Below are positions 1 to 24,545 of a stretch of DNA of 24,545 bases, in pieces. The notes under the pieces were generated by a model. The model saw nothing but the letters and a program-made list of their open reading frames with translations. It did no database searches and was not told where the DNA came from. Within the stretch, counting starts at the first letter, position 1. The number at the start of each line of letters is the position of its first letter. The stretch is from IMG/VR virus record IMGVR_UViG_2579778797_000010; one strand, written 5' to 3'. The DNA comes from a virus (taxonomy: Duplodnaviria > Heunggongvirae > Uroviricota > Caudoviricetes). A program made the translations under genes and the position numbers.

Positions 1-3
1 GGT

Positions 4-486
4 TCAATATTCCAGACAGACTCGCGGTTCATTTAAGCATCCATGCCCGCCCTGAACTCCGGGCACACCGTAAGTAAAATCAGCCACCCACAGCTGGTCA
101 GGACGTTCTGCCACGAACTGACGGTTTACGCGGTCGCCTGCGGCAACGGCTTTCCGGCTGATGGTCGTACGGACCTTTTTACCCCGGAGAACACCGGCAA
201 GTCCCATAACCGCCATGAGACGTGCCACAGTGCATCTGGCCACTCTGATACCTTCCCGTAACAACTGACGCCAGACTTTACGCACACCGTATACCTGGTG
301 ATTTTCATCGTATACGCGCTGTATCTCTTTCTTCAGCCAGTCATCGCGCTGCGCACGGGCACTGCGTTTATCCGGATGATGTCGTTGTTGCTGACAGTGG
401 TAATACGTTGACGGGGCAATATGCAGTTCGCTGCATAGCGGTCCGACCCCGTACTGCTCACGCAGCTTATCCAGCAGTGGCATCAT
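4..486 (-). pseudogene. IS3-family transposase OrfB, truncated (only N-terminal ~139 codons are transposase-like)
   Basis: Translation matches the IS3-family OrfB N-terminus up to QLWVADFTY (first D of the DDE motif), then diverges and stops at 4-6. Confidence 0.8.
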
Positions 487-863
487 TTTTTCCAGAGGCG
501 GTCGAACTCCGCCTTCGCAAAATAAGCGGAAGCCTGGCGAAGGATATCGTTACTGCGGCGCAGTTCACGATTTTCACGTTCCAGCTCTTTCAGACGCTGA
601 CGTTCAGCGGTGGTGAGCCCGCCATCACCGCTTCCGGTATCCCGCTCATGCTGGCGTACCCAGACACGCAGAGTCTCCGGCGTACAGCCAATCTTTGGAG
701 CAATGGAACAAATTGTCGCCCATTGTGAGTCATATTCGCCCTGACTTTCCAGAACCATACGGACTGCCCGTTGACGGACTTCGGGGGAAAAACGAGTATT
801 TTTAGTCATCCTGTTTACCTCTTTCTCAGGGAGTTTAGTCTCCAGGATTCCCGGGGCGGTTCA
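70..863 (-). mobile_element. Partial IS3-family insertion sequence (IS629/IS1203-like), distal part missing
   Basis: Minus-strand terminal inverted repeat TGAACCGCCCCGGGAATCC ends at 863. orfA and orfB overlap at 483-486. orfB similarity stops just after the conserved ADFTY motif near nt 70. Confidence 0.75.
483..809 (-). CDS. IS3-family transposase OrfA (HTH and leucine-zipper part), IS629-like
   Basis: 108-aa [22 protein letters not shown]...[33 protein letters not shown] at 807-809. Ends in GGAAAAAATGATG, where the orfB ATG overlaps the stop (typical -1 frameshift window). Confidence 0.85.
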
Positions 864-1131
864 TATAGACAATCCATCCATCGATCAGACCAATGGTCTT
901 CCCTGTTCGCGCAGGACCAACAAAAATCACCGCATCGTATTCACGCGATGCCAGGCAGTTCATGGGCTCAATGATGTAGGGTGTCAGTTCAGGATCCCAT
1001 GGCACCGAGTTACCAGCCCCCTTGGGAACACGCATGAATTTTTTAACAGCCTCCGAAATCGGCATGCGACGTGGTGGGGAAAATCCTGCCGATATGTCCC
1101 TTCCCAAATTTCGGGCTGATGAAAAACCCAT
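864..1131 (-). pseudogene. Phage terminase large subunit (lambda gpA-like), N-terminal fragment cut by IS629-like insertion
   Basis: ORF starts 8 nt after the Nu1 stop; ~89 codons read MGFSSARNLGRD...ARTGKTIGLIDGWIVY before running into the IS inverted repeat at 863. Confidence 0.55.
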
Positions 1132-1139
1132 TATTCCTC

Positions 1140-1667
1140 CTAGAGACTCTCTCCTTCCTCATCAGGAATTAATTCAGCAGCACAAGCCTCGTAGGATTTT
1201 TCCTGAAGAGTGTATCGCAGGTCATCAATTGCCTGCTGTACAACGCCGACGGCCTGAGGAGTCAGGGCGCAATCGCGTTCAAGAACATCCGGAATTGTCT
1301 CCAGAACCTGGACGACAGCCTTTCTCATGGACGAATAGACGATGACTACTTCATCAACGGGGATGAGTTTTCGCTGCTCCTTTTCCAGCTTGATCCTTTC
1401 ATTTTCAGACTGGTACCAGTCCTTTCTCTCTTTCGGCTCCATACGGGATGGATCATGAACAGAGTCTGCTGCCTCATGCTTCACACTAAACAGGGCTGGC
1501 CCGACATGCTGCAGGGCGTAAACGGGGTTCCCCCTGACAGTCGCAGCCACAGGAGTGTTGGCCGCGAGAAGCCGTTTTTTTACTGTGTCCCGGTGAAGCC
1601 CAAAGGCCTCAGCGATTTTAAAAACACTCCAGTAATAAGCATCACCGATCCCGCTCACATTTGACAT
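1140..1667 (-). CDS. Phage terminase small subunit (lambda Nu1-like; K-12 Qin equivalent is nohA)
   Basis: N-terminal HTH region resembles lambda Nu1 (YYWSVFKIAEAFGLHRDTVKKRLLAANTPV). ATG at 1665-1667 has a GGAG 6-9 nt upstream; upstream ATGs at 1677-1679 and 1695-1697 lack an SD. Confidence 0.75.
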   Translation of the reverse strand: MSNVSGIGDAYYWSVFKIAEAFGLHRDTVKKRLLAANTPVAATVRGNPVYALQHVGPALFSVKHEAADSVHDPSRMEPKERKDWYQSENERIKLEKEQRKLIPVDEVVIVYSSMRKAVVQVLETIPDVLERDCALTPQAVGVVQQAIDDLRYTLQEKSYEACAAELIPDEEGESL

Positions 1668-1839
1668 AAGCAACTCCATCTGGCAGGTGAAAATCATGTT
1701 TATTTATATATTTCAATTAATTGTAAACTGATCTAATGACAGGGAGAAAAAAATATTGTACAGGTAAAAAGAGAAATAACTTTTAATTATCAATAAATTA
1801 CCAAACATGCTGCCGCCGCCATGGAAATGCAAAAACTAG

Positions 1840-1920
1840 CCTTTTTCCGCGACGCTCCCGCCCCGTGGCAGGGGCCCCCACCGGGAGGACCCGACAGCCT
1901 GACAGCCTGACAGCCGTGAC
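1840..1920 (-). other. Candidate cos site (cosN-like GC-rich core plus tandem octamers) upstream of Nu1
   Basis: Minus strand reads GGGGCGGGAGCGTCGCGGAAAAAGGC, resembling the lambda left end GGGCGGCGACCTCGCGGGTTTTCGC, about 180-200 bp upstream of the Nu1 start. GACAGCCT GACAGCCT GACAGCC lies at 1893-1915. Confidence 0.4.
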
Positions 1921-2051
1921 GAGCATCTGATACAGCGCTTTACATAATGGCATAGGAATAATTCAGAAGGACATCACAGCATGCCCACACAAATTAGTGT
2001 GAGTGTCCTGTTTCTTCCTACGCACAGGACTGACGAGCATGAGGGGAAAAT

Positions 2052-2219
2052 ATGCGAACCATAAATGCCTCATCTTCAGCAATGCAGCCGGCATCCGAAC
2101 AGGACGATATTGTAAATTCACCTAATTACGAGGACATTGCAGTAGTTGAATTGCAGCTCTGTATTAGCCTGACAGTGACAGAATGCGATATTGACTCTGT
2201 CACAGGTGAAATAGTTTGA
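2052..2219 (+). CDS. Hypothetical small acidic protein (55 aa)
   Basis: ATG at 2052 preceded by GAGGGG; hand-translated as MRTINASSSAMQPASEQDDIVNSPNYEDIAVVELQLCISLTVTECDIDSVTGEIV. Below the ORF-track size cutoff. Confidence 0.3.
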   Translation: MRTINASSSAMQPASEQDDIVNSPNYEDIAVVELQLCISLTVTECDIDSVTGEIV

Positions 2220-2239
2220 ATGATTAGCAGTTATGGTGC

Positions 2240-2446
2240 TCAGTCAACCACCAGGGAATAATCCTTCGAATTCTTATCGTGCTTCACCAACGCTGCCTCA
2301 ATTGCCCTGAATGCTTCCAGAGACACCTGATGTTCTATACATGCAATTACAACATCCGGGTAACTCATAGAAATGGTGCTATTAAGCATATTTTTTACAC
2401 GAATCAGATCCAACGAGAGTTCATCAGCAGATTGTTCTTTATTCAT
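2240..2446 (-). CDS. Hypothetical protein (68 aa), possibly the ynfO-position gene of Qin
   Basis: ATG at 2444-2446 with GGAG 7-8 nt upstream; convergent with the 2052-2219 ORF; sits between Nu1 and the ydfO-like gene. Confidence 0.5.
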
Positions 2447-2746
2447 TTTGTCGCTCCATGCGTTTGCTCGTCATCTAGCGGTTAAAATATTACTTCAAAT
2501 CTTACTGCATAAAAGAGGAAAAGTATGAAAGTTTGAGTACATCGACCTTACATACATCTGTCGGTTGCATATCCCTCCTGGATGCCAGCAAGGCTCAATT
2601 TTGTTACGCAATCAACACTATTCATTAAAAACAGGCTTAATATTTGACATAAATCATCAACAAAACACAAAGAGGTCAGACCAGATTGAAACAATAAACA
2701 CGATAATGCAAACTACGCGCCATCGTATCACATGGAAGGTTTACCA

Positions 2747-3157
2747 ATGGCTCAGGCTGCCATTTTTAAAGAAATATTCGATCAAGTGCGTAAAGATTTA
2801 AACTGTGAATTATTTTATTCTGAGCTAAAACGTCACAATATCTCACTTTATATTTACTATTTAGCCACAGATAATATTCACATTGTGTTAGAAAACGACA
2901 ACATAGTGTTAGTAAAAGGACTCAAAAAGGTTGTAAATGTTAAATTCTCCAGAAACAAACATCTTATAGAGACCTCCTATAATAAGTTGAAATCAAAAGA
3001 AATCACATTTCAACAATACAGGGAAAATCTTGCTAAAGCAGGAGTTTTCCGATGGGTTACAAATATCCAGGAACACCAAAGATATTACTATGCCTTTGAT
3101 AACTCATTACTATTTACTGAAAGCATCCAGAAAACTACACAGATCTTACCACGCTAA
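2747..3157 (+). CDS. ydfO: DUF1398-family protein (YdfO/YbcV-like)
   Basis: 136-aa ORF from the internal ATG at 2747 (GGAAGG SD upstream): [30 protein letters not shown]... Position matches ydfO in Qin. Confidence 0.6.
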
Positions 3158-3308
3158 ACCATAACGTCCGGCTTCTCTCACTCCTGAGCCGGACTGCATT
3201 GGTTTAATAAAAACCATCAACAATTGTGATTTAGATATTCGGAACCATTCAAATATAACAAAACCCCGTAAAAACGAGGTTTATGGATAAATTTTATTAT
3301 TGAATACA

Positions 3309-3485
3309 TCAGATTAAATTAATCTTGACATCATAGCTTTCAAGACCCGTCATTTTTTCCCGTGCGGTAAACTGAATACTGGTAACTTCTTTCCCGGTCT
3401 TTTTCTTAAGTTCAATAATTTTTTTTGTTATATATTCAGAAATATCTGCTTCTGCTTTTGTTTTTAAGTTTTCAATATTCATCAT
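3309..3485 (-). CDS. gnsB: GnsA/GnsB-family small protein
   Basis: 58-aa ORF hand-translated codon by codon: MMNIENLKTKAEADISEYITKKIIELKKKTGKEVTSIQFTAREKMTGLESYDVKINLI. Strong AGAGGA SD. Below the ORF-track cutoff. Confidence 0.8.
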   Translation of the reverse strand: MMNIENLKTKAEADISEYITKKIIELKKKTGKEVTSIQFTAREKMTGLESYDVKINLI

Positions 3486-3653
3486 TTCCTCTTTTAGTCT
3501 GTTATGACTTTCCAGTTACACAGTAAGTCGATTATATGGTGCAAACGTGTAAAAGATAAGATGAAACATCGCAATAATCAACATACGATAGTCTAAATTT
3601 TACACAAACAGACAAAGAGAATTTTCCTGAATTATCAATACAATAGCATCAAA

Positions 3654-3884
3654 TCAACTCAAGAGCCTTATTGCTGCTTCCAGAATTTCTTCTGAAGTAA
3701 CATGTCGATCCGCGGCTACATAAATGACTTTATGATCTCCGGTCAGAGATGGAAACCCTGCGGCCATTACAGTAAGGTGTGTTTTTTCGCCATTTGGATA
3801 TTCACGCATGATGGTGTTAACTCCAGTCATCGCTGGCACTACCACTGCTGGTTCAGAGTTAAAAAAAACTATGATTTTTTTCAT
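3654..3884 (-). CDS. Hypothetical protein (76 aa) at the ynfN position between cspI and gnsB
   Basis: ORF 3654-3926 begins at a TTG; first in-frame ATG at 3882-3884 (MKKIIVFFNSEPAVVVPAMTGVNTIMREYPNGEK...). Weak SD. Confidence 0.4.
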   Translation of the reverse strand: MKKIIVFFNSEPAVVVPAMTGVNTIMREYPNGEKTHLTVMAAGFPSLTGDHKVIYVAADRHVTSEEILEAAIRLLS

Positions 3885-3928
3885 GATGTTACCGTAGTAT
3901 GTGAGTATCCATCGAATAGATACCAAGC

Positions 3929-3948
3929 AAAAAAGCTCCCGAAGGAGC
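3929..3948 (-). terminator. Possible intrinsic terminator downstream of cspI
   Basis: Short GC stem GCTCC-CGAA-GGAGC; on the minus strand it is followed by a run of six T. Confidence 0.3.
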
Positions 3949-4155
3949 CTTCATTTTCACTTTTTTAAATCCAACGACAGACGGCTGGCATTTAAGTATT
4001 GTGAAATATTATCAAATGTAATCATCATTGATTTACAAAAGATACATTTTGCCCCGAAAGGATTCATGTCAGAAACATCAAAAGATGATGTTCTATACTG
4101 GGAACCATGACAACACGGGCATCTAAAGTGAATATGGTTTGTAATATTGTCTACC

Positions 4156-4368
4156 TCAAAGCGCCACTACATGAACAGCGGCAGGACCTTTAGGTCCGTT
4201 CTCAATACCAAATTCAACTTCCTGATTCTCAGTTAATGTTTTGAAATCGTTGCTCTGAATTGCTGAGAAATGGACAAACACATCTTTGCTGCCATCTTTC
4301 GGCGTGATGAAACCAAAACCTTTTTCAGGGTTAAACCATTTCACTAAACCAGTCATTTTGTTAGACAT
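4156..4368 (-). CDS. cspI: Cold shock protein CspI
   Basis: 70-aa product [70 protein letters not shown]; ATG at 4366-4368 checked. Confidence 0.95.
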
Positions 4369-4731
4369 AATTATTACCTTTTGAAGAAATTAGCCCTTGG
4401 GCAGAATGGTCCGAAAAAAAATATCAGAGAGAAAAACCAACAAGGAAATCTCAAGAGGTACAAATAATAAAATTATAACAATGACTGCTTCAGATAAATT
4501 TGTAACAAACCAGAACACCATTAACGCATGATTAACCACCCATAGCAAGGATTACTTTTGTAAAGAAAAACACAGCAATGAAAGAATAGCTTTATTTATT
4601 AATAATAACGTGTCATTCTGATTAAGACCTTTTATCTTACCCTTAAGATTTCAGGAGTTTTGGCTCATGGAAGAGTCCTTTTTATTTAAATTTTACATTC
4701 CGCGATGTAAATGTTCCGATTTAATATTACC

Positions 4732-5755
<1,024 letters not shown>

Positions 5756-5759
<4 letters not shown>

Positions 5760-6067
5760 ATATATTTATGATGAGGACGCTCGTGCTTATTGGCAGGATT
5801 TTCAATCTTAAAGGAGTACTGATGCTGCAGATAAGACTCAACTTTTTCTGACAATTTTTCTGCTACTTCCAGGAAGACTTGCCGGACGCTCCTTCTGGCT
5901 GCTGCCTCATAAAACTCCAGCGCAGCTCCTTCAACACGGTCCATGGCGACATCCAGGTCAAAAATTTCACCGTCAAAGCGTTCTTTGTCCTGTAAGGCTA
6001 CAGTTACCGTAACTTTATTCTCAAAATTACGGACTCCTTTCACAACCAGTTCATAGTCTTGAGTCAT
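5756..6067 (-). CDS. Hypothetical protein between holin and endolysin (YdfR-like, 103 aa)
   Basis: ATG at 6065-6067 with GGAGAG SD, 4 nt after the holin stop; translationally coupled to the lysozyme gene. Confidence 0.6.
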
Positions 6068-6071
6068 TGGA

Positions 6072-6287
6072 TTACTCTCCTCTCGCAGCCTTACGCCTGT
6101 CTTCTTTAATCTTGAAATAAAGATTTGTCAGATACGTCAGCAGGCCAAAAACCAGGCTACCCAGCACACCGATTGCAGCCCACTGTGACGGAGTTACTTT
6201 ATCGAGTAACTGCAATGCCCAGAAACCAGCATTACCCGCCGATGTGCCATAGGCAACACCTGTTGTTAACTTATCCATTGATTTCAT
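6072..6287 (-). CDS. Phage-21 S-type pinholin (class II holin) with dual start
   Basis: 71-aa product [71 protein letters not shown]; ATGs at 6285-6287 and 6276-6278 give the Met1/Met4 dual-start motif. Confidence 0.85.
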
Positions 6288-6506
6288 ATCCTCACCCCGA
6301 TGTACACGGATGGTGCAATATGTTTGAAAAGATCGGAGTCTACGGGGTAGTTTTGACAGCACACGCTGTTCTCAACGGCGCTAAAGAAACATACACATTA
6401 AAAATGTGAGTAATTATTTTGAAAGAAAGTCATATATAAAATAATAATACGAGAAATGTTTTCATATTTAGTGTACTGTATACGGCCATTTATACAGGAA
6501 AAGCCT

Positions 6507-6677
6507 ATGTCAGAACGTAAAGACTCAAAATCACGCCGTAATTATCTCGTTAAATGTTCCTGCCCAAACTGCACCCAAGAGTCAGAACACAGTTTTTCAA
6601 GAGTACAAAAAGGTGCCCTTTTGATCTGCCCTCATTGCAACAAAGTATTCCAGACAAATCTTAAAGCTGTAGCCTGA
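6507..6677 (+). CDS. Small zinc-ribbon protein (56 aa; CPNC...CPHC)
   Basis: Internal ATG at 6507 with an AGGAAAAG SD: MSERKDSKSRRNYLVKCSCPNCTQESEHSFSRVQKGALLICPHCNKVFQTNLKAVA. Confidence 0.5.
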   Translation: MSERKDSKSRRNYLVKCSCPNCTQESEHSFSRVQKGALLICPHCNKVFQTNLKAVA

Positions 6678-6736
6678 TTGATTTTATTAGTAACAAGTAT
6701 TTTTTATATTTTAATAATATATTTAAAGCAGATAAT

Positions 6737-6760
6737 AAAAAACCCGCCTGAGCGGGTTTG
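6737..6760. terminator. Bidirectional intrinsic terminator hairpin (between the zinc-ribbon ORF and cspB)
   Basis: AAAAACCCGC-CTGA-GCGGGTTT: GC stem with A-run on one side and T-run on the other. Confidence 0.5.
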
Positions 6761-7040
6761 AGATTGTGGTGCTTTTTGTGGGAGTCATCCACTTACGCAC
6801 TTTGTTTTGCCATGCCAGCAGTTAGCTTCTGCTGTAAAACTATTCATGCAGCAAACCTGCACTTCACCACAATGGTTAGCATACTTTTCCTGATTAAGAT
6901 TTTGCCAAATATGCTGGCCATTGTTTCATGTATTGGACCTCCTTAATTTTTATTAAAGAAATCCAATATTCACTACTCTGTCCGTATCTCTACTCAGGCA
7001 TCAGCCTTCTTCGTTATCGTATACAGACGAGCGATGAATT

Positions 7041-7256
7041 TTAATCAGTAATGATGACATTTGCTGCTGCAGGACCTTTAGCACCACTCTCTATAGAGAA
7101 GGTAACCTTTTGACCTTCAAATAAGGTTCGATAATTATCATTCTGAATCGCAGAAAAATGCACAAACACATCTTTACTACCATCAACAGGAGAAATAAAG
7201 CCGAAACCTTTATCAGCGTTAAACCATTTTACTAAACCAGTCATTTTATTTGACAT
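7041..7256 (-). CDS. cspB: Cold shock protein CspB
   Basis: 71-aa product [71 protein letters not shown]; start and stop verified. Confidence 0.95.
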
Positions 7257-7556
7257 TCTACATTCCTTAACTTGAGCCTTTCGGCATAAATGGTTTGCAT
7301 AACAGAAACGACTTCGTACTTAATTGGAGAGACTCAAAGAAGGAATAAGTGAATAACACCTGAAATGAGAACTGCTTTAGTAAACTACTTCGTATATCGT
7401 CTGTTCTTCAAACCGACGCAATCATTAACGCATAGTTGAACATATGAAGCAATGTTTATTTTAGACATCCAGCCATCTTCAACCCCATCAAAAAACTATA
7501 GCTTTCTTCAGGAACGTGTGTATAGTGCGCCAAGTTATCAGTATTAAGGAATTTTT

Positions 7557-7769
7557 TTGTCCCGTAAAATGACAGGAATTGTCAAAACCTTTGACGGCAA
7601 AAGCGGCAAGGGTCTTATCACCCCATCCGATGGTCGTATCGATGTCCAGCTTCATGTTTCAGCGCTCAATCTCCGCGATGCAGAAGAAATTACCACCGGA
7701 TTACGCGTGGAATTTTGCCGGATAAATGGTCTGCGTGGCCCTTCAGCTGCCAATGTTTACCTTTCATGA
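7557..7769 (+). CDS. cspF: Cold shock protein homologue CspF
   Basis: 70-aa product [70 protein letters not shown]. First codon is TTG (7557-7559) with AAGGA upstream. Confidence 0.85.
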
Positions 7770-7823
7770 GCTATATTAAAGCTTTAATTTCAGGCCCCAT
7801 CGGATCACACATGGAGAGTTTTT

Positions 7824-7913
7824 ATGAATAACCCCGTCTGTCTTGATGACTGGTTGATTGGCTTTAAAAGCTTATGCTGTACTTTGGCCGTAATAGCTCT
7901 GCTAATAATATAA
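7824..7913 (+). CDS. Hypothetical 29-aa hydrophobic peptide downstream of cspF
   Basis: ATG at 7824 five nt after GGAGAG; hand-translated [29 protein letters not shown]; lies between cspF and the terminator hairpin. Confidence 0.3.
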
Positions 7914-8057
7914 TAAGCAGACTCATTGTGTTTAGGGACATTGTACTGGAAGAAAACATTTTAAACATCAGGCAAATAACCAAGTCACCAGCTAAATAAT
8001 AAGTTAACAGACATGAGTCCCGGGATGAGATTCAACATTACCATTGCCCCATTTAAA

Positions 8058-8095
8058 GCACAAAACCCGCTCATCAGCGGGTTTTCTACTTTTTC
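8058..8095. terminator. Bidirectional intrinsic terminator (cspF 3' end; tR'-like for the leftward late transcript)
   Basis: AAAACCCGC-TCATCA-GCGGGTTTT hairpin with T-runs on both strands. Confidence 0.55.
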
Positions 8096-8130
8096 TTAAC
8101 GTCGGGTATACAAAGCCCATCATTGAAAAA

Positions 8131-8159
8131 ATTTTATCCATATTTTTTGAAAAATGCAA
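8131..8159 (-). promoter_or_regulatory. Candidate late promoter (pR'-like) just downstream of Q
   Basis: Minus strand reads TTGCAT, 17 bp, TAAAAT; lies ~35 bp after the Q stop and ~50-70 bp before the terminator hairpin. Confidence 0.35.
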
Positions 8160-8190
8160 ACATCATGTCGCCATCTTCAGCAAAAATCAT

Positions 8191-8943
8191 TTATCTCGTC
8201 ACCTTCCTCAATTGCGCTTCCGCGTATGCTTCTTCCTGCCAGCACTTTGTTACCAGTTTACCAATGACGTCCGCATACCCCTTATACCACTGATAATCGG
8301 TCAGGTCTGGTACCAGCTTCTGGACATGACGTCGTGCCAGCGTGGTCGGTAAACGACTAAACCGGTTTCCATTACAACGCCCACAAATCTTATATACCGG
8401 TACGCCATGAAACCGGGTTCTTTTTTCATCCAGAACAATCCCTTTACCCTTACACCCTCTGCACGCTGTGCTGGCTTCGCCCTTACCATGGCAATGCTGA
8501 CATAGTTCCTTCACCCATTCTTCCTTGATTACAGATTCCCCGCGTCTGTAGTGTTTCACCACTTCGCGCAATACATTATAAAATCCCGTACCTGAACAAT
8601 GCTCACAGCGAGCCTTACTTGCCGCAGACCTGGAGTAATCAGCAAAGGCAAAACTCACGAGGTAAGGAATAATCTGTAACCGGATTTCTTCACTCAATTT
8701 GTTCAATGTCGGGTTATCCAGTGCCATCGCGTAATTTAGCAGGCCTTCAATCGCAAACTGAGGGTCCTGAACACCAACTTTTGCCAGAAATAAGGCCAAC
8801 CCAAGTGGTGCTTTCGACTGCACCATCCCCTGCGCTGCCATTACATCCGTAATTGTTAAACAACCGGTGCCTGTCGCTGGAGCGTCATCGCTCAATTTTG
8901 GAGATTTTGGGGAGTAATATTTTGGTAAGGCTTCAAGGTTCAT
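8191..8943 (-). CDS. quuQ: Late-gene antiterminator Q (QuuQ-like)
   Basis: 250 aa from the ATG at 8941-8943 (MNLEALPKYYSPKSPKLSDDAPATG...), Cys-rich zinc-binding region (CEHCSGTG, CQHCHGKG, CRGCKGKG, CGRCNG). Confidence 0.9.
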   Translation of the reverse strand: MNLEALPKYYSPKSPKLSDDAPATGTGCLTITDVMAAQGMVQSKAPLGLALFLAKVGVQDPQFAIEGLLNYAMALDNPTLNKLSEEIRLQIIPYLVSFAFADYSRSAASKARCEHCSGTGFYNVLREVVKHYRRGESVIKEEWVKELCQHCHGKGEASTACRGCKGKGIVLDEKRTRFHGVPVYKICGRCNGNRFSRLPTTLARRHVQKLVPDLTDYQWYKGYADVIGKLVTKCWQEEAYAEAQLRKVTR

Positions 8944-8956
8944 GCTCGTTCTCCAC

Positions 8957-10045
8957 TTACGCCAGTACGCCAATTGCCAGCGCGCGATCGATAAAACGAA
9001 ATATCAGCTCCAGTTGGGAGCCATACTTATCTTCAAATGCCACTGTATCCGTATGCAGCTCGTTGTGATGCTTTCTGCACAAAGGCAACACAAAGAGATC
9101 ATGTGCTTTTGTTCCCATTCCGCCCTGCCCGTGACCAATCAGATGATGCGGATCGTCGGCTGGCATACCGCAGCAAGCACACGGCTGTGTCTTAACCCAA
9201 CGTGTGTATTTCTCCTTAACCCAGCGGCGACGTTTAGGCAGCTTCATGAAAGATTCCGGAGACTCTGGATCAACGGTGATGCTTACCACCGTCTTTTCCT
9301 GTGGTGATTTTTGTTGCTGGTGGGCGTAAGGCAACGGTGCAAGATTTTTTGTGCGTTGTTTCAATATGCTGGTGGCGGTCTGCTCTCCCGGTACGATGTC
9401 GCTTTCGCGGTACACCGAGCAGATTTTTTCCGCTGGTAATCCCAGCGAACGACGCGATACAGCCTCAGGTAGTGCATCCACCACCTGATTGCAGACCGCC
9501 CACCAGGATAATTCAGCCAAAGATAATTCCCGCTCCTGCGTACCGCTTATTGCGTGACGGATGACGTCAATCACCCATGCTGTCAGATTTTGTTGAGCAA
9601 GCAGCTCCAGTGATTCCGATGTCTGGTCACGCAGTTGGTTGTCGCAGTGCCAGCACAACACCATTGCGCCGGTACCATAACGGTGAATGACTGTTTCAGT
9701 GTGATGGTAATCGCCATTAGGCCACTGGCAGGATGTAACATGACGTAATAGCCAGTCGGACAATGCGCCAACGCCGCCAGCAGCACGAATCACCCGTTCG
9801 TTACTAAAAAACGGCAGCAATGTTTTGTCTTCCGCCAGCGGCTGGCGAACGGCAGGAACGACTCCGGATGGCAGATTACGCATGCTTTTTGGTTCCGGTT
9901 CCACCAGCACTCGAGGATTATGAAATATCTGTATGGATTCACGGCCCGGCTTAAGGACCACCAGCCCAAGCTCAGGCACCAGAACAGGTCTAAGTAATAC
10001 CCGCACGTTACCTCCAGATCCGTTGCTGGAAAGTGCGGGACGCAC
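8957..10045 (-). CDS. ydfU: DUF968-family prophage protein (YdfU-like) with HNH-like Cys/His motif
   Basis: 362-codon ORF (start uncertain); C-terminal CACCGMPADDPHHLIGHGQGGMGTKAHD...CRKHHNELH motif; position between rem and Q as in Qin. Confidence 0.7.
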   Translation of the reverse strand: MRPALSSNGSGGNVRVLLRPVLVPELGLVVLKPGRESIQIFHNPRVLVEPEPKSMRNLPSGVVPAVRQPLAEDKTLLPFFSNERVIRAAGGVGALSDWLLRHVTSCQWPNGDYHHTETVIHRYGTGAMVLCWHCDNQLRDQTSESLELLAQQNLTAWVIDVIRHAISGTQERELSLAELSWWAVCNQVVDALPEAVSRRSLGLPAEKICSVYRESDIVPGEQTATSILKQRTKNLAPLPYAHQQQKSPQEKTVVSITVDPESPESFMKLPKRRRWVKEKYTRWVKTQPCACCGMPADDPHHLIGHGQGGMGTKAHDLFVLPLCRKHHNELHTDTVAFEDKYGSQLELIFRFIDRALAIGVLA

Positions 10046-10286
10046 GTGGTGGGCGTTCGGAATAAGGCAGCCTGACAGAGATTATCCAGTGCCGATAGTC
10101 GAGACTGAGAGCTTTCTTAACCTCGAACCCGCGCCTGCGGTAAGAATGAATCAGCCATTCGGCCTGTTCTGCAGTGCATGGAGGGTGCTGGAACCATTCA
10201 GACTTGAATGCGTGAGAATACCGCCCGTGCGTGCAGGCAAGAACGGGCGAATTATCAGAATTGTAATATTTTGCGTTGCGTGCCAT
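10008..10286 (-). CDS. rem: Rem-like small protein
   Basis: ATG at 10284-10286; product MARNAKYYNSDNSPVLACTHGRYSHAFKSEWFQHPP... Overlaps the upstream ORF by ~38 nt. Confidence 0.6.
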   Translation of the reverse strand: MARNAKYYNSDNSPVLACTHGRYSHAFKSEWFQHPPCTAEQAEWLIHSYRRRGFEVKKALSLDYRHWIISVRLPYSERPPRASRTFQQRIWR

Positions 10287-10352
10287 CGGTTTTCTCCGGT
10301 GGCACGGTGTTACTCAGCGGGAGTTCAGCCCCGCGCAAGATTGTAGATGAGT

Positions 10353-10604
10353 TTATTCTCCTGAAAAAGCAGAAAAGCCAGCTTTTATTCCGATCTCTTT
10401 CAATGCCTGTAATGAAGTGACAAACTCACCTTCGCGCAAGATAAATCCGTCCGTGACCCGAGCATCCACAAAATTAATTAACGCAGCCCCATTCTTTCGC
10501 AAACACATAATGCGGTAATGACTAACAAGATTTCCATTTTCAACGCACACAGCATAGAGGCCATCTTCACAAAAAATTTTACGCAGTTCTTCGATGTTCA
10601 TCAT
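10353..10604 (-). CDS. Hypothetical protein (83 aa), no family recognised
   Basis: Tandem ATGs at 10599-10604 with GGAAGG 8 nt upstream; sits between the relBE-hokD terminator and rem. MMNIEELRKIFCEDGLYAVCVENGNLVSHYRIMCLRKNGAALINFVDARVTDGF... Confidence 0.5.
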   Translation of the reverse strand: MMNIEELRKIFCEDGLYAVCVENGNLVSHYRIMCLRKNGAALINFVDARVTDGFILREGEFVTSLQALKEIGIKAGFSAFSGE

Positions 10605-10719
10605 CAGAATCCTTCCGGATAATTAGCTCTCCCCTTTAAGGGACCATCCCTCTTATCCCTGCGCGCTACTTAAGTATTTTTGATTCTATTCCGGCACCGT
10701 CCAGAACTTCAAACGCGTT

Positions 10720-10752
10720 GAAAATAAAAACAAAAACCCGCCGAAGCGGGTT
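10720..10752 (-). terminator. Intrinsic terminator of the relB-relE-hokD operon
   Basis: Minus strand: AACCCGC-TTCG-GCGGGTT followed by TTTTGTTTTTATTTT. Confidence 0.6.
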
Positions 10753-10820
10753 AAGTGCGGGTGCGTTGAGGATGCCTGCCACATCAGAGGTGGCGAGGGA
10801 TTTCTCCCCCGCCGGGTCTC

Positions 10821-10976
10821 TTACTCCTCAGGTTCGTAAGCTGTGAAGACAGCGACCTCCGTCTGGCCGGTTCGGATTCGTACCTCGCAGAGGTCTTTCC
10901 TCGTTACCAGTGCCGTCACTATGACGGTTAAACAGATGACGATCAGGGCGATTAACATCGCCTTTTGCTGCTTCAT
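10821..10976 (-). CDS. hokD: Hok-family membrane toxin HokD (RelF)
   Basis: Hand-translated codon by codon to MKQQKAMLIALIVICLTVIVTALVTRKDLCEVRIRTGQTEVAVFTAYEPEE (51 aa); below the ORF-track cutoff. Confidence 0.95.
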   Translation of the reverse strand: MKQQKAMLIALIVICLTVIVTALVTRKDLCEVRIRTGQTEVAVFTAYEPEE

Positions 10977-11047
10977 AGCCTGCTTCTCCTGTCAACGCAA
11001 AGCAGAAGTGTCACCTTCGGTGCGAAACAGAGATGTCATGCTTTGGT

Positions 11048-11335
11048 TCAGAGAATGCGTTTGACCGCCTCGCTATATACTTCCGAGCGTTCTCTTTTCC
11101 CAACAGAAATCACGAAAACGACAACTTTCTCGTCTATAACCTGGTATACAAGGCGATAGCCTGAAGACCGGAGCTTAATCTTGTAACAATCAGGCATACC
11201 ACGGAGCTTGTTTGCTTCAATCCGGGGTGACTCAAGTACTTCAACCAGCTTCTTTTTCAACTGTTCACGTACCGTCGAGCCCAGCTTTCGCCATTCCTTT
11301 AGTGCCCGCTCGTCAAAATCCAGAAAATACGCCAT
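11048..11335 (-). CDS. relE: RelE mRNA-interferase toxin
   Basis: 95-aa product MAYFLDFDERALKEWRKLGSTVREQLKKKLVEVLESPRIEANKLRGMPDCYKIKLRSSGYRLVYQVIDEKVVVFVISVGKRERSEVYSEAVKRIL. Confidence 0.95.
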   Translation of the reverse strand: MAYFLDFDERALKEWRKLGSTVREQLKKKLVEVLESPRIEANKLRGMPDCYKIKLRSSGYRLVYQVIDEKVVVFVISVGKRERSEVYSEAVKRIL

Positions 11336-11574
11336 CAGAGTTCATCCAGCGTCACACGTACTGGCTTAGGATTACGAAGCCGTTCTTTCACTATCTCCAC
11401 AAGTTCAGCATCTTCATCACTCAGGAGTGTCTGTTTGAACGGCAAGCGTTCATTGTCAGCGATATACTCGAGCATGAGACGAAGCGCTTCAGAAGGAGTT
11501 ACACCCATTTTTTCAAGCGCGGCGTAAGAACGCGCTTTAAGTTCATCGTCAATACGCAGGTTAATGCTACCCAT
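11335..11574 (-). CDS. relB: RelB antitoxin
   Basis: 79-aa product MGSINLRIDDELKARSYAALEKMGVTPSEALRLMLEYIADNERLPFKQTLLSDEDAELVEIVKERLRNPKPVRVTLDEL; stop overlaps the relE start. Confidence 0.95.
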   Translation of the reverse strand: MGSINLRIDDELKARSYAALEKMGVTPSEALRLMLEYIADNERLPFKQTLLSDEDAELVEIVKERLRNPKPVRVTLDEL

Positions 11575-11585
11575 GTCTTACACCT

Positions 11586-11611
11586 CTTGTAATTACAAAT
11601 GTCATTACAAG
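11586..11611. promoter_or_regulatory. relO-type operator palindrome in the relBE promoter
   Basis: CTTGTAATTACAAATGTCATTACAAG: inverted CTTGTAAT / ATTACAAG arms immediately upstream of relB. Confidence 0.65.
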
Positions 11612-11904
11612 TATCGCACTACAACATGCTTAGGGCAAGTCACGAAGGAAGTCAGAAAGTAGTCGTAAGAACGGTGATCACTGTCCGCTTTGTGCCAGGA
11701 GCAGCCATTGCTAAGTCCATCCTGTATTGTGCAGGTCAGCTCGTTTTTAAAGAGTCCGGCCATCATCTTACTGGTACAGACACCATATACTTTGTGACGG
11801 TCAGGCTACATATGCACAACTCAACTTATTCATCTATTTTTTGCTTTAGCATGTCAGTGTTGCTTTCTCGTCGGCGGGTGAGCGGTGACCTGACCTGTCG
11901 ATAA
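11599..11904 (+). CDS. Hypothetical ORF divergent from relB (ydfV position); coding status doubtful
   Basis: 101-codon ORF whose ATG lies inside the relO operator; low-complexity, non-protein-like composition. Confidence 0.25.
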   Translation: MSLQVSHYNMLRASHEGSQKVVVRTVITVRFVPGAAIAKSILYCAGQLVFKESGHHLTGTDTIYFVTVRLHMHNSTYSSIFCFSMSVLLSRRRVSGDLTCR

Positions 11905-12056
11905 AGGAACGTAGCACGTTTTATGCAACACCCGCATGCGGCAGAAAATTATTGCCGAACGTTTACCCCTGTCAACAAGCTTTACTTTCTGAGGCGCGCC
12001 AGCCCGCGAGGAAAACAATCTGAACATCAAACAATTAATGACACAAGAAATACGAT

Positions 12057-12083
12057 TAAAGATTTTTTTGTGCATGCCGATAG
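12057..12083 (+). promoter_or_regulatory. Sigma-28 (FliA) promoter of flxA
   Basis: TAAAGATT, 11 bp, GCCGATAG matches the sigma-28 consensus TAAAGTTT-N11-GCCGATAA; ~24 bp upstream of the flxA ATG. Confidence 0.65.
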
Positions 12084-12106
12084 TGCTTTTTTAAAAGGAG
12101 AAATCT

Positions 12107-12439
12107 ATGTCTGTCACAATTCAGGGAAATACCTCAACCGTTATTTCAAACAACTCCGCCCCGGAAGGAACATCAGAAATAGCCAAAATCACAAGACAAA
12201 TTCAGGTGCTGACTGAAAAGCTTGGGAAAATCTCATCGGAAGAGGGGATGACGACACAGCAGAAAAAAGAAATGGCTGCATTGGTACAGAAGCAAATTGA
12301 AAGCCTCAGGGCTCAACTGGAGCAGTTGTTAAGGCAGCAGGCAGAGAAAAAGAATAAAGACGCGACAGTTCAGCCTGATAAAAAAGAAGAGAAAAAAGAC
12401 GATACAAATACCGCTGGCACCATTGATATTTACGTCTAA
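12107..12439 (+). CDS. flxA: FlxA (FliA-regulated protein)
   Basis: 110-aa product MSVTIQGNTSTVISNNSAPEGTSEIAKITRQIQVLTEKLGKISSEEGMTTQQKKEMAALVQKQIESLRAQLEQLLRQQAEKKNKDATVQPDKKEEKKDDTNTAGTIDIYV. Confidence 0.95.
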   Translation: MSVTIQGNTSTVISNNSAPEGTSEIAKITRQIQVLTEKLGKISSEEGMTTQQKKEMAALVQKQIESLRAQLEQLLRQQAEKKNKDATVQPDKKEEKKDDTNTAGTIDIYV

Positions 12440-12453
12440 GTGACAGCCGTATT

Positions 12454-12476
12454 GTGGCCCTCATCGGGCCACTTTT
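12454..12476 (+). terminator. Intrinsic terminator of flxA
   Basis: GTGGCCC-TCATC-GGGCCAC followed by TTTTCG. Confidence 0.7.
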
Positions 12477-12639
12477 CGCCATCAGCCTTTTCTTTAAAGA
12501 CATATTATCTTTGTATCATTTCTGATAGTTAACATTACAAGATATAAGTAATGGACGCACTCCCAATTAGTCTATTTAAATCGCCACGAGTTTAACTGAC
12601 AACCCATGATCAATTATGAATTGCAACTATTTCTGTAGT

Positions 12640-14280
12640 CACTTTTGTGGGGACAGTCCACAAAACTGCCAACTTCCGCTTCTTGCTCTTAGCGGACATT
12701 AGCATAGGCTATTTACCATAACGCCTCATTACGCGCACCGCCCAGACTGACTCAGCGCGTTTCTGGCATATCCCCGGTAAAACAAGTAACAAACCACCCG
12801 AAAATGAACACCAGAAACGCGACTTAAGAATCTACCCTATGAATGGATATGCACTCAACCGAATCGATCTTGGTTTCAATCTATTTTATCGGGATCAGGC
12901 TTCTTTTTAGGTAACTTCGGGGGCTTAACTTGCTGATGACTTTGCGTTCGGCGCGTAAGCCAGGGATGGTCAGCTTTAGATTTAACATAGTATTTTGAGC
13001 GTAAATCAATACGGGCATTATCCACTCGTTCATGGACACTCTTTTCATCATCCAGTGGTATAGGCTCCGGGCCATCAACATACTTTTCCCAGCCCAGCGC
13101 TTTCCCGTCATACAGAACGTTAATTTCACCGTCAAAGTTCTCACATACAGTAACAACTGAATGCCTAAGTCGATATCCCCGGCCCTCACTGCGTACCTGA
13201 AACGCACTGCTTTTGTACTGGAAAGTGAGATTTTTAGACAGAACGCGCTTCGCCTGTAGGCTGAAGATATAACCCAGTTCCTCTTCAGAATGGTGCACAT
13301 CAAGATGAGCATTATCAGTAGTACGAGGCGACGTAGCGAACCGGTTGTTATAGGCTTCAATAAAGGTCGGCAACCATGCATTTGCTGTTTCAATATCACT
13401 GATATTCTGAAGCCGCATTTCTTTGACCAGCCTGTCCTGTAGTGTCTGATTGGCGCGCTCTACCCGCCCTTTTGCCTGCGGGCTGTTGGCATGGATTGGC
13501 TCGATGCCCAGTGTCTTTATCGCACGAGTGAACTGGGTCAGCTCACCTTCCCGCTCTGGGTTATTTACCCTGAATATACTGTGTCTATCAGAGTAGAGAG
13601 CGAGCGGTACGCCATGATCATTAAGGTAACCCCGGAGGGTTTCCATGTAAGCCCGGGTTGTTTCAGCAGGCACAAAACGCAACGCCATCAACGCACTGGT
13701 GGCATCATCAATGAAAACGATCAGTGTACATCTGGGGCCTCGATTTTCAAACCAGTCATGAGGTGAGCCATCAATCTGGATCAGTTCACCGTAAGATGGT
13801 CGTCGCATGCGGCGTTGATATATACGGGCAATTTTACGACGGCGTTCACGCCATAACCCCTCTTCTATCATCCACTTTCTGAGAGTTTCAACGGATAAAG
13901 ATAAACCGTGTATCTCGCGCAATTTTTCGCACGCAAACGTAGGTCCAAAATCAGCGTAACGGCCTTTGAGGAGTGAAATTACTGTTGCTCTGAATTCAGT
14001 AGAAAAGGAATTATTAGGACGCTTTCCACGTCGGTGGGAAACCAGACCAGAAGGCCCTTCATTTCTATACCGTTGCACCAGACGTTTAACCTGCCGAATA
14101 GAAATGCCAATGCGTGCCGCAGCTTGTTCCTGAGTAATATGTCGATTAATTGACTCCTGAATAATCTGAAGTCGGTGGAGTTCCTTATGACTCATCGTAA
14201 CAGTCTCTTTGATCATGAAAAATCCCCCAGAGAATTGTCTGGGGACATTTTAGAATGGTTCAAAGGGGACATTACAGCTT
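12640..14280 (-). mobile_element. Insertion element carrying an rve/DDE transposase (IS481- or ISNCY-like); boundaries approximate
   Basis: Single large transposase gene with HTH N-terminus. GGGGACA motifs at 12648-12654 and at 14241-14247 and 14265-14271. Terminal inverted repeats could not be resolved by eye. Confidence 0.45.
12876..14216 (-). CDS. DDE transposase with integrase-core (rve) domain and N-terminal HTH
   Basis: 446 aa; HTH (ITQEQAAARIGISIRQVKRLVQRY), catalytic candidates in ELIQIDGSPHDW, ALYSDRHSIF and PQAKGRVERANQTLQDRL (D, D, E spacing typical of retroviral-integrase-type transposases). Confidence 0.85.
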   Translation of the reverse strand: MIKETVTMSHKELHRLQIIQESINRHITQEQAAARIGISIRQVKRLVQRYRNEGPSGLVSHRRGKRPNNSFSTEFRATVISLLKGRYADFGPTFACEKLREIHGLSLSVETLRKWMIEEGLWRERRRKIARIYQRRMRRPSYGELIQIDGSPHDWFENRGPRCTLIVFIDDATSALMALRFVPAETTRAYMETLRGYLNDHGVPLALYSDRHSIFRVNNPEREGELTQFTRAIKTLGIEPIHANSPQAKGRVERANQTLQDRLVKEMRLQNISDIETANAWLPTFIEAYNNRFATSPRTTDNAHLDVHHSEEELGYIFSLQAKRVLSKNLTFQYKSSAFQVRSEGRGYRLRHSVVTVCENFDGEINVLYDGKALGWEKYVDGPEPIPLDDEKSVHERVDNARIDLRSKYYVKSKADHPWLTRRTQSHQQVKPPKLPKKKPDPDKID

Positions 14281-14669
14281 GGTGTTAACAATAGCCTGCT
14301 TCTCCTTGCCTTCCGGCACTCGCGACAGATTATGTTTAGACGACTGTCGTAGCGACGTATTTCTCCGTCAGGTAATGACCAGATAAGGTCCGGATCAACC
14401 ACAGCAGGTTTCTTCACCTTTGCCCTCGAGAGTTTTTTGCGGGCGTTTTGCCAGTCCTTACGCGCCTGTTCAGACGGGAATAACCCGTAACCAGAGCTGT
14501 ATACATCGCCACTGGCAACCAGCTCTCTGGCCAGAACGCTCATCAGATATCTTGTTGCCCCAGTTTTAGCTTCCAGTTGTCGTAACGTCTCGCGCCCACT
14601 CTGGCGTACGAGTTCCACCACCTGCCCTTTAATTTTTTCCCGCTCTTCTTGTGTAAAAACTTTTGCCAC
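14250..14669 (-). CDS. Hypothetical protein (139 aa) co-transcribed downstream of the replication initiator; C-terminus may be altered by the IS insertion
   Basis: GTG start at 14667-14669 with strong AGGAGG SD, 40 nt after the rep stop. Last ~9 codons are encoded by the GGGGACA-containing sequence next to the transposase. Confidence 0.5.
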   Translation of the reverse strand: MAKVFTQEEREKIKGQVVELVRQSGRETLRQLEAKTGATRYLMSVLARELVASGDVYSSGYGLFPSEQARKDWQNARKKLSRAKVKKPAVVDPDLIWSLPDGEIRRYDSRLNIICRECRKARRSRLLLTPSCNVPFEPF

Positions 14670-14709
14670 AAGTCCTCCTGAACATTACTTTATACCCTAA
14701 AATCAACAC

Positions 14710-15675
14710 TTATCCCCTGAAACCAGGCGGAATTTCTGTATCCGGTTCAGAAATATGATTCACACAACGCTGTACAGGTGAACGTCCCAGGCGGATGACC
14801 AGTTCGTCCCATTTTTCGCGGAGTTTTGACGGGCTCATGATGTTTTTTACCCAGAATTGATCTCGCTGTACCCGACCAAACATTTCGCAAATTTGTCTGT
14901 GGCTTCTGCCATCCAGCATCCGCATTGTGCGCACGTCATTGGCCCAGGCTGTCCAGTTAGGCTCTTTTGGTCGCATGATCTCTCCATCGTCGCTGGCAGC
15001 CTGTTCGTAAAGGTTCACGATCCGCCCCCAAATCCACTGCGCACACGCCAAATCCTCCCTGCTACCCCACTGGCGTTTTTTCGCACTAAACACAACCGCG
15101 TCGGGGTTCCGGGTTAAAAAATCCTGTTCAGCGGTCTGCGGGTCCGGTTGCGAAGCTTCCGGACGAAAAGTGTTTTTATTCTCTGTAGTAATCTCTGTTG
15201 TATTCTCTGTAAGATTATCAGGCCATTTTGACCCGATGACATTGGGTCGTTTTGAACCAATGGAGCGTTTCATTTTGACCTCTTCCATCGTGTCATTTTG
15301 ACCTGATGGAGCGGCGCATTTTAAACCGATGGATTCGCTCAATTTGCCACCATCTAAAAGCTCGCTCCCGTAGTTGATCGTGTAGAAATTGGTCATATCG
15401 CGCTTTGATTTATTGAGCTTTTCACAACGCAAAAGCCCCAGCGTTTTCAGACTTGCAAACGCGCGCTTTAACGTTGACTCTGACCAGAATGGGAACTGTT
15501 CCAGCCATTGTTCCGTTGTGTTGTAAATCCAGCGAACACCATCACATTCCATGCCGGAATTGGTATCTCTCAACCAGTAATGCAACTGCTGCAACACAAT
15601 GGCTTCATTTAAGCCAATCTTCATCGCAAGCTGTGTGTTTATAACCAGTGGGCGTTCAGCAAAAAGAAGGCTCAT
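14710..15675 (-). CDS. Phage replication initiator (lambda O-like, origin-binding; ori iterons embedded)
   Basis: 321 aa from the ATG at 15673-15675 (alternative TTG at 15729). N-terminal winged-helix-like region; the coding sequence contains six ~23-bp iterons, as ori-lambda does inside O. Confidence 0.6.
   Translation of the reverse strand: MSLLFAERPLVINTQLAMKIGLNEAIVLQQLHYWLRDTNSGMECDGVRWIYNTTEQWLEQFPFWSESTLKRAFASLKTLGLLRCEKLNKSKRDMTNFYTINYGSELLDGGKLSESIGLKCAAPSGQNDTMEEVKMKRSIGSKRPNVIGSKWPDNLTENTTEITTENKNTFRPEASQPDPQTAEQDFLTRNPDAVVFSAKKRQWGSREDLACAQWIWGRIVNLYEQAASDDGEIMRPKEPNWTAWANDVRTMRMLDGRSHRQICEMFGRVQRDQFWVKNIMSPSKLREKWDELVIRLGRSPVQRCVNHISEPDTEIPPGFRG
15224..15354. repeat. Origin-type iteron array: six direct repeats at ~23-bp spacing (core CATTTTGACC) inside the rep gene
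   Basis: Copies start at 15224, 15248, 15271, 15294, 15317 and 15340. Preceded by three 12-bp direct repeats CTCTGTNNNANT at 15181-15216. Confidence 0.75.
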
Positions 15676-16177
15676 AATTCCATCCAGCTTTTTGTTGGTA
15701 TTGCTGTCGATACGCAAGTTTGAAAGCAATTGCTTTTTCTATAAGTTCGTCAGTTTCACGATCCACTACGGCAGGATCAGCAAAAAGCAGTCCGGACTCC
15801 ACCACATCGCCATATTCTTTGTTTAACCCGGCGATCATGTACGTGATGCTTTTTCCGTCACTAATTTCACGATACAACCTGAAATCATTAATCCGAATAG
15901 CCTCCATAATTGCAGGCACTAGCGCCGTGAACTTTTCACGCTTATCCCTGGTGTCGATAGCCTTCCAGCGTTCGAATATCTTCACTCGATTAACGCCAAG
16001 TGCTCGCTGATCAACCGCGCCACCTTCATCTGTGACACGCTGAACATCGATGTTCGGGCGCTCTTTCAAAGCCCAGAATGCTTCAGTGATTAATATCGTC
16101 GCCTGCTCCTGTGTCATTCCTGGTCGACATATCCAGGCATCCAGAGCCTCACGAGCCTGTTCAGGAGTGATTTTCAT
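15656..16177 (-). CDS. YdaT-like protein (CII analogue of Rac-type immunity regions)
   Basis: 173 aa, ATG at 16175-16177, directly downstream of the Cro-like dicC; contains a motif (KREKFTALVPAIMEAI) resembling what I recall of Rac YdaT. Confidence 0.5.
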   Translation of the reverse strand: MKITPEQAREALDAWICRPGMTQEQATILITEAFWALKERPNIDVQRVTDEGGAVDQRALGVNRVKIFERWKAIDTRDKREKFTALVPAIMEAIRINDFRLYREISDGKSITYMIAGLNKEYGDVVESGLLFADPAVVDRETDELIEKAIAFKLAYRQQYQQKAGWNYEPSFC

Positions 16178-16388
16178 TGTTCAACCGCCCCGCCCGCTTC
16201 GTCTTACGATATTCGTCATAAACCTTGGGATCATACAGAAGCTCGCCGCCAGATGCCTCCTGTAGACGCATCGCGCGACCTTCAGGAACCAGCTCTTGCC
16301 ATTGAGAAACAGCAGATGGGTCAACGCCAGCAGCTTTCGCTACTTTGGCTTTCGTACCGTAAAAATTAATTACGTCTGATTTAAACAT
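16161..16388 (-). CDS. dicC: Cro-like repressor DicC
   Basis: 75 aa from the ATG at 16386-16388: MFKSDVINFYGTKAKVAKAAGVDPSAVSQWQELVPEGRAMRLQEASGGELLYDPKVYDEYRKTKRAGRLNNENHS; divergent from dicA. Confidence 0.85.
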   Translation of the reverse strand: MFKSDVINFYGTKAKVAKAAGVDPSAVSQWQELVPEGRAMRLQEASGGELLYDPKVYDEYRKTKRAGRLNNENHS

Positions 16389-16397
16389 CGCACCCCC

Positions 16398-16419
16398 AAT
16401 ATTGAGTTTTCTCAATACT
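16398..16419. promoter_or_regulatory. Operator-like palindrome in the dicA-dicC divergent promoter region
   Basis: AATATTGAG-TTTT-CTCAATACT inverted repeat centred in the 78-bp intergenic region. Confidence 0.45.
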
Positions 16420-16465
16420 AATCACTCAAGGAATCTCAAGTCAAGGGTTATTAAGATATCTAAAT

Positions 16466-16873
16466 ATGAACGAGAAAACTTTAGGTCAACGCATTAGAGA
16501 AAGACGTAAGCAGGTAGGCTTAAGTCAAAACGGTTTAAGCAAAGCTGCTGGCGTATCTGGCTCATCAATTTCATTATGGGAAAGTGACCATACAGCCCCG
16601 CGCGGGCAAAATTTGCATCGCCTCGCCGAGGTATTGCAATGTTCACCAACTTGGATACTGTTTGGCGACGAGGACAAAACACCAGCTCCCCCTGTTTCAC
16701 TCGATAGTGCCTTAGACTTATCGGAAGATGAGTTAGAGATGCTGCGTTTGTATCGCGCACTTCCTAAATCAGAGCAACAAGCACAACTCAGCGAACTCCG
16801 CGCCCGCGTTGAGAATTTTAATCGCCTGTTCACCGAGCTATTAGAGGCTCGCAAACGCAACAAGCATCAATAA
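16466..16873 (+). CDS. dicA: CI-like XRE-family repressor (DicA homologue)
   Basis: 135 aa; N-terminal XRE HTH (LGQRIRERRKQVGLSQNGLSKAAGVSGSSISLWE); C-terminal half shares the QCSPTWILFGDEDK motif with DicA. Confidence 0.75.
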   Translation: MNEKTLGQRIRERRKQVGLSQNGLSKAAGVSGSSISLWESDHTAPRGQNLHRLAEVLQCSPTWILFGDEDKTPAPPVSLDSALDLSEDELEMLRLYRALPKSEQQAQLSELRARVENFNRLFTELLEARKRNKHQ

Positions 16874-17065
16874 TCATCCCTTCACAAAATTTTAAAGCCT
16901 TACATTTCAATGTATTGGCTTTATCTTGCGCCAACACTTGAGTTTTCTCATCAAAAAAACTTGACGAAAAATAATGAGAAAACTAAATTACCTCCATCAA
17001 GACACCGCACGGTGTTCTCAGCAAACAGTTCCGCTACCCCGGCGTTAAGGGGAAATGAGGTCAGC

Positions 17066-17221
17066 ATGGATACTATCGATCTTGGCAACAGCGAATCTCT
17101 GGTATGTGGCGTGTTCCCCAACCAGGACGGCACGTTCACCGCGATGACGTATACCAAAAGCAAAACGTTTAAAACCGAAAATGGTGCCCGTCGCTGGCTG
17201 GAAAGAAACTCAGGTGAGTGA
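17066..17221 (+). CDS. ydfA: YdfA small protein
   Basis: 51 aa from the internal ATG at 17066 (GAGG SD): MDTIDLGNSESLVCGVFPNQDGTFTAMTYTKSKTFKTENGARRWLERNSGE. Confidence 0.8.
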   Translation: MDTIDLGNSESLVCGVFPNQDGTFTAMTYTKSKTFKTENGARRWLERNSGE

Positions 17222-17222
17222 T

Positions 17223-17798
17223 ATGGATTTCGACACAATCATGGAAAAGGCTTACGAAGAATACTTCGAAGGCCTTGCCGAAGGCGAAGAAGCTCTCAGC
17301 TTCAGTGAGTTTAAACAGGCACTCAGAATAAGAATGTGCTCTCACAATGACGCGGAGCACAAATATGAGAAGCAAAATCAGACCGCAGAAAATTTTGTTC
17401 TGGAACCCGGAGAAACGCTTTTCAAAATTCCCGTTACGTGCCCCATTTGCGGTTTTACATCAGAAGAACTTGACGACTCCTGTAACAATCAGGAAACAAC
17501 CAAGTATGTCGAAGATGATACCGAGTGCGCACGAAGAACGATTATATCCACGAGTCCAAACTCCAGGACCAATAAATCTCACTATGAGAGGGTGATTAAT
17601 CCACTCCCCCAAACCAATAAAAAAGATGCCGGAGGACAAAAAACCCAATGGAACAACGGGATATCTGTCAAAAAAAGACGTTCCATTAAAGACAAACAAC
17701 GCAGCGCCAACAACTGTAAGAGCTTTATACCAGTAATCAATTTTCATGTTCTTAAGCGAATTTATTGGTGGTTGCGACATTGCTTAATGAATCCTTAA
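17223..17798 (+). CDS. YdfB/YdfC-region ORF (191 codons from the coupled ATG); 3' half of doubtful coding quality
   Basis: ATG at 17223 two nt after the ydfA stop; N-terminal part MDFDTIMEKAYEEYFEGLAEGEEALSFSEFKQALRIR and CPICGF are protein-like, C-terminal part is K/N/R-rich low complexity. Confidence 0.4.
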   Translation: MDFDTIMEKAYEEYFEGLAEGEEALSFSEFKQALRIRMCSHNDAEHKYEKQNQTAENFVLEPGETLFKIPVTCPICGFTSEELDDSCNNQETTKYVEDDTECARRTIISTSPNSRTNKSHYERVINPLPQTNKKDAGGQKTQWNNGISVKKRRSIKDKQRSANNCKSFIPVINFHVLKRIYWWLRHCLMNP

Positions 17799-18056
17799 AA
17801 CTGTGGTGATTTTAAGGATACCACCTCGCCTGACGTGGTTAAAAGCAGGCACACAACACGAAAGCGCACGGCGAAGTTCGTCTCACTGTACGGTGTCGTT
17901 AAATTTAATTCGACCGTGCGCTTCCGGTTGTGGCAACCCGCAAAATGGCGCGGCGGTAAGTATGGCGGGGTTATTCCTTCCCCGTTGAGGACACCGGGTT
18001 GTCAGGTTGACCATACGCTTAAGTGACAACCCCGCTGCAACGCCCTCTGTTATCAA

Positions 18057-18115
18057 TTTTCTGGTGACGTTTGGCGGTATCAGTTTTACTCCGTGACTGC
18101 TCTGCCGCCCTTTTT
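18057..18115 (+). ncRNA. dicF: DicF small RNA (ftsZ/cell-division inhibitor sRNA)
   Basis: TTTCTGGTGACGTTTGGCGGTATCAGTTTTACTCCGTGACTGCTCTGCCGCCCTTTTT matches DicF as I recall it, including the terminal GC hairpin and U-tail. Confidence 0.85.
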
Positions 18116-18284
18116 AAAGTGAATTTTGTGATGCGGTGAATACGGCTAAGCGCACGCGGAACAGTTAAAACCAAAAACAGTGTTATGGGTGGATTCTCTG
18201 TATCCGACGTTAATTGTTAACTGGTTAACGTCACCTGGAGGCACCAGGCACTGCATCACAAAATTCATTGTTGAGGACGCGATA

Positions 18285-18473
18285 ATGAAAACGTTATTAC
18301 CAAACGTTAATACGTCTGAAGGTTGTTTTGAAATTGGTGTCACTATCAGTAACCCTGTATTTACTGAAGATGCCATTAACAAGAGAAAACAAGAACGGGA
18401 GCTATTAAATAAAATATGCATTGTTTCAATGCTGGCTCGTTTACGTCTGATGCCAAAAGGATGTGCACAATGA
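18285..18473 (+). CDS. dicB: Cell division inhibitor DicB
   Basis: 62 aa from the ATG at 18285: MKTLLPNVNTSEGCFEIGVTISNPVFTEDAINKRKQERELLNKICIVSMLARLRLMPKGCAQ. Confidence 0.95.
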   Translation: MKTLLPNVNTSEGCFEIGVTISNPVFTEDAINKRKQERELLNKICIVSMLARLRLMPKGCAQ

Positions 18474-18661
18474 ATTCAGCATTTGCGCTTGTTCTGACAG
18501 TTTTTCTTGTTTCCGGAGTGCCAGTTGATATTGCAGTCAGTGTTCACAGGACAATGCAGGAGTGTATGACTGCAGCAACCGAACAGAAAATTCCCGGTAA
18601 CTGTTACCCGGTCGATAAAGTTATTCACCAGGATAATATCGAAATCCCGGCAGGTCTTTAA
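18470..18661 (+). CDS. ydfD: YdfD (small membrane lysis protein)
   Basis: 63 aa from the ATG at 18470, overlapping the dicB stop: MNSAFALVLTVFLVSGVPVDIAVSVHRTMQECMTAATEQKIPGNCYPVDKVIHQDNIEIPAGL. Confidence 0.9.
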   Translation: MNSAFALVLTVFLVSGVPVDIAVSVHRTMQECMTAATEQKIPGNCYPVDKVIHQDNIEIPAGL

Positions 18662-18754
18662 AACAGTTCCGTAATAAATATCCGGTTTCATTCTTATATG
18701 CCAGCAATGGCAGGGATTTGTTCATCCTTAAATCTGTCATGAGGTTAAAACAAA

Positions 18755-19579
18755 ATGAGTAAAGTCTTTATTTGCGCCGCTATTCCTGACGAACTGGCAA
18801 CAAGGGAAGAAGGCGCTGTGGCTGTAGCCACAGCCATTGAAGCTGGCGACGAACGCCGTGCTCGAGCAAAATTTCACTGGCAGTTCCTGGAACATTATCC
18901 GGCTGCTCAGGACTGCGCTTATAAATTTATTGTCTGCGAGGATAAACCTGGCATACCCCGCCCTGCCCTCGATTCATGGGATGCTGAATATATGCAGGAA
19001 AACCGCTGGGATGAGGAGTCTGCTTCTTTTGTCCCGGTTGAGACTGAATCCGATCCGATGAACGTCACTTTTGACAAGCTGGCCCCTGAAGTACAGAACG
19101 CTGTCATGGTTAAGTTCGACACATGTGAAAACATCACCGTTGATATGGTTATTAGCGCACAGGAATTGTTGCAGGAAGACATGGCAACATTCGACGGACA
19201 TATCGTTGAAGCGTTGATGAAAATGCCAGAAGTTAACGCCATGTATCCGGAGCTTAAGTTGCACGCCATTGGGTGGGTTAAGCATAAATGTATTCCTGGT
19301 GCTAAATGGCCCGAAATTCAGGCAGAGATGCGCATCTGGAAAAAACGTCGCGAAGGTGAACGCAAGGAAACCGGAAAATACACGTCTGTTGTTGATCTCG
19401 CCCGCGCCAGAGCCAATCAACAGTACACTGAAAATTCAACAGGAAAAATCAGCCCGGTCATTGCTGCCATTCATCGCGAATACAAGCAGACATGGAAAAC
19501 ACTGGATGACGAACTGGCCTACGCTCTCTGGCCTGGTGATGTGGATGCCGGAAACATTGACGGCAGCATCCATCGCTGA
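18755..19579 (+). CDS. YdfE-like protein (274 aa), ending at an in-frame TGA continuous with the next ORF
   Basis: ATG at 18755; same reading frame as the 19637-21226 ORF, separated only by the TGA at 19577-19579. Confidence 0.65.
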   Translation: MSKVFICAAIPDELATREEGAVAVATAIEAGDERRARAKFHWQFLEHYPAAQDCAYKFIVCEDKPGIPRPALDSWDAEYMQENRWDEESASFVPVETESDPMNVTFDKLAPEVQNAVMVKFDTCENITVDMVISAQELLQEDMATFDGHIVEALMKMPEVNAMYPELKLHAIGWVKHKCIPGAKWPEIQAEMRIWKKRREGERKETGKYTSVVDLARARANQQYTENSTGKISPVIAAIHREYKQTWKTLDDELAYALWPGDVDAGNIDGSIHR

Positions 19580-19636
19580 GCAAAAAAAGAAGTTATCGAC
19601 AACGACCGCGAAGACTGGAAGCGTATCTCGGCATCA

Positions 19637-21226
19637 ATGCGCAAACAGCCTGATGCCCTTCGCTACGACCGCCAAACTATTTTTGGCCTTGTCCGTGAGC
19701 GTCCGATCGACATTCACAAAGATCCCGTAGCACTGAACAAATATATCTGCGAATACCTGACGACAAAGGGCGTGTTTGAGAATGAAGAAACAGACCTGGG
19801 CACTGTTGATGTTCTCCAGTCATCAGAAACACAAACTGATGCAGTGGAAACTGAGGTATCTGATATCCCAAAAAATGAAACCGCGCCGGAAGCTGAACCA
19901 TCTGTAGAGCGTGAGGGGCCGTTCTATTTCCTCTTCGCAGATAAGGACGGAGAAAAATACGGTCGCGCAAACAAACTTTCTGGTCTGGATAAGGCACTGG
20001 CTGCTGGCGCCACTGAAATCACAAAAGAAGAATATTTTGCCCGAAAAAATGGCACATACACGGGCTTACCGCAAAATGTAGATACCGCTGAAGATTCAGA
20101 ACAACCAGAGCCGATAAAAGTTACCGCTGACGAAGTAAACAAAATTATGCAGGCAGCCAATATCAGCCAGCCTGACGCCGATAAGTTGCTTGCTGCCTCT
20201 CGCGGAGAATTTGTTGCAGGGATTAGTGACCCGAATGATCCGAAATGGGTTAAGGGGATCCAGACCCGCGATTCTGTGAACCAGAACCAGCATGAATCGG
20301 AACGGAACTACCAAAAAGCGGAACAAAACAGTCCAAATGCGTTACAAAACGAGCCAGAAACGAAACAGCCTGAACCAGTGGCGCAACAGGAAGTGGAAAA
20401 AGCCTGCACCGCCTGCGGTCAGACCGGCGGCGGCAACTGCCCTGATTGTGGCGCGGTGATGGGCGACGCAACATACCAAGAAACATTCGATGAAGAGTAT
20501 CAGGTTGAAGTTCAGGAAGATGATCCGGAGGAAATGGAAGGCGCTGAACATCCACACAAGGAGAACACTGGCGGCAATCAGCATCACAATAGCGATAATG
20601 AAACTGGCGAGACGGCAGATCACCCAATTAAGGTGAACGGTCATCACGAAATCACATCCACCAGCAGGACGTGTGACCATCTAATGATCGACCTTGAAAC
20701 CATGGGAAAAAATCCTGATGCCCCGATCATCTCAATAGGTGCAATATTTTTCGATCCGCAAACCGGAGATATGGGACCGGAATTTAGTAAGACTATCGAT
20801 CTGGAAACTGCTGGCGGAGTCATTGATCGGGACACCATTAAATGGTGGCTTAAGCAATCACGCGAAGCGCAATCTGCCATTATGACCGATGAAATCCCGT
20901 TAGATGATGCACTGTTACAATTGCGGGAATTTATCGACGAAAACTCCGGTGAATTTTTTGTTCAGGTTTGGGGAAATGGAGCCAACTTCGACAACACGAT
21001 TTTGCGCCGTTCATACGAACGGCAGGGGATCCCCTGCCCGTGGCGTTACTACAACGATCGCGATGTACGCACAATCGTTGAGCTGGGGAAAGCCATAGAC
21101 TTCGATGCCAGAACGGCTATTCCATTCGAAGGTGAGCGCCATAATGCACTTGATGACGCCCGTTACCAGGCAAAATACGTTTCAGTTATCTGGCAAAAAC
21201 TGATCCCGAGTCAGGCTGATTCTTAA
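19637..21226 (+). CDS. Protein with acidic low-complexity N-region, C4 zinc ribbon and C-terminal DEDDh-type 3'-5' exonuclease domain
   Basis: Motifs in DnaQ-like order and spacing: MIDLETMG (exo I), WGNGANFD (exo II), HNALDDARY (exo III, H-x4-D); zinc ribbon CTACGQTGGGNCPDCG. Confidence 0.65.
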   Translation: MRKQPDALRYDRQTIFGLVRERPIDIHKDPVALNKYICEYLTTKGVFENEETDLGTVDVLQSSETQTDAVETEVSDIPKNETAPEAEPSVEREGPFYFLFADKDGEKYGRANKLSGLDKALAAGATEITKEEYFARKNGTYTGLPQNVDTAEDSEQPEPIKVTADEVNKIMQAANISQPDADKLLAASRGEFVAGISDPNDPKWVKGIQTRDSVNQNQHESERNYQKAEQNSPNALQNEPETKQPEPVAQQEVEKACTACGQTGGGNCPDCGAVMGDATYQETFDEEYQVEVQEDDPEEMEGAEHPHKENTGGNQHHNSDNETGETADHPIKVNGHHEITSTSRTCDHLMIDLETMGKNPDAPIISIGAIFFDPQTGDMGPEFSKTIDLETAGGVIDRDTIKWWLKQSREAQSAIMTDEIPLDDALLQLREFIDENSGEFFVQVWGNGANFDNTILRRSYERQGIPCPWRYYNDRDVRTIVELGKAIDFDARTAIPFEGERHNALDDARYQAKYVSVIWQKLIPSQADS

Positions 21227-21298
21227 TGTTCAACTGTCGCCGGTTGTGACTGGTATTCTGCAACCGGCGCTCGTCTGATGTAAGAGATAAAGAAATCG

Positions 21299-21550
21299 AT
21301 GAGCGAAGTAATCATGATTGTCTCTCCCGGCAAATGGGTATCCGAAGAGCAGTTAATTGCGCTGAAAGGAATAAAAAAAGGTACGTTAAAAAAGGCCCGG
21401 GAAAAATCGTTTATGGAAGGAAGGGAATATAAGCATGTCGCTCATGACGGTATGCCATGGGATAACAGTCCATGCTTTTACAACCTGGAAGAAATTGATC
21501 GCTGGATTGAGCGCCAGGCATCAGCGAGACCAAGACGTCATCTTACTTGA
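21299..21550 (+). CDS. Excisionase-like protein (xis) upstream of int
   Basis: 83-aa ORF immediately upstream of and co-oriented with the integrase; ATG at 21299 (alternative at 21314). Confidence 0.55.
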   Translation: MSEVIMIVSPGKWVSEEQLIALKGIKKGTLKKAREKSFMEGREYKHVAHDGMPWDNSPCFYNLEEIDRWIERQASARPRRHLT

Positions 21551-21569
21551 CTAAAAGCCACACTAACTA

Positions 21570-22865
21570 ATGAGAGAAGTTGAAATGAAATATCCGACAG
21601 GCGTGGAAAACCATGGAGGGAAATTACGTATCTGGTTTGTTTATAAAGGCGTAAGAGTCAGGGAAAATCTGGGGGTTCCTGACACAGCAAAAAACAGGCG
21701 CGTTGCAGGTGAACTACGCTCCTCTGTTTGTTACGCAATAAAAACTGGTGTTTTCGACTATGCAAAACAGTTTCCCTCCTCACGCAATCTGGAAAAATTT
21801 GGTGAGGCCCGACAAGATTTAACCATAAAAGAACTGGCTGAAAAATTTCTGGCACTGAAAGAAACTGAAGTCGCCAAAACATCACTCAACACATACCGTG
21901 CCGTCATCAAAAATATCCTGAGCATAATCGGTGAAAAAAATCTTGCCTCATCGATTAATAAAGAAAAATTACTGGAGGTTCGTAAAGAGCTACTGACTGG
22001 ATACCAGATCCCCAAAAGTAACTATATTGTTACACAACCAGGGAGATCGGCTGTAACTGTAAATAATTACATGACAAATCTTAACGCCGTGTTCCAGTTT
22101 GGTGTTGATAACGGTTACCTGGCAGATAATCCGTTTAAGGGGATCTCGCCATTAAAGGAATCAAGAACCATTCCGGATCCTCTTGCGCGGGAGGAATTTA
22201 TCCGTCTTATCGATGCGTGCAGAAATCAGCAAGCAAAAAATTTATGGTGTGTTTCTGTTTATACTGGCGTTCGCCCTGGTGAGCTGTGTGCACTTGGATG
22301 GGAGGACATAGATCTGAAAAATGGAACAATGATGATCAGGAGAAATTTAGCAAAAGACCGTTTCACGGTACCAAAAACACAGGCGGGAACCAATCGGGTC
22401 ATTCATCTTATTAAGCCAGCAATCGACGCTCTCCGGAGTCAGATGACATTAACGAGACTGAGCAAAGAGCATATCATTGATGTTCACCTCAGAGAGTATG
22501 GCAGAACAGAAAAACAAAAATGCACCTTTGTTTTTCAACCTGAAGTGTCAGCGAGAGTAAAAAATTATGGTGACCATTTTACCGTTGACTCAATAAGGCA
22601 GATGTGGGACGCAGCGATAAAACGTGCCGGACTCCGCCATCGAAAATCATATCAGTCGAGACATACTTATGCCTGCTGGTCGCTGACAGCTGGGGCTAAC
22701 CCGGCATTTATAGCAAACCAGATGGGCCATGCAGATGCGCAAATGGTATTTCAGGTATACGGAAAATGGATGTCTGAAAACAATAATGCACAGGTAGCTT
22801 TGTTAAATACACAGTTAAGCGAGTTTGCCCCAACCATGCCCCATAACGAAGCAATGAAAAATTAA
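21570..22865 (+). CDS. Tyrosine recombinase, lambdoid prophage integrase
   Basis: 431 codons (likely start at the ATG at 21585, MKYPTGVENHGGKLRIWF); C-terminal catalytic motifs HxxR and Y (SRHTYACWSL, HADAQMVFQVYGKW); arm-binding-type N-terminus. Confidence 0.9.
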   Translation: MREVEMKYPTGVENHGGKLRIWFVYKGVRVRENLGVPDTAKNRRVAGELRSSVCYAIKTGVFDYAKQFPSSRNLEKFGEARQDLTIKELAEKFLALKETEVAKTSLNTYRAVIKNILSIIGEKNLASSINKEKLLEVRKELLTGYQIPKSNYIVTQPGRSAVTVNNYMTNLNAVFQFGVDNGYLADNPFKGISPLKESRTIPDPLAREEFIRLIDACRNQQAKNLWCVSVYTGVRPGELCALGWEDIDLKNGTMMIRRNLAKDRFTVPKTQAGTNRVIHLIKPAIDALRSQMTLTRLSKEHIIDVHLREYGRTEKQKCTFVFQPEVSARVKNYGDHFTVDSIRQMWDAAIKRAGLRHRKSYQSRHTYACWSLTAGANPAFIANQMGHADAQMVFQVYGKWMSENNNAQVALLNTQLSEFAPTMPHNEAMKN

Positions 22866-23052
22866 TTTAATATTTATCAAATAGTTAACACGCATGACTC
22901 TTGAAATCCATAAATTCAAGCGCAGTGCCCAGCCATCCCGATACTGCTGCTTTCACCAAATCCTTAGTGCTTCTTTCGTGTTTTTCTATTGTCATAATGG
23001 TTATCTCTAAAAAAGAGGTAAGATGCGTACTACTTACTCGCCGTTATTGGTA

Positions 23053-23676
23053 TTATTCAGAAAAAGTGAGTAAGACTTTGCAGCAATGTTTTTGATCCTG
23101 TTCAAATAAACTAATGGCATCAGCAACATGCTGGAAATCAAACGTATGGGTAATTAATTTTTCTGGTTTAATTAACCCTTTACTTAACCAGTCGATAACG
23201 ATCGGGAATTTATTTGCATTTAAGCGTGAAGAGAAAATAGAGAGTTCTTTTCCGGTAATTCCTTGCTGAATCACTTCAGACGGTTCACTGGAGAACCCCA
23301 TCAATACAATACGTGCCGCTGGAGAAGCCAGCGTTACGGCCTCTTTCAGGATAGAAGGATGACAAGCCGCATCGATAATTAATGTCGGCTTGATGCCTTT
23401 TTCAGTGAAAATCTCGCCAAGCGGTGTCTGGCTGTTATTAATCGCCCAGTCAGCCCCGCTCTCTTTCGCTTTTTCCAGTCGTTCATCAATGCGATCGGCA
23501 ACAATCACATTTTTAACGTTATAGACGCCTTTTAATACCTGAACGATCGTCAGGCCGATTGGACCGGCACCATAAACCAGAACGGTATCATTTTCAGTCG
23601 GTTGACCATGTCCGGTTACGTTAGCCGCAATGGTAAAAGGTTCGATCATTACCGCATATTGATCGGCCACTGCTTC
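23053..23676 (-). pseudogene. Zn-dependent alcohol dehydrogenase family gene (RspB-like), C-terminal ~205 codons; 5' part displaced by IS66-family insertion
   Basis: Rossmann motif VLVYGAGPIGL and ADH-like C-terminal domain. ORF-track start is a TTG lying inside the IS terminus; the catalytic N-terminal domain is absent. Confidence 0.75.
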
Positions 23677-24545
23677 GTAAGCGTGCAGCAAGAACCGTAT
23701 TGACGGGGATGTGTTATTCAGTCGGCAGTGCTACGCGCCAGGGGAGCAGTTCGCCGACCCGGTTTATCGGCCAGTCGGCTATGACGTCAAGGACATAGCG
23801 GAGGTAGCTTTCTGGCTCCACTCCGTTCAGTTTGCACGTCCCGATCAGGCTGTACAGCAGCGCTCCCCGCTCTCCTCCATGATCCGAACCGAAGAACAGG
23901 TAGTTTTTGCGGCCCAGACTGACCATCCGCAACGCATTTTCAGCGATGTTATTGTCCGCCTCAGCCCAGCCATCATCTGCATAGTACGTCAGCGCCGGCC
24001 ACTGGTTCAGGGCGTATGCGAACGCTTTCGCCAGTTCTGAGTGTCGCGACAGGGTTTTCATCTTTTCACGCAGCCAGCTTTCCAGGGATTTCAGCAGCGG
24101 TTTCGTTTTCAACTGACGTTCGGCAAGGCGCTGCTCCGCCGTCATTCCCCTTATCTCTGCCTCGATGGCGTACAGTTCGCCGATCCGTTTCAGCGCTTCC
24201 TCCGTCAGGGCTGACGGGGTGCGAACGTGCACATCGTGGATTTTACGGCGGGCGTGAGCCCAACAGGCGGCTTCCGTTATCCGGCCATCCCGGTACAGCT
24301 CGTTGAACCCGGCGTATGCATCCGCCTGCAGTACACCACTGAACCCCGCAAGATGGGTCTGCGGATGGATGCCTTTTCTGTCCGGGCTGTAAGCGAACCA
24401 CATCGCCGGCGCCAGCGTTGACCCGGCGTTACGGTCGTCACGAACGTAGGTCCATAACCGCCCGGTCTTCGTTTTCTTATTGCCTGGCAACAGCACCGGG
24501 ACAGGCGTGTCATCAGCATGGAGCTTACCGTCAGTCAGCACATAG
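23677..24545 (-). mobile_element. IS66-family insertion sequence, one end (continues beyond window)
   Basis: Terminus GTAAGCG at 23677-23683 ~30 bp beyond the transposase stop; TnpC reading frame runs to the window edge. Confidence 0.7.
23714..24545 (-). CDS. IS66-family transposase TnpC, C-terminal part (partial, runs off window)
   Basis: 275+ codons with the IS66 C-terminal region ([18 protein letters not shown]...[12 protein letters not shown]...[55 protein letters not shown]). Confidence 0.85.

Follow-up and report, generated by a model that had tools for sequence, protein, structure and literature searches.

A lambdoid prophage sequence of 24,545 nt (the window, to whose full length all coordinates refer) carries a GC-rich block upstream of a pair of terminase genes, the second of which is interrupted by an insertion sequence. 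The locus raises the question whether this block is the cos of the prophage, as a preliminary description had proposed, and whether such a site could still be used for packaging. Judged by identity and similarity of sequence, position, pattern of conservation and coincidence with deposited genome ends, the segment from 1684 to 1892 (minus strand) is very probably the cos of a Qin/Tritos-like lambdoid prophage, organised as cosQ-cosN-spacer-cosB in the same way as in lambda. The positions of the nicks, the pairing of the protein with motifs in cosB and packaging by a helper are what we infer in addition. Numbers in bp are counted from bp 1, which is window position 1863, along the minus strand, which is the phage strand.

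Genomic position and the terminase genes

On the minus strand the phage genes run from lysozyme and Rz (5759-4732) through cold-shock and small moron genes to a ybcW-like ORF (2446-2240). This is followed by a non-coding gap of 570 bp, the small-terminase ORF of 175 aa (1667-1140), a large-terminase fragment (1131-864) and an IS element (863-1). The block precedes the small-terminase ATG at 1667 (bp 197) by 196 bp, in agreement with the distance of roughly 180-200 bp given previously for a lambda-like GC-rich block, and the sequence quoted for it is present. The order of the genes, small terminase (DUF1441/PHROG 141) before large terminase (GpA_ATPase), is the right one for a cos and counts in favour of this reading. 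To a longer ORF start at 1697 the distance is 166 bp. This longer start is specific to the window, in which position 1697 (bp 167) is an A, creating an extra upstream ATG, where Tritos and cdtI have a C; the ORF that is called mechanically (1140-1697) is 185 aa long, and the conserved start, the ATG at 1667, gives the 175 aa that are also found in RefSeq.

The window matches a Qin-like prophage of strain STEC409 with 99.9% identity from 864 to 23676, and 23677-24545 falls outside the match. Annotated under this match are an integrase, an exonuclease, an ISEsa1 transposase fragment and ydfU, and the flanking annotation in STEC409 includes relBE, hokD, cspB/cspF/cspI and gnsB.

The small terminase gene (1140-1667, minus strand) is intact, and Tritos, cdtI and HannyBb have small terminases with 100% identity to its product. 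This protein matched Pfam DUF1441 (E = 1.9e-44) and PHROG 141, 'terminase small subunit' (E = 7.9e-65). No match to Pfam Phage_Nu1 was obtained, and the protein, previously named Nu1, is therefore better described as a DUF1441 protein. Alignment of DUF1441 to Nu1 with hhalign gave a weak match (probability 26%, E = 7e-4) that was collinear and included the N-terminal HTH region. A search of solved structures with the small terminase yielded no significant match, and a single-sequence AlphaFold model (pLDDT 44.5) was too poor for a fold search. A relation between DUF1441 and Nu1 is weakly supported, and it is plausible that the small terminase works like Nu1.

The gpA-type large terminase is represented by a 5' fragment (864-1131, minus strand; Pfam GpA_ATPase) that comprises codons 1-89 of 699. 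Over these 89 aa it is 100% identical to the large terminases of cdtI and STEC409, and the identity to intact homologues stops at 864. The gene is interrupted here by the end of an IS3-family element (1-863, minus strand), confirming the earlier statement that the large terminase is cut by an IS. This element has orfA/orfB ORFs at 4-809 and a terminal sequence ...CCCGGGGCGGTTCA that ends at 863; under a match that includes it, RefSeq lists an 'IS3-like element IS1203 family transposase'.

The cosQ-cosN core and its relatives

Along the phage strand, the block reads GGCTGTCA GGCTGTCA GGCTGTCG GGTCCTCCCGGTGGGGGCCCCTGCCACG GGGCGGGAGCGT CGCGGAAAAAGGCTAGTTTTT, with the layout GGGTCCT-22 nt-CCACG/GGGCGGGAGCGT/CGCGG, in which slashes mark the predicted nicks. 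The minus strand from 1864 to 1847 is GGGGCGGGAGCGTCGCGG, where lambda bp 1-17 are GGGCGGCGACCTCGCGG; the lambda junction reads ACGGGTCCTTTCCGGTGATCCGACAGGTTACG/GGGCGGCGACCT/CGCGGGTTTT. By equivalence to lambda, cosN would occupy 1850-1865 (minus strand) and would be nicked between 1864 and 1863 on the phage top strand and between 1852 and 1851 on the bottom strand. The predicted product is a 12-nt 5' cohesive end, GGGCGGGAGCGT (window 1863-1852), with one CG dinucleotide on either side.

This cohesive end is identical to that of lambda, GGGCGGCGACCT, at 8 of the 12 positions. The left half, GGGCGG, is the same at 6/6 positions, and the mismatches, at positions 7, 8, 9 and 11 only, all fall within bp 7-12. 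The flanks of cosN, ACG and CGCGG, are those of lambda as well, so that both predicted nicks are bordered by CG. At 1886-1892 (minus strand) the heptamer GGGTCCT is identical to lambda bp 48473-48479, which we take to be the position of cosQ, the packaging-termination signal of lambda. From this heptamer to the predicted top-strand nick there are 22 nt in the window, unlike the 23 nt in lambda. Two-fold symmetry was found at 8/16 positions of cosN by our own count, versus the 10/16 rotationally symmetric positions reported for lambda (PMC9026076), and at 12/22 positions over 22 bp, versus 10/22 in lambda. In lambda-like phages, bp 7-12 of the cohesive end vary in nature and can be changed without loss of function, in contrast to the conserved left half and CG flanks and the highly conserved cosQ (Feiss 2015, PMC4669245).

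The chance level of this likeness was determined with a 20-mer composed of ACG, the lambda cohesive end and CGCGG. Searched against both strands of the whole window, it gave a single match at up to 6 mismatches, which was this site with 4 mismatches. None of 200 dinucleotide-preserving shuffles of the window contained a match with at most 4 mismatches, indicating together with the single match that the likeness to lambda cosN is beyond chance. This bears on a different explanation of the block, as a chance likeness, or as a terminator or other structured element that ends the lysis/moron region and is no packaging site. The block is indeed GC-rich, has short palindromes, for example GGGGCCCC, and lies in a long non-coding gap. 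However, a terminator scan detected no terminator-like site in 1500-2500, there was no Rfam match for the cos block, and its single-strand DNA fold was no better than that of shuffles (z = -0.12), so that no terminator, Rfam family or significant fold competes with a packaging site. As the predicted nick moreover coincides exactly with the termini of phage records, this explanation is effectively refuted.

These termini were found by megablast of the region against phage records. The records of Tritos (OV696610) and cdtI (AB285204) both begin with GGGCGGGAGCGT at window 1863, the lambda-equivalent nick, and the linear Tritos record ends with ...CTGCCACG at window 1864. The record ends are deposited termini, on the choice of which the Tritos paper (PMC9928086) is silent. 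Record termini at the predicted nick support a cos and argue against chance resemblance, and from these termini and the likeness to lambda we infer the virion ends of this type of cos. The record of mEp460_4F5 begins 5 nt ahead of the nick, but its cosN lacks 3 nt, probably through an assembly artefact, and it was not counted. In IMG/VR contigs carrying the core, nearly all matches were internal to prophage-derived contigs, which makes the contig ends uninformative on physical ends.

Tritos is a prophage of E. coli LF82 and a plaque-forming siphovirus that makes virions (PMC9928086). In addition to the small terminase, Tritos and cdtI have cosN and the spacer identical to those of the window, and the large-terminase fragment is 100% identical where overlapping. 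Over the 197-bp left arm, cosB differs from that of the window at 5 positions in Tritos and at 7 in cdtI. On the right arm Tritos differs at 0 of 120 bp, the whole arm including three octamers being common to both, whereas the right arm of cdtI upstream of cosQ is lambda-like, unrelated to that of the window and without octamers. The large-terminase genes of Tritos (2,034 bp) and cdtI (2,100 bp) are intact, in contrast to the broken gene of the window. In the intact STEC409 prophage the cos region is 100% identical over 601 bp, showing that the site itself is undecayed.

The sequence CTGCCACG/GGGCGGGAGCGT/CGCGGAAAAAGGCTAGTTTTT was invariant in seven E. coli phages and prophages, while both flanks varied. 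The 64-bp core of cosQ, cosN and spacer was present in 2,035 of the 5,426 complete E. coli genomes, with up to 7 copies per genome; among the matches listed, no annotated feature lay under it. In a sample from IMG/VR (104 usable loci carrying the 25-mer right of the nick), GGGTCCT started 29 nt before the nick in 97 loci, and several unrelated right arms converged exactly at this heptamer. Downstream of about bp 33, three classes of cosB (A, B and C) could be distinguished. Class A, to which the window belongs, always occurred with a small terminase 99-100% identical to that of the window, and classes B and C occurred with small terminases of about 42% identity or less. The cosB class was thus strictly tied to the small-terminase clade (perfect segregation), a co-variation that is confounded by linkage. 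By analogy, an invariant core with a clade-specific cosB mirrors the pattern of lambda and 21, which share cosN and have a specific cassette of cosB and small terminase. Termination requires cosQ, cosN and I2, and initiation requires the cognate small terminase and cosB (Feiss 2015, PMC4669245).

Outside this group, CCacG/GGG.../CGCGG was found 90-230 bp upstream of the small-terminase gene in 66 of 80 DUF1441 loci across Gammaproteobacteria. At the position of cosQ, the loci of Proteus, Providencia, Morganella, Yersinia and Pasteurellaceae have AAAGGTACTCC instead of GGGTCCT, and those of Marinobacter and others have GGGGACCCTG; these may be alternative termination signals. In a prophage of O157:H7 TW14359 (near locus 3145) and in 3 IMG/VR loci the heptamer is GGCTCCT, with cosN otherwise identical. 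Judging from cosQ mutants of lambda, the TW14359 prophage could be defective in the termination of packaging. In some phages with a DUF1441 terminase the distance from ACG to CGCGG is not 12 nt (about 11 in VT1-Sakai (Sp15), 10 in CP-1639 and 14 in Gifsy-2), which suggests different overhang lengths or shifted nicks. Finally, contig JAGZPX010000007.1, labelled as a Veillonella parvula MAG, has an unchanged cosQ-cosN core, a class A cosB with one difference over the bp 34-66 shown, and a small terminase 99% identical to that of the window. This contig almost certainly derives from an E. coli prophage and was mis-binned into a Veillonella MAG.

Two groups of named phages combine these components differently. 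Gifsy-1 of Salmonella, counted among the lambda-like cohesive-end phages (Feiss 2015, PMC4669245), has the same cosQ heptamer and the cohesive end GGGCGGCAGCGT, one base off that of the window at position 7 (the window is Gifsy-1 with C7G). Its small terminase is a true Nu1 of the phage 21 type, unlike the DUF1441 protein of the window, and its cosB has the arrangement of three R sites plus IHF (Feiss, PMC9026076). LLS, mEp213 and mEp043, with a DUF1441 small terminase and a gpA large terminase, have the same layout as the window, GGGTCCT-22 nt-CCACG/12 nt/CGCGG-GGCTAGTTTTT-triplet box. Their 12-mer is of the GGCGGGCGCGCT type, reading GGGCGGCGCGCT, unlike that of the window. In the LLS record a 12-nt '5'extended single-strand cohesive site GGGCGGCGCGCT' is given at the homologous position; according to the LLS paper, the ends of LLS were inferred from the large-terminase class and the putative cos of mEp213. 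The small terminase of LLS is about 41% identical to that of the window. In these three phages the box is (CAT)4, as opposed to (GGC)3 in the window, and cosB is shorter, with the small-terminase gene from bp 130. A literature search for the exact 12-mer GGGCGGGAGCGT returned one unrelated mammalian promoter paper and nothing else.

The proposal of a lambda-like cos upstream of the terminase genes is upheld by cosN and its flanks, the spacing of cosQ, position and orientation, the invariant core and the record termini at the nick. The alignment to the lambda cos goes well beyond shared GC-richness, and the core is kept in related prophages. It belongs with the lambda-type cos sites of the cdtI/Tritos group and is nothing out of the ordinary. 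The site is not new, since its core is already the point where two sequenced phage genomes begin or end.

The octamer array and the proposed organisation of cosB

Adjoining cosQ on its upstream side is a tandem octamer array at 1893-1920 (minus strand), GGCTGTCA GGCTGTCA GGCTGTCG. Tandem Repeats Finder reported a period of 8, the consensus GACAGCCT and 3.4 copies, of which two are perfect, one matches at 7/8 and one is partial. In the preliminary description the cohesive end was followed by 2.5 copies. The repeats are real, but their number was too low, and instead of standing between cosN and the terminase genes they precede cosQ, which puts them at the right end of the packaged chromosome. 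The window and Tritos have three copies each, HannyBb, mEp460_ev081, the O157 TW14359 prophage and PhiR40_1 have two, and cdtI and lambda lack the array. Among the 104 IMG/VR loci with the same cosN, strict octamers adjoining cosQ numbered 0 in 67 loci, 2 in 30 and 3 in 7. Because the copy number varies and the array is absent from cdtI, which has the same cosN and small terminase, the octamers appear dispensable and not a required element of cos. We regard them as a repeat prone to slippage that belongs to one version of the right arm.

A functional array (GGCTGTCA)n that binds protein as part of cos, for example as an accessory terminase or host-factor site, is improbable. It would fit the local enrichment of GGCTGTCR (5 matches in the window versus 0.95 expected, 3 of them in the array), the position directly next to cosQ, and a weak resemblance of the CTGTCA core to CCTGTCA and CTGTCAGCAGCAGGTG in the cosB of this terminase clade. 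Apart from the variation in copy number (3, 2 or 0 with the same cosN) and the absence from cdtI and lambda, the array is, however, common to prophages with 42%-identical small terminases and a different cosB, and therefore does not co-vary with terminase specificity.

On the other side of cosN, a conserved spacer at 1824-1849 (minus strand; approximately bp 15-40), reading ..CGGAAAAAGGCTAGTTTTTGCATTTC, separates cosN from cosB in the position of the lambda I2 segment. As far as about bp 33 it did not vary in any of the E. coli relatives, irrespective of their class of cosB, and GgCta.TTTT was conserved in 66 DUF1441 loci across Gammaproteobacteria. The general plan resembles that of lambda: the spacer is A/T-rich, an IHF consensus stands some 65-75 bp in, the small terminase starts about 190-197 bp from bp 1, and it is followed by a gpA-type large terminase.

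The spacer is followed by a triplet-repeat box, CATGGCGGCGGCAGCATG, at 1806-1823 (minus strand; bp 41-58), in the position of R3 in lambda and N15. R3 is located at bp 50-65 in lambda and at bp 48-60 in N15 (PMC9026076). At least three perfect trinucleotide repeats within bp 31-75 were found in 41 of the 66 DUF1441 cos sites, versus 3.3% of control 45-mers. Which unit is repeated (CAG, CAT, CAC or GGC) follows the N-terminal HTH sequence of the small terminase, a relation confounded by linkage. The box is a candidate for the primary binding site of the small terminase. In mEp460_ev081 (LR597641) a segment of cosB is present as a perfect 98-bp tandem duplication (bp 23-218 from the start of the cosN 12-mer), the duplicated unit covering the spacer, a CATCACCAC box and an IHF-like ATTGAT; other class C loci are single-copy.

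An IHF core consensus, TATCAATAAATTA, is located at 1788-1800 (plus strand; bp 64-76), a perfect match to WATCARNNNNTTR in the place of lambda I1. The AT-rich stretch at 1700-1840, where an IHF site had been expected, is real and holds this consensus. With 3 matches in the window versus 2.6 expected the consensus is not enriched, and the argument for IHF is one of position, not of count. All E. coli relatives had an ATTGAT core at this distance; among the 66 distant loci, TTGAT occurred in bp 60-95 in just 23.

The distal part of cosB (1684-1768, minus strand) contains direct repeats of the TTYACCTG and CCTGTCA types: TTTACCTG at 1761-1768 (bp 96-103), CCTGTCA at 1737-1743 and TTCACCTG at 1684-1691 (bp 173-180), all on the minus strand. 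In Tritos and cdtI, both viable phages, the first of these is TTCACCTG, with C where the window has T, which counts against the reading as a working cos. In the window there are 5 matches to TTYACCTG, versus 1.55 expected; 3 of these, each on the minus strand, are no more than 530 bp from cos and include a further copy 340 bp upstream of cosN besides those at bp 96-103 and bp 173-180. CACCTG at bp 173-175 was kept in 16 of 17 relatives with small terminases 53-99% identical, identified in a scan of 49,000-species genomes. In prophages of Proteus, Providencia, Morganella and Yersinia, copies of AGGTGACA and TGTCACCT were found in both orientations at about bp 98 and 121. The distal repeats are candidate accessory terminase sites, analogous to R2 and R1, or else candidate leader elements. 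Further upstream, the non-coding sequence from 2094 to 2238 (minus strand) is 87% identical to lambda 47946-48090 and is found in most lambdoid phages. It contains the motifs CTGTGACAGAG and TCTGTCACTGTCAGG and a third TTCACCTG where lambda has TAGTCTG, and gave no match in Rfam.

The R repeats bound by Nu1, which had been suggested as a check, did not turn up: a repeat search of 1660-1960 revealed no triad of R3, inverted R2 and R1 in the style of lambda (CGTTTCC type) and no direct-repeat family, only AT-rich inverted repeats. The assignment of cosB accordingly depends on position and co-variation alone.

It is possible, although we put it forward tentatively and would not count on it, that phages with a DUF1441 terminase have a third kind of cosB, unlike both the R3-I1-R2-R1 arrangement of lambda and 21 and the single R3 of N15. 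In the layout that we envisage, a short trinucleotide box at approximately bp 44-60, in the position of R3, would be followed by repeats of the GGTGACA/CACCTG type in both orientations. The proposed unit is (GGC)3AGC here and (CAG)3, (CAT)3-4 or (CAC)3 elsewhere. Each unit would correspond to the recognition helix of its small terminase and would thereby determine which prophages are packaged together where the cosQ-cosN core is otherwise identical; the window would be one instance. A literature search found no defined recognition site for the sizeable DUF1441 terminase family, and the layout of cosB that emerged from this comparative survey may be the sole new part of the site.

Possible packaging of a prophage with a broken large terminase

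In lytic growth, the DUF1441-type small terminase would bind cosB, probably at the GGC-triplet box (bp 41-58), with help from an IHF-induced bend at bp 64-76 and from the CACCTG-type repeats downstream. The bound protein would position a gpA-type large terminase on cosN, which would nick the top strand between 1864 and 1863 and the bottom strand between 1852 and 1851, leaving the 12-nt 5' overhang GGGCGGGAGCGT. Packaging would then proceed leftward in the window, taking in the small-terminase gene first, then the large-terminase gene and what follows it, and would stop when GGGTCCT (cosQ), cosN and the spacer of the next cos are recognised.

Since the large terminase is broken by the IS after codon 89, the site would be usable only with a compatible large terminase provided in trans. 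By analogy with Sp4 of O157 strain Sakai, the helper-mediated packaging that had been suggested for this prophage is plausible. Sp4, also lambdoid, has an IS-disrupted terminase gene and is still packaged, which was attributed to the co-resident prophage Sp14 with an identical cos (PMC2669165). The broken subunit is not the same, being the small one in Sp4, through ISEc8 (PMC2669165), and the large one in the window.

We consider it unlikely, but not negligibly so, that the site is a cos by descent and now an inert relic that is never cut, the large terminase being lost and no compatible one being co-resident. The loss itself, after codon 89 of 699, is in keeping with this, and the junction of IS and large terminase was found in none of the complete E. 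coli genomes of the collection. In lambda, the N-terminal region of gpA contacts the small subunit. The first 20 or so residues of the large terminase differ between the type of the window and a prophage of another cosB class, and the rest of the fragment is 75% identical between these two. Against a relic, the cos shows no decay, being as noted identical to that of the intact STEC409 prophage over 601 bp and near-identical to that of the viable Tritos, and the small terminase is intact. Compatible helpers should be common, given that a single E. coli genome can carry as many as 7 copies of the 64-bp core, and Sakai Sp4 was packaged in spite of its IS-disrupted terminase gene (PMC2669165).

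The practical value of recognising this cos is one of annotation: the site marks the packaging origin and the direction of packaging of a Qin/Tritos-like prophage. As termination needs only cosQ, cosN and the spacer (PMC4669245), co-resident prophages that share the core could terminate on each other's cos, and defective prophages with an intact cos could be mobilised, as for Sakai Sp4 (PMC2669165). The cosB classes and triplet boxes that travel with small-terminase clades provide a testable handle on packaging specificity.

Follow-up and report, generated by a model that had tools for sequence, protein, structure and literature searches.

ynfS, an annotated small-protein gene of Qin-like lambdoid prophages, belongs to a fixed cspF–ynfS–terminator module and is predicted to encode a membrane peptide

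Organization of the cspF–ynfS locus

The stretch of DNA analysed here (24,545 nt in full, hereafter the window) is a lambdoid prophage of Qin-like type. In the 6 kb aligned with K-12 its identity is 99.8%, and across positions 864–23676 it is 99.9% identical to strain STEC409. Following the annotation of matching genomes, its gene order begins with integrase, xis, exo, ydfD, dicB and DicF, and continues through the immunity region and the replication genes to relBE, hokD, rem and ydfU, after which come Q (ydfT, minus strand), a hairpin, and ynfS and cspF (plus strand). Beyond these lie cspB (minus strand) and ynfU (plus strand), then the holin, ydfR, lysozyme and rzp genes (minus strand), followed by cspI, ynfQ, ynfR, ynfN and gnsB, and finally terminase. 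Q and the lysis cassette enclose the moron slot that holds the cspF–ynfS pair, which lies on the strand opposite to both. Compared with Qin of K-12, the prophage of the window is less decayed: integrase, excisionase and exonuclease are retained, as is part of the terminase, and IS629-like and ISEc22 sequences lie at its two ends (Table 1). No complete Escherichia coli genome in the collection searched matches the entire window.

Table 1. Features of the ynfS locus and of its prophage surroundings (window coordinates)
Feature	Position	Strand	Evidence and remarks
cspF, CspA-family cold-shock-domain protein	7557..7769	+	Upstream gene; Pfam CSD PF00313, 77.8 bits; genome annotation
Shine-Dalgarno (SD) sequence of ynfS, GGAGAG	7813..7818	+	Direct sequence reading
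ynfS, 29 codons, small hydrophobic protein	7824..7913	+	ATG 7824, stop 7911-7913
3′ untranslated spacer, poorly conserved	7914..8061	+	11-12% substitutions plus indels between alleles
Intrinsic terminator: 10-bp hairpin (8062-8085) and T-run	8062..8095	both, probably	Terminator scan
Promoter-like site, TTTGCA, 18-nt spacer, TAAAAT	8131..8160	-	Consensus scan, 9/12 matches; just downstream of Q
ydfT/quuQ, Q-family late antiterminator	8191..8943	-	Pfam Antiterm PF03589, 181 bits; annotation; convergent with ynfS
ynfU, zinc-binding small protein	6507-6677	+	Literature-validated; coordinates from near-identical annotated genomes
ynfQ, YmcF paralogue	~3956-4144	-	Literature-validated; coordinates from near-identical annotated genomes
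ynfR, 21 aa, reportedly cold-shock induced	~3888-3953	-	Literature-validated; near-identical annotated genomes
DicF sRNA gene	18059-18110	+	76.7 bits; precedes dicB and ydfD, in keeping with a Qin-type prophage
IS3-family (IS629-like) element	1-863		ALIL frameshift pseudoknot 412-528; terminase gene here in related genomes
IS66-like ISEc22 fragment	23677-24545		rspB at this position in related genomes

The reading frame behind cspF had been described from the sequence as 29 codons opened by an ATG with a well-spaced GGAGAG, ending in a hydrophobic stretch and placed between cspF and a terminator hairpin; all of these features are borne out, the frame lying between the cspF stop codon (7767–7769) and the hairpin (8062–8085). 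The gap between GGAGAG and the ATG is 5 nt (7 nt when counted from the GGAG core), the same SD sequence is found in divergent alleles, and no in-frame start is found further 5′ of the ATG. Such features by themselves are no more frequent than expected by chance, as eight frames in the window start with ATG, span 25–50 codons and have an SD-like core, where composition-preserving block shuffles give 9.2 ± 3.3.

The arrangement of the locus is fixed. The distance from cspF to ynfS (54 nt from the cspF stop codon) is constant in 122 of 122 complete loci, and the hairpin, 148 nt beyond ynfS in the window, stands 143–150 nt 3′ of the gene in 125 of 132 loci. The cspF gene, a 54-nt spacer carrying the SD sequence of ynfS, ynfS itself, a spacer of ~148 nt and the hairpin thus form one module. 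A consensus scan finds no plus-strand promoter-like site between cspF and ynfS, and genomic SELEX has placed RNA polymerase binding in the cspB–cspF spacer, with nothing specific to ynfS. We think it probable, from this organization, that ynfS is co-transcribed with cspF from a promoter region between cspB and cspF, that its translation would start at its own SD sequence, and that the transcript would stop at the hairpin.

On the plus strand the hairpin is followed by CTACTTTTTC; read on the minus strand it is CCCGCTGATGAGCGGG, followed by TTTTGTGCTTT. It is invariant across alleles. The geometry of the locus indicates that the hairpin probably acts in both directions, ending the cspF–ynfS transcript and serving as the late-operon terminator tR′, and the position of the minus-strand promoter-like site relative to Q and the hairpin suggests that site as a candidate pR′, the late promoter. 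If the hairpin is indeed bidirectional and is tR′, Q-modified late transcription would cross both ynfS and cspF in antisense. The hairpin stands ~45 nt downstream of the promoter-like site (8160 to 8131), and the two together resemble a pR′–tR′ pair that would yield a transcript of ~60–70 nt. A sub-threshold isrK-like Rfam match (18.8 bits) covers 8060–8126 on the minus strand.

At gathering threshold, the Rfam matches in the window are limited to ALIL, DicF and the thermoregulators of cspB and cspI, and none of them falls on ynfS or its 3′ spacer; relaxed E-values added, near ynfS, only sub-threshold, terminator-driven matches such as those to isrK, Leu_leader and P9. Full-length matches to the cspA thermoregulator, covering 5′ untranslated regions together with coding sequence, are found on the minus strand at 7025–7417 (cspB, 158.8 bits) and 4129–4514 (cspI, 112.8 bits). 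The corresponding match at cspF reaches just 14 bits, below threshold, which suggests that cspF does without a long cold-shock-type leader such as cspB and cspI have.

The convergence of this unit with Q, with only the hairpin between them, would also suit a leader-type reading frame whose translation controls read-through of the hairpin, antisense into Q, as an anti-Q device. One of the sub-threshold matches, to Leu_leader, spans 7932–8088 (18 bits, E = 0.74), far short of the 50 bits set as its gathering score. Against such a device, ynfS ends 148 nt ahead of the hairpin, and no other part of the module is as poorly conserved as this spacer; RNA folding of 7760–8100 is ordinary (z = −1.57), and sequestration of the SD sequence is not claimed. 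Nor would a pure leader require the peptide itself to be kept with conservative changes, as it is (see below). We therefore regard control of read-through by ynfS translation as very improbable.

Identity and expression of ynfS

On the evidence of sequence identity, the frame is ynfS, an already annotated small-protein gene of Qin-type lambdoid prophages. It is identical in all its nucleotides and in its translation to ynfS of MG1655 (b4750, YP_009518791.1; NC_000913.3, 1642122–1642211), which that record places within 'cryptic prophage Qin', and the match extends over 411 of 411 nt across positions 7700–8110, that is, the gene with its flanks. Neighbours (cspF 5′, ydfT/quuQ convergent 3′) and prophage type are likewise shared with K-12, and the gene itself shows no difference. 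When positions 7500–8200 were compared by megablast with complete E. coli genomes, each of the top matches had an annotated coding sequence separating cspF from ydfT, and PGAP calls the same frame in hundreds of genomes as the hypothetical protein WP_120795389.1. The peptide matches the Pfam family PF23697 'YnfS' with 80.9 bits (cutoff 27; E = 4.7e-23), its residues 1–29 aligning on profile positions 1–29. An exact-sequence look-up finds it on at least 1000 contigs under the UniRef name 'Protein YnfS'; the UniProt entry of the K-12 protein is YNFS_ECOLI.

The preliminary description was therefore right to propose a genuine small hydrophobic-peptide gene in a prophage moron unit and mistaken in calling it unannotated: besides b4750, the PGAP protein and the Pfam family, the gene has carried the name ynfS since 2018, and it was not missed. 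Annotation of the locus in phage records is inconsistent. The PhiR63_1 record gives, instead of ynfS, an overlapping 41-aa frame in another reading frame (3051–3176, equivalent to window 7874–7999, plus strand), and in the HannyBb record the region is crowded with over-called tiny minus-strand frames.

Published work shows that YnfS of K-12 is translated from its native locus. In the study of VanOrsdel 2018, ynfS (cspF/ydfT, 1642122–1642211, the same 29 aa) is among 36 small open reading frames that gave a specific immunoblot band as chromosomal SPA fusions, and it was also positive in tetracycline-inhibited ribosome profiling (TetRP) (PMC6001520). Weaver 2019 detected YnfS-SPA again, in stationary-phase LB samples, and reported 'strong start peaks' for ynfS with both retapamulin and Onc112 (bioRxiv 10.1101/511675). 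The ribosome-profiling data sets to which the preliminary description had pointed are thus positive, with TetRP, Onc112 and retapamulin signals in addition to the SPA tagging (PMC6001520; bioRxiv 10.1101/511675). Further mentions are as one of the uncharacterised Qin genes in a 2024 y-ome survey and in a gene-expression cluster table of a transcriptome paper on fluoride exposure. In the searchable literature we found no function, localisation, fractionation or transcript map for ynfS.

It is this identity with an experimentally detected protein, and not the sequence pattern, for which we count ynfS as a gene. An unexpressed frame that arose by chance would be compatible with sequence features that lie within chance expectation, but it is contradicted by the SPA immunoblot and by three kinds of ribosome-profiling signal obtained with the identical K-12 sequence, and it can be set aside as scarcely credible. 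As the gene was named and annotated, has its own Pfam family and had its translation shown in 2018–2019, its value as a discovery is small and its interest as a new finding is low.

Distribution and conservation of the frame

Of 5426 complete E. coli genomes, 1406 contain a 331-nt region around ynfS with a coverage of ≥80%, in most cases at ≥99% identity; a second allele class shows ~92% identity. The gene is also carried by at least four distinct sequenced lambdoid phage genomes (PhiR42_1, HannyBb, PhiR63_1 and 2H10) and, according to a pattern scan of IMG/VR, by at least 120 contigs. A degenerate pattern for codons 6–15, run against the species representatives of GTDB, matched only E. coli and Shigella flexneri, and a few Salmonella entries occur in the YnfS protein cluster. 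As judged from these matches, ynfS is confined to Qin-like lambdoid (pro)phages of Escherichia, Shigella and, rarely, Salmonella. No ynfS-like frame follows cspH, the chromosomal paralogue of cspF, where homology stops at the csp stop codon.

The 29-codon frame is free of stops and frameshifts in all 122 complete loci, drawn from genomes, phages and IMG/VR contigs. Disruption of the frame in Qin-like relatives, which the preliminary description had named as the observation that would speak against the gene, is thus not seen, and the outcome favours a gene. These 122 loci encode seven peptide variants, one of them with the start codon changed from ATG to ATA.

ynfS is nevertheless dispensable in nature, as deletion and IS1-insertion alleles exist. 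A 258-nt deletion (window 7759–8016), found in some strains, such as JNEC-KY208 and A31, takes away 11 nt at the 3′ end of cspF, the whole of ynfS and the greater part of the 3′ spacer, so that the hairpin is fused to a cspF pseudogene. Several genomes carry an IS1A element inside ynfS, with the match to the query resuming at ~7894. Such natural deletion and IS1-disrupted alleles provide ready-made comparison strains.

Two further arrangements were noted. In one IMG/VR locus cspF has a premature stop (Q31 to stop) next to an intact ynfS. In the phages HannyBb (5425–6978) and PhiR63_1 (3425–4978), ~1.55 kb of extra DNA separates the ynfS hairpin from Q. Two copies of a ~140-bp region comprising the 3′ end of Q and the promoter-like site flank this DNA, in which there is a 94-aa plus-strand frame whose C-terminal tail is hydrophobic; tRNA genes are absent from it.

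Sequence variation and selection

Pairwise divergence between allele classes is 2.2–4.4% in ynfS, compared with 5.6–9.3% in the upstream spacer and 11–12%, plus indels, in the downstream one. The lower substitution density of ynfS relative to its flanks is a modest effect (Fisher p 0.01–0.08). Nine sites segregate within the gene, eight of them nonsynonymous; the single synonymous site falls in the codon 6–15 core, and all eight sites outside the core are nonsynonymous. The tests for selection are underpowered, because there are only nine segregating sites and because the search pattern itself fixed codons 6–15, so that the core was pre-selected in the loci sampled. Within residues 11–29, each of the 12 distinct variants is a conservative change (A22, for instance, becomes T, G, V or S), and they bring in neither a charge nor a proline (P = 0.07 under random substitution). 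This variation suggests that the peptide may be under selection; purifying selection, on the other hand, is beyond what the ynfS polymorphism data can show.

The main rival to a functional peptide is that ynfS is translated and has no selected function, being a young frame in AT-rich moron DNA behind cspF that happens to have a good SD sequence. The narrow range of the gene (Escherichia, Shigella and sporadic Salmonella) agrees with this explanation, as do the absence of a paralogue behind cspH, the existence of deletion and IS1-disrupted alleles, the ATA start codon at one locus, and the equal frequency of frames with SD-like cores in shuffled sequence. Outside the core, moreover, the ratio of eight nonsynonymous to zero synonymous sites is what would be expected in the absence of amino-acid constraint. 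Against it, 121 of 122 loci retain the frame, the SD sequence and the start codon despite spacers that differ by 6–12% with indels, the variants of the hydrophobic segment are all conservative, and the gene is found in at least four sequenced lambdoid phage genomes. On this evidence we consider a translated frame with no selected function rather unlikely, although it is the most serious of the alternatives.

Predicted properties of the YnfS peptide

YnfS consists of a polar, acidic N-terminus of 10 residues followed by a hydrophobic C-terminus of 19. The mean Kyte-Doolittle value is 2.46 for residues 11–29 and 3.14 for the last 11 residues, and the GRAVY of the whole peptide is 1.47. The hydrophobic segment 11–29 is predicted to be long enough to span a bilayer, with K15 inside the predicted helix. 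PF23697 is the sole Pfam match; searches of NCBIfam and PADLOC gave zero matches, and the sole PHROGs match (13.8 bits) is to a family of unknown function.

Two assignments were considered and rejected. YnfS is not a lipoprotein: it has no lipobox ([LVI][ASTVI][GAS]C), C18 and C19 being preceded by KSL and SLC, with neither an n-region nor an h-region before them. Nor is it a holin or other lysis-cassette protein, as ynfS is on the plus strand and the holin, endolysin and Rz genes (~4731–6287) and Q are on the minus strand.

These properties suggest that YnfS may be a single-pass inner-membrane peptide whose helix, residues 11–29, would reach the C-terminus and leave the short acidic N-terminus outside the membrane, and we hold this topology to be somewhat better than an even bet. 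The most likely product of the gene would then be a predicted single-pass inner-membrane peptide made in the lysogen, a view to which we lean with similar, limited confidence.

The preliminary description pointed out that small membrane peptides of prophage morons are often toxins or regulators. YnfS, being short and having a predicted hydrophobic helix, might on that view be a membrane-damaging toxin, part of a unit resembling type I toxin–antitoxin or abortive-infection systems, and hokD and relBE are present in the same prophage; the analysis nevertheless gave no support for a toxin. A weak minus-strand promoter-like site (7934 to 7905) would, on that explanation, give an antisense RNA to ynfS. 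The site scores 9/12, and such sites number six against 3.3 ± 1.8 in shuffled sequence, a difference that is not significant; its −35 element is altered in 2H10-type alleles, and there is no minus-strand terminator-like site where the antisense RNA would be expected to end. As the only minus-strand candidate for an antisense promoter, it was rejected as weak and not conserved. No toxin family is matched in Pfam, PADLOC, NCBIfam or PHROGs, and an Rfam antitoxin RNA is absent. In growing LB cultures, YnfS made from its native locus can be detected, and it gives strong initiation peaks, unlike tightly repressed type I toxins. A toxin is accordingly improbable. Comparison with known type I toxins (the Hok/Gef group including hokD, Ldr, Ibs, TisB and ShoB) leads in the same direction: YnfS resembles them in being short and hydrophobic and shares its prophage with hokD, but unlike them it lacks a match to any of their families, a conserved antisense RNA and a long structured leader, and it is detectable in growing cells.

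A non-toxic membrane peptide is favoured because YnfS lacks a lipobox and any toxin or defence match, because Rfam RNAs and a conserved antisense promoter are missing from the locus, and because the protein can be detected in growing cells. Taken as a whole, the explanation that we adopt with high confidence is that of the known gene ynfS, part of a fixed module, with a proposed membrane peptide of the lysogen as its product.

Relationship to known systems and possible role

In E. coli, the small proteins AcrZ, MgtS, MgrB, CydX and KdpF reside in the inner membrane, where they modulate larger membrane proteins. YnfS resembles them in belonging to the class of ~30–50 aa, in its single predicted hydrophobic helix, in having its own SD sequence and in its detection by SPA tagging; it differs from them in that it has no sequence kinship with any of them, is prophage-borne and taxonomically narrow, and has a helix that reaches the very C-terminus. 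Extrapolating from most characterised bacterial small membrane proteins, YnfS, if it acts at all, may bind a larger membrane protein in the lysogen and cause no membrane damage, a tentative proposal to which we give a little less than even weight.

Membrane proteins encoded by other morons have also been reported to protect the host. By analogy, YnfS might be a lysogen-expressed membrane moron that protects its host, for example by blocking the entry of superinfecting phage DNA through binding to an inner-membrane protein; we regard this role as unlikely. Within the same prophage, DicB is reported to block phage DNA entry via an inner-membrane protein (PMC6832061). After induction, Q-driven late transcription would run antisense across ynfS, so that, were YnfS a host-protecting moron, induction would switch it off.

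Lambdoid morons are also known between Q/pR′–tR′ and the lysis genes, as exemplified by stx in Stx phages, and the cspF–ynfS and cspB units similarly occupy the slot between Q and the holin gene. In contrast to stx-type morons, cspF–ynfS runs opposite to the late operon and ends in a terminator of its own, an arrangement that would preclude its expression by Q-dependent read-through. For later work, the points of use are that a fixed cspF–ynfS–terminator module resides in the Q-to-lysis slot of Qin-like phages, sequenced phages included, and that ynfS is oriented antisense to the late operon.

Follow-up and report, generated by a model that had tools for sequence, protein, structure and literature searches.

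A probable Q-dependent late cassette of the λ type, with a short terminated leader RNA, in a Qin-like prophage of Escherichia coli

The DNA analysed here, the window, is a stretch of 24,545 nucleotides from a Caudoviricetes record (IMG/VR IMGVR_UViG_2579778797_000010). Alignment to E. coli K-12 MG1655 and its annotation identify it as a Qin-like cryptic prophage of E. coli. Window positions 2669-13060 are 99% identical to K-12 1636969-1647358, and within 7900-8300 the sole difference lies at 8122; near the late cassette a window position is converted to K-12 numbering by adding 1,634,298. A segment of ~2.8 kb (13061-15897) is missing from the K-12 Qin region, the alignment picking up at 15898 with the K-12 side contiguous. 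Of 5,426 complete E. coli genomes, 1,815 match window 7700-8300, and at least 15 of these are 100% identical. The GenBank phage PhiR42_1 (ECOR13) carries the Q protein of the window, a cassette of the K-12 type with AACGAT, and the csp cargo of the window.

The antiterminator gene ydfT/quuQ lies on the minus strand (8191-8943), encoding 250 amino acids from the ATG at 8943 according to Pfam, PDB and K-12 annotation, and ends with a TAA stop codon at 8193-8191. Beyond it are the candidate promoter pR' and the terminator tR', followed by a cargo slot (6740-7913) that extends towards the lysis genes and was mapped from K-12 annotation, Pfam, Rfam and a terminator scan. The slot contains ynfS (7824-7913, plus strand), cspF (7557-7769, plus strand) and cspB (7041-7256, minus strand). 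Pfam finds the CSD domain here, and Rfam places a cspA thermoregulator at 7025-7417 on the minus strand, cspB having a 5' UTR of the cspA type. A bidirectional terminator (6740-6759) closes the slot, and just past it is ynfU, a zinc ribbon (6507-6677, plus strand; Pfam YnfU). The lysis cassette essQ-ydfR-rrrQ-rzpQ/rzoQ (6287-4732, minus strand), recognized from Pfam (phage 21 holin, phage lysozyme and DUF2514) and K-12 annotation, is the presumed target of Q-modified transcription. A sequence-only reading of this DNA had placed cspF in antisense, cspB in sense and a zinc-ribbon ORF in antisense between the terminator and the lysis genes; K-12 annotation and Pfam confirm this arrangement, to which ynfS on the plus strand is added.

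Two further hairpins lie in this part of the prophage. That at 6740-6759 is called by the scan on the minus strand after cspB, and among the entries available from the Term-seq supplement is an end that reads its plus-strand version, downstream of ynfU. The other (6920-6985, minus strand) is a very stable, unannotated stem-loop of 17 bp (−18 kcal/mol, z = −5.6), some 60-120 nt past the cspB stop codon. Its end coincides with the 3' end that is the strongest of the region in Term-seq (K-12 1641224/1641226, 0.6-1.2 million reads), and its 3' arm contains AAGGAGG with an ATG 7 nt further on.

QuuQ matches Pfam PF03589 (E=4e-54) together with DnaJ_CXXCXGXG, and in the PDB it matches the solved structures of Qλ, 7UBM (E=5e-36, covering the N- and C-terminal parts) and 4MO1. 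PF03589 corresponds to the Qλ family, and Q21 and Q82 belong to other families (PMC9388147). Neither PF06530 nor PF06323, the families of the Q21 and Q82 types, was found by Pfam in QuuQ, which returned PF03589 and the DnaJ zinc motif alone. By these matches QuuQ is a member of the Qλ family. Of the phages that the sequence-only reading had proposed for comparison of their pR'/qut regions (21, 82 and λ), it is λ that the cassette resembles: it is of the λ/P22/φ80 type, and not of the 21 or 82 type. Alignment shows that the zinc-ribbon arm of QuuQ has an insertion of ~40 amino acids relative to the Q proteins of λ and P22 (residues ~121-160). In consequence QuuQ has four CxxCxGxG motifs, DnaJ-like according to Pfam, where λ and P22 Q have a single zinc ribbon; relative to λ Q the zinc-binding motifs are doubled. 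The insertion is shared with the Q proteins of φ80 and mEp460, in which it is longer still. In λ Q this arm touches positions 11-13 of the 13-bp Q-binding element (QBE), while the helix-turn-helix contacts positions 1-4 (PMC9388147). A literature search on ydfT/quuQ returned nothing relevant; a review of Qin is silent on the late promoter, and a paper on the pR' of Stx phages is a general treatment in which a Q of the QuuQ type is not covered.

The sequence-only reading had noted a σ70-like promoter just after Q on the minus strand, and its sequence elements are indeed present. The −35 hexamer TTGCAT (8159-8154), nearly invariant in the alignment of close relatives, begins 31 nt past the Q stop codon, a distance that is 31-32 nt in homologues with 63-100% identical Q. 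It is separated by 17 nt (TTTTCAAAAAATATGGA, 8153-8137) from the −10 hexamer TAAAAT (8136-8131), which is identified by sequence, scan and alignment; the whole is conserved in relatives. The promoter scan reports it in a register shifted by one base, TTTGCA-18-TAAAAT. Hexamers of this kind are not uncommon: 10 promoter-like sites occur in 5000-10000 against 9.2 expected from shuffled sequence, which is chance level, so that hexamers alone are no proof of a promoter.

What distinguishes this site is the sequence 6 nt beyond the −10 element. In λ pR' the sequence AACGAT is a −10-like element that is re-bound by σ70, causing RNA polymerase to pause for loading of Q, as established by the Roberts and Hochschild laboratories. 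The window has AATGATGGG at this position and K-12 has AACGATGGG, which is exactly the nine bases of λ at the same spacing from the −10. Thus λ pR' reads TTGACT-17-TAAATT-tgactc-AACGATGGG, P22 reads TTGACT-17-TAAATT-tgactc-AACGATGGA and K-12 Qin TTGCAT-17-TAAAAT-6-AACGATGGG, the window having the same layout with AATGATGGG. In the GenBank record of P22 the 5' end of the late RNA is annotated at the first A of AACGAT. By homology to λ and P22 the predicted start in the window is A8124, and the putative σ70 pause element AATGAT occupies +1 to +6 (8124-8119), followed by GGG (8118-8116). The C-to-T change that converts AACGAT into AATGAT keeps the key positions A2 and T6, which are invariant in 45 leaders, and AATGAT is the natural form in phage mEp460. 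The pause element AAYGAT with its GGG is the most diagnostic feature of the cassette, and was absent from the sequence-only reading. By itself AAYGATGGG is not significant (one match against 0.54 expected), but the window has a single copy of the composite TTGCAT-17-TAAAAT-6-AAYGAT, where 0.02 would be expected by chance. The logic of such late cassettes in Q systems has been summarised (PMC9388147).

The spacer of the promoter is identical between Qin and λ at 11 of 17 positions, and within it TTCAAAAA…TGG is kept throughout the QuuQ clade (Q 63-100% identical). The record of φ80 has a Q-binding site annotated at the equivalent position. Taken together, the likeness to λ, the conservation in the clade and the φ80 annotation make the 17-nt spacer a probable QBE. 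Known features of λ provide the framework here: its QBE sits inside the promoter spacer, as described by the Roberts laboratory, and a −35-like TTGACT beside the pause element is used by σ region 4 in the Q-loading complex (work of the Hochschild and Roberts laboratories). Qin differs from λ in the latter respect, the equivalent of that TTGACT being TTTTTC. Immediately 5' of the −35 hexamer (window 8161-8168, minus strand) there is a CATGAT(G) sequence that is common to λ (gcATGATa-TTGACT; locus L002 of our set, ~745-752), P22 and the whole QuuQ clade (gaCATGATGc-TTGCAT). Among the entries listed in the Cappable-seq, ROSE, RNET-seq and SMRT-Cappable-seq supplements there is none for an RNA start near K-12 1642422 on the minus strand.

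Downstream of the pause element is a G+C-rich hairpin followed by a U tract, the intrinsic terminator tR' (8085-8055, minus strand), identified by sequence, folding and K-12 Term-seq. The stem-loop AAAACCCGC-TGATGA-GCGGGTTTT (8085-8062, minus strand) is followed by GTGCTTT; as RNA it has a AAAACCCGC/GCGGGUUUU stem, a UGAUGA loop and a GUGCUUU tail. The hairpin spans 46 to 69 nt beyond the −10 element, in agreement with the ~50-70 nt of the sequence-only reading. The terminator scan calls the hairpin on the plus strand only, missing it on the minus strand because the tail has just four consecutive T. Term-seq of K-12 places a 3' end at 1642356 on the minus strand, classed as 'orphan' (Adams et al. 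2021, PMC7815308 supplement 1) and present in two or more of the three lists for growth conditions, where its read counts average 103,591 and 55,368 (PMC7815308). This is C8058 of the window, 8 nt past the stem, as expected for intrinsic termination, and the same lists hold no plus-strand 3' end at the hairpin (PMC7815308). The Term-seq end shows that the terminator is used in vivo on the minus strand in K-12. With the start at A8124, as assigned by homology, the predicted RNA is 67 nt long. RNAfold gives −27.9 kcal/mol (z = −6.1) for a predicted 70-nt RNA, whose fold has two elements, a stem-loop at the 5' end and the hairpin of the terminator.

The terminator had been described as strong. 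This has to be qualified by the U tract, which in Qin is interrupted (UUUUGUGCUUU) and in most close relatives is U6-U7. One of the Term-seq lists has a further minus-strand 3' end 168 nt on, at window 7890 (K-12 1642188; PMC7815308), antisense to ynfS and behind a weak hairpin (~7895-7921) that has no U tract; it may result from read-through of pR'/tR' transcription, or may be a processed end. The interrupted U tract suggests more leakage here than in relatives, and together with this 3' end hints at a leaky tR'.

How general is this arrangement? We compared 80 IMG/VR loci whose Q proteins share 93-100% identity with QuuQ; they reduce to 42 distinct versions of the region. All 42 keep the −35, the −10, AACGATGGG and a terminator, and wherever a perfect stem could be called its end falls at +57 to +63. 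The stem undergoes compensatory changes (CCCGC/GCGGG, CCTCGC/GCGAGG, CTCGC/GCGAG and ACCGC/GCGGT, with G·U pairs as well), while the terminator loops and the linker are free to vary. A more distant set comprised 80 loci from GTDB taken at one genome per species, with Q 33-100% identical, from Escherichia, Enterobacter, Kosakonia, Xenorhabdus, Serratia, Pectobacterium, Erwinia and other genera. In most of these Enterobacterales loci the order is a −35, 16-18 nt, a −10, 5-8 nt, NANNNT (usually then GGG) and a terminator. Kosakonia, Atlantibacter and Buttiauxella share with E. coli the hexamers and the 17 nt between them, as well as the 6-nt gap and AACGATGGG. A scan for promoter plus pause element was passed by 76 GTDB and phage loci, yielding 57 unique leaders that were used for statistics. 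The length of the leader is mostly ~60-75 nt; the 194-nt leader of λ is exceptional, and is shared with SF6 and a few others.

Some loci depart from this description. Seven Qλ cassettes of the Klebsiella/Citrobacter/Enterobacter type (L092, L140 and L161-L165) were left out of the statistics. They have a −10-like hexamer (AATCGT or GATTAT, then GGG) just 3 nt past the −10, and the geometry of the pause element may differ in this group. No recognisable cassette was found behind the Q homologue of mEp013. In six GTDB assemblies (L171-L176: Pseudomonas, Psychrobacter, Tardiphaga, Oceanobacillus, a Segatella MAG and a Pseudomonadales MAG) the Q gene and the stretch with the pR' leader are those of λ, and because a λ-identical stretch occurs in such unrelated assemblies these are most likely contamination with λ DNA.

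The likeness between relatives stops at the U tract. Beyond it the 80 close loci fall into at least 13 unrelated junction classes, including the Qin type with csp genes, loci in which a holin follows almost immediately, and loci encoding proteins that lack known function. In a further class, that of a Stx2c phage whose Q is 94% identical, the slot holds stx2c A and B together with a DNA methylase and a lipoprotein-like ORF. This variety agrees with the suggestion of the sequence-only reading that the cold-shock genes had been inserted. On comparison of these sequences, cspB, cspF, ynfS and ynfU are seen to occupy a hypervariable slot equivalent to the stx slot of Stx phages. In several distant cassettes of the Qλ type tRNA genes come straight after tR' (L008 ~3440-3520, L093 2060-2135 and L096 1813-2111).

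The Qin cassette can be set beside those of well-studied phages. It resembles λ pR'-qut-tR', the source of the 6S RNA, in having a PF03589 Q, a promoter directly after Q with the related spacer, a 6-nt gap followed by AACGATGGG (K-12) or AATGATGGG (window), and an intrinsic terminator, then lysis genes. It differs in the position of tR' (+40 to +67 in Qin, +194 in λ), in lacking the −35-like TTGACT beside the pause element and in the size of the cargo before the holin (~1.8 kb compared with ~0.4 kb). The cassettes of P22 (gene 23/P-late) and φ80 (gp17/pR') are closer in their dimensions, with short leaders of ~60-75 nt and a terminator near the promoter as in Qin, and their GenBank records annotate pR', a qut or Q-binding site and tR' at matching relative positions. 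The long zinc arm of φ80 Q is another point in common with QuuQ. Outside the core elements, however, the identity of both to Qin is low and neither has csp cargo, and φ80 has AACGCT and a 7-nt gap. The Stx2c phages have a nearly identical promoter, pause element and terminator. In Stx phages cargo between tR' and the lysis genes is expressed by Q-dependent read-through (general idea in PMC6266700); in the Stx2c phages this is the DNA methylase and stx2c A/B rather than csp, and the U7 tract is uninterrupted. In sum, the layout of the Qin cassette appears from its sequence to be homologous to those of λ, P22 and φ80.

We interpret the site as the Q-dependent late cassette of a Qin-like lambdoid prophage, comprising pR', the QBE, the σ70 pause element and tR', and put the probability of this at about 0.85. 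The late promoter-terminator of the Q type proposed in the sequence-only reading is thereby supported, by the Qλ-family Q, the λ/P22-like pause element, the Term-seq end and the conservation. Might the hairpin instead terminate the Q-gene (early-right) transcript, with the hexamers as chance matches in AT-rich sequence and no start at this position? Term-seq supplies a 3' end only, promoter-like sites occur at the rate of shuffled sequence and no start-site entry is among those listed in the K-12 start-mapping supplements, all of which would be compatible with this. Yet a chance origin does not account for a layout of promoter and AACGATGGG that E. coli shares with Kosakonia, Atlantibacter and Buttiauxella and that matches λ and P22, for a composite motif with an expectation of 0.02, or for the annotated RNA 5' end at the homologous site of P22, and we consider this explanation very improbable. 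It is a separate matter that the 3' end seen in vivo could in principle come from Q-gene transcripts entering from upstream. The hairpin might also serve chiefly as a bidirectional terminator for the convergent plus-strand genes cspF and ynfS, since A and T runs flank the stem on both sides and the scan calls the plus strand. However, it lies ~290 nt beyond the cspF stop codon, the Term-seq lists have no plus-strand 3' end there, and phages devoid of csp genes have a terminator at an equal distance from pR'. For these reasons a plus-strand terminator was rejected, its likelihood being very small.

The same stretch contains an ORF of 51 amino acids (8004-8159, minus strand), annotated as a 'hypothetical protein' in many RefSeq genomes and in phage PhiR42_1. 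But translation would begin at the TTG of the −35 hexamer, before the RNA is predicted to start, the frame runs through the terminator, and similarity is gone past the U tract so that the C-terminal third is not conserved. We rejected it as a coding sequence; that the region encodes this protein is scarcely credible, and the ORF is probably an annotation artefact. A different proposal leaves the cassette intact and adds to it: the 67-nt RNA might act in trans as a small RNA besides its role as the target of Q. The precedent is IsrK, an RNA that the Salmonella prophage Gifsy-1 produces from a site just past antQ and that switches on translation of its own longer, read-through form (PMC4825925). 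Its position and layout are the same: the promoter follows Q, the terminator is leaky and the RNA occurs in a short and a long form (PMC4825925; Gifsy-1 map), and there is a full-length though weak match to the Rfam isrK model (RF01394) at 8060-8126 on the minus strand. The read count at the end of the RNA in K-12 is sizeable, and the RNA has two stable hairpins. Nevertheless, the match scores 18.8 bits (E=0.024 in a search of 141 nt), far under the gathering score of 50, and no Rfam family reaches its gathering score at the cassette site. Moreover the Q of Gifsy-1 is annotated as similar to that of phage 82, from another Q family, making homology unlikely, and the cargo beyond tR' is not conserved, so that a conserved cis target is unlikely also. 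A function of this kind is thus a rather unlikely addition. IsrK (RF01394) is likewise a short terminated RNA from a promoter after a Q-like gene, with partial read-through downstream (PMC4825925), and differs in having a demonstrated function in trans, none being known for the Qin RNA. Because the Gifsy-1 Q resembles that of phage 82, IsrK is a positional analogue of the Qin leader RNA and not a homologue; it shows that leader RNAs in such a position are able to have functions of their own.

The leader RNA has a further feature, a predicted 5' stem-loop (8124-8098, minus strand) found by RNAfold and by covariation across leaders of the Qλ type. In λ, P22, φ80, Qin and nearly all of these leaders the AACG(A) at +1 to +4/5 has its complement, (U)CGUU, within +19 to +29, and the GGG after the pause element is usually paired too. 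In the window AAUG pairs with CGUU (+1-4 with +24-27) and UGGG with CCCG (+6-9 with +19-22). Where the 5' end changes its partner tends to follow: AACAAU and AACACU have a UGUU partner in all five leaders that carry them, compared with 12% of AACG leaders, and other matched variants are AAUGA/UCAUU, AAUAA/UUAU, CAUG/CAUG and AAGGA/UUCUU. The 5'-end pairing is seen in the window (8098-8124, minus strand) and in loci L002, L004-L008, L089-L096 and L097-L170.

Since the MAFFT alignment of the leaders is ungapped and has the 3' partners out of register, we evaluated the stem by cross-class, shuffle and minimum-energy tests in place of counting covariation by column. Of the 57 unique leaders, 52 can form a Watson-Crick stem of 4 bp or more that joins +1-6 to +13-31; the rate is 38% when 5' ends are matched with leaders from another class and 23% on shuffling, figures to be read in the light of the pairing having been spotted by eye before testing, of leaders that are not phylogenetically independent, and of stems that are short. 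When +1 to +32 is folded to minimum energy, 43 of 55 leaders have a paired 5' end, where shuffling everything but the pause element leads one to expect 17. Stems requiring G·U on the sense RNA number seven (the window included) and those requiring A·C two, an excess that points to pairing of RNA rather than DNA. We found no mention of the stem in structural and σ-pausing papers or by full-text search, a scope that leaves aside the older λ literature. That leaders of the Qλ type carry a conserved 5'-terminal stem-loop, in which +1 to +5 (with the GGG) pair with a co-varying partner at +19 to +29, is put forward tentatively, as a proposal to which we give somewhat less than an even chance. If the stem is selected and undescribed, pR' leaders would encode a DNA pause signal and an RNA structure in the same bases. 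It might shield the long late transcript and the short RNA from decay that depends on the 5' end, or limit backtracking after the pause.

The operation of the cassette may be envisaged as follows. σ70 RNA polymerase would initiate at about A8124, and σ70 would then re-bind the −10-like AATGAT at +1 to +6, causing a pause in early elongation. Without Q the polymerase would escape and stop at the hairpin and U tract, giving the 67-nt RNA that ends at C8058. With QuuQ, binding of the promoter spacer and loading onto the paused polymerase would confer resistance to termination; this Q-dependent read-through of tR' we infer by analogy. The extended transcript would cross tR' and the cargo, where it would be sense for cspB but antisense for ynfS, cspF and ynfU, and on its way to essQ-ydfR-rrrQ-rzpQ the polymerase would also need to get past the cspB terminator (6759-6740). 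Because the prophage is cryptic, the switch may never fire.

Our analysis points to an unannotated but ordinary late switch of the λ type, and its kind is already known. It gives an identity to the abundant 'orphan' 3' end of K-12 at 1642356 on the minus strand, and predicts an unannotated prophage RNA of 67 nt. If QuuQ is expressed, the joint switching-on of cspB and the Qin lysis genes would be explicable. The natural change of AACGAT to AATGAT and the weak U tract offer ready tests of the pause element and of terminator strength, and the co-varying 5' stem is a testable lead on the loading of Q or the stability of late mRNA. Finally, stx2c in the Stx2c phages is under the same Q-pR'-tR' module, its Q being 94% identical, so that the harmless K-12 copy could be a model of the toxin switch.

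Follow-up and report, generated by a model that had tools for sequence, protein, structure and literature searches.

Sequence comparison indicates that the transposase gene first noticed in this 24,545-nucleotide stretch of viral DNA (hereafter, the window) is only the left arm of a mobile unit of 3301 bp, which occupies positions 10990–14290. Taken as a whole, the structure is very probably an IS1202-type unit transposon that carries relBE together with flxA cargo, landed at the start codon of hokD, and belongs to a family preferring hok genes as targets. Read from 14290 down to 10990, the unit consists of IRL, tnp, a hairpin, the cargo (flxA and ydfV), relB, relE, and IRR (Table 1). The preliminary description had placed an element at 12480–14300, between flxA and the replication module. 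The inverted repeats put the ends at 10990 and 14290 instead, in substance the outcome that the preliminary description had named as its refutation, and flxA, ydfV, relB, and relE all lie inside the unit. A search of the searchable literature returned no description of this element, a variant within the known IS1202 family.

Table 1. Features of the 3301-bp unit and its surroundings in the window
Feature	Position	Strand	Description
hokD coding sequence	10821–10976	−	target gene outside the transposon; intact, cut off from its leader
Target-site duplication, IRR copy	10975–10989		ATAGCCTGCTTCTCC; 16 bp if the next T is counted
Conserved right arm	10990–11696		IRR, relE, relB, relBE promoter region, inner edge at TCACTGTCCGCTTTGTGCC
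Right terminal inverted repeat (IRR)	10990–11015	+	TGTCAACGCAAAGCAGAAGTGTCACC; adjoins the relE side
relE	11048–11335	−	in right arm
relB	11335–11574	−	in right arm
ydfV	11599–11904	+	ORF, mostly in cargo
Version-specific cargo	11697–12674		most of ydfV, flxA, 235 bp with palindrome and third GGGGACA
flxA	12107–12439	+	cargo; Pfam PF14282 match
Hairpin	12675–12698		TCCGCT-N10-AGCGGACA; inner edge of the transposase module
Transposase gene (tnp)	12876–14216	−	intact 446-aa ORF, HTH + DDE (D149, D210, E253, Q260)
Left end	14241–14290	−	IRL TGTTAACACCAAGCTGTAATGTCCCC (14290 down to 14265); second AATGTCCCC repeat at 14241–14249
Chimeric 139-aa DUF977 ORF	14250–14669	−	Pfam PF06163 on residues 1–121
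Target-site duplication, IRL copy	14291–14305		ATAGCCTGCTTCTCC, exact repeat of 10975–10989
hokD leader remnant	14306–14319		TTGCCTTCCGGCAC; last 10 nt (14310–14319) are the microhomology junction with DUF977

The recognition of the 446-aa protein as an HTH plus DDE(rve) transposase was borne out. Pfam found HTH_28/29/32/23 matches at the N-terminus and an rve_3 core, and the NCBIfam model NF033594 ('ISNCY family transposase') scored the protein at 465 bits (cutoff 250). In a transposase alignment reaching down to 34% identity, the three acidic residues and Q260 were invariant, Q260 lying at E+7. A Q, instead of K or R, seven residues past the catalytic E is a hallmark of IS1202 transposases (PMC10132070). 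The protein also has the N-terminal HTH, the DDE rve core, and a length within the 394–507 aa of the family, and on these sequence features it is an IS1202-family DDE enzyme. PGAP names it 'IS1202-like element ISEsa1 family', and WP_004196353.1 from Klebsiella and Enterobacter plasmids differs from the window transposase at 2 aa. On E. coli chromosomes, the intact 446-aa gene is annotated by PGAP as two pieces, a 'pseudogene' and 'ydfW'; the legacy name of the latter is intK. A phage integrase remnant was considered and rejected, as ydfW is the C-terminal 49 codons of a DDE transposase and no tyrosine or serine recombinase family was matched. A PDB sequence search with the transposase gave a marginal integrase core as its sole match (E = 0.01), and no structural inference was therefore drawn.

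Position 14290 is the point where the sequence common to all contexts stops and unrelated contexts diverge, and IRL was identical in >100 loci. The IRR sequence also borders 18 other units with the same arms, and its TGTCAAC tip is common to an IS from Hahella. When both are read inward, IRR and IRL begin with TGT and are identical at 19 of 26 positions, in keeping with the imperfect terminal inverted repeats of ~22–29 bp in the family. The GGGGACA copies at 14241–14247 and 14265–14271 form subterminal repeats in the left end (offsets 20–26 and 44–50 from the tip). Their right-end counterparts, TGTCACC/TGTCATG, are located at 11009–11015 and 11034–11040 (offsets 20–26 and 45–51). The transposase would bind two TGTC(C/A)CC sites, ~24 bp apart, in each end; the duplications show that the target cuts to which it joins the ends are staggered by 15–16 bp. 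Judged by its intact tnp gene and ends, this copy may be active.

The 15 bp duplicated on both sides of the unit are the hokD Shine-Dalgarno region together with the AT of the ATG. Target-site duplications (TSDs) in IS1202 fall into classes of 3–5, 16–17, or 27–28 bp, and the 15/16 bp found here is closest to the 16–17-bp class. The length is variable, being 13–16 bp in sixteen further units, and the IRR tip is ambiguous by 1 bp. Empty sites with an intact hokD (L094 and L095) read ...TTC ATAGCCTGCTTCTCCT TGCCTTTCGGCAC..., with one copy and the full leader. The match of such uninterrupted hokD loci to the window ends at 10990, and their match to a query spanning the leader–IRL junction ends at the last base before IRL. 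In the comparison with uninterrupted loci that had been proposed for setting the junctions, the empty sites broke exactly at the unit ends. The absence of classical terminal inverted repeats and of a TSD, as reported earlier, is true inside 12480–14300, but both exist beyond it, with IRL reaching to 14290, IRR starting from 10990, and a 15-bp TSD. Likewise, our repeat search within 12400–14350 yielded no credible terminal inverted repeat or TSD, the best inverted repeats being internal chance pairs, because the second end and one TSD copy lie ~1.7 kb outside the flagged interval.

Between the two ends, constant arms enclose a variable middle. The right-arm alignment diverges at 11696/11697, and the distance from the end of relE to the IRR tip is 61 nt in 17 of 19 units. 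Other units have different cargo between the same constant arms. The conserved tnp module measures 1616–1624 bp, and DNA common to many plasmids begins at ~12671. With 13 units aligned, the cargo junctions on this side were ragged over ~15 nt, falling within or just past the hairpin at 12675–12698, and a related hairpin, CCGCTTCT..AGCGGACA, is present at the relB-side cargo junction. A right end at ~12667–12675 was ruled out by these ragged junctions and by the absence of any TSD there; in the enterobacterial elements, the repeats all lie directly against ...CTGCTTTGCGTTGACA. At its inner edge, the module still has a degenerate IRR-like tip (TGCCAAC at 12667–12673; CGTCAACC in the ncr version, L003), and the 1.6-kb module may therefore still move occasionally on its own.

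Three GGGGACA motifs are present in the window, all on the + strand and thus in direct orientation, as had been noticed before, although the first lies at 12649–12655 and not, one base off, at 12648–12654. Three copies against 1.8 expected is at chance level (at least three in 25 of 100 shuffles), and conservation is limited to the two IRL copies, so the motif was rejected as an end marker. The copy at 12649, just outside the conserved transposase module, may be there by chance. The imperfect palindrome seen in the same region was confirmed, with arms at 12635–12650 and 12658–12673 that are 81% complementary. The segment 12649–12673 also matches IRL in direct orientation at 16 of 26 positions, a marginal match and possibly a degenerate second IRL.

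The hokD start codon appears as CAT at 10974–10976 on the + strand, and E. coli records of identical sequence annotate the ORF as hokD. Only 14 nt of the hokD leader are left in the window, 3.3 kb from the coding sequence, and the latter is not preceded by its own leader as in a hok/sok type I TA locus. An Rfam scan of the window gave no hok/sok-type family. The Rfam matches in the window were cspA elements, DicF, and the ALIL pseudoknot. A simple insertion of the 3301-bp unit, leaving the leader intact, is found in Shigella flexneri (L027) as well as in 675 genomes of E. coli. The insertion had been thought to rewrite the 3′ end of the 139-aa gene. The end is indeed chimeric, reading CRECRK followed by ARRSRLLLTPSCNVPFEPF and a stop codon versus CRECRKSE(V/A)MQR... 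in uninterrupted homologues, and the last 19 codons come from the hokD SD/TSD and IRL. The cause, however, was a later deletion across a 10-nt microhomology, which fused DUF977 with a 14-nt piece of the hokD leader, the parents of the junction being the empty site ...CTCCTTGCCTTTCGGCACGTAAGAGG and the uninterrupted DUF977 ...GCTCTTCCGGCACTCGCG. The earlier statement that K-12 retains only remnants was correct: on this side K-12 matches only window 12440–13060 and then jumps to ydfX, and its ydfW equals window 12876–13025, the last 49 codons of the transposase gene. The right arm with the hokD junction is the K-12 relB-relE-hokD locus at 100% identity.

These comparisons suggest the following history. 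The unit would have landed in the hokD translation-initiation region, duplicating the SD region and the AT of the ATG. The insertion would have split the hokD coding sequence from its leader, the site of mok/sok in hok loci, and thereby placed hokD directly downstream of the transposon relBE, giving the co-transcription unit relBEF (relB-relE-hokD) of K-12. In the window lineage, the deletion across the microhomology would then have removed the remaining hokD leader up to the 3′ end of DUF977, generating the chimeric 139-aa ORF. In K-12, a further deletion would have taken IRL and most of tnp, leaving ydfW as the remnant. It is established that relBE and relF/hokD are co-transcribed (PMC3598666, PMC5120126), and according to PMC6379469, Ramisetty & Santhosh 2016 noted that relBE had integrated into the hokD/mokD locus. 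The accessible literature on relBE at hokD describes no vehicle, ends, or duplication. Read in this way, the relBEF operon is a transposon–target junction.

The same IRL and IRR arms were found in 18 further loci, where they enclose units of 2.6–12.8 kb with variable cargo, for example chromate/nickel resistance in a 12.8-kb version. An exact TSD was present in 17 of these 18 loci and its sequence differed from site to site. It was 15 or 16 bp long in fourteen of them and shorter in three (13–14 bp, or a 10-nt repeat at the tandem locus L031); the remaining locus, L085, had a degenerate repeat only. The flxA version itself recurs in the Enterobacter plasmid pEnt261, where the same 3.3-kb unit (99.4%) sits inside a plasmid hok gene and is flanked by that gene's own 15-bp sequence. 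Among the 18 loci are five non-hok sites (L014, L019, L026, L033, and L047), each with a perfect TSD. Among ~31 site clusters, at least 12 sequence-distinct hok flanks were recognized. The hok insertions occurred at the same position ±1 (L013 at +1), with one at +9 (L023), and all but one had the same orientation. The flanks point to the SD/ATG of plasmid and prophage genes of the hok family as the preferred target, with insertion in a single orientation. As about half of the distinct sites are non-hok, hok is preferred as a target but not strictly required.

Two other origins of this arrangement were weighed against transposition of the whole unit. A plain 1.6-kb IS of the ISEsa1 type (~12667–14290), lying between flxA and DUF977 without a TSD, would leave the 15-bp repeats to be explained as similar hok-like sequences that happen to be nearby. 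The catalogued ISEsa1 of 1609 bp, with TIR 15/22 and no TSD in multiple examples (PMC10132070), speaks for such an element, as do the start of the plasmid-shared DNA and the IRR-like tips at the inner edge of the module, in the window and in L003. However, the ragged inner junctions offer no precise end, none of the 77 distinct IRL flanks had a repeat at ~1.6 kb, that is, around the transposase module alone, and the 15-bp repeat reproduces exactly the variant proper to hokD, which is single in empty sites. Moreover, perfect 16-bp TSDs surround whole units of 4.3–12.8 kb at non-hok sites. A plain 1.6-kb IS is therefore very improbable and already largely refuted. Slightly less credible still is the spread of the relBE...tnp block via homologous recombination, in hok flanks or between IS copies. 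Leaders and coding sequences of hok genes are similar enough to recombine, four loci (L154, L128, L181, and L208) are clearly recombinant with mismatched flanks, and a secondary deletion occurred in the window itself. Yet the duplicated copies are identical within each locus and different between loci, the junction is shifted at L013 and L023, and identical 12,843-bp units lie both at L014, a non-hok gene where the 16-bp TSD is perfect, and at L012 and L015, in hok genes that differ from each other. Recombination could not produce duplications at non-homologous sites.

With whole-unit transposition as the preferred reading of the structure, the enrichment at hok could still be a product of selection and not of transposase choice, the insertions being tolerated on dispensable plasmid or prophage DNA or favored because the toxin is silenced. 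The large share of non-hok site clusters, the many unrelated sites of the simple Hahella IS, and the location of hok loci on highly sampled plasmids and prophages are compatible with this, and we regard selection as the full explanation as rather unlikely, though far from negligible. Tolerance leaves unexplained why at least 12 hok genes were struck at the same nucleotide ±1 in the same orientation, when an insertion anywhere in the leader or the coding sequence would be just as able to inactivate or spare hok, and tandem arrays at one site (L031 and L226) suggest repeated homing. We infer instead that the preference reflects active target choice, possibly through a GGCAA-like motif immediately 5′ to the duplicated segment. 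This candidate motif was seen at a few non-hok sites (L019, L047, L162, and L165) and was absent at L033, L028, L193, and L156. When the junction sequences were read by eye for a dif-like target, nothing resembling the XerC/D consensus was seen. Part of the enrichment could nevertheless come from survival of the insertions, hok loci being on dispensable mobile DNA. The relBE pair would be the transposon's own addiction module, replacing the disrupted hok/sok function.

ISEsa1, with which the present element shares its PGAP family name, is an ISfinder entry from Cronobacter sakazakii, and the ISfinder isoform rule is ≥95% aa / ≥90% nt. It belongs to the IS1202 group of ISNCY and has a 439-aa transposase (PMC10132070), compared with 446 aa here, a comparison made by PGAP name and published lengths only. 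The tnp module of 1616–1624 bp resembles the 1609 bp of ISEsa1, and no TSD surrounds either. The unit differs from ISEsa1 in being 3.3 kb long (up to 12.8 kb elsewhere), with a distal IRR beside relE and TSDs of 15–16 bp. In no copy is the 1.6-kb module by itself flanked by a TSD, which may account for the listing of ISEsa1 without one; these copies probably use a right end other than the catalogued one. The published transposase tree places ISEsa1 in a separate subgroup with ISCARN112 (PMC10132070). The IS1202 members with 16–17-bp TSDs (ISTde1, ISCARN53/62/63, ISShha1, ISVbsp4, ISVisp7, and ISHahy13) share with the present element the HTH and DDE domains, the Q at E+7, imperfect TIRs of ~24–26 bp, and a TSD of ~16 bp (PMC10132070), but they are single-gene ISs of 1.3–1.75 kb, whereas the present element contains a TA module and cargo. 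A relative in Hahella, whose transposase is 62% identical, is a plain IS of 1449 bp that agrees with the present element in its terminal sequences and its doubled AATGTCCCC repeat and has 15–16-bp TSDs in 9 copies.

Insertion next to a short conserved plasmid site, specific in orientation and position, is also known in the same family from the ISAjo2 group and ISKpn21/ISSen13 (PMC10132070). These target the XerC side of dif-like sites with 3–5-bp TSDs, whereas the target here is the hok SD/ATG. Extra ORFs between tnp and one end are likewise found in the transporter ISs of the family (tISKpn21, tISKpn65, and tISRel10), which carry one unknown ORF. The present elements have a constant relBE arm and exchangeable cargo of up to ~10 kb, and are therefore unit transposons rather than tIS. 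An IS of this family measures 1.3–1.75 kb and has no passengers or one tIS ORF; with 3301 bp, relB, relE, ydfV, and flxA, and relatives of up to 12,843 bp, the element is therefore IS1202-family in its working and a unit transposon in its organization. The TnsB-like DDE core (PMC10132070), the several transposase-binding repeats predicted in each end, and the homing to a 'safe' site recall Tn7. Unlike Tn7, the unit has no tnsA, tnsC, tnsD, or tnsE, its only other ORFs being relE, relB, ydfV, and flxA, and its TSD is 15–16 bp instead of 5 bp.

Beyond this copy, we think it likely that IS1202-type transposons of Enterobacteriaceae actively home to the hok SD/ATG in one orientation and bring relBE with exchangeable cargo, that the relBEF operon of K-12 is a transposon–target junction, with ydfW, flxA, and ydfV as transposon parts, and that 'ISEsa1, no TSD' is the tnp arm only. 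The larger units would then offer an explanation for the anomaly of ISEsa1 in the IS1202-family paper, where it has no target duplication, and hok start regions would be a second kind of site preference in this family, known until now for targeting dif. The model type II TA system relBE and the K-12 genes flxA, ydfV, and ydfW would be transposon components, and the relBE-hokD operon would have arisen by insertion, which matters for the physiology of relBE/hokD and for polar effects of ΔrelBE. Among plasmids of Klebsiella, Enterobacter, and Phytobacter, both IncF-type and other, the 12.8-kb relative is a vehicle that spreads chromate and nickel resistance. By landing in one addiction module and bringing another with it, the transposon would exemplify competition between selfish elements.

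Plasmid copies from Klebsiella, Enterobacter, and Phytobacter shared sequence with the window from ~12671 to exactly 14290 (...GGTGTTAACA) and diverged outside. Read inward, this left end (the terminal inverted repeat IRL) was TGTTAACACCAAGCTGTAATGTCCCC. The 16 bp directly outside it, ATAGCCTGCTTCTCCT, was found again at 10975-10990, the start codon of hokD, and directly inside this hokD-side copy lay the right end (IRR), TGTCAACGCAAAGCAGAAGTGTCACC, with 19/26 identity to IRL. TGTC-type motifs were placed alike in both arms, at offsets 20-26 in both, then at 44-50 in IRL and 45-51 in IRR. The shared boundary, the repeat at 10975-10990, and the IRL-like sequence inside it indicate that the mobile unit is 10990-14290 (3301 bp), flanked by a 15 bp duplication (or 16 bp, if an ambiguous T is counted). 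The preliminary description had recognized a real rve transposase element but placed it at 12480-14300, whereas flxA and relBE also lie inside. Its failure to find terminal repeats or a duplication there is understandable, as a repeat search of 12400-14350 revealed none.

The same description had pointed to three GGGGACA motifs. All are present, at 12649-12655 (not 12648-12654), 14241-14247, and 14265-14271, but three in the window is no higher than chance expectation. An imperfect palindrome (12635-12673) holds the third copy counted from IRL, together with TGCCAAC (12667-12673), which resembles a degenerate IRR tip. The minus strand from 12673 down to 12649 matched IRL at 16/26 positions in direct orientation, which may be what is left of a former nested or tandem end, or may be fortuitous.

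In most E. coli genomes, hokD lacked the element. The match of these uninterrupted loci to the window ended at 10990, and with a leader-IRL junction query it ended on the final base before IRL. Two empty sites (L094 and L095) read ...TTC ATAGCCTGCTTCTCCT TGCCTTTCGGCACGTAAGAGG..., with the 15-mer once, followed by the full hok leader. Comparison with uninterrupted loci, as proposed earlier, fixed both junctions. The 3.3 kb unit occurred as a simple insertion, with the leader intact beside IRL, in Shigella flexneri (L027), many prophage contigs, and 675 E. coli genomes. In the window and 105 E. coli genomes, just 14 nt of leader followed the duplication before DUF977. Given this remnant and the matching sequences of the leader (CTTTCGGCAC) and DUF977 (CTTCCGGCAC), the junction reads as a deletion across a 10-nt microhomology. 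The C-terminus of the 139-aa ORF is indeed chimeric, but it was made by this deletion, not by the insertion. A 3274 bp variant with a 27 bp deletion was also frequent among the copies in E. coli and prophages (e.g., H83-H104, L100, and L106), giving a two-piece match and labeled "ISNCY family transposase" by PGAP.

Using the transposase as the query against one genome per species and plasmid records, we found 18 further units of 2.6-12.8 kb between the same IRL and IRR. An exact site-specific duplication flanked 17 of them (15 or 16 bp in 14, 13-14 bp in three more, and in L031, from Leclercia, only a 10-nt repeat ahead of a second, tandem element); L085 had only a degenerate repeat. Except in two divergent Scandinavium elements, the IRR tip and relE were 61 nt apart, and relB came next. 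The unit has moved repeatedly with different cargo: the 12,843 bp version was inserted in two distinct hok genes on plasmids (L012 and L015) and, on a K. michiganensis plasmid, in an unrelated gene (L014), there with a perfect 16 bp duplication, and Enterobacter plasmid pEnt261 carried the flxA version of the window (99.4% identity) in a plasmid hok gene flanked by that gene's own 15-mer. In pEnt261 (L002) and a K. aerogenes plasmid (L013), relE tblastn matches were split or of low identity, against 100% identity for relB; some plasmid copies may have a disrupted relE.

Features of the element and of the rest of the window
Feature	Position	Strand	Remarks
Transposase ORF	12876-14216	-	446 aa; N-terminal HTH domains and rve_3 integrase core
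Constant left arm	12675-14290		alignment of units
Constant right arm	10990-11696		alignment of units
Variable middle, window version			ydfV and flxA
Variable middle, 12,843 bp version			chrBA and ncrABCY
Variable middle, remaining units			other genes
ALIL pseudoknot	412-528	-	Rfam, 120 bits; with ORF 4-486 (-)
cspA-type thermoregulator leader, first	4129-4514	-
cspA-type thermoregulator leader, second	7025-7417	-
DicF antisense RNA	18059-18110	+

The 1.6 kb transposase module by itself is very unlikely to be the mobile unit in these copies, because a repeat at ~1.6 kb was absent from all 77 distinct left-end flanks examined and the inner edge of the module was ragged over ~15 nt, around the hairpin TGTCCGCT-N10-AGCGGACA. 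ISEsa1 is given as 1609 bp and listed without a target-site duplication (PMC10132070), probably because this module is not what moves. The cargo junctions (12675-12698 and 11678-11696) lie at related hairpins, both with TGTCCGCT/AGCGGACA, a motif similar to the TGTCCCC end repeats. Cargo boundaries of different units fell at ragged positions within them, hinting at a preferred site of cargo exchange.

Scanning prophage and metagenome contigs for exact IRL, pooled with the genome loci, gave ~31 site clusters. The element recurs at hok: at least 12 clusters were hok-type leaders that differed in sequence and shared the pattern ...GGCAAGGAG-N8-10-AT(G)|IRL, struck at the same position ±1, except one hokE-like gene at +9. 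IRL pointed toward the leader, with relBE reading into hok; in Citrobacter portucalensis (L030) the orientation was reversed and IRL abutted the hok coding side. Two sites (L031 and metagenomic L226) held tandem arrays, in which 10-15 bp separated IRR from the IRL of a second element (a related one in L031). Paired duplication copies were always identical to each other and to the local hok variant, which argues for independent transposition and against a spread of the unit among hok loci by recombination. At several non-hok sites (L019, L047, L162, and L165), GGCAA or AGCAA stood exactly 5' of the duplicated segment, which does no more than suggest a sequence cue.

The transposase scored 465 bits against the ISNCY transposase model NF033594 (NCBIfam; cutoff 250). 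The DDE chemistry of such transposases is established; D149, D210, E253, and Q260 (E+7) were invariant in an alignment reaching 34% identity. Q at E+7 is a hallmark of IS1202 family transposases (PMC10132070). Since only two residues differ from plasmid protein WP_004196353.1, the window copy is plausibly active. Region 12440-14300 was found at ≥80% coverage in 785 of 5,426 complete E. coli genomes, where PGAP names the transposase "IS1202-like element ISEsa1 family transposase". In L001 (3437-4777, equal to window 12876-14216) and other E. coli chromosomes with 100% identity in this region, the single intact gene of 446 aa is recorded by PGAP as two features, a "pseudogene, missing C-terminus" and a separate "ydfW" CDS, while plasmid versions are annotated intact; the split looks like an artefact of the K-12 gene name. 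K-12 Qin has short remnants only, as previously noted: its match is limited to 12440-13060, where the 3'-terminal 49 codons of the transposase gene make up "ydfW", after which the sequence jumps to ydfX. Further independent decay products are E. coli FG92-1 (L007), where the module after flxA is cut down to its first ~31 nt, and H7 (L008), in which the module is wholly absent and the match stops at 12635, next to IS1A.

A Hahella sp. SMD15-11 chromosome (L035-L045) carried at least nine nearly identical copies of a plain 1449 bp IS, including one tandem pair, whose transposase shares 62% aa identity with that of the window. Because this IS has the same tips (TGTTA.../TGTCAAC...), doubled AATGTCCCC repeats in both ends, and 15-16 bp duplications, the long duplication and end architecture are properties of this transposase lineage. 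In transposase, ends, and duplication class the window element belongs to the IS1202 family, closest to ISEsa1 (known by published description and PGAP name), but is organized as a cargo-carrying unit transposon, not an insertion sequence. The ISAjo2 group targets dif sites, whereas the target here is hok.

Elsewhere in the window, the ALIL pseudoknot is the frameshift element of the IS3 family, so the left edge probably contains an IS3-type element. The cspA leaders and DicF are consistent with a Qin-like prophage backbone.

The IS1202 family is known, and the integration of relBE at hokD/mokD has been noted before (Ramisetty & Santhosh 2016, as cited in PMC6379469). Our literature search found no description of the vehicle, ends, duplication, or hok homing of this insertion. 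The transposase would bind the paired TGTC sites and actively choose the hok initiation region. relBE is co-transcribed with relF/hokD (PMC3598666, PMC5120126), and would serve as the transposon's own addiction module, standing in for the disrupted hok/sok function.

Follow-up and report, generated by a model that had tools for sequence, protein, structure and literature searches.

Toothman and Herskowitz are said to have found, in 1980, that ren mutants of phage lambda are sensitive to Rex exclusion. The lambda ren gene is transcribed from PR together with O and P, is described as 'likely involved in DNA replication', and encodes a protein for which a Ren-Rex interaction was seen in two-hybrid assays (bioRxiv 10.1101/2021.04.19.439022). 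Proteins of the DUF977 family, which carry the label LygF in many phage records, are encoded by the gene after the replication gene in Qin/Rac-type prophages and temperate coliphages, the same place that concerns us here. HHpred/COMPASS independently assigned duf977 as a winged helix (PMC2686095). Our search of the literature on DUF977 and LygF returned no functional data and one paper on Fic-domain fusions, the lygF matches being unrelated vertebrate lysozyme genes or serovar-marker mentions in Salmonella. The mobile elements closest to the one described below belong to the IS1202 family, which is recognized by TGT/ACA ends, imperfect inverted repeats of ~24-29 bp, a subterminal site, a direct duplication and a transposase of 394-507 aa (PMC10132070); Harmer and Hall (2023) list ISEsa1 there at 1609 bp, with inverted repeats of 15/22 and without a detectable duplication.

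Here we compare with these systems a 139-aa reading frame in the window, by which we mean the whole stretch of 24,545 nucleotides of viral DNA that was analysed. The frame is very probably a 3'-truncated, chimeric DUF977/Ren-like allele of a Qin-type lambdoid cryptic prophage, fused by a deletion to the leader of hokD.

Position and family of the reading frame

In E. coli this DNA is the Qin (Kim) cryptic prophage region, and the features needed to place the reading frame in it are as follows:

14250-14669, minus strand: chimeric DUF977/Ren-like reading frame, 139 aa (420-nt CDS), with a GTG start at 14667-14669
14674-14679, minus strand: Shine-Dalgarno sequence AGGAGG, read directly
14710-15729, minus strand: O-like replication initiator, upstream of the 139-aa frame (PHROG 391, E 6e-93; PGAP start at 15675, 321 aa)
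16466-16873, plus strand: dicA-like repressor
18059-18110: DicF RNA

After the dicA-like gene, the minus strand carries P22-Cro-like, YdaT/cII-like and O-like genes and then the 139-aa frame, an order common to the window, E. coli E2865, the ET5 prophage (which is free of the insertion sequence) and the genome L010 (GCA_002764735.1). On the 3' side of the frame follow, in order, an ISEsa1-type transposase gene on the same strand, which begins 33 nt after the frame's stop, and then flxA, ydfV, relB, relE and hokD. The frame thus occupies the place of a DUF977/Ren-like gene, directly 3' of the replication gene in a lambdoid early-right operon, with a 40-nt gap (14670-14709) between the stop of the replication gene (14710-14712) and the GTG. 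The spacer from AGGAGG to GTG, as read from the sequence, is rather short at 4 nt (ACTT). A CDS identical to the frame is present in E2865, where RefSeq/PGAP calls it from the same start as a 'DUF977 family protein' (WP_001151195.1). All of this agrees with what an earlier note on this DNA had said of the coordinates, the GTG start, the AGGAGG and the 40-nt distance; its view that the gene is probably real is right, and its rep gene upstream is the O-like initiator.

The 139-aa protein matched Pfam PF06163 (DUF977) at 79.1 bits (cut-off 22.1 bits, E 4e-22) and PHROG 142, 'Ren-like exclusion protein' (E 4e-35); a search of the NCBIfam profiles gave no family for it. We found 852 homologues, the commonest length being 141 aa. 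Among 1.84 billion cluster representatives, searched exhaustively, only 104 matched, the full-length ones 117-155 aa long, which makes DUF977 a narrow enterobacterial family; a tblastn query with an intact homologue drew only 24 close relatives from 50,697 phage records. In ET5, a 151-aa DUF977 gene stands directly after the same replication gene. The match of the window protein spans profile positions 1-115 of 134 only, positions 116-134 being absent and the C-terminal motif severed after CRECRK, and the intact homologue P0029 fills positions 1-134. The window protein is therefore a truncated member of DUF977 and not an intact one.

The severed motif is the best-conserved stretch of the family. 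In an alignment of 16 sequences it reads N-x-I-C-x-E-C-R-x-S-x-x-M-x-R-V-L-A-F-Y, is kept down to 27% identity and is common to lambda Ren. Across members at 27-35% identity together with lambda Ren, N112, E117 and C118 are invariant, and S121, M124, R126, L128 and the F/Y are nearly so. The window protein leaves the family alignment right after K120, retaining the first half of the motif (NIICRECRK).

Breakpoint and origin of the C-terminal tail

The segments from which the frame is assembled, and the junction between the first two, are these:

14310-14669, minus strand: native DUF977/Ren-like part, codons 1-120 (winged helix-turn-helix, long helix, linker and first half of the motif)
14310-14319: deletion junction, 8-10 nt of microhomology, CTTCCGGC(AC), common to the DUF977 gene and the hokD leader
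14291-14309, minus strand: remnant of the hokD leader and Shine-Dalgarno sequence, 19 nt, encoding A121-L126 and the first base of L127
14250-14290, minus strand: right terminal inverted repeat of the element, encoding the rest of L127 through F139 (LLTPSCNVPFEPF, codons 127-139) and the TAA

Through K120 (codon 14310-14312) the window protein equals the 151-aa ET5 homologue save for S58N; beyond that point the two are unrelated, and the last 19 residues of the window protein are unrelated to the family as a whole. This foreign tail of 19 codons, ARRSRLLLTPSCNVPFEPF, is of mixed origin: the hokD leader supplies about six of them and the element's right inverted repeat 13. The 19-nt leader remnant recurs immediately 5' of the hokD ATG in ET5 and, in E686 and 2017.03.02CC, on the right-hand side of the element. 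In ET5 and E686 it falls within the match to the Rfam sok model RF01794 (118 and 106 bits), for which the window gave no match. In a three-way comparison, agreement with the window reaches 14317-14319 for the parents with the hok leader (L003, L004 and ET5) and starts at 14310 for the DUF977 parent (ET5).

The C-terminus thus comes from IS-proximal sequence, as the earlier note had proposed: the last 19 codons are non-native and lie beside and inside a mobile element. Its further statement that the last codons run through the GGGGACA repeats is right for the copy at 14265-14271 (codons GTC CCC), the only one that the frame crosses, but not for the copy at 14241-14247, which lies beyond the stop and is separated from the TAA (14250-14252) by 2 nt (14248-14249). 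One of the two, read as the transposase-site repeat TGTCCCC, is held by the right inverted repeat, and the second is that at 14241-14247. The exchange of 21-31 native residues for 19 foreign ones makes the near-normal length of 139 aa a coincidence. It masks the chimeric C-terminus and calls for caution when the end of the family is defined from sequences of the WP_001151195 type. The gene belongs to a kind that is known and already annotated (DUF977 / Ren-like), of which it is a decayed, chimeric version.

One might instead take the 139-aa protein for a natural tail variant of the family, intact and fully functional. Its length is near the usual 141 aa, family tails come in several forms after about residue 134 (fusions of 167-179 aa also occur), the exact junction is found in 105 of 5426 complete E. 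coli genomes, and PGAP treats the allele as an ordinary CDS. We nevertheless consider this improbable: natural variation starts after AFYQGN, whereas the break here falls 14 residues earlier, inside the motif, and the replacement can be traced to the hok leader and the transposon inverted repeat. The earlier note had looked to homologues of ~139 aa with the same C-terminus in insertion-free prophages as evidence against truncation; about that length is the rule in such prophages, but their C-terminus differs and is conserved.

The preferred reading of the frame as a truncated chimera has consequences for its product. The protein is probably still made, because the start signals are intact and the gene sits in an operon. 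Some C-terminal change is tolerated in the family, as the variation of natural tails makes clear; the 139-aa form, however, lacks the C-terminal helix and half of the invariant motif, and is on that ground probably a crippled remnant. Its persistence in 105 genomes could reflect neutrality or residual function.

As to how the end was lost, a deletion between the short matches CTTCCGGC(AC) very probably joined codon 120 to the hokD leader, taking with it the last 21-31 codons of the gene, any cargo that lay between the gene and hokD, and the sok/mok part of the latter locus. In related prophages the interval between the gene and hokD holds defence-type cargo, namely an AIPR protein in ET5 and a KwaB-like protein with QueH in E686. 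A search for the native 3' end that the DUF977 gene lacks found no part of it in the window. Separately, a 3.3-kb ISEsa1-type transposon with relBE-ydfV-flxA sits at the start codon of hokD, its right inverted repeat, 19 nt past the junction, supplying the last 13 codons and the stop. The L010 genome has the same K120::hok-leader junction as the window with the element absent, its frame running to 179 aa, out of frame through hokD; the loss of the C-terminus is thus independent of the element, which sets only where the chimeric frame stops. L010 also has a 14-nt tandem duplication, which we considered as an excision footprint; it is purely native leader sequence and is offset by 4 nt from the duplication in the window.

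The earlier note had ascribed the truncation to the transposase insertion. The native end is indeed missing, but the insertion did not cut the gene, because 19 nt of hok leader intervene between the end of the element at 14290 and the gene, the duplication (ATAGCCTGCTTCTCC) is hokD and not DUF977 sequence, and the L010 junction is free of the element; nor does the rest of the gene lie beyond the other end of the element, being absent from the window. The homology break at 14309/14310 was also considered as the IS end and rejected, since independent plasmid copies end at 14290 and the next 19+ nt are hok leader.

A different part for the element would be an IS-mediated adjacent deletion, in which it sat first at hokD and its transposase then deleted from the right end into the DUF977 gene. 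This would fit an element that adjoins the junction and has an intact transposase frame, and a possible ancestor exists in E686, where an element-bearing hokD locus has the leader and cargo in place. Such deletions, however, begin exactly at the element terminus, whereas 19-29 nt of hok leader remain here; the microhomology at the junction is typical of replication slippage or illegitimate recombination; and the junction in L010 comes without the element. We therefore regard this route as very unlikely, and keep to a deletion between short matches with a separate insertion at hokD.

The mobile unit at hokD

Downstream of the reading frame the window holds the following features, all of which bear on the element at hokD:

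10821-10976, minus strand: hokD
10975-10989: left target duplication, 15 bp, ATAGCCTGCTTCTCC, overlapping the hokD Shine-Dalgarno sequence and the AT of the start codon
10990-14290: putative transposable unit, 3301 bp, with 5'-TGT...ACA-3' ends and 19/26 terminal inverted repeats
11048-11335: relE, in the 3301-bp unit
11335-11574: relB, in the 3301-bp unit
11599-11904: ydfV, in the 3301-bp unit
12107-12439: flxA, in the 3301-bp unit
12876-14216, minus strand: transposase gene, ISEsa1-type (IS1202 family / ISNCY), full-length at 446 aa (NCBIfam NF033594, E 1e-139)
14291-14305: right target duplication, 15 bp, ATAGCCTGCTTCTCC, within the 19-nt hokD leader remnant

What had been taken for a simple IS is likely the right end of a 3.3-kb IS1202-family cargo transposon (relBE, ydfV, flxA), which would be site-specific for the Shine-Dalgarno sequence and start codon of hok genes and would generate 15-bp duplications. 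The right terminus (...GTTAACA) falls at 14290, up to which five independent copies (L003, L004, L006/7, L008 and L009) are identical and after which they differ, and a scan for inverted repeats placed the best leftward partner of the right repeat at 10990 (19/26). Both ends of the unit start with TGT and each has a second TGTC(A/C)CC site. ET5 represents the empty site, with a single copy of the 15-bp sequence. The same 3.3-kb unit is found in plasmid hok genes at 99.3-99.6% identity, with a transposase CDS of equal length (1341 nt). It is bracketed by one 15-bp duplication in Enterobacter pEnt261 (ATGGCCTTCTTCTCC) and by another in an IncI plasmid of Salmonella (ATCATAGCCCCTCCA); the duplications in the window, L008 and L009 are three different sequences. 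That independent copies carry different 15-bp duplications on both sides indicates transposition and not homologous recombination, and these duplications are what suggests that the 3.3-kb unit may be mobile as a whole.

In its termini, repeats, subterminal site, duplication and 446-aa transposase, the unit at 10990-14290 conforms to the IS1202 family. It resembles ISEsa1 and its relatives in having a transposase of ~440 aa with N-terminal HTH domains and a DDE core, TGT...ACA ends with imperfect repeats of ~26 bp, and a second transposase site inside each end, and its 15-bp duplication is close to those of the 16-17-bp group of the family (PMC10132070). It differs from ISEsa1 in its length of 3301 bp, in having a duplication, in its relBE-ydfV-flxA cargo, and in being found always at a hok start codon. 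An internal left repeat near 12671-12682, where a length of 1609 bp would put it, was considered and rejected, the sites there being only right-end-like and in the wrong orientation. In L012, a copy 91% identical, the corresponding left boundary abuts an ISEsa2 insertion.

If the unit is what it appears to be, the relB-relE-hokD (relBEF) operon of K-12 would have been created by an insertion of this kind, and the travel of relBE on a hok-targeting transposon would explain the origin of that operon. The insertion would also have severed hokD from its mok/sok control region, one toxin-antitoxin module entering another and rewiring it, and ISEsa1 as ISfinder records it (1609 bp, no duplication) would be a left-truncated form. 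Such a transposon would matter more than the DUF977 allele beside it. In our literature search, outside which the older subscription literature lies, no paper linked relBE to such an element.

The Qin prophage of K-12 has the arrangement of the window minus 13061-15897. Given that loss, K-12 ydfW is the C-terminus of the transposase and ydfX the remnant of the YdaT-like gene.

Comparison with helicase loaders and lambda Ren

From the position of the frame just 3' of an O-like replication gene, with a transposase gene immediately downstream, the earlier note had drawn a lambda P- or DnaC-like helicase loader of ~230-250 aa cut to 139 aa by direct IS insertion, a reading with next to no chance of being right, as it is already refuted by the family assignment and the IS-free loci: the only profile matches are to DUF977/PHROG 142, the helicase-loader families (lambda P, PF06992; DnaC/IstB-like AAA+) gave no match in Pfam, NCBIfam or PHROGs, the intact homologues are far shorter (117-155 aa), the IS-free ET5 has its 151-aa gene at this very place, and the hok leader, the hokD duplication and the absent 3' end speak against direct insertion. 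The alignment with full-length homologues that the note had suggested does reveal a truncation, after K120 of the ET5 protein, but not of a loader. The Qin-type module has no separate loader gene between the replication gene and the 139-aa frame. With the loaders of lambda P and DnaC type the frame shares a general neighbourhood only, downstream of an O-like initiator; it is about half their size and has no sequence or profile similarity to them. A plausible mis-annotation is thereby corrected. For the gene itself the analysis matters very little: it is a decayed allele of a common, functionally uncharacterised prophage gene.

The fold of the intact family was approached through an AF2 model of P0029 (mean pLDDT 76). 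Residues 11-80 are predicted to form a winged helix-turn-helix and a long helix (pLDDT ~90), followed by a low-confidence linker and then a helix at 117-140 in which the motif lies; confidence is low over the C-terminal half of the model. The top Foldseek matches of this model in the PDB were all winged-helix regulators (MarR, GntR, ArsR and Z-alpha), in agreement with the HHpred/COMPASS assignment in PMC2686095; none of the PDB matches reached E<=1e-3, and no specific functional analogue emerged among them.

The tie between DUF977 and lambda Ren runs through the PHROGs and a direct pairwise comparison, since tblastn of the intact DUF977 query against the 50,697 phage records did not retrieve lambda. 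BLASTP of P0029 against lambda Ren gave E 2e-6 over the C-terminal 57 aa; together with the PHROG clustering, this one modest pairwise value is what suggests a link between the two. The shared motif offers a concrete hypothesis for a family that is without functional data: by analogy, intact DUF977 proteins may be small DNA-binding accessories of the replication/early module, acting like lambda Ren.

In gene position the parallel is close, lambda ren coming immediately after O and P and the Ren-like frame of the window right after the O-like gene. Lambda Ren (96 aa) and DUF977 have in common the C-terminal motif (F/C)xECRxSxxMxRVLA(F/V)Y, but DUF977 proteins are ~45 aa longer, with an extra helix and a linker, and lambda Ren falls below the Pfam threshold for DUF977, showing weak HTH-type Pfam matches only. 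The window protein, for its part, is without the half of the motif that ties DUF977 most clearly to lambda Ren.

The relBE-bearing unit at hokD

The genes relE, relB, ydfV and flxA lie together with the ISEsa1 transposase gene in a single 3301-bp unit, which is bounded by a short duplication of the region in which hokD begins and is present both in the window and in four other loci.

Features of the unit (window coordinates)
10990-14290: relE-relB-ydfV-flxA plus the ISEsa1 transposase gene (3301 bp); ends TGT...ACA, inverted repeats matching at 19 of 26 positions
10975-10989 and 14291-14305: flanking 15-bp duplication, copies of the hokD Shine-Dalgarno/start-codon region
10975-14305: unit plus both duplications; the unit also occurs in L008 and L009 (plasmid hok genes), L012 (a 91%-identical copy) and L013
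12649-12717: two internal right-end-like transposase sites (reverse complement, ...ACTGTCCCC and ...AATGTCCGC)

The empty insertion site is present in E. coli ET5, and in plasmid hok genes the same site has been hit by independent insertions, each with a different 15-bp duplication. The ISfinder entry for ISEsa1 gives 1609 bp and no duplication (PMC10132070). Both internal sites are oriented as the true right end and coincide with the point at which the match to the 1.6-kb 'ISEsa1' copies starts; the relBE-ydfV-flxA part may be a formerly separate element, or the internal sites may be a nested end. Insertion of the unit at hokD would account both for how the relBEF operon arose and for the loss of mok/sok from hokD.

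Cargo and deletions between the DUF977 gene and hokD

The interval that separates DUF977 from hokD in Qin-type prophages looks like a cargo hotspot: its contents are of defence type and vary between prophages. In the window this interval has been deleted.

Cargo and junction in comparison loci
ET5 (L002), 1846-3621: AIPR family protein
E686 (L004), 5824-8337: KwaB-like protein and QueH
GCA_002764735.1 (L010, BELN01000023.1), 4355-4395: DUF977 joined after K120 to the hok leader as in the window, transposon absent

The element-free junction in GCA_002764735.1 contains a perfect 14-nt tandem duplication, GCAAGGAGAAGCAG, nearly exactly at the transposon's insertion site, which could be an insertion/excision footprint or else simple slippage. 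A second, independent fusion is found in some E. coli as a 177-aa protein (Pfam DUF977 plus Hok/Gef) in which the C-terminal 38 residues of HokD follow DUF977 in frame after AFYQGNFEE. This fusion stems from a different deletion than that in the window, suggesting that deletions across the interval are recurrent.

The early-right operon

The transposase gene is located within the prophage early-right operon, its ATG (14216) only 33 nt beyond the stop of the chimeric ORF and on the same strand (14216-14252), so that DicA derepression could give read-through into it. Farther upstream, the O-like rep protein ends in ~20-26 residues (from 314-320 to 339; 14710-14770) that weakly match both the extreme C-terminus of the primosomal protein DnaT (NCBIfam, E 0.006) and, in several PHROGs of phage replication initiators, the C-terminal tip. 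This end of the rep protein may serve as a short motif for recruiting the host replisome, in place of a separate helicase loader.

Comparison with the Qin prophage of K-12

Rfam matches elsewhere in the window (412-528, 4129-4514 and 7025-7417) comprise an ALIL frameshift pseudoknot of an IS3-family element together with two leaders of the cspA thermoregulator type, which belong to the Qin csp genes. The Qin prophage of E. coli K-12 has the arrangement of the window minus a 2.8-kb deletion (window 13061-15897), and has neither rep nor the DUF977 gene. Its ydfW is the final 49 codons of the transposase ORF (window 12876-13025), and its ydfX is what remains of the YdaT/cII-like gene.

Follow-up and report, generated by a model that had tools for sequence, protein, structure and literature searches.

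The 24,545-nucleotide stretch of viral DNA analysed here (the window) very probably contains the origin from which a Qin-family lambdoid prophage replicates, located inside the initiator gene in the part that codes for a disordered linker. The arrangement is the one expected of an ordinary lambda-style origin and belongs to a known kind, the iteron origin embedded in an initiator gene. Its proposed elements are an array of six iterons (15217..15355) and an adjoining A+T-rich block of three tandem 12-mers (15177..15212), which follow each other in that order along the direction of the gene.

The initiator gene and the repeats within it

The replication initiator gene (14710..15675, minus strand) encodes a protein of 321 amino acids beginning with the ATG at 15675, the start that phage records annotate; the mechanical open reading frame extends to a TTG at 15729 (14710-15729). 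The protein matches PHROG 391, 'replication initiation O-like', with an E-value of 6e-93, falls into no Pfam or NCBIfam family (no Pfam match at E ≤ 0.01) and carries the RefSeq label 'hypothetical protein'. BLASTP against lambda O yields an alignment confined to the C-terminal half, in which residues 147-294 pair with residues 135-270 of lambda O at 34% identity (E 2e-28). We distinguish an N-terminal domain with a predicted winged-helix-like fold (aa 9-108, encoded at 15352..15651, minus strand), a helical C-terminal domain with homology to its counterpart in lambda O (aa 183-296, encoded at 14788..15129, minus strand) and a DnaT-like C-terminal tail, VNHISEPDTEIPPGFRG (encoded at 14713..14763, minus strand).

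The structure of the initiator was modelled with AlphaFold (AF2) from a 12-sequence alignment, giving a model of moderate quality (mean pLDDT 55). In this model the N-domain runs helix-helix-strand-strand-helix-helix-strand-strand (pLDDT 67-82), and residues 108-178 form a disordered linker (pLDDT 25-28), so that the repeats occupy the linker-coding segment, as they do in lambda. A Foldseek search of the PDB returned as best N-domain matches the N-terminal domains of staphylococcal plasmid RepA (4PQL, 4PT7) and a Rep-DNA complex (5KBJ). These matches are marginal (E 4e-3 to 0.1, TM about 0.5, 16-19% identity), and the resemblance of the modelled N-domain to iteron-binding RepA domains is suggestive only. 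Sequence searches of the PDB with either the protein or a 42-member profile returned the DnaT tail and noise, and nothing else. We presume that the N-domain (aa 9-108) is the iteron-binding domain.

The six iterons occupy 15217-15239, 15241-15263, 15264-15286, 15287-15309, 15310-15332 and 15333-15355; their starts on the plus strand (15217, 15241, 15264, 15287, 15310 and 15333) are thus spaced by 24, 23, 23, 23 and 23 bp. Stacking the units in the sense of the gene gives the consensus core CGGGTCA-AAA-TGACCCG, a perfect 17-bp palindrome in which 7/7 arm positions match, and single iterons widen this palindrome to about 21 bp (e.g., ATCGGGTCAAAATGGCCTGAT). The exact sequence CATTTTGACC is present in three of the iterons, which are its only exact copies in the 24.5-kb window, where about 0.05 would be expected on both strands. 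Two further iterons differ from it by 2 mismatches each, and the sixth (15333-15355, CAATTTGCCA) is degenerate, with 3 mismatches and the CA-N3-TG core kept.

Evidence for the array comes from clustering and phasing. We scanned every 140-nt window for periods of 8-60 and compared the result with 100 dinucleotide-preserving shuffles of the whole 24.5 kb: a period of 23 at 15227 reaches z = 7.8, against a shuffle maximum of 5.63. An equally strong 21-bp periodicity around 20249 was rejected as a candidate, as it stems from acidic, low-complexity coding sequence, in frame and without discrete repeats, within a 529-aa ORF. Counting the 10-mer core with up to 2 mismatches shows no enrichment across the window (37 found, 32 expected), and for this reason clustering and periodicity statistics were used; the iteron signal lies in how the units are clustered and phased and not in their number. 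Tandem Repeats Finder (TRF) reported the 12-mers alone (score 50) and left the 23-bp array undetected because its copies are less than 70% alike.

In the sense of the gene the 12-mers read TACAGAGAATA(C), CAACAGAGATTA and CTACAGAGAATA. They are in frame and encode TENTTEITTENK, with the repeated peptide TENT/TEIT/TENK. The block is 64-70% A+T, and among 40-bp duplexes of the replication module (14250-16420) the segment 15177-15217 has the lowest stability, with -45.3 kcal/mol as compared with a window mean of -54.8 (sd 4.6); it is the weakest duplex of the module, not of the whole window. The iterons, by comparison, cover codons 107-153 of the 321-aa initiator and encode a peptide without repeat: 23 bp does not divide into whole codons, and neighbouring iterons are therefore read in different frames. 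As alternative explanations we searched for DnaA and IHF consensus sites, a GATC cluster and Rfam families, and none was found; nor did the module contain another periodic array or A+T-rich candidate origin.

A preliminary description of this DNA had placed six direct repeats of about 23 bp inside the rep coding sequence, preceded by three 12-bp repeats, with the feature starting at 15181. The location within the initiator gene is borne out. Six units at 23-24-bp spacing are indeed present, but they are unequal, five being strong and one weak, and each is a palindrome of about 21 bp in addition to being a direct repeat. The three 12-bp repeats are likewise present; since the gene lies on the minus strand, however, they come after the iterons in the direction of transcription, and the first of them begins at 15177 and not at 15181.

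Synonymous variation and conservation across the initiator family

Selection on the repeats was assessed in 61 unique full-length genes with 90-100% nucleotide identity to the window copy, using as synonymous measure the differences per comparable codon pair. This measure is 0.153 for N-domain codons and 0.198 for C-domain codons, as against 0.022 in the iteron codons and 0.003 in the 12-mer codons. The corresponding amino-acid differences are 0.015, 0.040, 0.074 and 0.026. Relative to the adjacent N-domain, synonymous changes are therefore 7-fold rarer in the iterons and about 50-fold rarer in the 12-mers, while amino-acid differences in the iteron codons reach about 5 times the N-domain level. 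Such a pattern marks the iterons and 12-mers as constrained at the level of DNA and not of protein, and such strong suppression of synonymous change implies that the DNA elements are under ongoing population-wide selection.

The initiator family is large (4,267 matches at E ≤ 1e-5) and its N-domain is conserved across phyla. For comparison, loci with N-domain homologs were collected from one genome per species, covering Enterobacterales, Pantoea, Xenorhabdus, Morganella, Photobacterium, Pseudomonas, Comamonas, Acinetobacter, Moraxella and several Firmicutes, and each was scanned for periods of 15-40. In most of the 79 homologous loci, 22-24 bp is the strongest periodicity of the roughly 5.5-kb locus, and the array begins about 250-410 nt into the gene. 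Both spacing and position are retained in rep genes of relatives whose proteins are as little as 29-36% identical; conserved spacing among relatives was the point on which the preliminary description had let its reading depend. The N-domain itself gave no Pfam match (E ≤ 0.001) in any of 42 diverse members, whose C-terminal parts belong to Phg_2220_C (14), DnaB_2 (DnaD-like; 4), DUF6017 (2) or the lambda-O-like type.

The CA-N3-TG core recurs in 42 of these lineages, where it is flanked by palindromic arms specific to the lineage. Arm types include GGTCA..TGACC, GGACAA..TTGTCC, GGGCAA..TTGCAC, GGATCA..TGATCC and ACCCA..TGGGT, and the Pantoea type has GGACAATTTGTCC. Lineages with more distant arms also tend to have more distant N-domains (Mantel r = 0.40, p ≤ 0.0005), a correlation to which shared descent contributes. 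The stronger point is that the units are uniform inside each locus and different between lineages.

Conservation extends to the 12-mers. In 47 of 72 lineages the last iteron is followed by at least two CAGAGA-containing tandem units, and the CAGAGA motif is 34-fold locally enriched at the 12-mer position. The units hold their 11-12-bp spacing even when out of frame: in several Firmicutes the first CAGAGA unit is out of frame at a spacing of 11 nt and encodes, for example, TRDYPETTTE. Retention of CAGAGA in another frame indicates that the DNA motif is conserved in its own right. The peptide TE-x-TTE of the 12-mer region is also conserved across the family, and the region may thus have a role at the protein level as well.

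Genomic setting, proposed mechanism and alternative readings

In the genes around the proposed origin, a DicA/CI-like repressor (16466..16873, plus strand) is transcribed divergently from a Cro/DicC-like regulator (16161..16388, minus strand), which opens the rightward early operon reading through the origin and is preceded by a promoter-like site (16444-16415, minus strand). It is followed by a YdaT-family gene ('CII-like', phrog_163; 15656..16177, minus strand) directly upstream of the initiator and overlapping its start, by the initiator, and by a DUF977 gene ('LygF', 'Ren-like'; 14250..14669, minus strand) in the position of lambda gene P. The DUF977 gene has no helicase-loader match in any library searched. 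Directly downstream of the replication module lies an IS1202-like transposase gene of the ISEsa1 family (12876-14216).

The locus is the Qin site, adjoining ynfB and speG. Direct alignment shows that the segment 13061..15897 is missing from E. coli K-12 Qin as a clean 2,837-bp deletion, with its junction at K-12 position 1647357/1647358, which agrees with the earlier statement that the module is absent from K-12 Qin. Origin and initiator are lost with it, together with the DUF977 gene and the 3' portion of the YdaT-like gene. K-12 retains the 5' portion of the latter gene as ydfX and the 3' portion of the ISEsa1-family transposase gene as ydfW. Elsewhere the module is common, at least 80% of it being found in 1,394 of 5,426 complete E. 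coli genomes, and its identity to the phages mEp460_ev081 and HannyBb is 98.2% and 97.4%, respectively. Phages of the mEp460 type complete both lytic and lysogenic cycles (PMC9836094). Judged by its sequence, the prophage in the window retains its origin intact.

We propose the following mechanism on the model of iteron plasmids and of lambda O acting at ori-lambda. The winged-helix N-domain would bind the palindromic iterons as a dimer, and the phased array, with an A-tract at the centre of each unit, might bend or wrap into an O-some-like complex. The resulting stress could open the adjoining 12-mer block, the weakest duplex of the module and our candidate for a DNA-unwinding or helicase-entry element, while early transcription from the Cro-side promoter would cross the origin as in lambda. 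More speculatively, the lambda-O-like C-domain together with the DnaT-like tail may directly recruit the helicase-loading machinery of the host.

No gene for a helicase loader comes after the initiator gene, and the protein terminates in a DnaT-like tail. Its last 17 residues, VNHISEPDTEIPPGFRG, are nearly identical to those of E. coli DnaT, VNTVSEPDSQIPPGFRG, and the label 'Primosomal protein I' on the mEp460_ev081 gene stems from this match. The initiator is nevertheless unlike DnaT (primosomal protein I), whose N-terminal domain and folded C-terminal part (84-153) are unmatched: against the NCBIfam DnaT equivalog it scores 16.2 bits with a cut-off of 201, and only positions 160-179 align. 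Across 35 classifiable lineages, all 19 initiators with an IPxGFRG-like tail are without a loader or helicase gene immediately downstream, the next genes being unassigned ORFs or small genes of the wHTH/PerC-like, DUF977 or DUF1627 type. The tail is missing from all 16 initiators that have a loader or helicase gene directly after them (lambda-P-type in 3, IstB/DnaC-type in 11 and DnaB-type in 2); a Phage_lambda_P gene is present in relatives L088, L095 and L111. The complete phage HannyBb contains no recognisable P-, DnaC- or DnaB-like gene, and its 228-aa protein, which is about the size of lambda P and was considered as a hidden loader, is a QueH homolog.

It is possible, though in our estimation rather doubtful, that in loader-less lambda-O-like initiators a tail copied from host DnaT replaces the phage loader of the P or DnaC type by way of host DnaT-dependent loading, with the N-domain recognising the CAGAGA 12-mers as a pad for unwinding or for single-strand loading. 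In the literature searched on the DnaT C-terminus, mEp460, lambdoid iterons and RepA_N, this type of origin is undescribed and no defined role was found for DnaT residues 154-179. How DnaT recruits DnaB/DnaC 'remains unknown' according to a 2026 paper on the preprimosome (PMC13377028).

Three other readings of the repeats were weighed. One holds that they are the by-product of a duplicated coding segment, that is, a protein repeat with no function at the level of DNA. The 12-mers could be read in this way, being in frame and encoding a repeated peptide that is conserved in the family, but the 23-bp units are mutually out of frame and yield no peptide repeat, conservation at synonymous sites exceeds that of the flanks 7- to 50-fold while the iteron amino acids are freer to change, period and position are kept across phyla as the sequence changes in concert at each locus, and CAGAGA units persist at 11-12-bp spacing in another frame. 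We therefore consider this reading largely refuted for the 23-bp units and exceedingly improbable overall; the coding duplication that the preliminary description had named as the finding that could overturn its view did not materialize. We also regard as very unlikely the reading in which the iterons are initiator sites used mainly for control (autoregulation, titration or exclusion of related phages) and the true origin lies elsewhere. Plasmid iterons do combine origin and control roles, and a weak promoter-like match covers iteron 1 (15242-15214, minus strand). Two publications further describe inhibition of lambdoid phages by cloned ori-lambda iterons (PMC3349717, PMC4488673). However, the iterons are followed by the weakest duplex of the module, with position and order matching ori-lambda, the region has no more promoter-like matches than shuffles do (2 found, 2.9 expected), and the module offers no second array or A+T-rich tract that could serve as origin.

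The remaining reading accepts an origin and takes it for an intact-looking but inactive relic of a cryptic prophage, which never fires in the present genome. The prophage occupies the K-12 Qin site, Qin-family elements are often defective, the initiator of a Shigella flexneri relative (L092) is frameshifted with its iterons retained, an ISEsa1-family element lies just downstream, and the prophage as a whole may be defective. We nonetheless judge a silent origin unlikely, because the initiator ORF is full length and its protein 100% identical to copies on viral contigs, viable phages share 97-98% identity with the module DNA, the repressor, the Cro-like gene and the promoter-like site are all present, and the suppression of synonymous change points to continuing selection for the DNA elements.

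Taken as the origin of a Qin-family prophage, the module has several uses. For annotation, a 'hypothetical protein' without a Pfam family gains a function as an initiator with an internal origin. The module also provides a simple marker for the replication capacity of Qin-like prophages, a capacity that K-12 Qin does not have. For replication biology, the initiator family offers a natural comparative series that joins one conserved, presumed origin-binding domain to a conserved iteron grammar (CA-N3-TG and 23-bp phasing) whose specificity can be swapped, to a 12-mer block that is likewise conserved, and to C-terminal modules that can replace one another and go with different loaders. Most worth following up are the DnaT-like tail and the conserved 12-mers; the tail could give a handle on the recruitment of DnaB/DnaC by DnaT.

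Comparison with known systems

The closest known counterpart is ori-lambda, and the likeness drawn in the preliminary description holds for position, order and the spacing of about 23 bp, as well as for the C-terminal half of the initiator, which is homologous to lambda O. Lambda has four 18-bp dyad-symmetric iterons (ATCCCTCAAAACGAGGGA) with starts 20, 24 and 23 bp apart, situated at O codons ~116-144 and followed by an A+T-rich tract. In both systems the initiator gene carries the origin midway along its length, within the linker-coding region, the dyad-symmetric iterons have a central CAAAA(C/T)G-like A-tract, and an A+T-rich block comes directly downstream along early rightward transcription; the two initiators share a homologous C-terminal domain (34% identity). 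The systems differ in iteron geometry, which is 7+3+7 around CA-N3-TG here and 6+5+6 in lambda, and in the sequence of the arms. The A+T-rich block here is made of conserved tandem 12-mers, unlike that of lambda. The N-domain has no detectable sequence similarity to that of lambda O and no match to Pfam PF04492 (Phage_rep_O), DUF977 stands downstream in place of a P gene, and the initiator, unlike lambda O, ends in the DnaT-like tail. In having six units, the distal ones being weaker, the array is like the origins of the Stx phages 933W and P27, which also have six iterons with the distal ones weaker (PMC7466680).

The best structural match to the N-domain is the RepA of staphylococcal multiresistance plasmids (4PQL, 4PT7, 5KBJ), whose winged-helix dimers bind iterons, one structure being a complex with iteron DNA, and which we take to belong to the RepA_N family. 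Plasmids of that family carry an iterated origin within the central part of the rep gene. Pfam RepA_N matches neither the initiator nor the 42 family members, and the staphylococcal proteins differ in their C-terminal domains and hosts.

A further counterpart is formed by the 'DnaD-like / replisome organiser' initiators of Firmicutes phages. The genes annotated 'DnaD-like helicase loader' in Staphylococcus phages 96, 42E and phiIPLA88 encode the same N-domain (49-52% identity, tblastn). Firmicutes loci L127, L140, L150 and L159 contain the same kind of 22-23-bp iteron array, which in L140, L150 and L159 is directly followed by CAGAGA tandem units. The Firmicutes initiators differ in their C-domains, which are of the Phg_2220_C or DnaB_2 (DnaD-like) type in place of the lambda-O-like C-domain and DnaT-like tail, and the genes next to them encode IstB/DnaC-like AAA+ loaders.

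Composition of the initiator gene

Comparison with window 14250-16420 (the replication module) showed that the DUF977 gene and the 3' end of the initiator gene match many phages at 91-93%. The initiator N-domain and the iterons travel separately from these, with 81% identity to mEp460_4F5 and 79% to Klebsiella phages. Judged from these alignments, the initiator gene is a mosaic, and this pattern is consistent with exchange of the DNA-binding domain and its putative sites as one unit. In Shigella flexneri CP182557.1 (locus L092), the frame of the homologous initiator is broken, with no more than 30 open codons from where the match starts, and the iterons and 12-mers are nevertheless kept almost unchanged.

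The tandem 12-mers, (T/A)ACAGAGA(A/T)TAC, lie at window 15177-15212 and at the homologous positions of initiator loci from other genomes (L088-L163). These units are found 3' of the iterons from Enterobacterales through Firmicutes, across iteron specificities and across C-terminal domain types. Because the N-domain is the sole partner common to the lineages that bear them, the 12-mers may serve as a second, conserved DNA target or in unwinding.

Database entries and a second periodic stretch

Three metagenome-assembled genomes labelled Bacillota, Veillonella parvula and Collinsella (L085, L087 and L139) also carry initiator genes, which share 96-100% identity with that of the E. coli prophage; in all likelihood the contigs concerned come from Escherichia prophages and were mis-binned. 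Some database proteins, of 448 aa or 321 aa, join a YdaT domain (PF06254) to the initiator. The YdaT-family gene and the initiator gene overlap by 20 nt, and such joint entries are probably gene-calling fusions across this overlap.

Elsewhere in the window, the sequence at 20249-20400, inside a plus-strand ORF of 529 aa (19637-21226), shows a 21-bp periodicity (z = 7.9) that equals the iteron signal in strength. This stretch is acidic, Q/E/P-rich and of low complexity, its period is in frame and it lacks discrete families of repeats. The signal resembles the ordinary periodicity of coding sequence.

Neighboring transposase and the DnaT-like tail

Directly downstream of the replication module lies a full-length HTH + rve transposase ORF of 446 aa (12876-14216, minus strand), annotated in a 99.9%-identical strain as an IS1202-like ISEsa1-family transposase. 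The 3' remnant of this gene is ydfW of K-12, and one end of the segment missing from the K-12 Qin prophage falls inside the ORF, at 13060/13061.

The initiator itself ends in a C-terminal tail, VNHISEPDTEIPPGFRG (aa 305-321; window 14713-14763, minus strand). Among 35 classifiable lineages, 19 carry the tail, and none of these has a lambda-P, IstB/DnaC or DnaB gene next to the initiator gene; such a gene is adjacent in the other 16, all of which are without the tail. The tail is DnaT-like, and the C-terminus of E. coli DnaT is near-identical to it.

Follow-up and report, generated by a model that had tools for sequence, protein, structure and literature searches.

The window, by which we mean the whole 24,545-nucleotide stretch of caudoviricete DNA analysed (IMG/VR record IMGVR_UViG_2579778797_000010), carries a prophage early operon in which a dicA-like repressor gene (+) and ydfA (+) are followed by a reversed gene, here called gene A (−), and then by DicF and dicB (+) (Table 1). 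Opposite gene A runs a plus-strand frame, ORF B, in exact codon register: each plus-strand codon is the reverse complement of a minus-strand codon, and ORF B stops 5 codons beyond the start of gene A. The first-pass annotation of this DNA had described a 106-residue minus-strand ORF facing a plus-strand ORF in an A-rich stretch. The ORF listing of the window returns exactly the peptide it quoted, and base counts over the overlap (plus strand: A 123, T 66, C 72, G 60) bear out the composition. Its designation of the opposite strand as ydfB/ydfC does not hold, since that frame is a chimeric ORF made by mosaic replacement and the window contains no ydfC.

Table 1 Features of the gene A locus (window coordinates)
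Feature	Position	Strand	Details
dicA-like repressor gene	16466-16873	+	ORF listing, annotation
Promoter-like TTGACG-17-TAAATT	16961-16989	+	Between dicA-like repressor gene and ydfA; promoter scan
ydfA	17066-17221	+	ORF listing, annotation
Plus-strand ORF from first ATG	17181-17798	+	205 aa; ORF listing
ORF B, from ydfB ATG	17223-17798	+	191 codons plus TAA at 17796-17798
ydfB remnant, first 34 codons (~102 nt)	17223-17323	+	Common to K-12 Qin
Terminator-like hairpin with T-rich tail	17264-17283	−	~180 nt downstream of gene A; terminator scan
Mosaic module, 517 bp	17324-17840		Holds B-only segment, gene A and the 5′ region of gene A
B-only segment (~42 codons)	17334-17459	+	Internal ATG (M38) at 17334; ends opposite the stop codon of gene A
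Gene A	17460-17780	−	ATG 17780-17778, TGA 17462-17460; intact 106-aa ORF
Perfect 10-bp inverted repeat ATCCTTAAAA-N9-TTTTAAGGAT	17791-17819	−	Just upstream of the gene A ATG; contains the ORF B stop codon
Invariant TGGTATCCT, extended −10-like	17815-17823	−	Within invariant block GTGGTATCCT
DicF sRNA	18059-18110	+	Rfam RF00039, 76.7 bits, E = 1.4e-15; next operon element after the module

Comparison with Qin-type prophages reveals how this arrangement is built. Homology to the K-12-type locus, with 173 of 174 nt identical up to that point, stops at 17323 within ydfB and restarts at 17841, past ydfC; between the two lies an unrelated module that stands in place of the ydfB 3′ end and the whole of ydfC. 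The rest of the dicB operon is as in K-12 Qin, with ydfA upstream, DicF, dicB and the lysis gene ydfD downstream, and the first 34 ydfB codons kept, the ydfB ATG overlapping the ydfA stop (TGAtATG). The plus-strand ORF does not comprise a full 42-aa ydfB followed by a 72-aa ydfC, and PGAP reports ydfB here as a truncated pseudogene (“ydfB incomplete, missing C-terminus”) with no ydfC annotated. Of 5426 complete E. coli genomes, 806 (~15%) carry the module, among them pathogenic lineages such as O26, and also the reference strain “FDA strain Seattle 1946”, which we take to be ATCC 25922.

ORF B is a chimera of three parts: (I) ydfB codons 1–34, which phrog_2061 matches at ORF B residues 1–34, (II) a segment of the module with a CPxCG motif, and (III) the codon-register antisense of gene A. 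It is matched by phrog_35040 at E = 3e-140. Its sequence is of low complexity and K/N/R composition, and the AlphaFold2 model has a mean pLDDT of 46.7, with only residues 1–40 above 70.

The AlphaFold2 model of the gene A product (mean pLDDT 84.4) reveals helices at residues 17–32, 42–62 and 85–105, matching the three hydrophobic segments noticed earlier from the sequence, and a hairpin at 65–79. The product is predicted to be an inner-membrane protein of ~106 aa with three transmembrane helices and a short hairpin after the second, its C terminus predicted to lie in the periplasm. Sixty homologues were found, down to 34% identity; proteins of ~100–110 aa, with identities down to 35%, are spread over many phyla, and those of the same length at 34–57% identity come from Yersinia, Herminiimonas, Reinekea and many metagenomes. 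The 29 gene A loci cover several phyla, and 487 clusters (50% identity) match the gene A profile, counted as cluster representatives at E ≤ 1e-3. The family alignment (A1) has 13 invariant columns, and the motifs IDYWYKA and GLGEWINHP are invariant. Gene A returned nothing significant against Pfam, NCBIfam, PHROG or PADLOC profiles, and neither gene A nor ORF B matched a PADLOC-DB v2 defence profile at E ≤ 1. TMEM238 and DUF7103 were considered as the family of gene A and discarded, the matches being at E = 0.11. The family is widespread and described by no curated library; gene A founds a family of ~500 clusters without a Pfam entry. We note that the Reinekea homologue was considered for an integron cassette array; a simple pattern search for attC core sites found none, and the idea was dropped.

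Substitutions over the overlap follow the minus strand. In 15 lineage pairs, gene A has a dN/dS of 0.12–0.19 with changes concentrated at its third codon positions, whereas ω for ORF B over the same nucleotides is 0.6–1.9. Population data give 23 SNPs in the overlap. Fourteen of them are synonymous in gene A; the other nine comprise four synonymous in ORF B, three nonsynonymous in both frames and two that are nonsense in ORF B. Read in the ORF B frame, the SNPs divide into 4 synonymous and 19 nonsynonymous or nonsense. Purifying selection on amino acids is therefore seen in the overlap for gene A and not for ORF B.

The integrity of the two frames differs in the same direction. All 24 ungapped E. 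coli-type haplotypes (from 84 loci) keep gene A intact, while ORF B carries nonsense or frameshift alleles at L051, L134, L062, L053 and L004/5; in cryptic prophages ORF B decays and gene A is maintained. A scan of IMG/VR kept 80 loci, all 97–99% identical E. coli-type copies, which constitute a population sample and not new lineages. One candidate for a new lineage, L136, proved to be a frameshift-riddled copy of the E. coli module. The first-pass annotation had suspected a membrane-protein gene hidden on the minus strand, had proposed comparing substitution patterns on both strands and had held that frequent stops in the minus frame of homologues would tell against such a gene. The substitution patterns, the SNPs and a minus frame free of stops in every one of these haplotypes all speak for the gene.

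The plus-strand ORF is nevertheless the one favoured in phage HannyBb, PHROG 35040 and some PGAP records, where the membrane-protein ORF would be the shadow. It follows the operon in its orientation and in its tight spacing, and it is the frame most often deposited, being ~6 times commoner in public databases than the membrane protein (1798 members in the ORF B cluster P0204, against ~280 in the two main gene A clusters, 141 + 137). However, most of the distant gene A homologues have 3–17 stops in the plus frame yet keep the minus-strand ORF, its length and the 13 invariant residues; the substitution patterns fit the minus frame alone, and a confident fold is predicted for gene A and not for ORF B. 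We count the plus-only reading as already refuted by the alignment, the antisense-stop counts and dN/dS, and give it practically no credence. The comparisons indicate instead that gene A is a real, conserved and mostly unannotated small membrane-protein gene, lying backwards in a prophage early operon.

This result does not dispose of ORF B. In-register antisense stops opposite gene A number zero in every enteric lineage, against 3–17 in most other family members and an expected 2–5 per gene from local codon usage. In fact, the gene A codons that would create stops in the ORF B frame (TTA, CTA and TCA) account for 0 of 72 codons in the TTR, CTN and TCN boxes of five enteric phage lineages, whereas NNA codons make up 85 of 309 (27%) in the other boxes of the same genes (Fisher p = 2.2e-9). 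The latter figure means that no general bias against rare or A-ending codons can explain the open frame. Two controls lack the effect: 14 non-phage gene A homologues use NNA codons at 120/275 in the TTR/CTN/TCN boxes and 299/807 in the others, without avoidance, and lambda sieB has 9 such antisense stops in 185 codons. Stops return 5–12 codons past the end of the overlap. Both frames are open across diverged lineages beyond chance, as expected of an antisense overlapping gene pair.

The first-pass annotation had judged one of the two frames probably not real. In that either/or, with gene A as the real gene, ORF B would be a chance “shadow”, and several observations point that way: a codon-register antisense frame is the one most prone to long open stretches, ω of ORF B lies around or above 1 across the overlap, the sequence is of low complexity with a poorly predicted fold, nonsense and frameshift alleles occur while gene A stays intact, and PGAP usually declines to call ORF B. 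A chance frame would not, however, account for the frame-specific avoidance, absent as it is from non-phage homologues and lambda sieB, nor for a peptide outside the overlap that is conserved, varies synonymously and recurs in a betaproteobacterium, nor for Shine-Dalgarno sequences and ATG starts at operon-compatible positions. We regard the shadow explanation as unlikely. The ORF B frame is kept open by selection, even with its sequence unconstrained in the overlap, and the either/or is too simple for a frame with a CPxCG segment, its own starts and stop-codon avoidance. Because gene A is real and conserved and the opposite frame is kept stop-free in phages, neither frame can, on these comparisons, be dismissed as an artefact.

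Taken together, the absence of stop-making codons, an ω of about 1 or more, a mean pLDDT of 47 and the nonsense alleles argue for selection on the openness of the ORF B frame and against selection on the residues that it encodes in the overlap. Within E. coli, ORF B nonsense alleles arise at a roughly neutral rate (3 among ~40 SNPs), and selection on openness must consequently act mainly in active phages. We note that ORF B is intact in both isolated phages, HannyBb and mEp390.

Outside the overlap, the B-only segment encodes a conserved peptide ending in LEPGETLFKIPVTCPICGFT, with CPICG at 17439–17453. In the E. coli, Escherichia sp., P0013-type, Yersinia and Roseateles lineages alike, the CPxCG motif is found 21 nt beyond the gene A stop and in the same frame, and within the wider motif IPxxCPxCGF the peptide is conserved while third codon positions vary synonymously. 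The flank could alternatively have been an RNA element or terminator of gene A, a possibility ruled out by RNAalifold (consensus −0.2 kcal/mol) and a single-sequence z-score of 0.01, neither of which reveals conserved structure in the segment. Read on the gene A strand, the frames over the segment have stops or no starts; the +1 frame shows the conservation in mirror image (KPQxGHxxGI) but lacks a start codon and, in Roseateles, meets a stop after 10 codons. The pattern of variation therefore indicates that the B-only segment is coding, on the ORF B frame. A Shine-Dalgarno sequence with ATG opens ORF B in most lineages (at L054, L011, L006, L023, L019 and L024), whereas the start in the window is coupled to the ydfA stop.

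The motif recalls the FmdB-type zinc ribbon (PF09723), and a UniRef label on the Roseateles protein names it so. The (aromatic)-x-CPxCG-(F/H) knuckle of ORF B is similar to the ribbon's first half; unlike the four-cysteine FmdB ribbon with its two CxxC knuckles, ORF B has a single CPxCG, no second CxxC, low pLDDT over the segment and, at E ≤ 1, no match in Pfam. The mEp390/Pantoea lineage has a B-type frame without the cysteines, and the two N-terminal extensions, CPxCG type and mEp390 type, have only the open frame in common.

In the account we prefer, ORF B is an early-operon reading frame crossing the module, beginning with the conserved, half zinc-ribbon-like CPxCG segment; in the window this segment is fused in frame to the 34 ydfB codons and is followed by the codon-register complement of gene A. 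ORF B might then matter through the transit of ribosomes across the antisense stretch, or through an unstructured basic tail, arbitrary in sequence, on the CPxCG segment.

Both strands might instead encode functional proteins, a true sense/antisense pair in which ORF B is an active early phage protein. It could neutralise the gene A product and thereby free the phage from its own exclusion, in the way that Esc counters SieB, or act on RNA or transcription from first place in the early-left operon. Such a role would fit the selected openness and the conserved N-terminal segment, the position of ORF B as first ORF after the repressor gene, with a good Shine-Dalgarno sequence, in the Rac-like, P0013-type and Yersinia lineages, its integrity in HannyBb and mEp390, and the FmdB-type label in Roseateles. 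It fits less well with the lack of amino-acid constraint in the overlap, of a confident fold and of a Pfam match, with the missing second CxxC, and with the cysteine-free mEp390/Pantoea frame. We therefore hold a functional ORF B protein to be possible and short of probable.

Similar standing, that of a serious minority explanation, may be given to translation itself being what is selected, and not its product. Ribosomes on ~320 nt of A-rich antisense RNA could avert Rho-dependent polarity or mRNA decay before dicF, dicB and exo, and could also secure full antisense coverage of gene A. A frame open without sequence constraint would be expected, as would two extension types sharing nothing but that frame, stops returning shortly after the overlap, and the tight packing of the mEp390 counterpart (B′) between cro and cII, with gaps of 36 nt and 16 nt; lambda, with N antitermination, tolerates its 9 stops opposite sieB. 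The anti-polarity rationale is weakened by the long untranslated stretch that follows ORF B in any case (17799–18284, ~490 nt, including the DicF region) and by the mild C/G skew, a ratio of only 1.2, and translation for its own sake leaves the CPxCG conservation unexplained.

A stronger version is that gene A and ORF B have since ancient times been linked as a genuine coding pair on opposite strands, common to enterobacterial phages and a betaproteobacterial mobile element, in which ORF B or its translation switches off or neutralises gene A on induction. We consider this somewhat speculative. If true, 517 bp would hold a self-contained exclusion/escape module on both strands, with early ORF B written codon for codon opposite lysogen-expressed gene A.

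Sequence signals around gene A offer candidates for its control. A hairpin occurs at the place of the inverted repeat in every enteric lineage (RNAfold, 63 nt upstream of A); its covariation is weak, at 1 compensatory pair. Adjacent to it, TGGTATCCT and its surrounding block GTGGTATCCT are identical upstream of gene A in the window and at L050, L053, L054, L011–13 and L004–6, and TGGTATCCT may be a promoter element of gene A, one that a consensus promoter scan did not pick up. Gene A starts with ATG behind a weak Shine-Dalgarno sequence. The terminator-like hairpin downstream is a weak candidate, since the regional count of such hairpins is not above the shuffled expectation. On the plus strand, the promoter-like sequence between the repressor gene and ydfA is a candidate dicB-operon (early-left) promoter, which would transcribe antisense through gene A.

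In the window, gene A points against the DicA-controlled ydfA-dicF-dicB operon, as lambda sieB does against pL. This topology recurs, and enterobacterial lambdoid prophages carry the gene in a compact module set counter to the repressor-controlled early-left operon. In Yersinia, P0013-type prophages, Rac-like prophages, phage HannyBb and phage mEp390, gene A runs convergently or antisense to the repressor/early-left strand; in mEp390 it lies between cro and cII, and in the Rac-like relatives its neighbours are kilR and the repressor gene. The same slot in K-12 Rac is that of sieB. The SieB proteins of lambda, P22 and Rac (PF14163) are likewise encoded by a small membrane-protein gene reversed in a repressor-controlled early-left operon beside the immunity region, in lambda at 34482–35036 on the plus strand between N and ral on the minus strand, and sieB is expressed from the prophage. 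Gene A has this SieB-type topology in the window and at L004–6, L010–13, L053 and L054. Reverse-oriented accessory loci, and the sas antisense RNA of sieB, have been described (Owen et al. 2020, PMC7067206). The two genes are distinct in sequence, however: gene A has no Pfam match (E ≤ 1), hhalign of A1 against lambda SieB gives a probability of 0.1% (E = 0.46), the protein has 106 aa against 162–192 aa, and the frame opposite lambda sieB is not open.

By analogy, gene A would have its own promoter, active in the lysogen for as long as the early operon stays repressed, and would produce an accessory (“moron”) membrane protein that most likely excludes or aborts infecting phages in the manner of SieB, whose gene is placed and oriented alike; derepressed early transcription, running antisense across gene A, would silence it. 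Its role as a lysogen-expressed accessory membrane protein is likely by this comparison, and its expression pattern and phage exclusion are what we infer from it. Gene A also stands alone, without a partner, in many genomes, and most family members lie outside prophages with no conserved neighbour gene, so that a non-defence membrane role is possible too. Because it sits in a classic sieB-type slot, gene A can be tested cheaply as a candidate for a new function, be it phage exclusion or an accessory role in the membrane.

Being small and hydrophobic, with an antisense transcript across its gene, the gene A product might also be a membrane toxin, either of a type I toxin–antitoxin system or as a class I holin-like lysis protein. 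Three transmembrane helices in ~105 aa is the size class of lambda S, and the lysis gene ydfD lies in the same operon. Type I toxins, however, are under ~60 aa with a single transmembrane helix, gene A is often partnerless and is kept intact in cryptic prophages, and a search of the gene A locus found no Rfam antisense family. As for a holin, the protein ends ...VVKFF directly after the third helix, with no charged tail and no adjoining endolysin; it has no PHROG holin match, and the gene lies in the immunity/early region. We judge either kind of toxin very improbable.

The account we prefer, with gene A as a gene in a reversed module, a lysogen/exclusion mechanism and ORF B open but free in sequence, is in our view, taken jointly, a probable one. 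The parts with direct support are the reality and conservation of gene A, the mosaic structure, the codon avoidance and the CPxCG conservation.

Antisense embedded overlapping genes are known from E. coli and Pseudomonas, for example nog1, ano and laoB (Ardern, Neuhaus and Scherer 2020, PMC7457138). As in those cases, two long ORFs lie on opposite strands where annotation pipelines permit one. Unlike in those cases, the embedded gene here is old and strongly constrained and the longer, containing ORF weakly so; gene A is overlapped over its whole length, in exact codon register, and the second frame is supported by comparison (codon avoidance across lineages, a conserved non-overlapping segment) and not by Ribo-seq. 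The locus thereby offers a test case for overlapping genes, internally controlled and replicated in five lineages, in which selection keeps a frame open and leaves its sequence free. In the debate on bacterial antisense overlaps, translation for the product and for the act of translation would be separable here by synonymous recoding.

A literature search by locus, accession numbers and overlapping-gene papers found nothing on this locus. Gene A, which ~15% of complete E. coli genomes carry, is left unannotated or assigned to the wrong strand, in at least one isolated phage too, and PHROG 35040 appears to be built on the ORF of the other strand; correcting this touches prophage annotation and searches for lysogeny-associated functions. 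PGAP itself is inconsistent at the module, calling nothing or either strand: occasionally gene A, as WP_127712993.1, and sometimes ORF B, as WP_000344958.1.

We find that the minus strand carries a real gene (A) within a plus-strand ORF (B). The first-pass annotation had suspected a hidden membrane-protein gene here, correctly according to homologues, substitution patterns and AlphaFold2; the ORF listing confirms a 106-aa ORF with the quoted hydrophobic segments, in exact codon register with B, every plus codon being the reverse complement of a minus codon. A protein search yields 60 relatives, nearly all of 100–110 aa with identities down to 34%, including Yersinia enterocolitica, Herminiimonas aquatilis and Reinekea marinisedimentorum. 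Alignment of 44 family sequences reveals 13 invariant positions, which define two motifs: IDYWYKA immediately N-terminal to helix 1, and GLGEWINHP where helix 2 ends. Among 1.84 billion cluster representatives, 487 match the A profile at E<=1e-3, of which 219 also pass E<=1e-10; nearly all stand alone as proteins of ~100 aa. A scan with one genome per species places homologues at 29 loci in Gamma- and Betaproteobacteria, Arcobacter, Desulfobacterota-type genomes and Polyangia, with loci also in MAGs labelled Nitrospirales, Phycisphaerae and Actinomycetes. The AlphaFold2 model (mean pLDDT 84.4) comprises helices 17–32, 42–62 and 85–105 and a beta-hairpin at 65–79. No family containing A was found in Pfam, NCBIfam, PHROG or PADLOC; A founds an undescribed family and is itself of a familiar kind, a reverse-oriented, probably accessory, prophage membrane protein.

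The substitution-pattern tests named beforehand favour the minus frame. Across six enteric lineages A-frame dN/dS is 0.12–0.19, and changes fall mostly at third positions (12/7/34, window versus Escherichia sp. locus L054). A is intact in each of the 24 ungapped haplotypes obtained from 84 E. coli-type copies. Of their 23 overlap SNPs, 14 are silent in A but change an amino acid of B, and just 4 do the opposite. Omega in the B frame is 0.6–1.9, B matches no Pfam family, and AlphaFold2 of the 191-aa product gives a mean pLDDT of 46.7, exceeding 70 only for the ydfB-derived helices (residues 1–40). The overlap sequence of B is thus not under selection.

The either/or choice between frames that had been proposed does not hold, since a B segment is conserved and codons that would create stops in B are missing from A. 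In fact, B is not a simple artefact, and three independent observations back it. In-register antisense stops opposite A are zero in every enteric phage lineage (A identity 83–100% in E. coli types, 57% in the P0013 type, 51% in Yersinia, ~40% in mEp390 and Pantoea), versus 3–17 in most other family members; local codon usage predicts 2–5 per gene, with P(zero) of 0.001 to 0.11 per locus. A-ending codons of the TTR-Leu/CTN/TCN boxes, which would read TAA/TAG/TGA in B, number 0/72 in five lineages; in the boxes where an A ending costs B nothing, they number 85/309 (27.5%; Fisher p=2.2e-9). No such avoidance is seen in fourteen family members from outside the enteric-phage context (120/275 versus 299/807). 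The remaining two antisense frames of A contain 1–4 and 9–16 stops, lambda sieB, a reverse-topology membrane gene of similar GC, has 9 in-register antisense stops in 185 codons, and beyond the overlap stops return to the B frame within 5–12 codons.

The last ~20 B codons ahead of the overlap encode a conserved peptide ending opposite A's stop: LEPGETLFKIPVTCPICGFT in the window, KPGEILCRIPVVCPVCGFT in L054, VGEDICFIPTECPICGFV in P0013-type prophages, NEEIFSIPIECPICGFR in Yersinia and PPGATITPFYFNCPKCGHR in Roseateles aquae (A 40% identity, 64% GC). The distance from CxxC to A's stop is 21 nt in all five, and conserved residues use varied synonymous codons (CCC/CCT/CCA, GGT/GGA/GGG, TGC/TGT, ATT/ATC/ATA). 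No RNA structure is conserved in A's 3' flank (consensus -0.2 kcal/mol, z-score 0.01), and A-strand frames over the segment have stops or no start codon. We note that a +1 frame opening at A's stop carries a mirrored peptide, D(V/T/L)KPQxGHxxGI, in enteric lineages; it is attributed to wobble positions shared with the B frame, and a frameshift extension of A there is formally conceivable. Translation starts for B are plausible judging from the upstream sequence: GAGG-N5-ATG after a ydfA-type leader in L054, Shine-Dalgarno AAGAG or AGGGGG in L011, L006 and L023, AGGGGTAGG 5' of the ATG of mEp390 gp39, and in the window the ydfB ATG overlapping the ydfA stop, plus an internal ATG at 17334. In P0210–P0212 (alignment columns 200–313; some Rac-like E. 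coli lineages), B is open beyond A's start and runs through intergenic hairpins into an in-frame ORF beginning MQKREPVIIAPD, giving predicted proteins of 245–271 aa.

B-inactivating alleles occur with A intact: GGA>TGA in L051, a frameshift in L062, a TGA within the motif (CPVC*) in L053 and a frameshifted start in Yersinia L004/L005. Two further nonsense SNPs within the overlap are both nonsynonymous in A. B is intact in both isolated phages, HannyBb and mEp390. Our reading is that A is selected continuously in lysogens, cryptic prophages included, and that B matters to the active phage only, the selected trait being the unbroken frame rather than the tail sequence. An antisense frame preserved by selection yet unconstrained in sequence is an unusual variant. 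One sub-hypothesis is that ribosomes passing through cover the A-rich antisense stretch, avoiding Rho-dependent polarity or decay and guaranteeing read-through. This would fit an overlap free of sequence constraint, the open frame as the only feature common to CPxCG-type and mEp390-type extensions, and the tight packing of gp39 between cro and cII, but a long untranslated DicF region follows B anyway and the C/G ratio is just 1.2. Alternatively, B could be a functional early protein in which a CPxCG knuckle is joined to a basic, disordered tail and which may counteract A as an escape factor. The conserved motif and an FmdB zinc-ribbon label on one UniRef entry point this way; the absent second CxxC, the lack of a confident fold and the loss of the cysteines in mEp390 and Pantoea argue against it.

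The surrounding prophage region is lambdoid, of Qin/DicB type. Among 5426 complete E. coli genomes (megablast), K-12-type Qin matches the locus in its flanks alone, and direct alignment sets the breakpoints at 17323 and 17841, so that a 517-bp module stands in for the ydfB 3' end and all of ydfC; the 'ydfB/ydfC' label given to this region was mistaken. The module is present in 806 of these genomes. Its annotation by PGAP is inconsistent: usually it is left empty, as a 961-bp gap with ydfB flagged a truncated pseudogene, and sometimes the minus 106-aa protein (WP_127712993.1) or the plus 191-aa protein (WP_000344958.1 and WP_240765312.1) is called. In phage HannyBb a copy of 97% identity is annotated on the plus strand; phrog_35040 matches the plus ORF (E=3e-140), and A has no PHROG match. 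We found no papers mentioning this locus.

Features of the locus and of compared loci (window coordinates unless a locus is named)
Feature	Coordinates	Strand	Remark
dicA-like repressor gene	16466-16873	+	first in order
ydfA	17066-17221	+	after dicA-like gene
Plus ORF as listed	17181-17798	+	191 aa counted from ydfB ATG
ORF B, ydfB-like start	17223-17798	+	after ydfA
Module	17324-17840		517 bp
Mirrored +1 peptide	17380-17459	-	+1 relative to A
Gene A	17460-17780	-	106 aa
Hairpin	17819-17791		after TGGTATCCT
TGGTATCCT	17823-17815		candidate promoter element
DicF sRNA	18059-18110	+	Rfam 76.7 bits
STnc100-like match	18122-18262	+	sub-threshold
dicB, ydfD			3' of DicF, order in window
cspA-type 5'UTRs (two)	7025-7417, 4129-4514	-	Rfam
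ALIL pseudoknot	412-528	-	Rfam
tRNA-Asn	L011:3952-4033; L013:3482-3563		P0013-type prophages
tRNA-Gly	L010:5802-5875		P0013-type prophage
tRNA-OTHER (PGAP)	L050:2225-2302		E. coli strain A34, equivalent spot, 5' of DicF
HigB/HigA-type pair	L050:298-962		E. coli strain A34
Reverse transcriptase (RVT_1)	L009:1309-2601		430 aa
DUF5677 protein	L003:6397-7179		260 aa

In every enteric lineage A adjoins a CI/DicA-type repressor gene and opposes both it and the early-left strand, as in Yersinia and four P0013-type prophage contexts; in Rac-like prophages A has the repressor gene on one side and pRha/KilR/exonuclease genes on the other, and in mEp390 it is antisense between cro and cII. B opens the early operon, except in the window, where it is the third of that operon's ORFs. 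Orientation reverse to the lytic genes is considered typical of prophage accessory loci (PMC7067206). A would be driven by its own promoter during early-operon repression, for which invariant TGGTATCCT is a candidate element; the hairpin after it is kept in every lineage. Its product would then be an accessory membrane protein of the lysogen, for which phage exclusion or abortive infection is the most plausible role, and convergent early transcription would shut A off on induction. A could also have a non-defence membrane role. It matches no catalogued defence protein. Size and three helices rule out a type I toxin, and a missing charged tail and a position outside a lysis cassette rule out a holin.

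A resembles SieB in position and topology but is no member of that family; lambda sieB is likewise reverse-oriented, within the pL operon. The A/B pair also resembles E. coli antisense overlapping genes (PMC7457138, PMC9927249), with the differences that the embedded gene, A, is the ancient and constrained one, that the second frame is supported by comparative evidence, and that the two ORFs overlap over all of A, codon against codon.

Distant A homologues have heterogeneous neighbourhoods with no conserved partner, so A acts alone. Several contexts are mobile, such as integrase and Ea47 in L139 and a DUF5906/VapE primase adjoining the Roseateles copy. In Herminiimonas aquatilis the DUF5677 gene lies 88 nt 3' of the A homologue on the same strand, a pairing without a second case among the loci examined. 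The reverse transcriptase in a metagenomic relative of the Reinekea locus, two genes 5' of the A homologue, could belong to a group II intron or be defence-associated. The Arcobacter sp. chromosome NZ_CP182343.1 holds three copies of an A-family gene far apart (L033, L034, L035), each with an identical match (37% identity, residues 7–98, E=5e-14), which points to a repeated mobile element as their carrier.

The slots on either side of the module act as hot spots where small accessory cassettes collect. In strain A34 the HigB/HigA-type toxin-antitoxin pair separates the repressor gene from ydfA, and 3' of the module a Phd/RelE pair takes the place of dicB and ydfD. P0013-type prophages have a tRNA gene just beyond the module on the early-left strand; ARAGORN finds none in the window (equivalent spot ~17841–18058), and the precursor region of DicF may be a tRNA-like slot that has degenerated. 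Directly 3' of DicF and reaching the dicB start is the STnc100-like match (34.3 bits, below the gathering score of 47; E=1.6e-5). Elsewhere in the window, two cspA-type thermoregulator 5'UTRs (158.8 and 112.8 bits) probably belong to Qin cold-shock gene paralogues, and the ALIL pseudoknot (120.2 bits) is the frameshift element of IS3-family transposases.

Follow-up and report, generated by a model that had tools for sequence, protein, structure and literature searches.

A ydfE-type prophage gene of Escherichia coli joins a RecE-type scaffold to a predicted DEDDh exonuclease domain

The 24,545-nucleotide virus sequence analysed here (IMG/VR record IMGVR_UViG_2579778797_000010; hereafter, the window) carries a nonsense allele of a gene that was already known and annotated, and in part noted in the literature, and whose intact form encodes an 823-aa protein with three parts: a YdfE-type N-terminus, a RecE-type non-catalytic scaffold and a C-terminal DEDDh exonuclease domain. 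In alignment with RecE of the Rac prophage, the DEDDh domain sits exactly at the position of RecE's PD-(D/E)XK 5'-3' nuclease. We propose, tentatively and in the knowledge that this may well be wrong, that the protein is an exonuclease expressed on induction, whose task in phage recombination or replication is to trim the 3' ends of DNA. Our literature searches found no experimental papers on the ydfE-type exonuclease gene.

The ORF at 19637..21226 (+ strand), to which the initial annotation was attached, does exist and encodes 529 aa from the first ATG 3' of a TGA, but it is the distal two-thirds of one gene, 18755..21226 (+; 2472 nt, 823 codons in intact relatives), the upstream 274 codons belonging to the same gene, here a nonsense pseudogene and an orthologue of ydfE. 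The ORFs 18755..19579 and 19637..21226 lie in a common frame, in which the only break is a premature TGA at 19577..19579 (+; W275*) that is TGG (Trp275) in an intact relative. The phrog_2082 family (823 aa) spans both ORFs, and 18755..21226 differs from WP_000048324.1 in NZ_CP027140 at 6 of 2472 nt. Of 3,538 matching records from complete genomes, none has the exact 61-mer with the TGA and 3,506 lie about 1 nt away from it. The exact 529-aa product is recorded from two contigs only, those of E. coli 1-250-04_S4_C1 and its sister assembly S4_C2, and the window is the whole of one such draft contig. These comparisons indicate that TGG-to-TGA at codon 275 is a private change that inactivates the gene in this strain. 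Selenocysteine insertion and programmed read-through at the TGA were both rejected, on the TGG seen in a codon-by-codon comparison with the intact relative and on the 3,506 of 3,538 records about one base off the TGA-bearing 61-mer; a weak NCBIfam 'ribbon_DG_selen' match (E=0.05) falls on the zinc ribbon, away from the stop codon. No well-placed Shine-Dalgarno sequence was seen by eye before the ATG of 19637..21226, so its efficient independent translation is doubtful. The expected product of this strain is a truncated 274-aa N-terminal fragment only; traces of full-length protein could be made if tRNA-Trp reads UGA, which would restore the wild-type residue, and inefficient re-initiation at 19637 is a possible second route to the downstream product.

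The gene is the full-length form of the K-12 Qin pseudogene ydfE (b1577), itself truncated by IS2, to which the first 256 aa of the product are 100% identical. The YdfE-type N-terminal region (274 codons, 18755..19576, +) is known to Pfam through precomputed PF27430 (YdfE_N) and PF27432 (YdfE_C) matches recorded on its homologues, the named ones being from Escherichia or Shigella; a scan of the 274-aa ORF itself with a local copy of Pfam gave no match, including to Exonuc_VIII (PF06630). A single-sequence AlphaFold2 model of this N-terminus was uninformative (pLDDT 34) and, since its homologues come only from Escherichia and Shigella, little better would be expected of an aligned model.

Residues 262-627 of the intact product (19538..20635, +) form the central scaffold and align by BLASTP to residues 278-592 of Rac RecE with E=3e-62 and 40% identity overall; over RecE ~457-590 we estimate from the alignment as printed that identity rises to roughly 80%. 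This alignment takes in the zinc ribbon and the acidic linker and stops where the RecE nuclease domain begins. The NCBIfam exodeoxyribonuclease VIII model (PRK09709) matches over positions 324-600 of its 877 (E=1.7e-75), at 254.8 bits against a cut-off of 1269 and hence short of equivalog level, and Pfam finds no RecE-type PD-(D/E)XK nuclease (DUF3799) in the protein. Besides the nuclease, the only part modelled with confidence by AlphaFold2 is a small module of strands plus helices (GPFYF...GRANKL...EITKEEYFARKNG; 19916..20053, +; pLDDT 74-84), which recurs in family members bearing other effector domains. The most conserved scaffold motif, DKLLAASRGEFVxGISDPNDPKWVKGIQTRD (20180..20272, +), is 89% identical in Rac RecE and, among the 37 long representatives of the family, occurs in most irrespective of the C-terminal domain they carry. 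The zinc ribbon, CTACGQTGGGNCPDC (20405..20449, +; ORF aa 257-271), was rightly placed before the nuclease by the initial annotation, which gave it a CxxC-x9-CxxC spacing; the spacing is CxxC-x7-CxxC. It is nearly identical in Rac RecE (CNACGQTGGDNCPDC) and poorly modelled (pLDDT about 41). It is followed by the long acidic linker that had also been described: 76 aa (20450..20677, +; ORF aa 272-347), rich in His and predicted to be disordered (pLDDT <50), with 13 E, 7 D and 7 H in its first 75 residues, and homologous to RecE ~531-592. This homology argues that the ribbon and the linker are inherited RecE scaffold rather than novel features.

The C-terminal domain (20678..21193, +) is assigned by Pfam, motifs and model to the DexA/Rv2179c family of DEDDh (DnaQ-like) 3'-5' exonucleases. 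Pfam PF16473 (Rv2179c-like 3'-5' exoribonuclease domain) matches ORF aa 348-519 with E=1.3e-67; the score of 227.3 bits compares with a cut-off of 27, and the match spans positions 2-177 of the 177 in the profile. The DnaQ-like motifs proposed at the outset are present with canonical spacing (D352-L-E354-T, NGANF-D452 and H502-x4-D507 in the numbering of the ORF), which gives D646, E648, D746, H796 and D801 as the predicted catalytic set of the intact protein. D352, E354, D452 and D507 are invariant in an alignment with DexA and standalone homologues that is unreliable around DexA's His; across a wider alignment of 53 sequences D352 never varies, while E354, D452, H502 and D507 are kept in at least 90%. 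The AlphaFold2 model of ORF aa 345-525 (pLDDT 83-96) finds its best PDB fold match by Foldseek in T4 DexA (8KEL, E=2e-11, target TM 0.66-0.72), followed by RNase T, oligoribonuclease/REXO2 and ERI, all of them DEDDh enzymes; neither a RecE nor a lambda-Exo fold is among the 50 Foldseek matches listed. Profile search and structure prediction thus agree with the original reading, namely a domain inside the DEDD superfamily with a DexA-like DEDDh fold and not a RecE/Exo fold, and the domain can be placed in the DEDD(h)/DnaQ superfamily with exonuclease activity as its predicted function. Against diverged fusion alleles, dN/dS is 0.09-0.14 in the nuclease domain and 0.2-0.45 in the scaffold; at 0.09-0.14, the nuclease domain is under purifying selection.

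The gene, at 18755-21226, is the last cistron of the dicB operon (early-left, pL-like, DicA-type-repressed) of a Qin-type lambdoid prophage at rspB. Before it lie the DicF RNA (18059-18110, +; Rfam, 76.7 bits), dicB (18285-18473, +) and ydfD (18470-18661, +), the two genes being placed by reference to the STEC409 locus as annotated (99.9% identical, offset +637). After it come an excisionase gene (21299-21550, +; Pfam DUF1233) and that of a tyrosine integrase (21570-22865, +; Pfam Arm-DNA-bind_2 plus Phage_integrase), next to which is the rspB attachment site. In the interval from ydfD to the gene, consensus matches on the + strand include no promoter-like site. The initial annotation had located the nuclease in the slot of lambdoid recombination exonucleases, between the operon and int-xis; the slot is indeed the one where Rac has recE-recT, but the gene is part of the operon and not interposed between it and int-xis. 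The argument from the slot is strengthened because aa 262-627 are homologous to Rac RecE 278-592 up to the nuclease boundary. A position beside xis-int could also merely mark where cargo accumulates.

The further claim, that no recT- or bet-like annealase is visible nearby, stood up in the window: PHROG scans of the early-left ORFs found no annealase between the repressor gene and int, and tblastn with a query set limited to RecT, a Rad52-type annealase, SSB, Abc2 and Gam returned nothing from the window or from the plaque-forming phage HannyBb (PP925841). Extending the search to related prophage and phage loci gave the same result: no DEDDh fusion had an annealase beside it in any of the six contexts covered (the window, HannyBb, 813R8 and the P0385, P0389 and P0417 loci). 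Chi sites number 6 in the window against about 0.5 expected from base composition, and 7 in HannyBb against about 1.3, both being small samples; these counts fit the class of phages described in PMC12315714 that lack a Rec module, bear Chi and rely on RecBCD.

Among complete E. coli genomes, about 64% carry near-full-length copies, often several each; the intact 823-aa form is on at least 1000 contigs and, at 99.9% identity, in HannyBb. A homologue search with the central region gave close E. coli fragments only, and it was a HMMER search against representatives that exposed the diversity of the family, which at 50% clustering comes to 117 representatives; the 37 long ones were domain-mapped. 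On the common scaffold are found DEDDh domains (6), RecE-type PD-(D/E)XK domains (13) and an unrecognised domain of ~280 aa (8), and both N-terminal types pair with each of these three kinds. In P0385, for instance, aa 1-277 are 100% identical to Rac RecE, and the C-terminus is a domain 99% identical to the ydfE-type DEDDh domain. In the one RecE-nuclease fusion checked (P0422), a coupled RecT follows. Deletion derivatives are numerous in the databases (e.g. P0041, P0056 and P0403). A KKSLTDAxKKALSxLGF motif led us to consider the unrecognised C-terminal domain ('class C') as a Rad52-type annealase, an idea left unsupported: the domain had no Pfam match and no PDB sequence match, and hhalign against epsilon34 gp36 gave a probability of 0.1. 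Versions with the unrecognised ~280-aa domain are flanked by Gam-like genes.

How might the intact protein act? On prophage induction or infection it would be made together with the other early-left products, and its RecE-type scaffold would bring the nuclease to DNA ends or to a host partner that RecE uses. Delivery to the same target is argued from shared sequence. The DEDDh domain would then, by two-metal catalysis (D646, E648, D746, H796, D801), remove single nucleotides stepwise from free 3'-OH ends. The protein would do so without a phage annealase, and the trimmed 3' tails or ends of broken or replicating DNA would become usable by RecBCD/Chi/RecA recombination or by replication; it would be a polarity-reversed, annealase-independent counterpart of RecE and not a RecET-type system. 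A link to recombination is seen elsewhere, epsilon34 gp34 lying beside a Rad52-type annealase and DnaQ-like nucleases occurring in Rec modules (PMC12315714). Several observations weigh against end trimming: strand annealing and RecA loading call for the polarity opposite to 3'-5', the DnaQ-type exonucleases of cells usually lower the level of recombination (PMC12315714), Pfam names the family member Rv2179c an exoribonuclease, and the homologue EcD is reported to be antiphage.

This last point leads to a different reading, in which the gene encodes a prophage-borne defence nuclease whose DEDDh domain destroys foreign nucleic acid and whose N-terminal regions are auxiliary or targeting parts. 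We regard it as unlikely. Its candidate targets would be 5hmC-containing T-even DNA, as reported for EcD, or RNA-phage genomes, attacked at their 3' ends as reported for TONDO. Plasmid-expressed EcD degraded T4 DNA and protected cells (PMC12153337), and DEDDh 'TONDO' enzymes, prophage- or plasmid-borne and with variable auxiliary domains, block MS2 and Qbeta (preprint PMC13344964); the persistence of the gene in cryptic prophages, with about 64% of the complete E. coli genomes carrying it, would also suit a defence role. EcD is, however, a different protein by its termini, and the two DexA residues shown to be required for cleaving 5hmC-DNA, W152 and D169, have Y472 and A494 as equivalents here, in a gap-rich alignment. 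PADLOC matched no dedicated defence-system model; its one match, a weak one (E=9e-6) to a generic model for CRISPR-associated DEDDh proteins, counts somewhat in favour. As the distal cistron of a lysogen-repressed operon, with no promoter-like site of its own, the gene would seem unlike defence genes that are expressed in the lysogen, and the scaffold common to RecE and its RecT-linked relatives points to DNA-end metabolism.

The scaffold bears likewise on two further nucleolytic roles, both of which we find very unlikely. A DexA-like scavenging or host-takeover nuclease would turn DNA fragments into dNMPs during lytic growth. The closest solved relative, DexA, does have a role in host-DNA breakdown (PMC12153337), and in ST64B-like prophages of Salmonella a standalone homologue lies two genes 3' of a gene resembling a dNMP 5'-phosphatase; a DndB-like gene stands between the two. 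Yet no temperate lambdoid phage is known to degrade the host chromosome, the operon lacks an endonuclease partner, and fusion to a RecE scaffold would be left unexplained. The alternative substrate is RNA: as a 3'-5' exoribonuclease the protein would trim or degrade host or phage RNAs, or small oligonucleotides, on induction, in keeping with the naming of the Pfam family after M. tuberculosis Rv2179c, described as a 3'-5' exoribonuclease domain, with the rank of RNase T, oligoribonuclease and ERI just behind DexA in the fold search, and with an operon that already encodes an RNA regulator, DicF. Here the objections are that the scaffold is common to a dsDNA exonuclease, that DexA, the nearest characterised phage relative, is a DNase, and that no RNA-binding domain was detected. 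We give as little credence to the view that the gene is decaying cargo without current function, its nonsense allele being the normal fate in the slow erosion of cryptic prophages. The present copy is indeed a nonsense mutant, IS2 cuts the K-12 copy and the databases hold many deletion derivatives; set against this are the intact 823-aa form on at least 1000 contigs and, at 99.9% identity, in a plaque-forming phage, the strong conservation of the catalytic residues across homologues, and dN/dS of 0.09-0.14 in the nuclease domain and 0.2-0.45 in the scaffold.

The choice between these readings matters because this is one of the commonest E. coli prophage genes, which would be a defence gene if the antiviral DEDDh claims applied to it; two recent claims, of prophage or of bacterial DEDDh exonucleases as antiviral effectors, are touched. 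The swap of the catalytic domain for a nuclease of predicted opposite polarity, with RecT absent in every DEDDh context checked, is a natural experiment that addresses both the role of the 600 non-catalytic residues of RecE and the processing of DNA ends by lambdoid phages without a Rec module. A more general idea, which we judge quite improbable, is that the N-terminal and central regions of RecE type form a delivery platform with interchangeable DNA-end effector domains. [quoted passage not shown] Lambdoid phages would then have a third route to recombination-dependent growth, and the long-unexplained non-catalytic part of RecE, 600 residues in length, would gain its first functional handle.

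Among known systems, the closest in architecture is Rac RecE, with which the ydfE-type protein shares (i) the same early-left slot, between kil/dicB-type genes and xis-int; (ii) a homologous scaffold, in which the GISDPNDPKW motif and an acidic linker recur and the CxxC-x7-CxxC ribbon is nearly identical; and (iii) in some sister DEDDh fusions, the N-terminal Pfam domain of RecE, Exonuc_VIII (PF06630). The two differ in the nuclease, predicted DEDDh (3'-5') here and PD-(D/E)XK/DUF3799 (5'-3') in RecE, in the YdfE-type N-terminus, and in that no recT follows the gene.

Among solved structures, the best match of the catalytic domain in sequence and fold is T4 DexA (PDB 8KEL/8KEN), likewise phage-encoded and with the DEDDh residues kept. 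The substrate of DexA is DNA, and its roles are in the breakdown of host DNA and in intron homing (PMC12153337). It is, however, a standalone 227-aa protein with extra loops, of about 21-27% identity, and its residues for 5hmC recognition and tetramer formation are not conserved alike in the ydfE-type domain: W152 and D169 have Y472 and A494 as their counterparts, where standalone homologues keep W and D, a provisional reading as the alignment is gap-rich around D169, and D90, whose loss goes with the dimer-only state of the EcD type, aligns with D424, next to A425, such that a one-residue shift would alter the reading. EcD ('HREX', Kang et al., NAR 2025), an E. coli DexA homologue, was reported as an antiphage nuclease (PMC12153337); it too is a DexA-family DEDDh exonuclease of E. 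coli, tested as a standalone, plasmid-borne protein. Identity of EcD with the ydfE-type domain is ruled out by its cloning primers, which give MIDTET.../...TIPETY and not the MIDLET.../...SQADS found here.

The standalone lambdoid DnaQ-type exonucleases (epsilon34 gp34 and the ST64B type), 182-190 aa long and without the scaffold, have 55-60% identity over the whole domain. Epsilon34 gp34 (56% identical) is encoded between SSB and Abc2, adjoining a Rad52-type annealase, and so lies inside a canonical Rec module (Rad52-type annealase, SSB, exonuclease, Abc2), whereas the ydfE-type gene has no Rec module around it. Zheng, Casjens, Smith et al. (2025) count DnaQ-like nucleases among the members of lambdoid Rec modules and also report sporadic copies near int, outside any recognizable Rec module (PMC12315714); the ydfE-type gene, as the last cistron before xis-int, fits this 'sporadic, near int' class.

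PF16473, which Pfam calls the 'Rv2179c-like 3'-5' exoribonuclease domain', is matched along almost its full length by the last ~180 residues of the 529-aa ORF at 19637-21226 (+), with E=1.3e-67 and 227 bits (cut-off 27 bits); the general RNase_T/DEDD family is matched more weakly. The catalytic set is intact (D352-x-E354, NGANF-D452 and H502-x4-D507): in a 53-sequence alignment D352 is invariant, and E354, D452, H502 and D507 are each kept in at least 90% of the sequences. AlphaFold2, run on this alignment, modelled aa 345-525 confidently (pLDDT 83-96), and the top fold match was phage T4 DexA (E=2e-11, target TM 0.66-0.72), also the only solved structure retrieved by sequence (PDB 8KEL/8KEN); RNase T, oligoribonuclease/REXO2, ERI and Cap18 followed, all of them DEDDh enzymes, with no RecE or lambda-Exo fold among the matches. 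Profile, motifs and DexA-type fold thus bear out the C-terminal DEDDh 3'-5' exonuclease domain proposed in the initial annotation, and place it neither outside the DEDD superfamily nor in the RecE/Exo fold. The zinc ribbon and acidic linker described before the nuclease are also present, the linker being His-rich as well, but the ribbon (aa 257-271) reads CxxC-x7-CxxC and not x9 as stated. Outside the nuclease, the model shows one small folded module (aa 94-139), the remainder being predicted to be disordered.

This ORF is a fragment of a larger gene. It shares its frame with the ORF at 18755-19579 (274 aa), and the 823-aa 'exonuclease' family PHROG 2082 spans the two end to end. In the closest complete genomes the region is one 2472-nt CDS (WP_000048324.1, annotated 'exonuclease' or '3'-5' exonuclease'), from which the window differs at six bases, one of them converting TGG (Trp275) to TGA at 19577-19579. 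Visual inspection shows no well-placed Shine-Dalgarno sequence ahead of the ATG at 19637. Only two contigs encode exactly the 529-aa product, against at least 1000 for the intact 823-aa form; of the 3,538 matching complete-genome records, none matches the TGA-bearing 61-mer exactly, and 3,506 differ from it at about one base. The window corresponds to a complete 24,545-bp draft contig from E. coli 1-250-04_S4_C1 or from the sister assembly S4_C2, so the TGA is either a nonsense mutation private to this strain or an error of sequencing that both assemblies carry. The window's copy is a nonsense allele of a gene that is abundant and already annotated.

The homology of the intact protein to RecE stops at the catalytic boundary. 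Residues 262-627 align with residues 278-592 of Rac RecE (E=3e-62, 40% identity overall), identity rising to an estimated ~80%, judged from the printed alignment, over RecE ~457-590, a stretch that takes in the acidic linker and a nearly identical zinc ribbon as well as the motif DKLLAASRGEFVxGISDPNDPKWVKGIQTRD. The alignment ends at 'ADHPIKV'/'AD-PVIV', just N-terminal to the RecE nuclease domain, and the NCBIfam RecE model is matched at positions 324-600 only, far under its equivalog cut-off. Because the homology ends there, ribbon and linker are RecE scaffold that has been inherited, and the catalytic domain is the part exchanged.

The exchange of effector domains is a property of the whole family. 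Using the central region as query, we searched exhaustively with HMMER and obtained 117 representatives at 50% clustering; the 37 long ones were mapped against reference domains, some of them being spot-checked with Pfam. Six end in a DEDDh domain, 13 in a RecE-type PD-(D/E)XK nuclease (DUF3799), 8 in an unrecognised ~280-aa 'class C' domain and 4 in a ~45-aa tail; the rest lack a recognised C-terminal domain or are apparent deletion derivatives, one being a RecE-RecT fusion. Both YdfE-type and RecE-type (Pfam Exonuc_VIII) N-termini are found with DEDDh, PD-(D/E)XK and class C. The fusion P0385 joins aa 1-277, at 100% identity to Rac RecE, with a DEDDh domain at 99% identity to that of the window, in a locus ordered sieB, kilR, ydaE, fusion gene, xis, int. 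The class C domain (P0414, P0429, P0435, P0446, P0461, P0476, P0486 and P0492; loci L021 4001-6337 and L022 4001-6211) conserves the motif GEAxKKSLTDAxKKALSxLGFSADVxLGLYD and has no Pfam or PDB sequence match; its identification as a Rad52-type annealase was not supported (hhalign probability 0.1). Class C genes have a Gam-like gene upstream (seen for P0429) and an overlapping Sipho_Gp157/Mu-Gam-like gene downstream. The gene next downstream of another member, P0460, encodes a 271-aa protein of no known kind.

Among the database relatives, the standalone 185-aa exonuclease P0053 has a C-terminal half identical to the fused domain of the window and an N-terminal half of standalone type; several others, such as P0041, P0056 and P0403, are in-frame internal-deletion derivatives in which the nuclease directly follows the YdfE N-terminus. 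Such sequences suggest frequent recombination and deletion within the gene.

The window comprises a lambdoid prophage of the Qin type, located at rspB, with lysis genes, a Q-type antiterminator, relBE-hokD, an O-like replication gene and a cro/cI-type pair (the DicC/DicA analogues), followed by ydfA, the DicF RNA, dicB, ydfD, the exonuclease gene, xis, int and rspB. Residues 1-256 of the intact protein are 100% identical to the K-12 pseudogene ydfE (b1577), truncated there by IS2E. No promoter-like site lies between ydfD and the exonuclease gene, which thus looks like the last cistron of the pL-like dicB operon, to which the DicF gene upstream of dicB (18059-18110, +; Rfam RF00039, 76.7 bits) also belongs. 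The gene is widespread: a 2.7-kb query centred on it matched 4,800 of 5,426 complete E. coli genomes, with at least 80% of the query covered in 3,486 (median two places per genome), and the plaque-forming phage HannyBb carries it intact at the same position (99.9% protein identity).

Other features of the contig were also recorded. The exonuclease stop codon and xis are 72 nt apart, and the gap contains a perfect 8-bp inverted repeat (21239-21268: GCCGGTTG, 14 nt, CAACCGGC). No T-run comes after it, the terminator scan left it unflagged, and it might serve as a hairpin for RNA processing or retroregulation, or as a site of protein binding. Two cspA-type RNA thermoregulator leaders (4129-4514 and 7025-7417, both -) precede the prophage cold-shock genes cspI and cspB, and a 446-aa IS1202/ISEsa1-like transposase ORF with HTH and rve_3 domains (12876-14216, -), annotated as an incomplete pseudogene in the closest complete genomes, lies between the replication genes and ydfW. 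An IS3-family element (1-~860, with an ALIL frameshift pseudoknot at 412-528) and an IS66-family transposase truncating rspB (23677-24545) form the contig ends; being insertion sequences, they probably broke the assembly.

The initial annotation saw no annealase nearby, and this holds in all six DEDDh-fusion contexts examined, intact-gene phage included. No RecT, Rad52-type annealase, SSB, Abc2 or Gam was detected in the window or in HannyBb; the P0385 locus lacks recT; and in 813R8, P0389 and P0417 the fusion is the last gene before (xis-)int, without an annealase. The PD-(D/E)XK fusion P0422, by contrast, has an overlapping RecT gene directly downstream. Chi octamers (GCTGGTGG, either strand) number 6 in the window (5334, 9316, 9368, 9901, 9958 and 20658, one within the exonuclease gene) against ~0.5 expected from base composition, and 7 in HannyBb against ~1.3. 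A large class of Chi-rich lambdoid phages without Rec modules depends on RecBCD, and DnaQ-type nuclease genes occur sporadically near int, outside recognisable Rec modules (Zheng et al. 2025, PMC12315714).

We tentatively predict that the protein is produced on induction and acts as a 3'-5' exonuclease at DNA ends, the scaffold it has in common with RecE bringing the nuclease to its target, and that it would serve phage recombination or replication, probably through host functions and not a phage annealase. Decaying cargo without function describes the window's own copy, but comparison with diverged fusion alleles gives the DEDDh domain a dN/dS of 0.09-0.14 (dS being near saturation), which indicates that the gene is under selection in phages generally, although this copy is broken; for the family, such decay is improbable. 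A defence nuclease is unlikely, though less so than DNA scavenging or an RNA-directed role, both of which we doubt strongly.

The initial interpretation of the ORF was right as far as it extended, and the finding is genuine. The gene already has an annotation, and published work mentions that genes of this class exist. Three points seem not to have been set out before: that the RecE catalytic domain is precisely replaced, that the surrounding family is modular, and that a DEDDh effector goes with the absence of RecT. Our literature search retrieved no paper dealing with ydfE or with RecE-scaffold/DEDDh fusions.

The DEDDh domain is found in 748 phage records. The P22-like phage epsilon34 has its homologue, gp34 (182 aa, 56% identity), between the SSB and Abc2 genes and beside a Rad52-type annealase. 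In Salmonella ST64B-like prophages a 189-aa homologue directly precedes xis and int, which are of the same type as in the window. There (L010-L015, about 1600-7200) a conserved early-left cassette runs YfdP, DUF2303 (YfdQ), dNMP 5'-phosphatase-like, DndB-like, standalone DEDDh exonuclease, xis (DUF1233) and int, so that the exonuclease shares one cassette with dNMP phosphatase-like and DndB-like genes. Prophage- and plasmid-borne DEDDh 'TONDO' exonucleases are reported to block RNA phages (2026 preprint, PMC13344964). Kang et al. (NAR 2025, PMC12153337) showed that T4 DexA acts on DNA and that cells are protected by EcD, an E. coli homologue which degrades T4 DNA; EcD is a different protein from the window's exonuclease. 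DexA W152 and D169, needed for 5hmC-DNA cleavage, align provisionally with Y and A in the fused domain, whereas the standalone homologues keep both.
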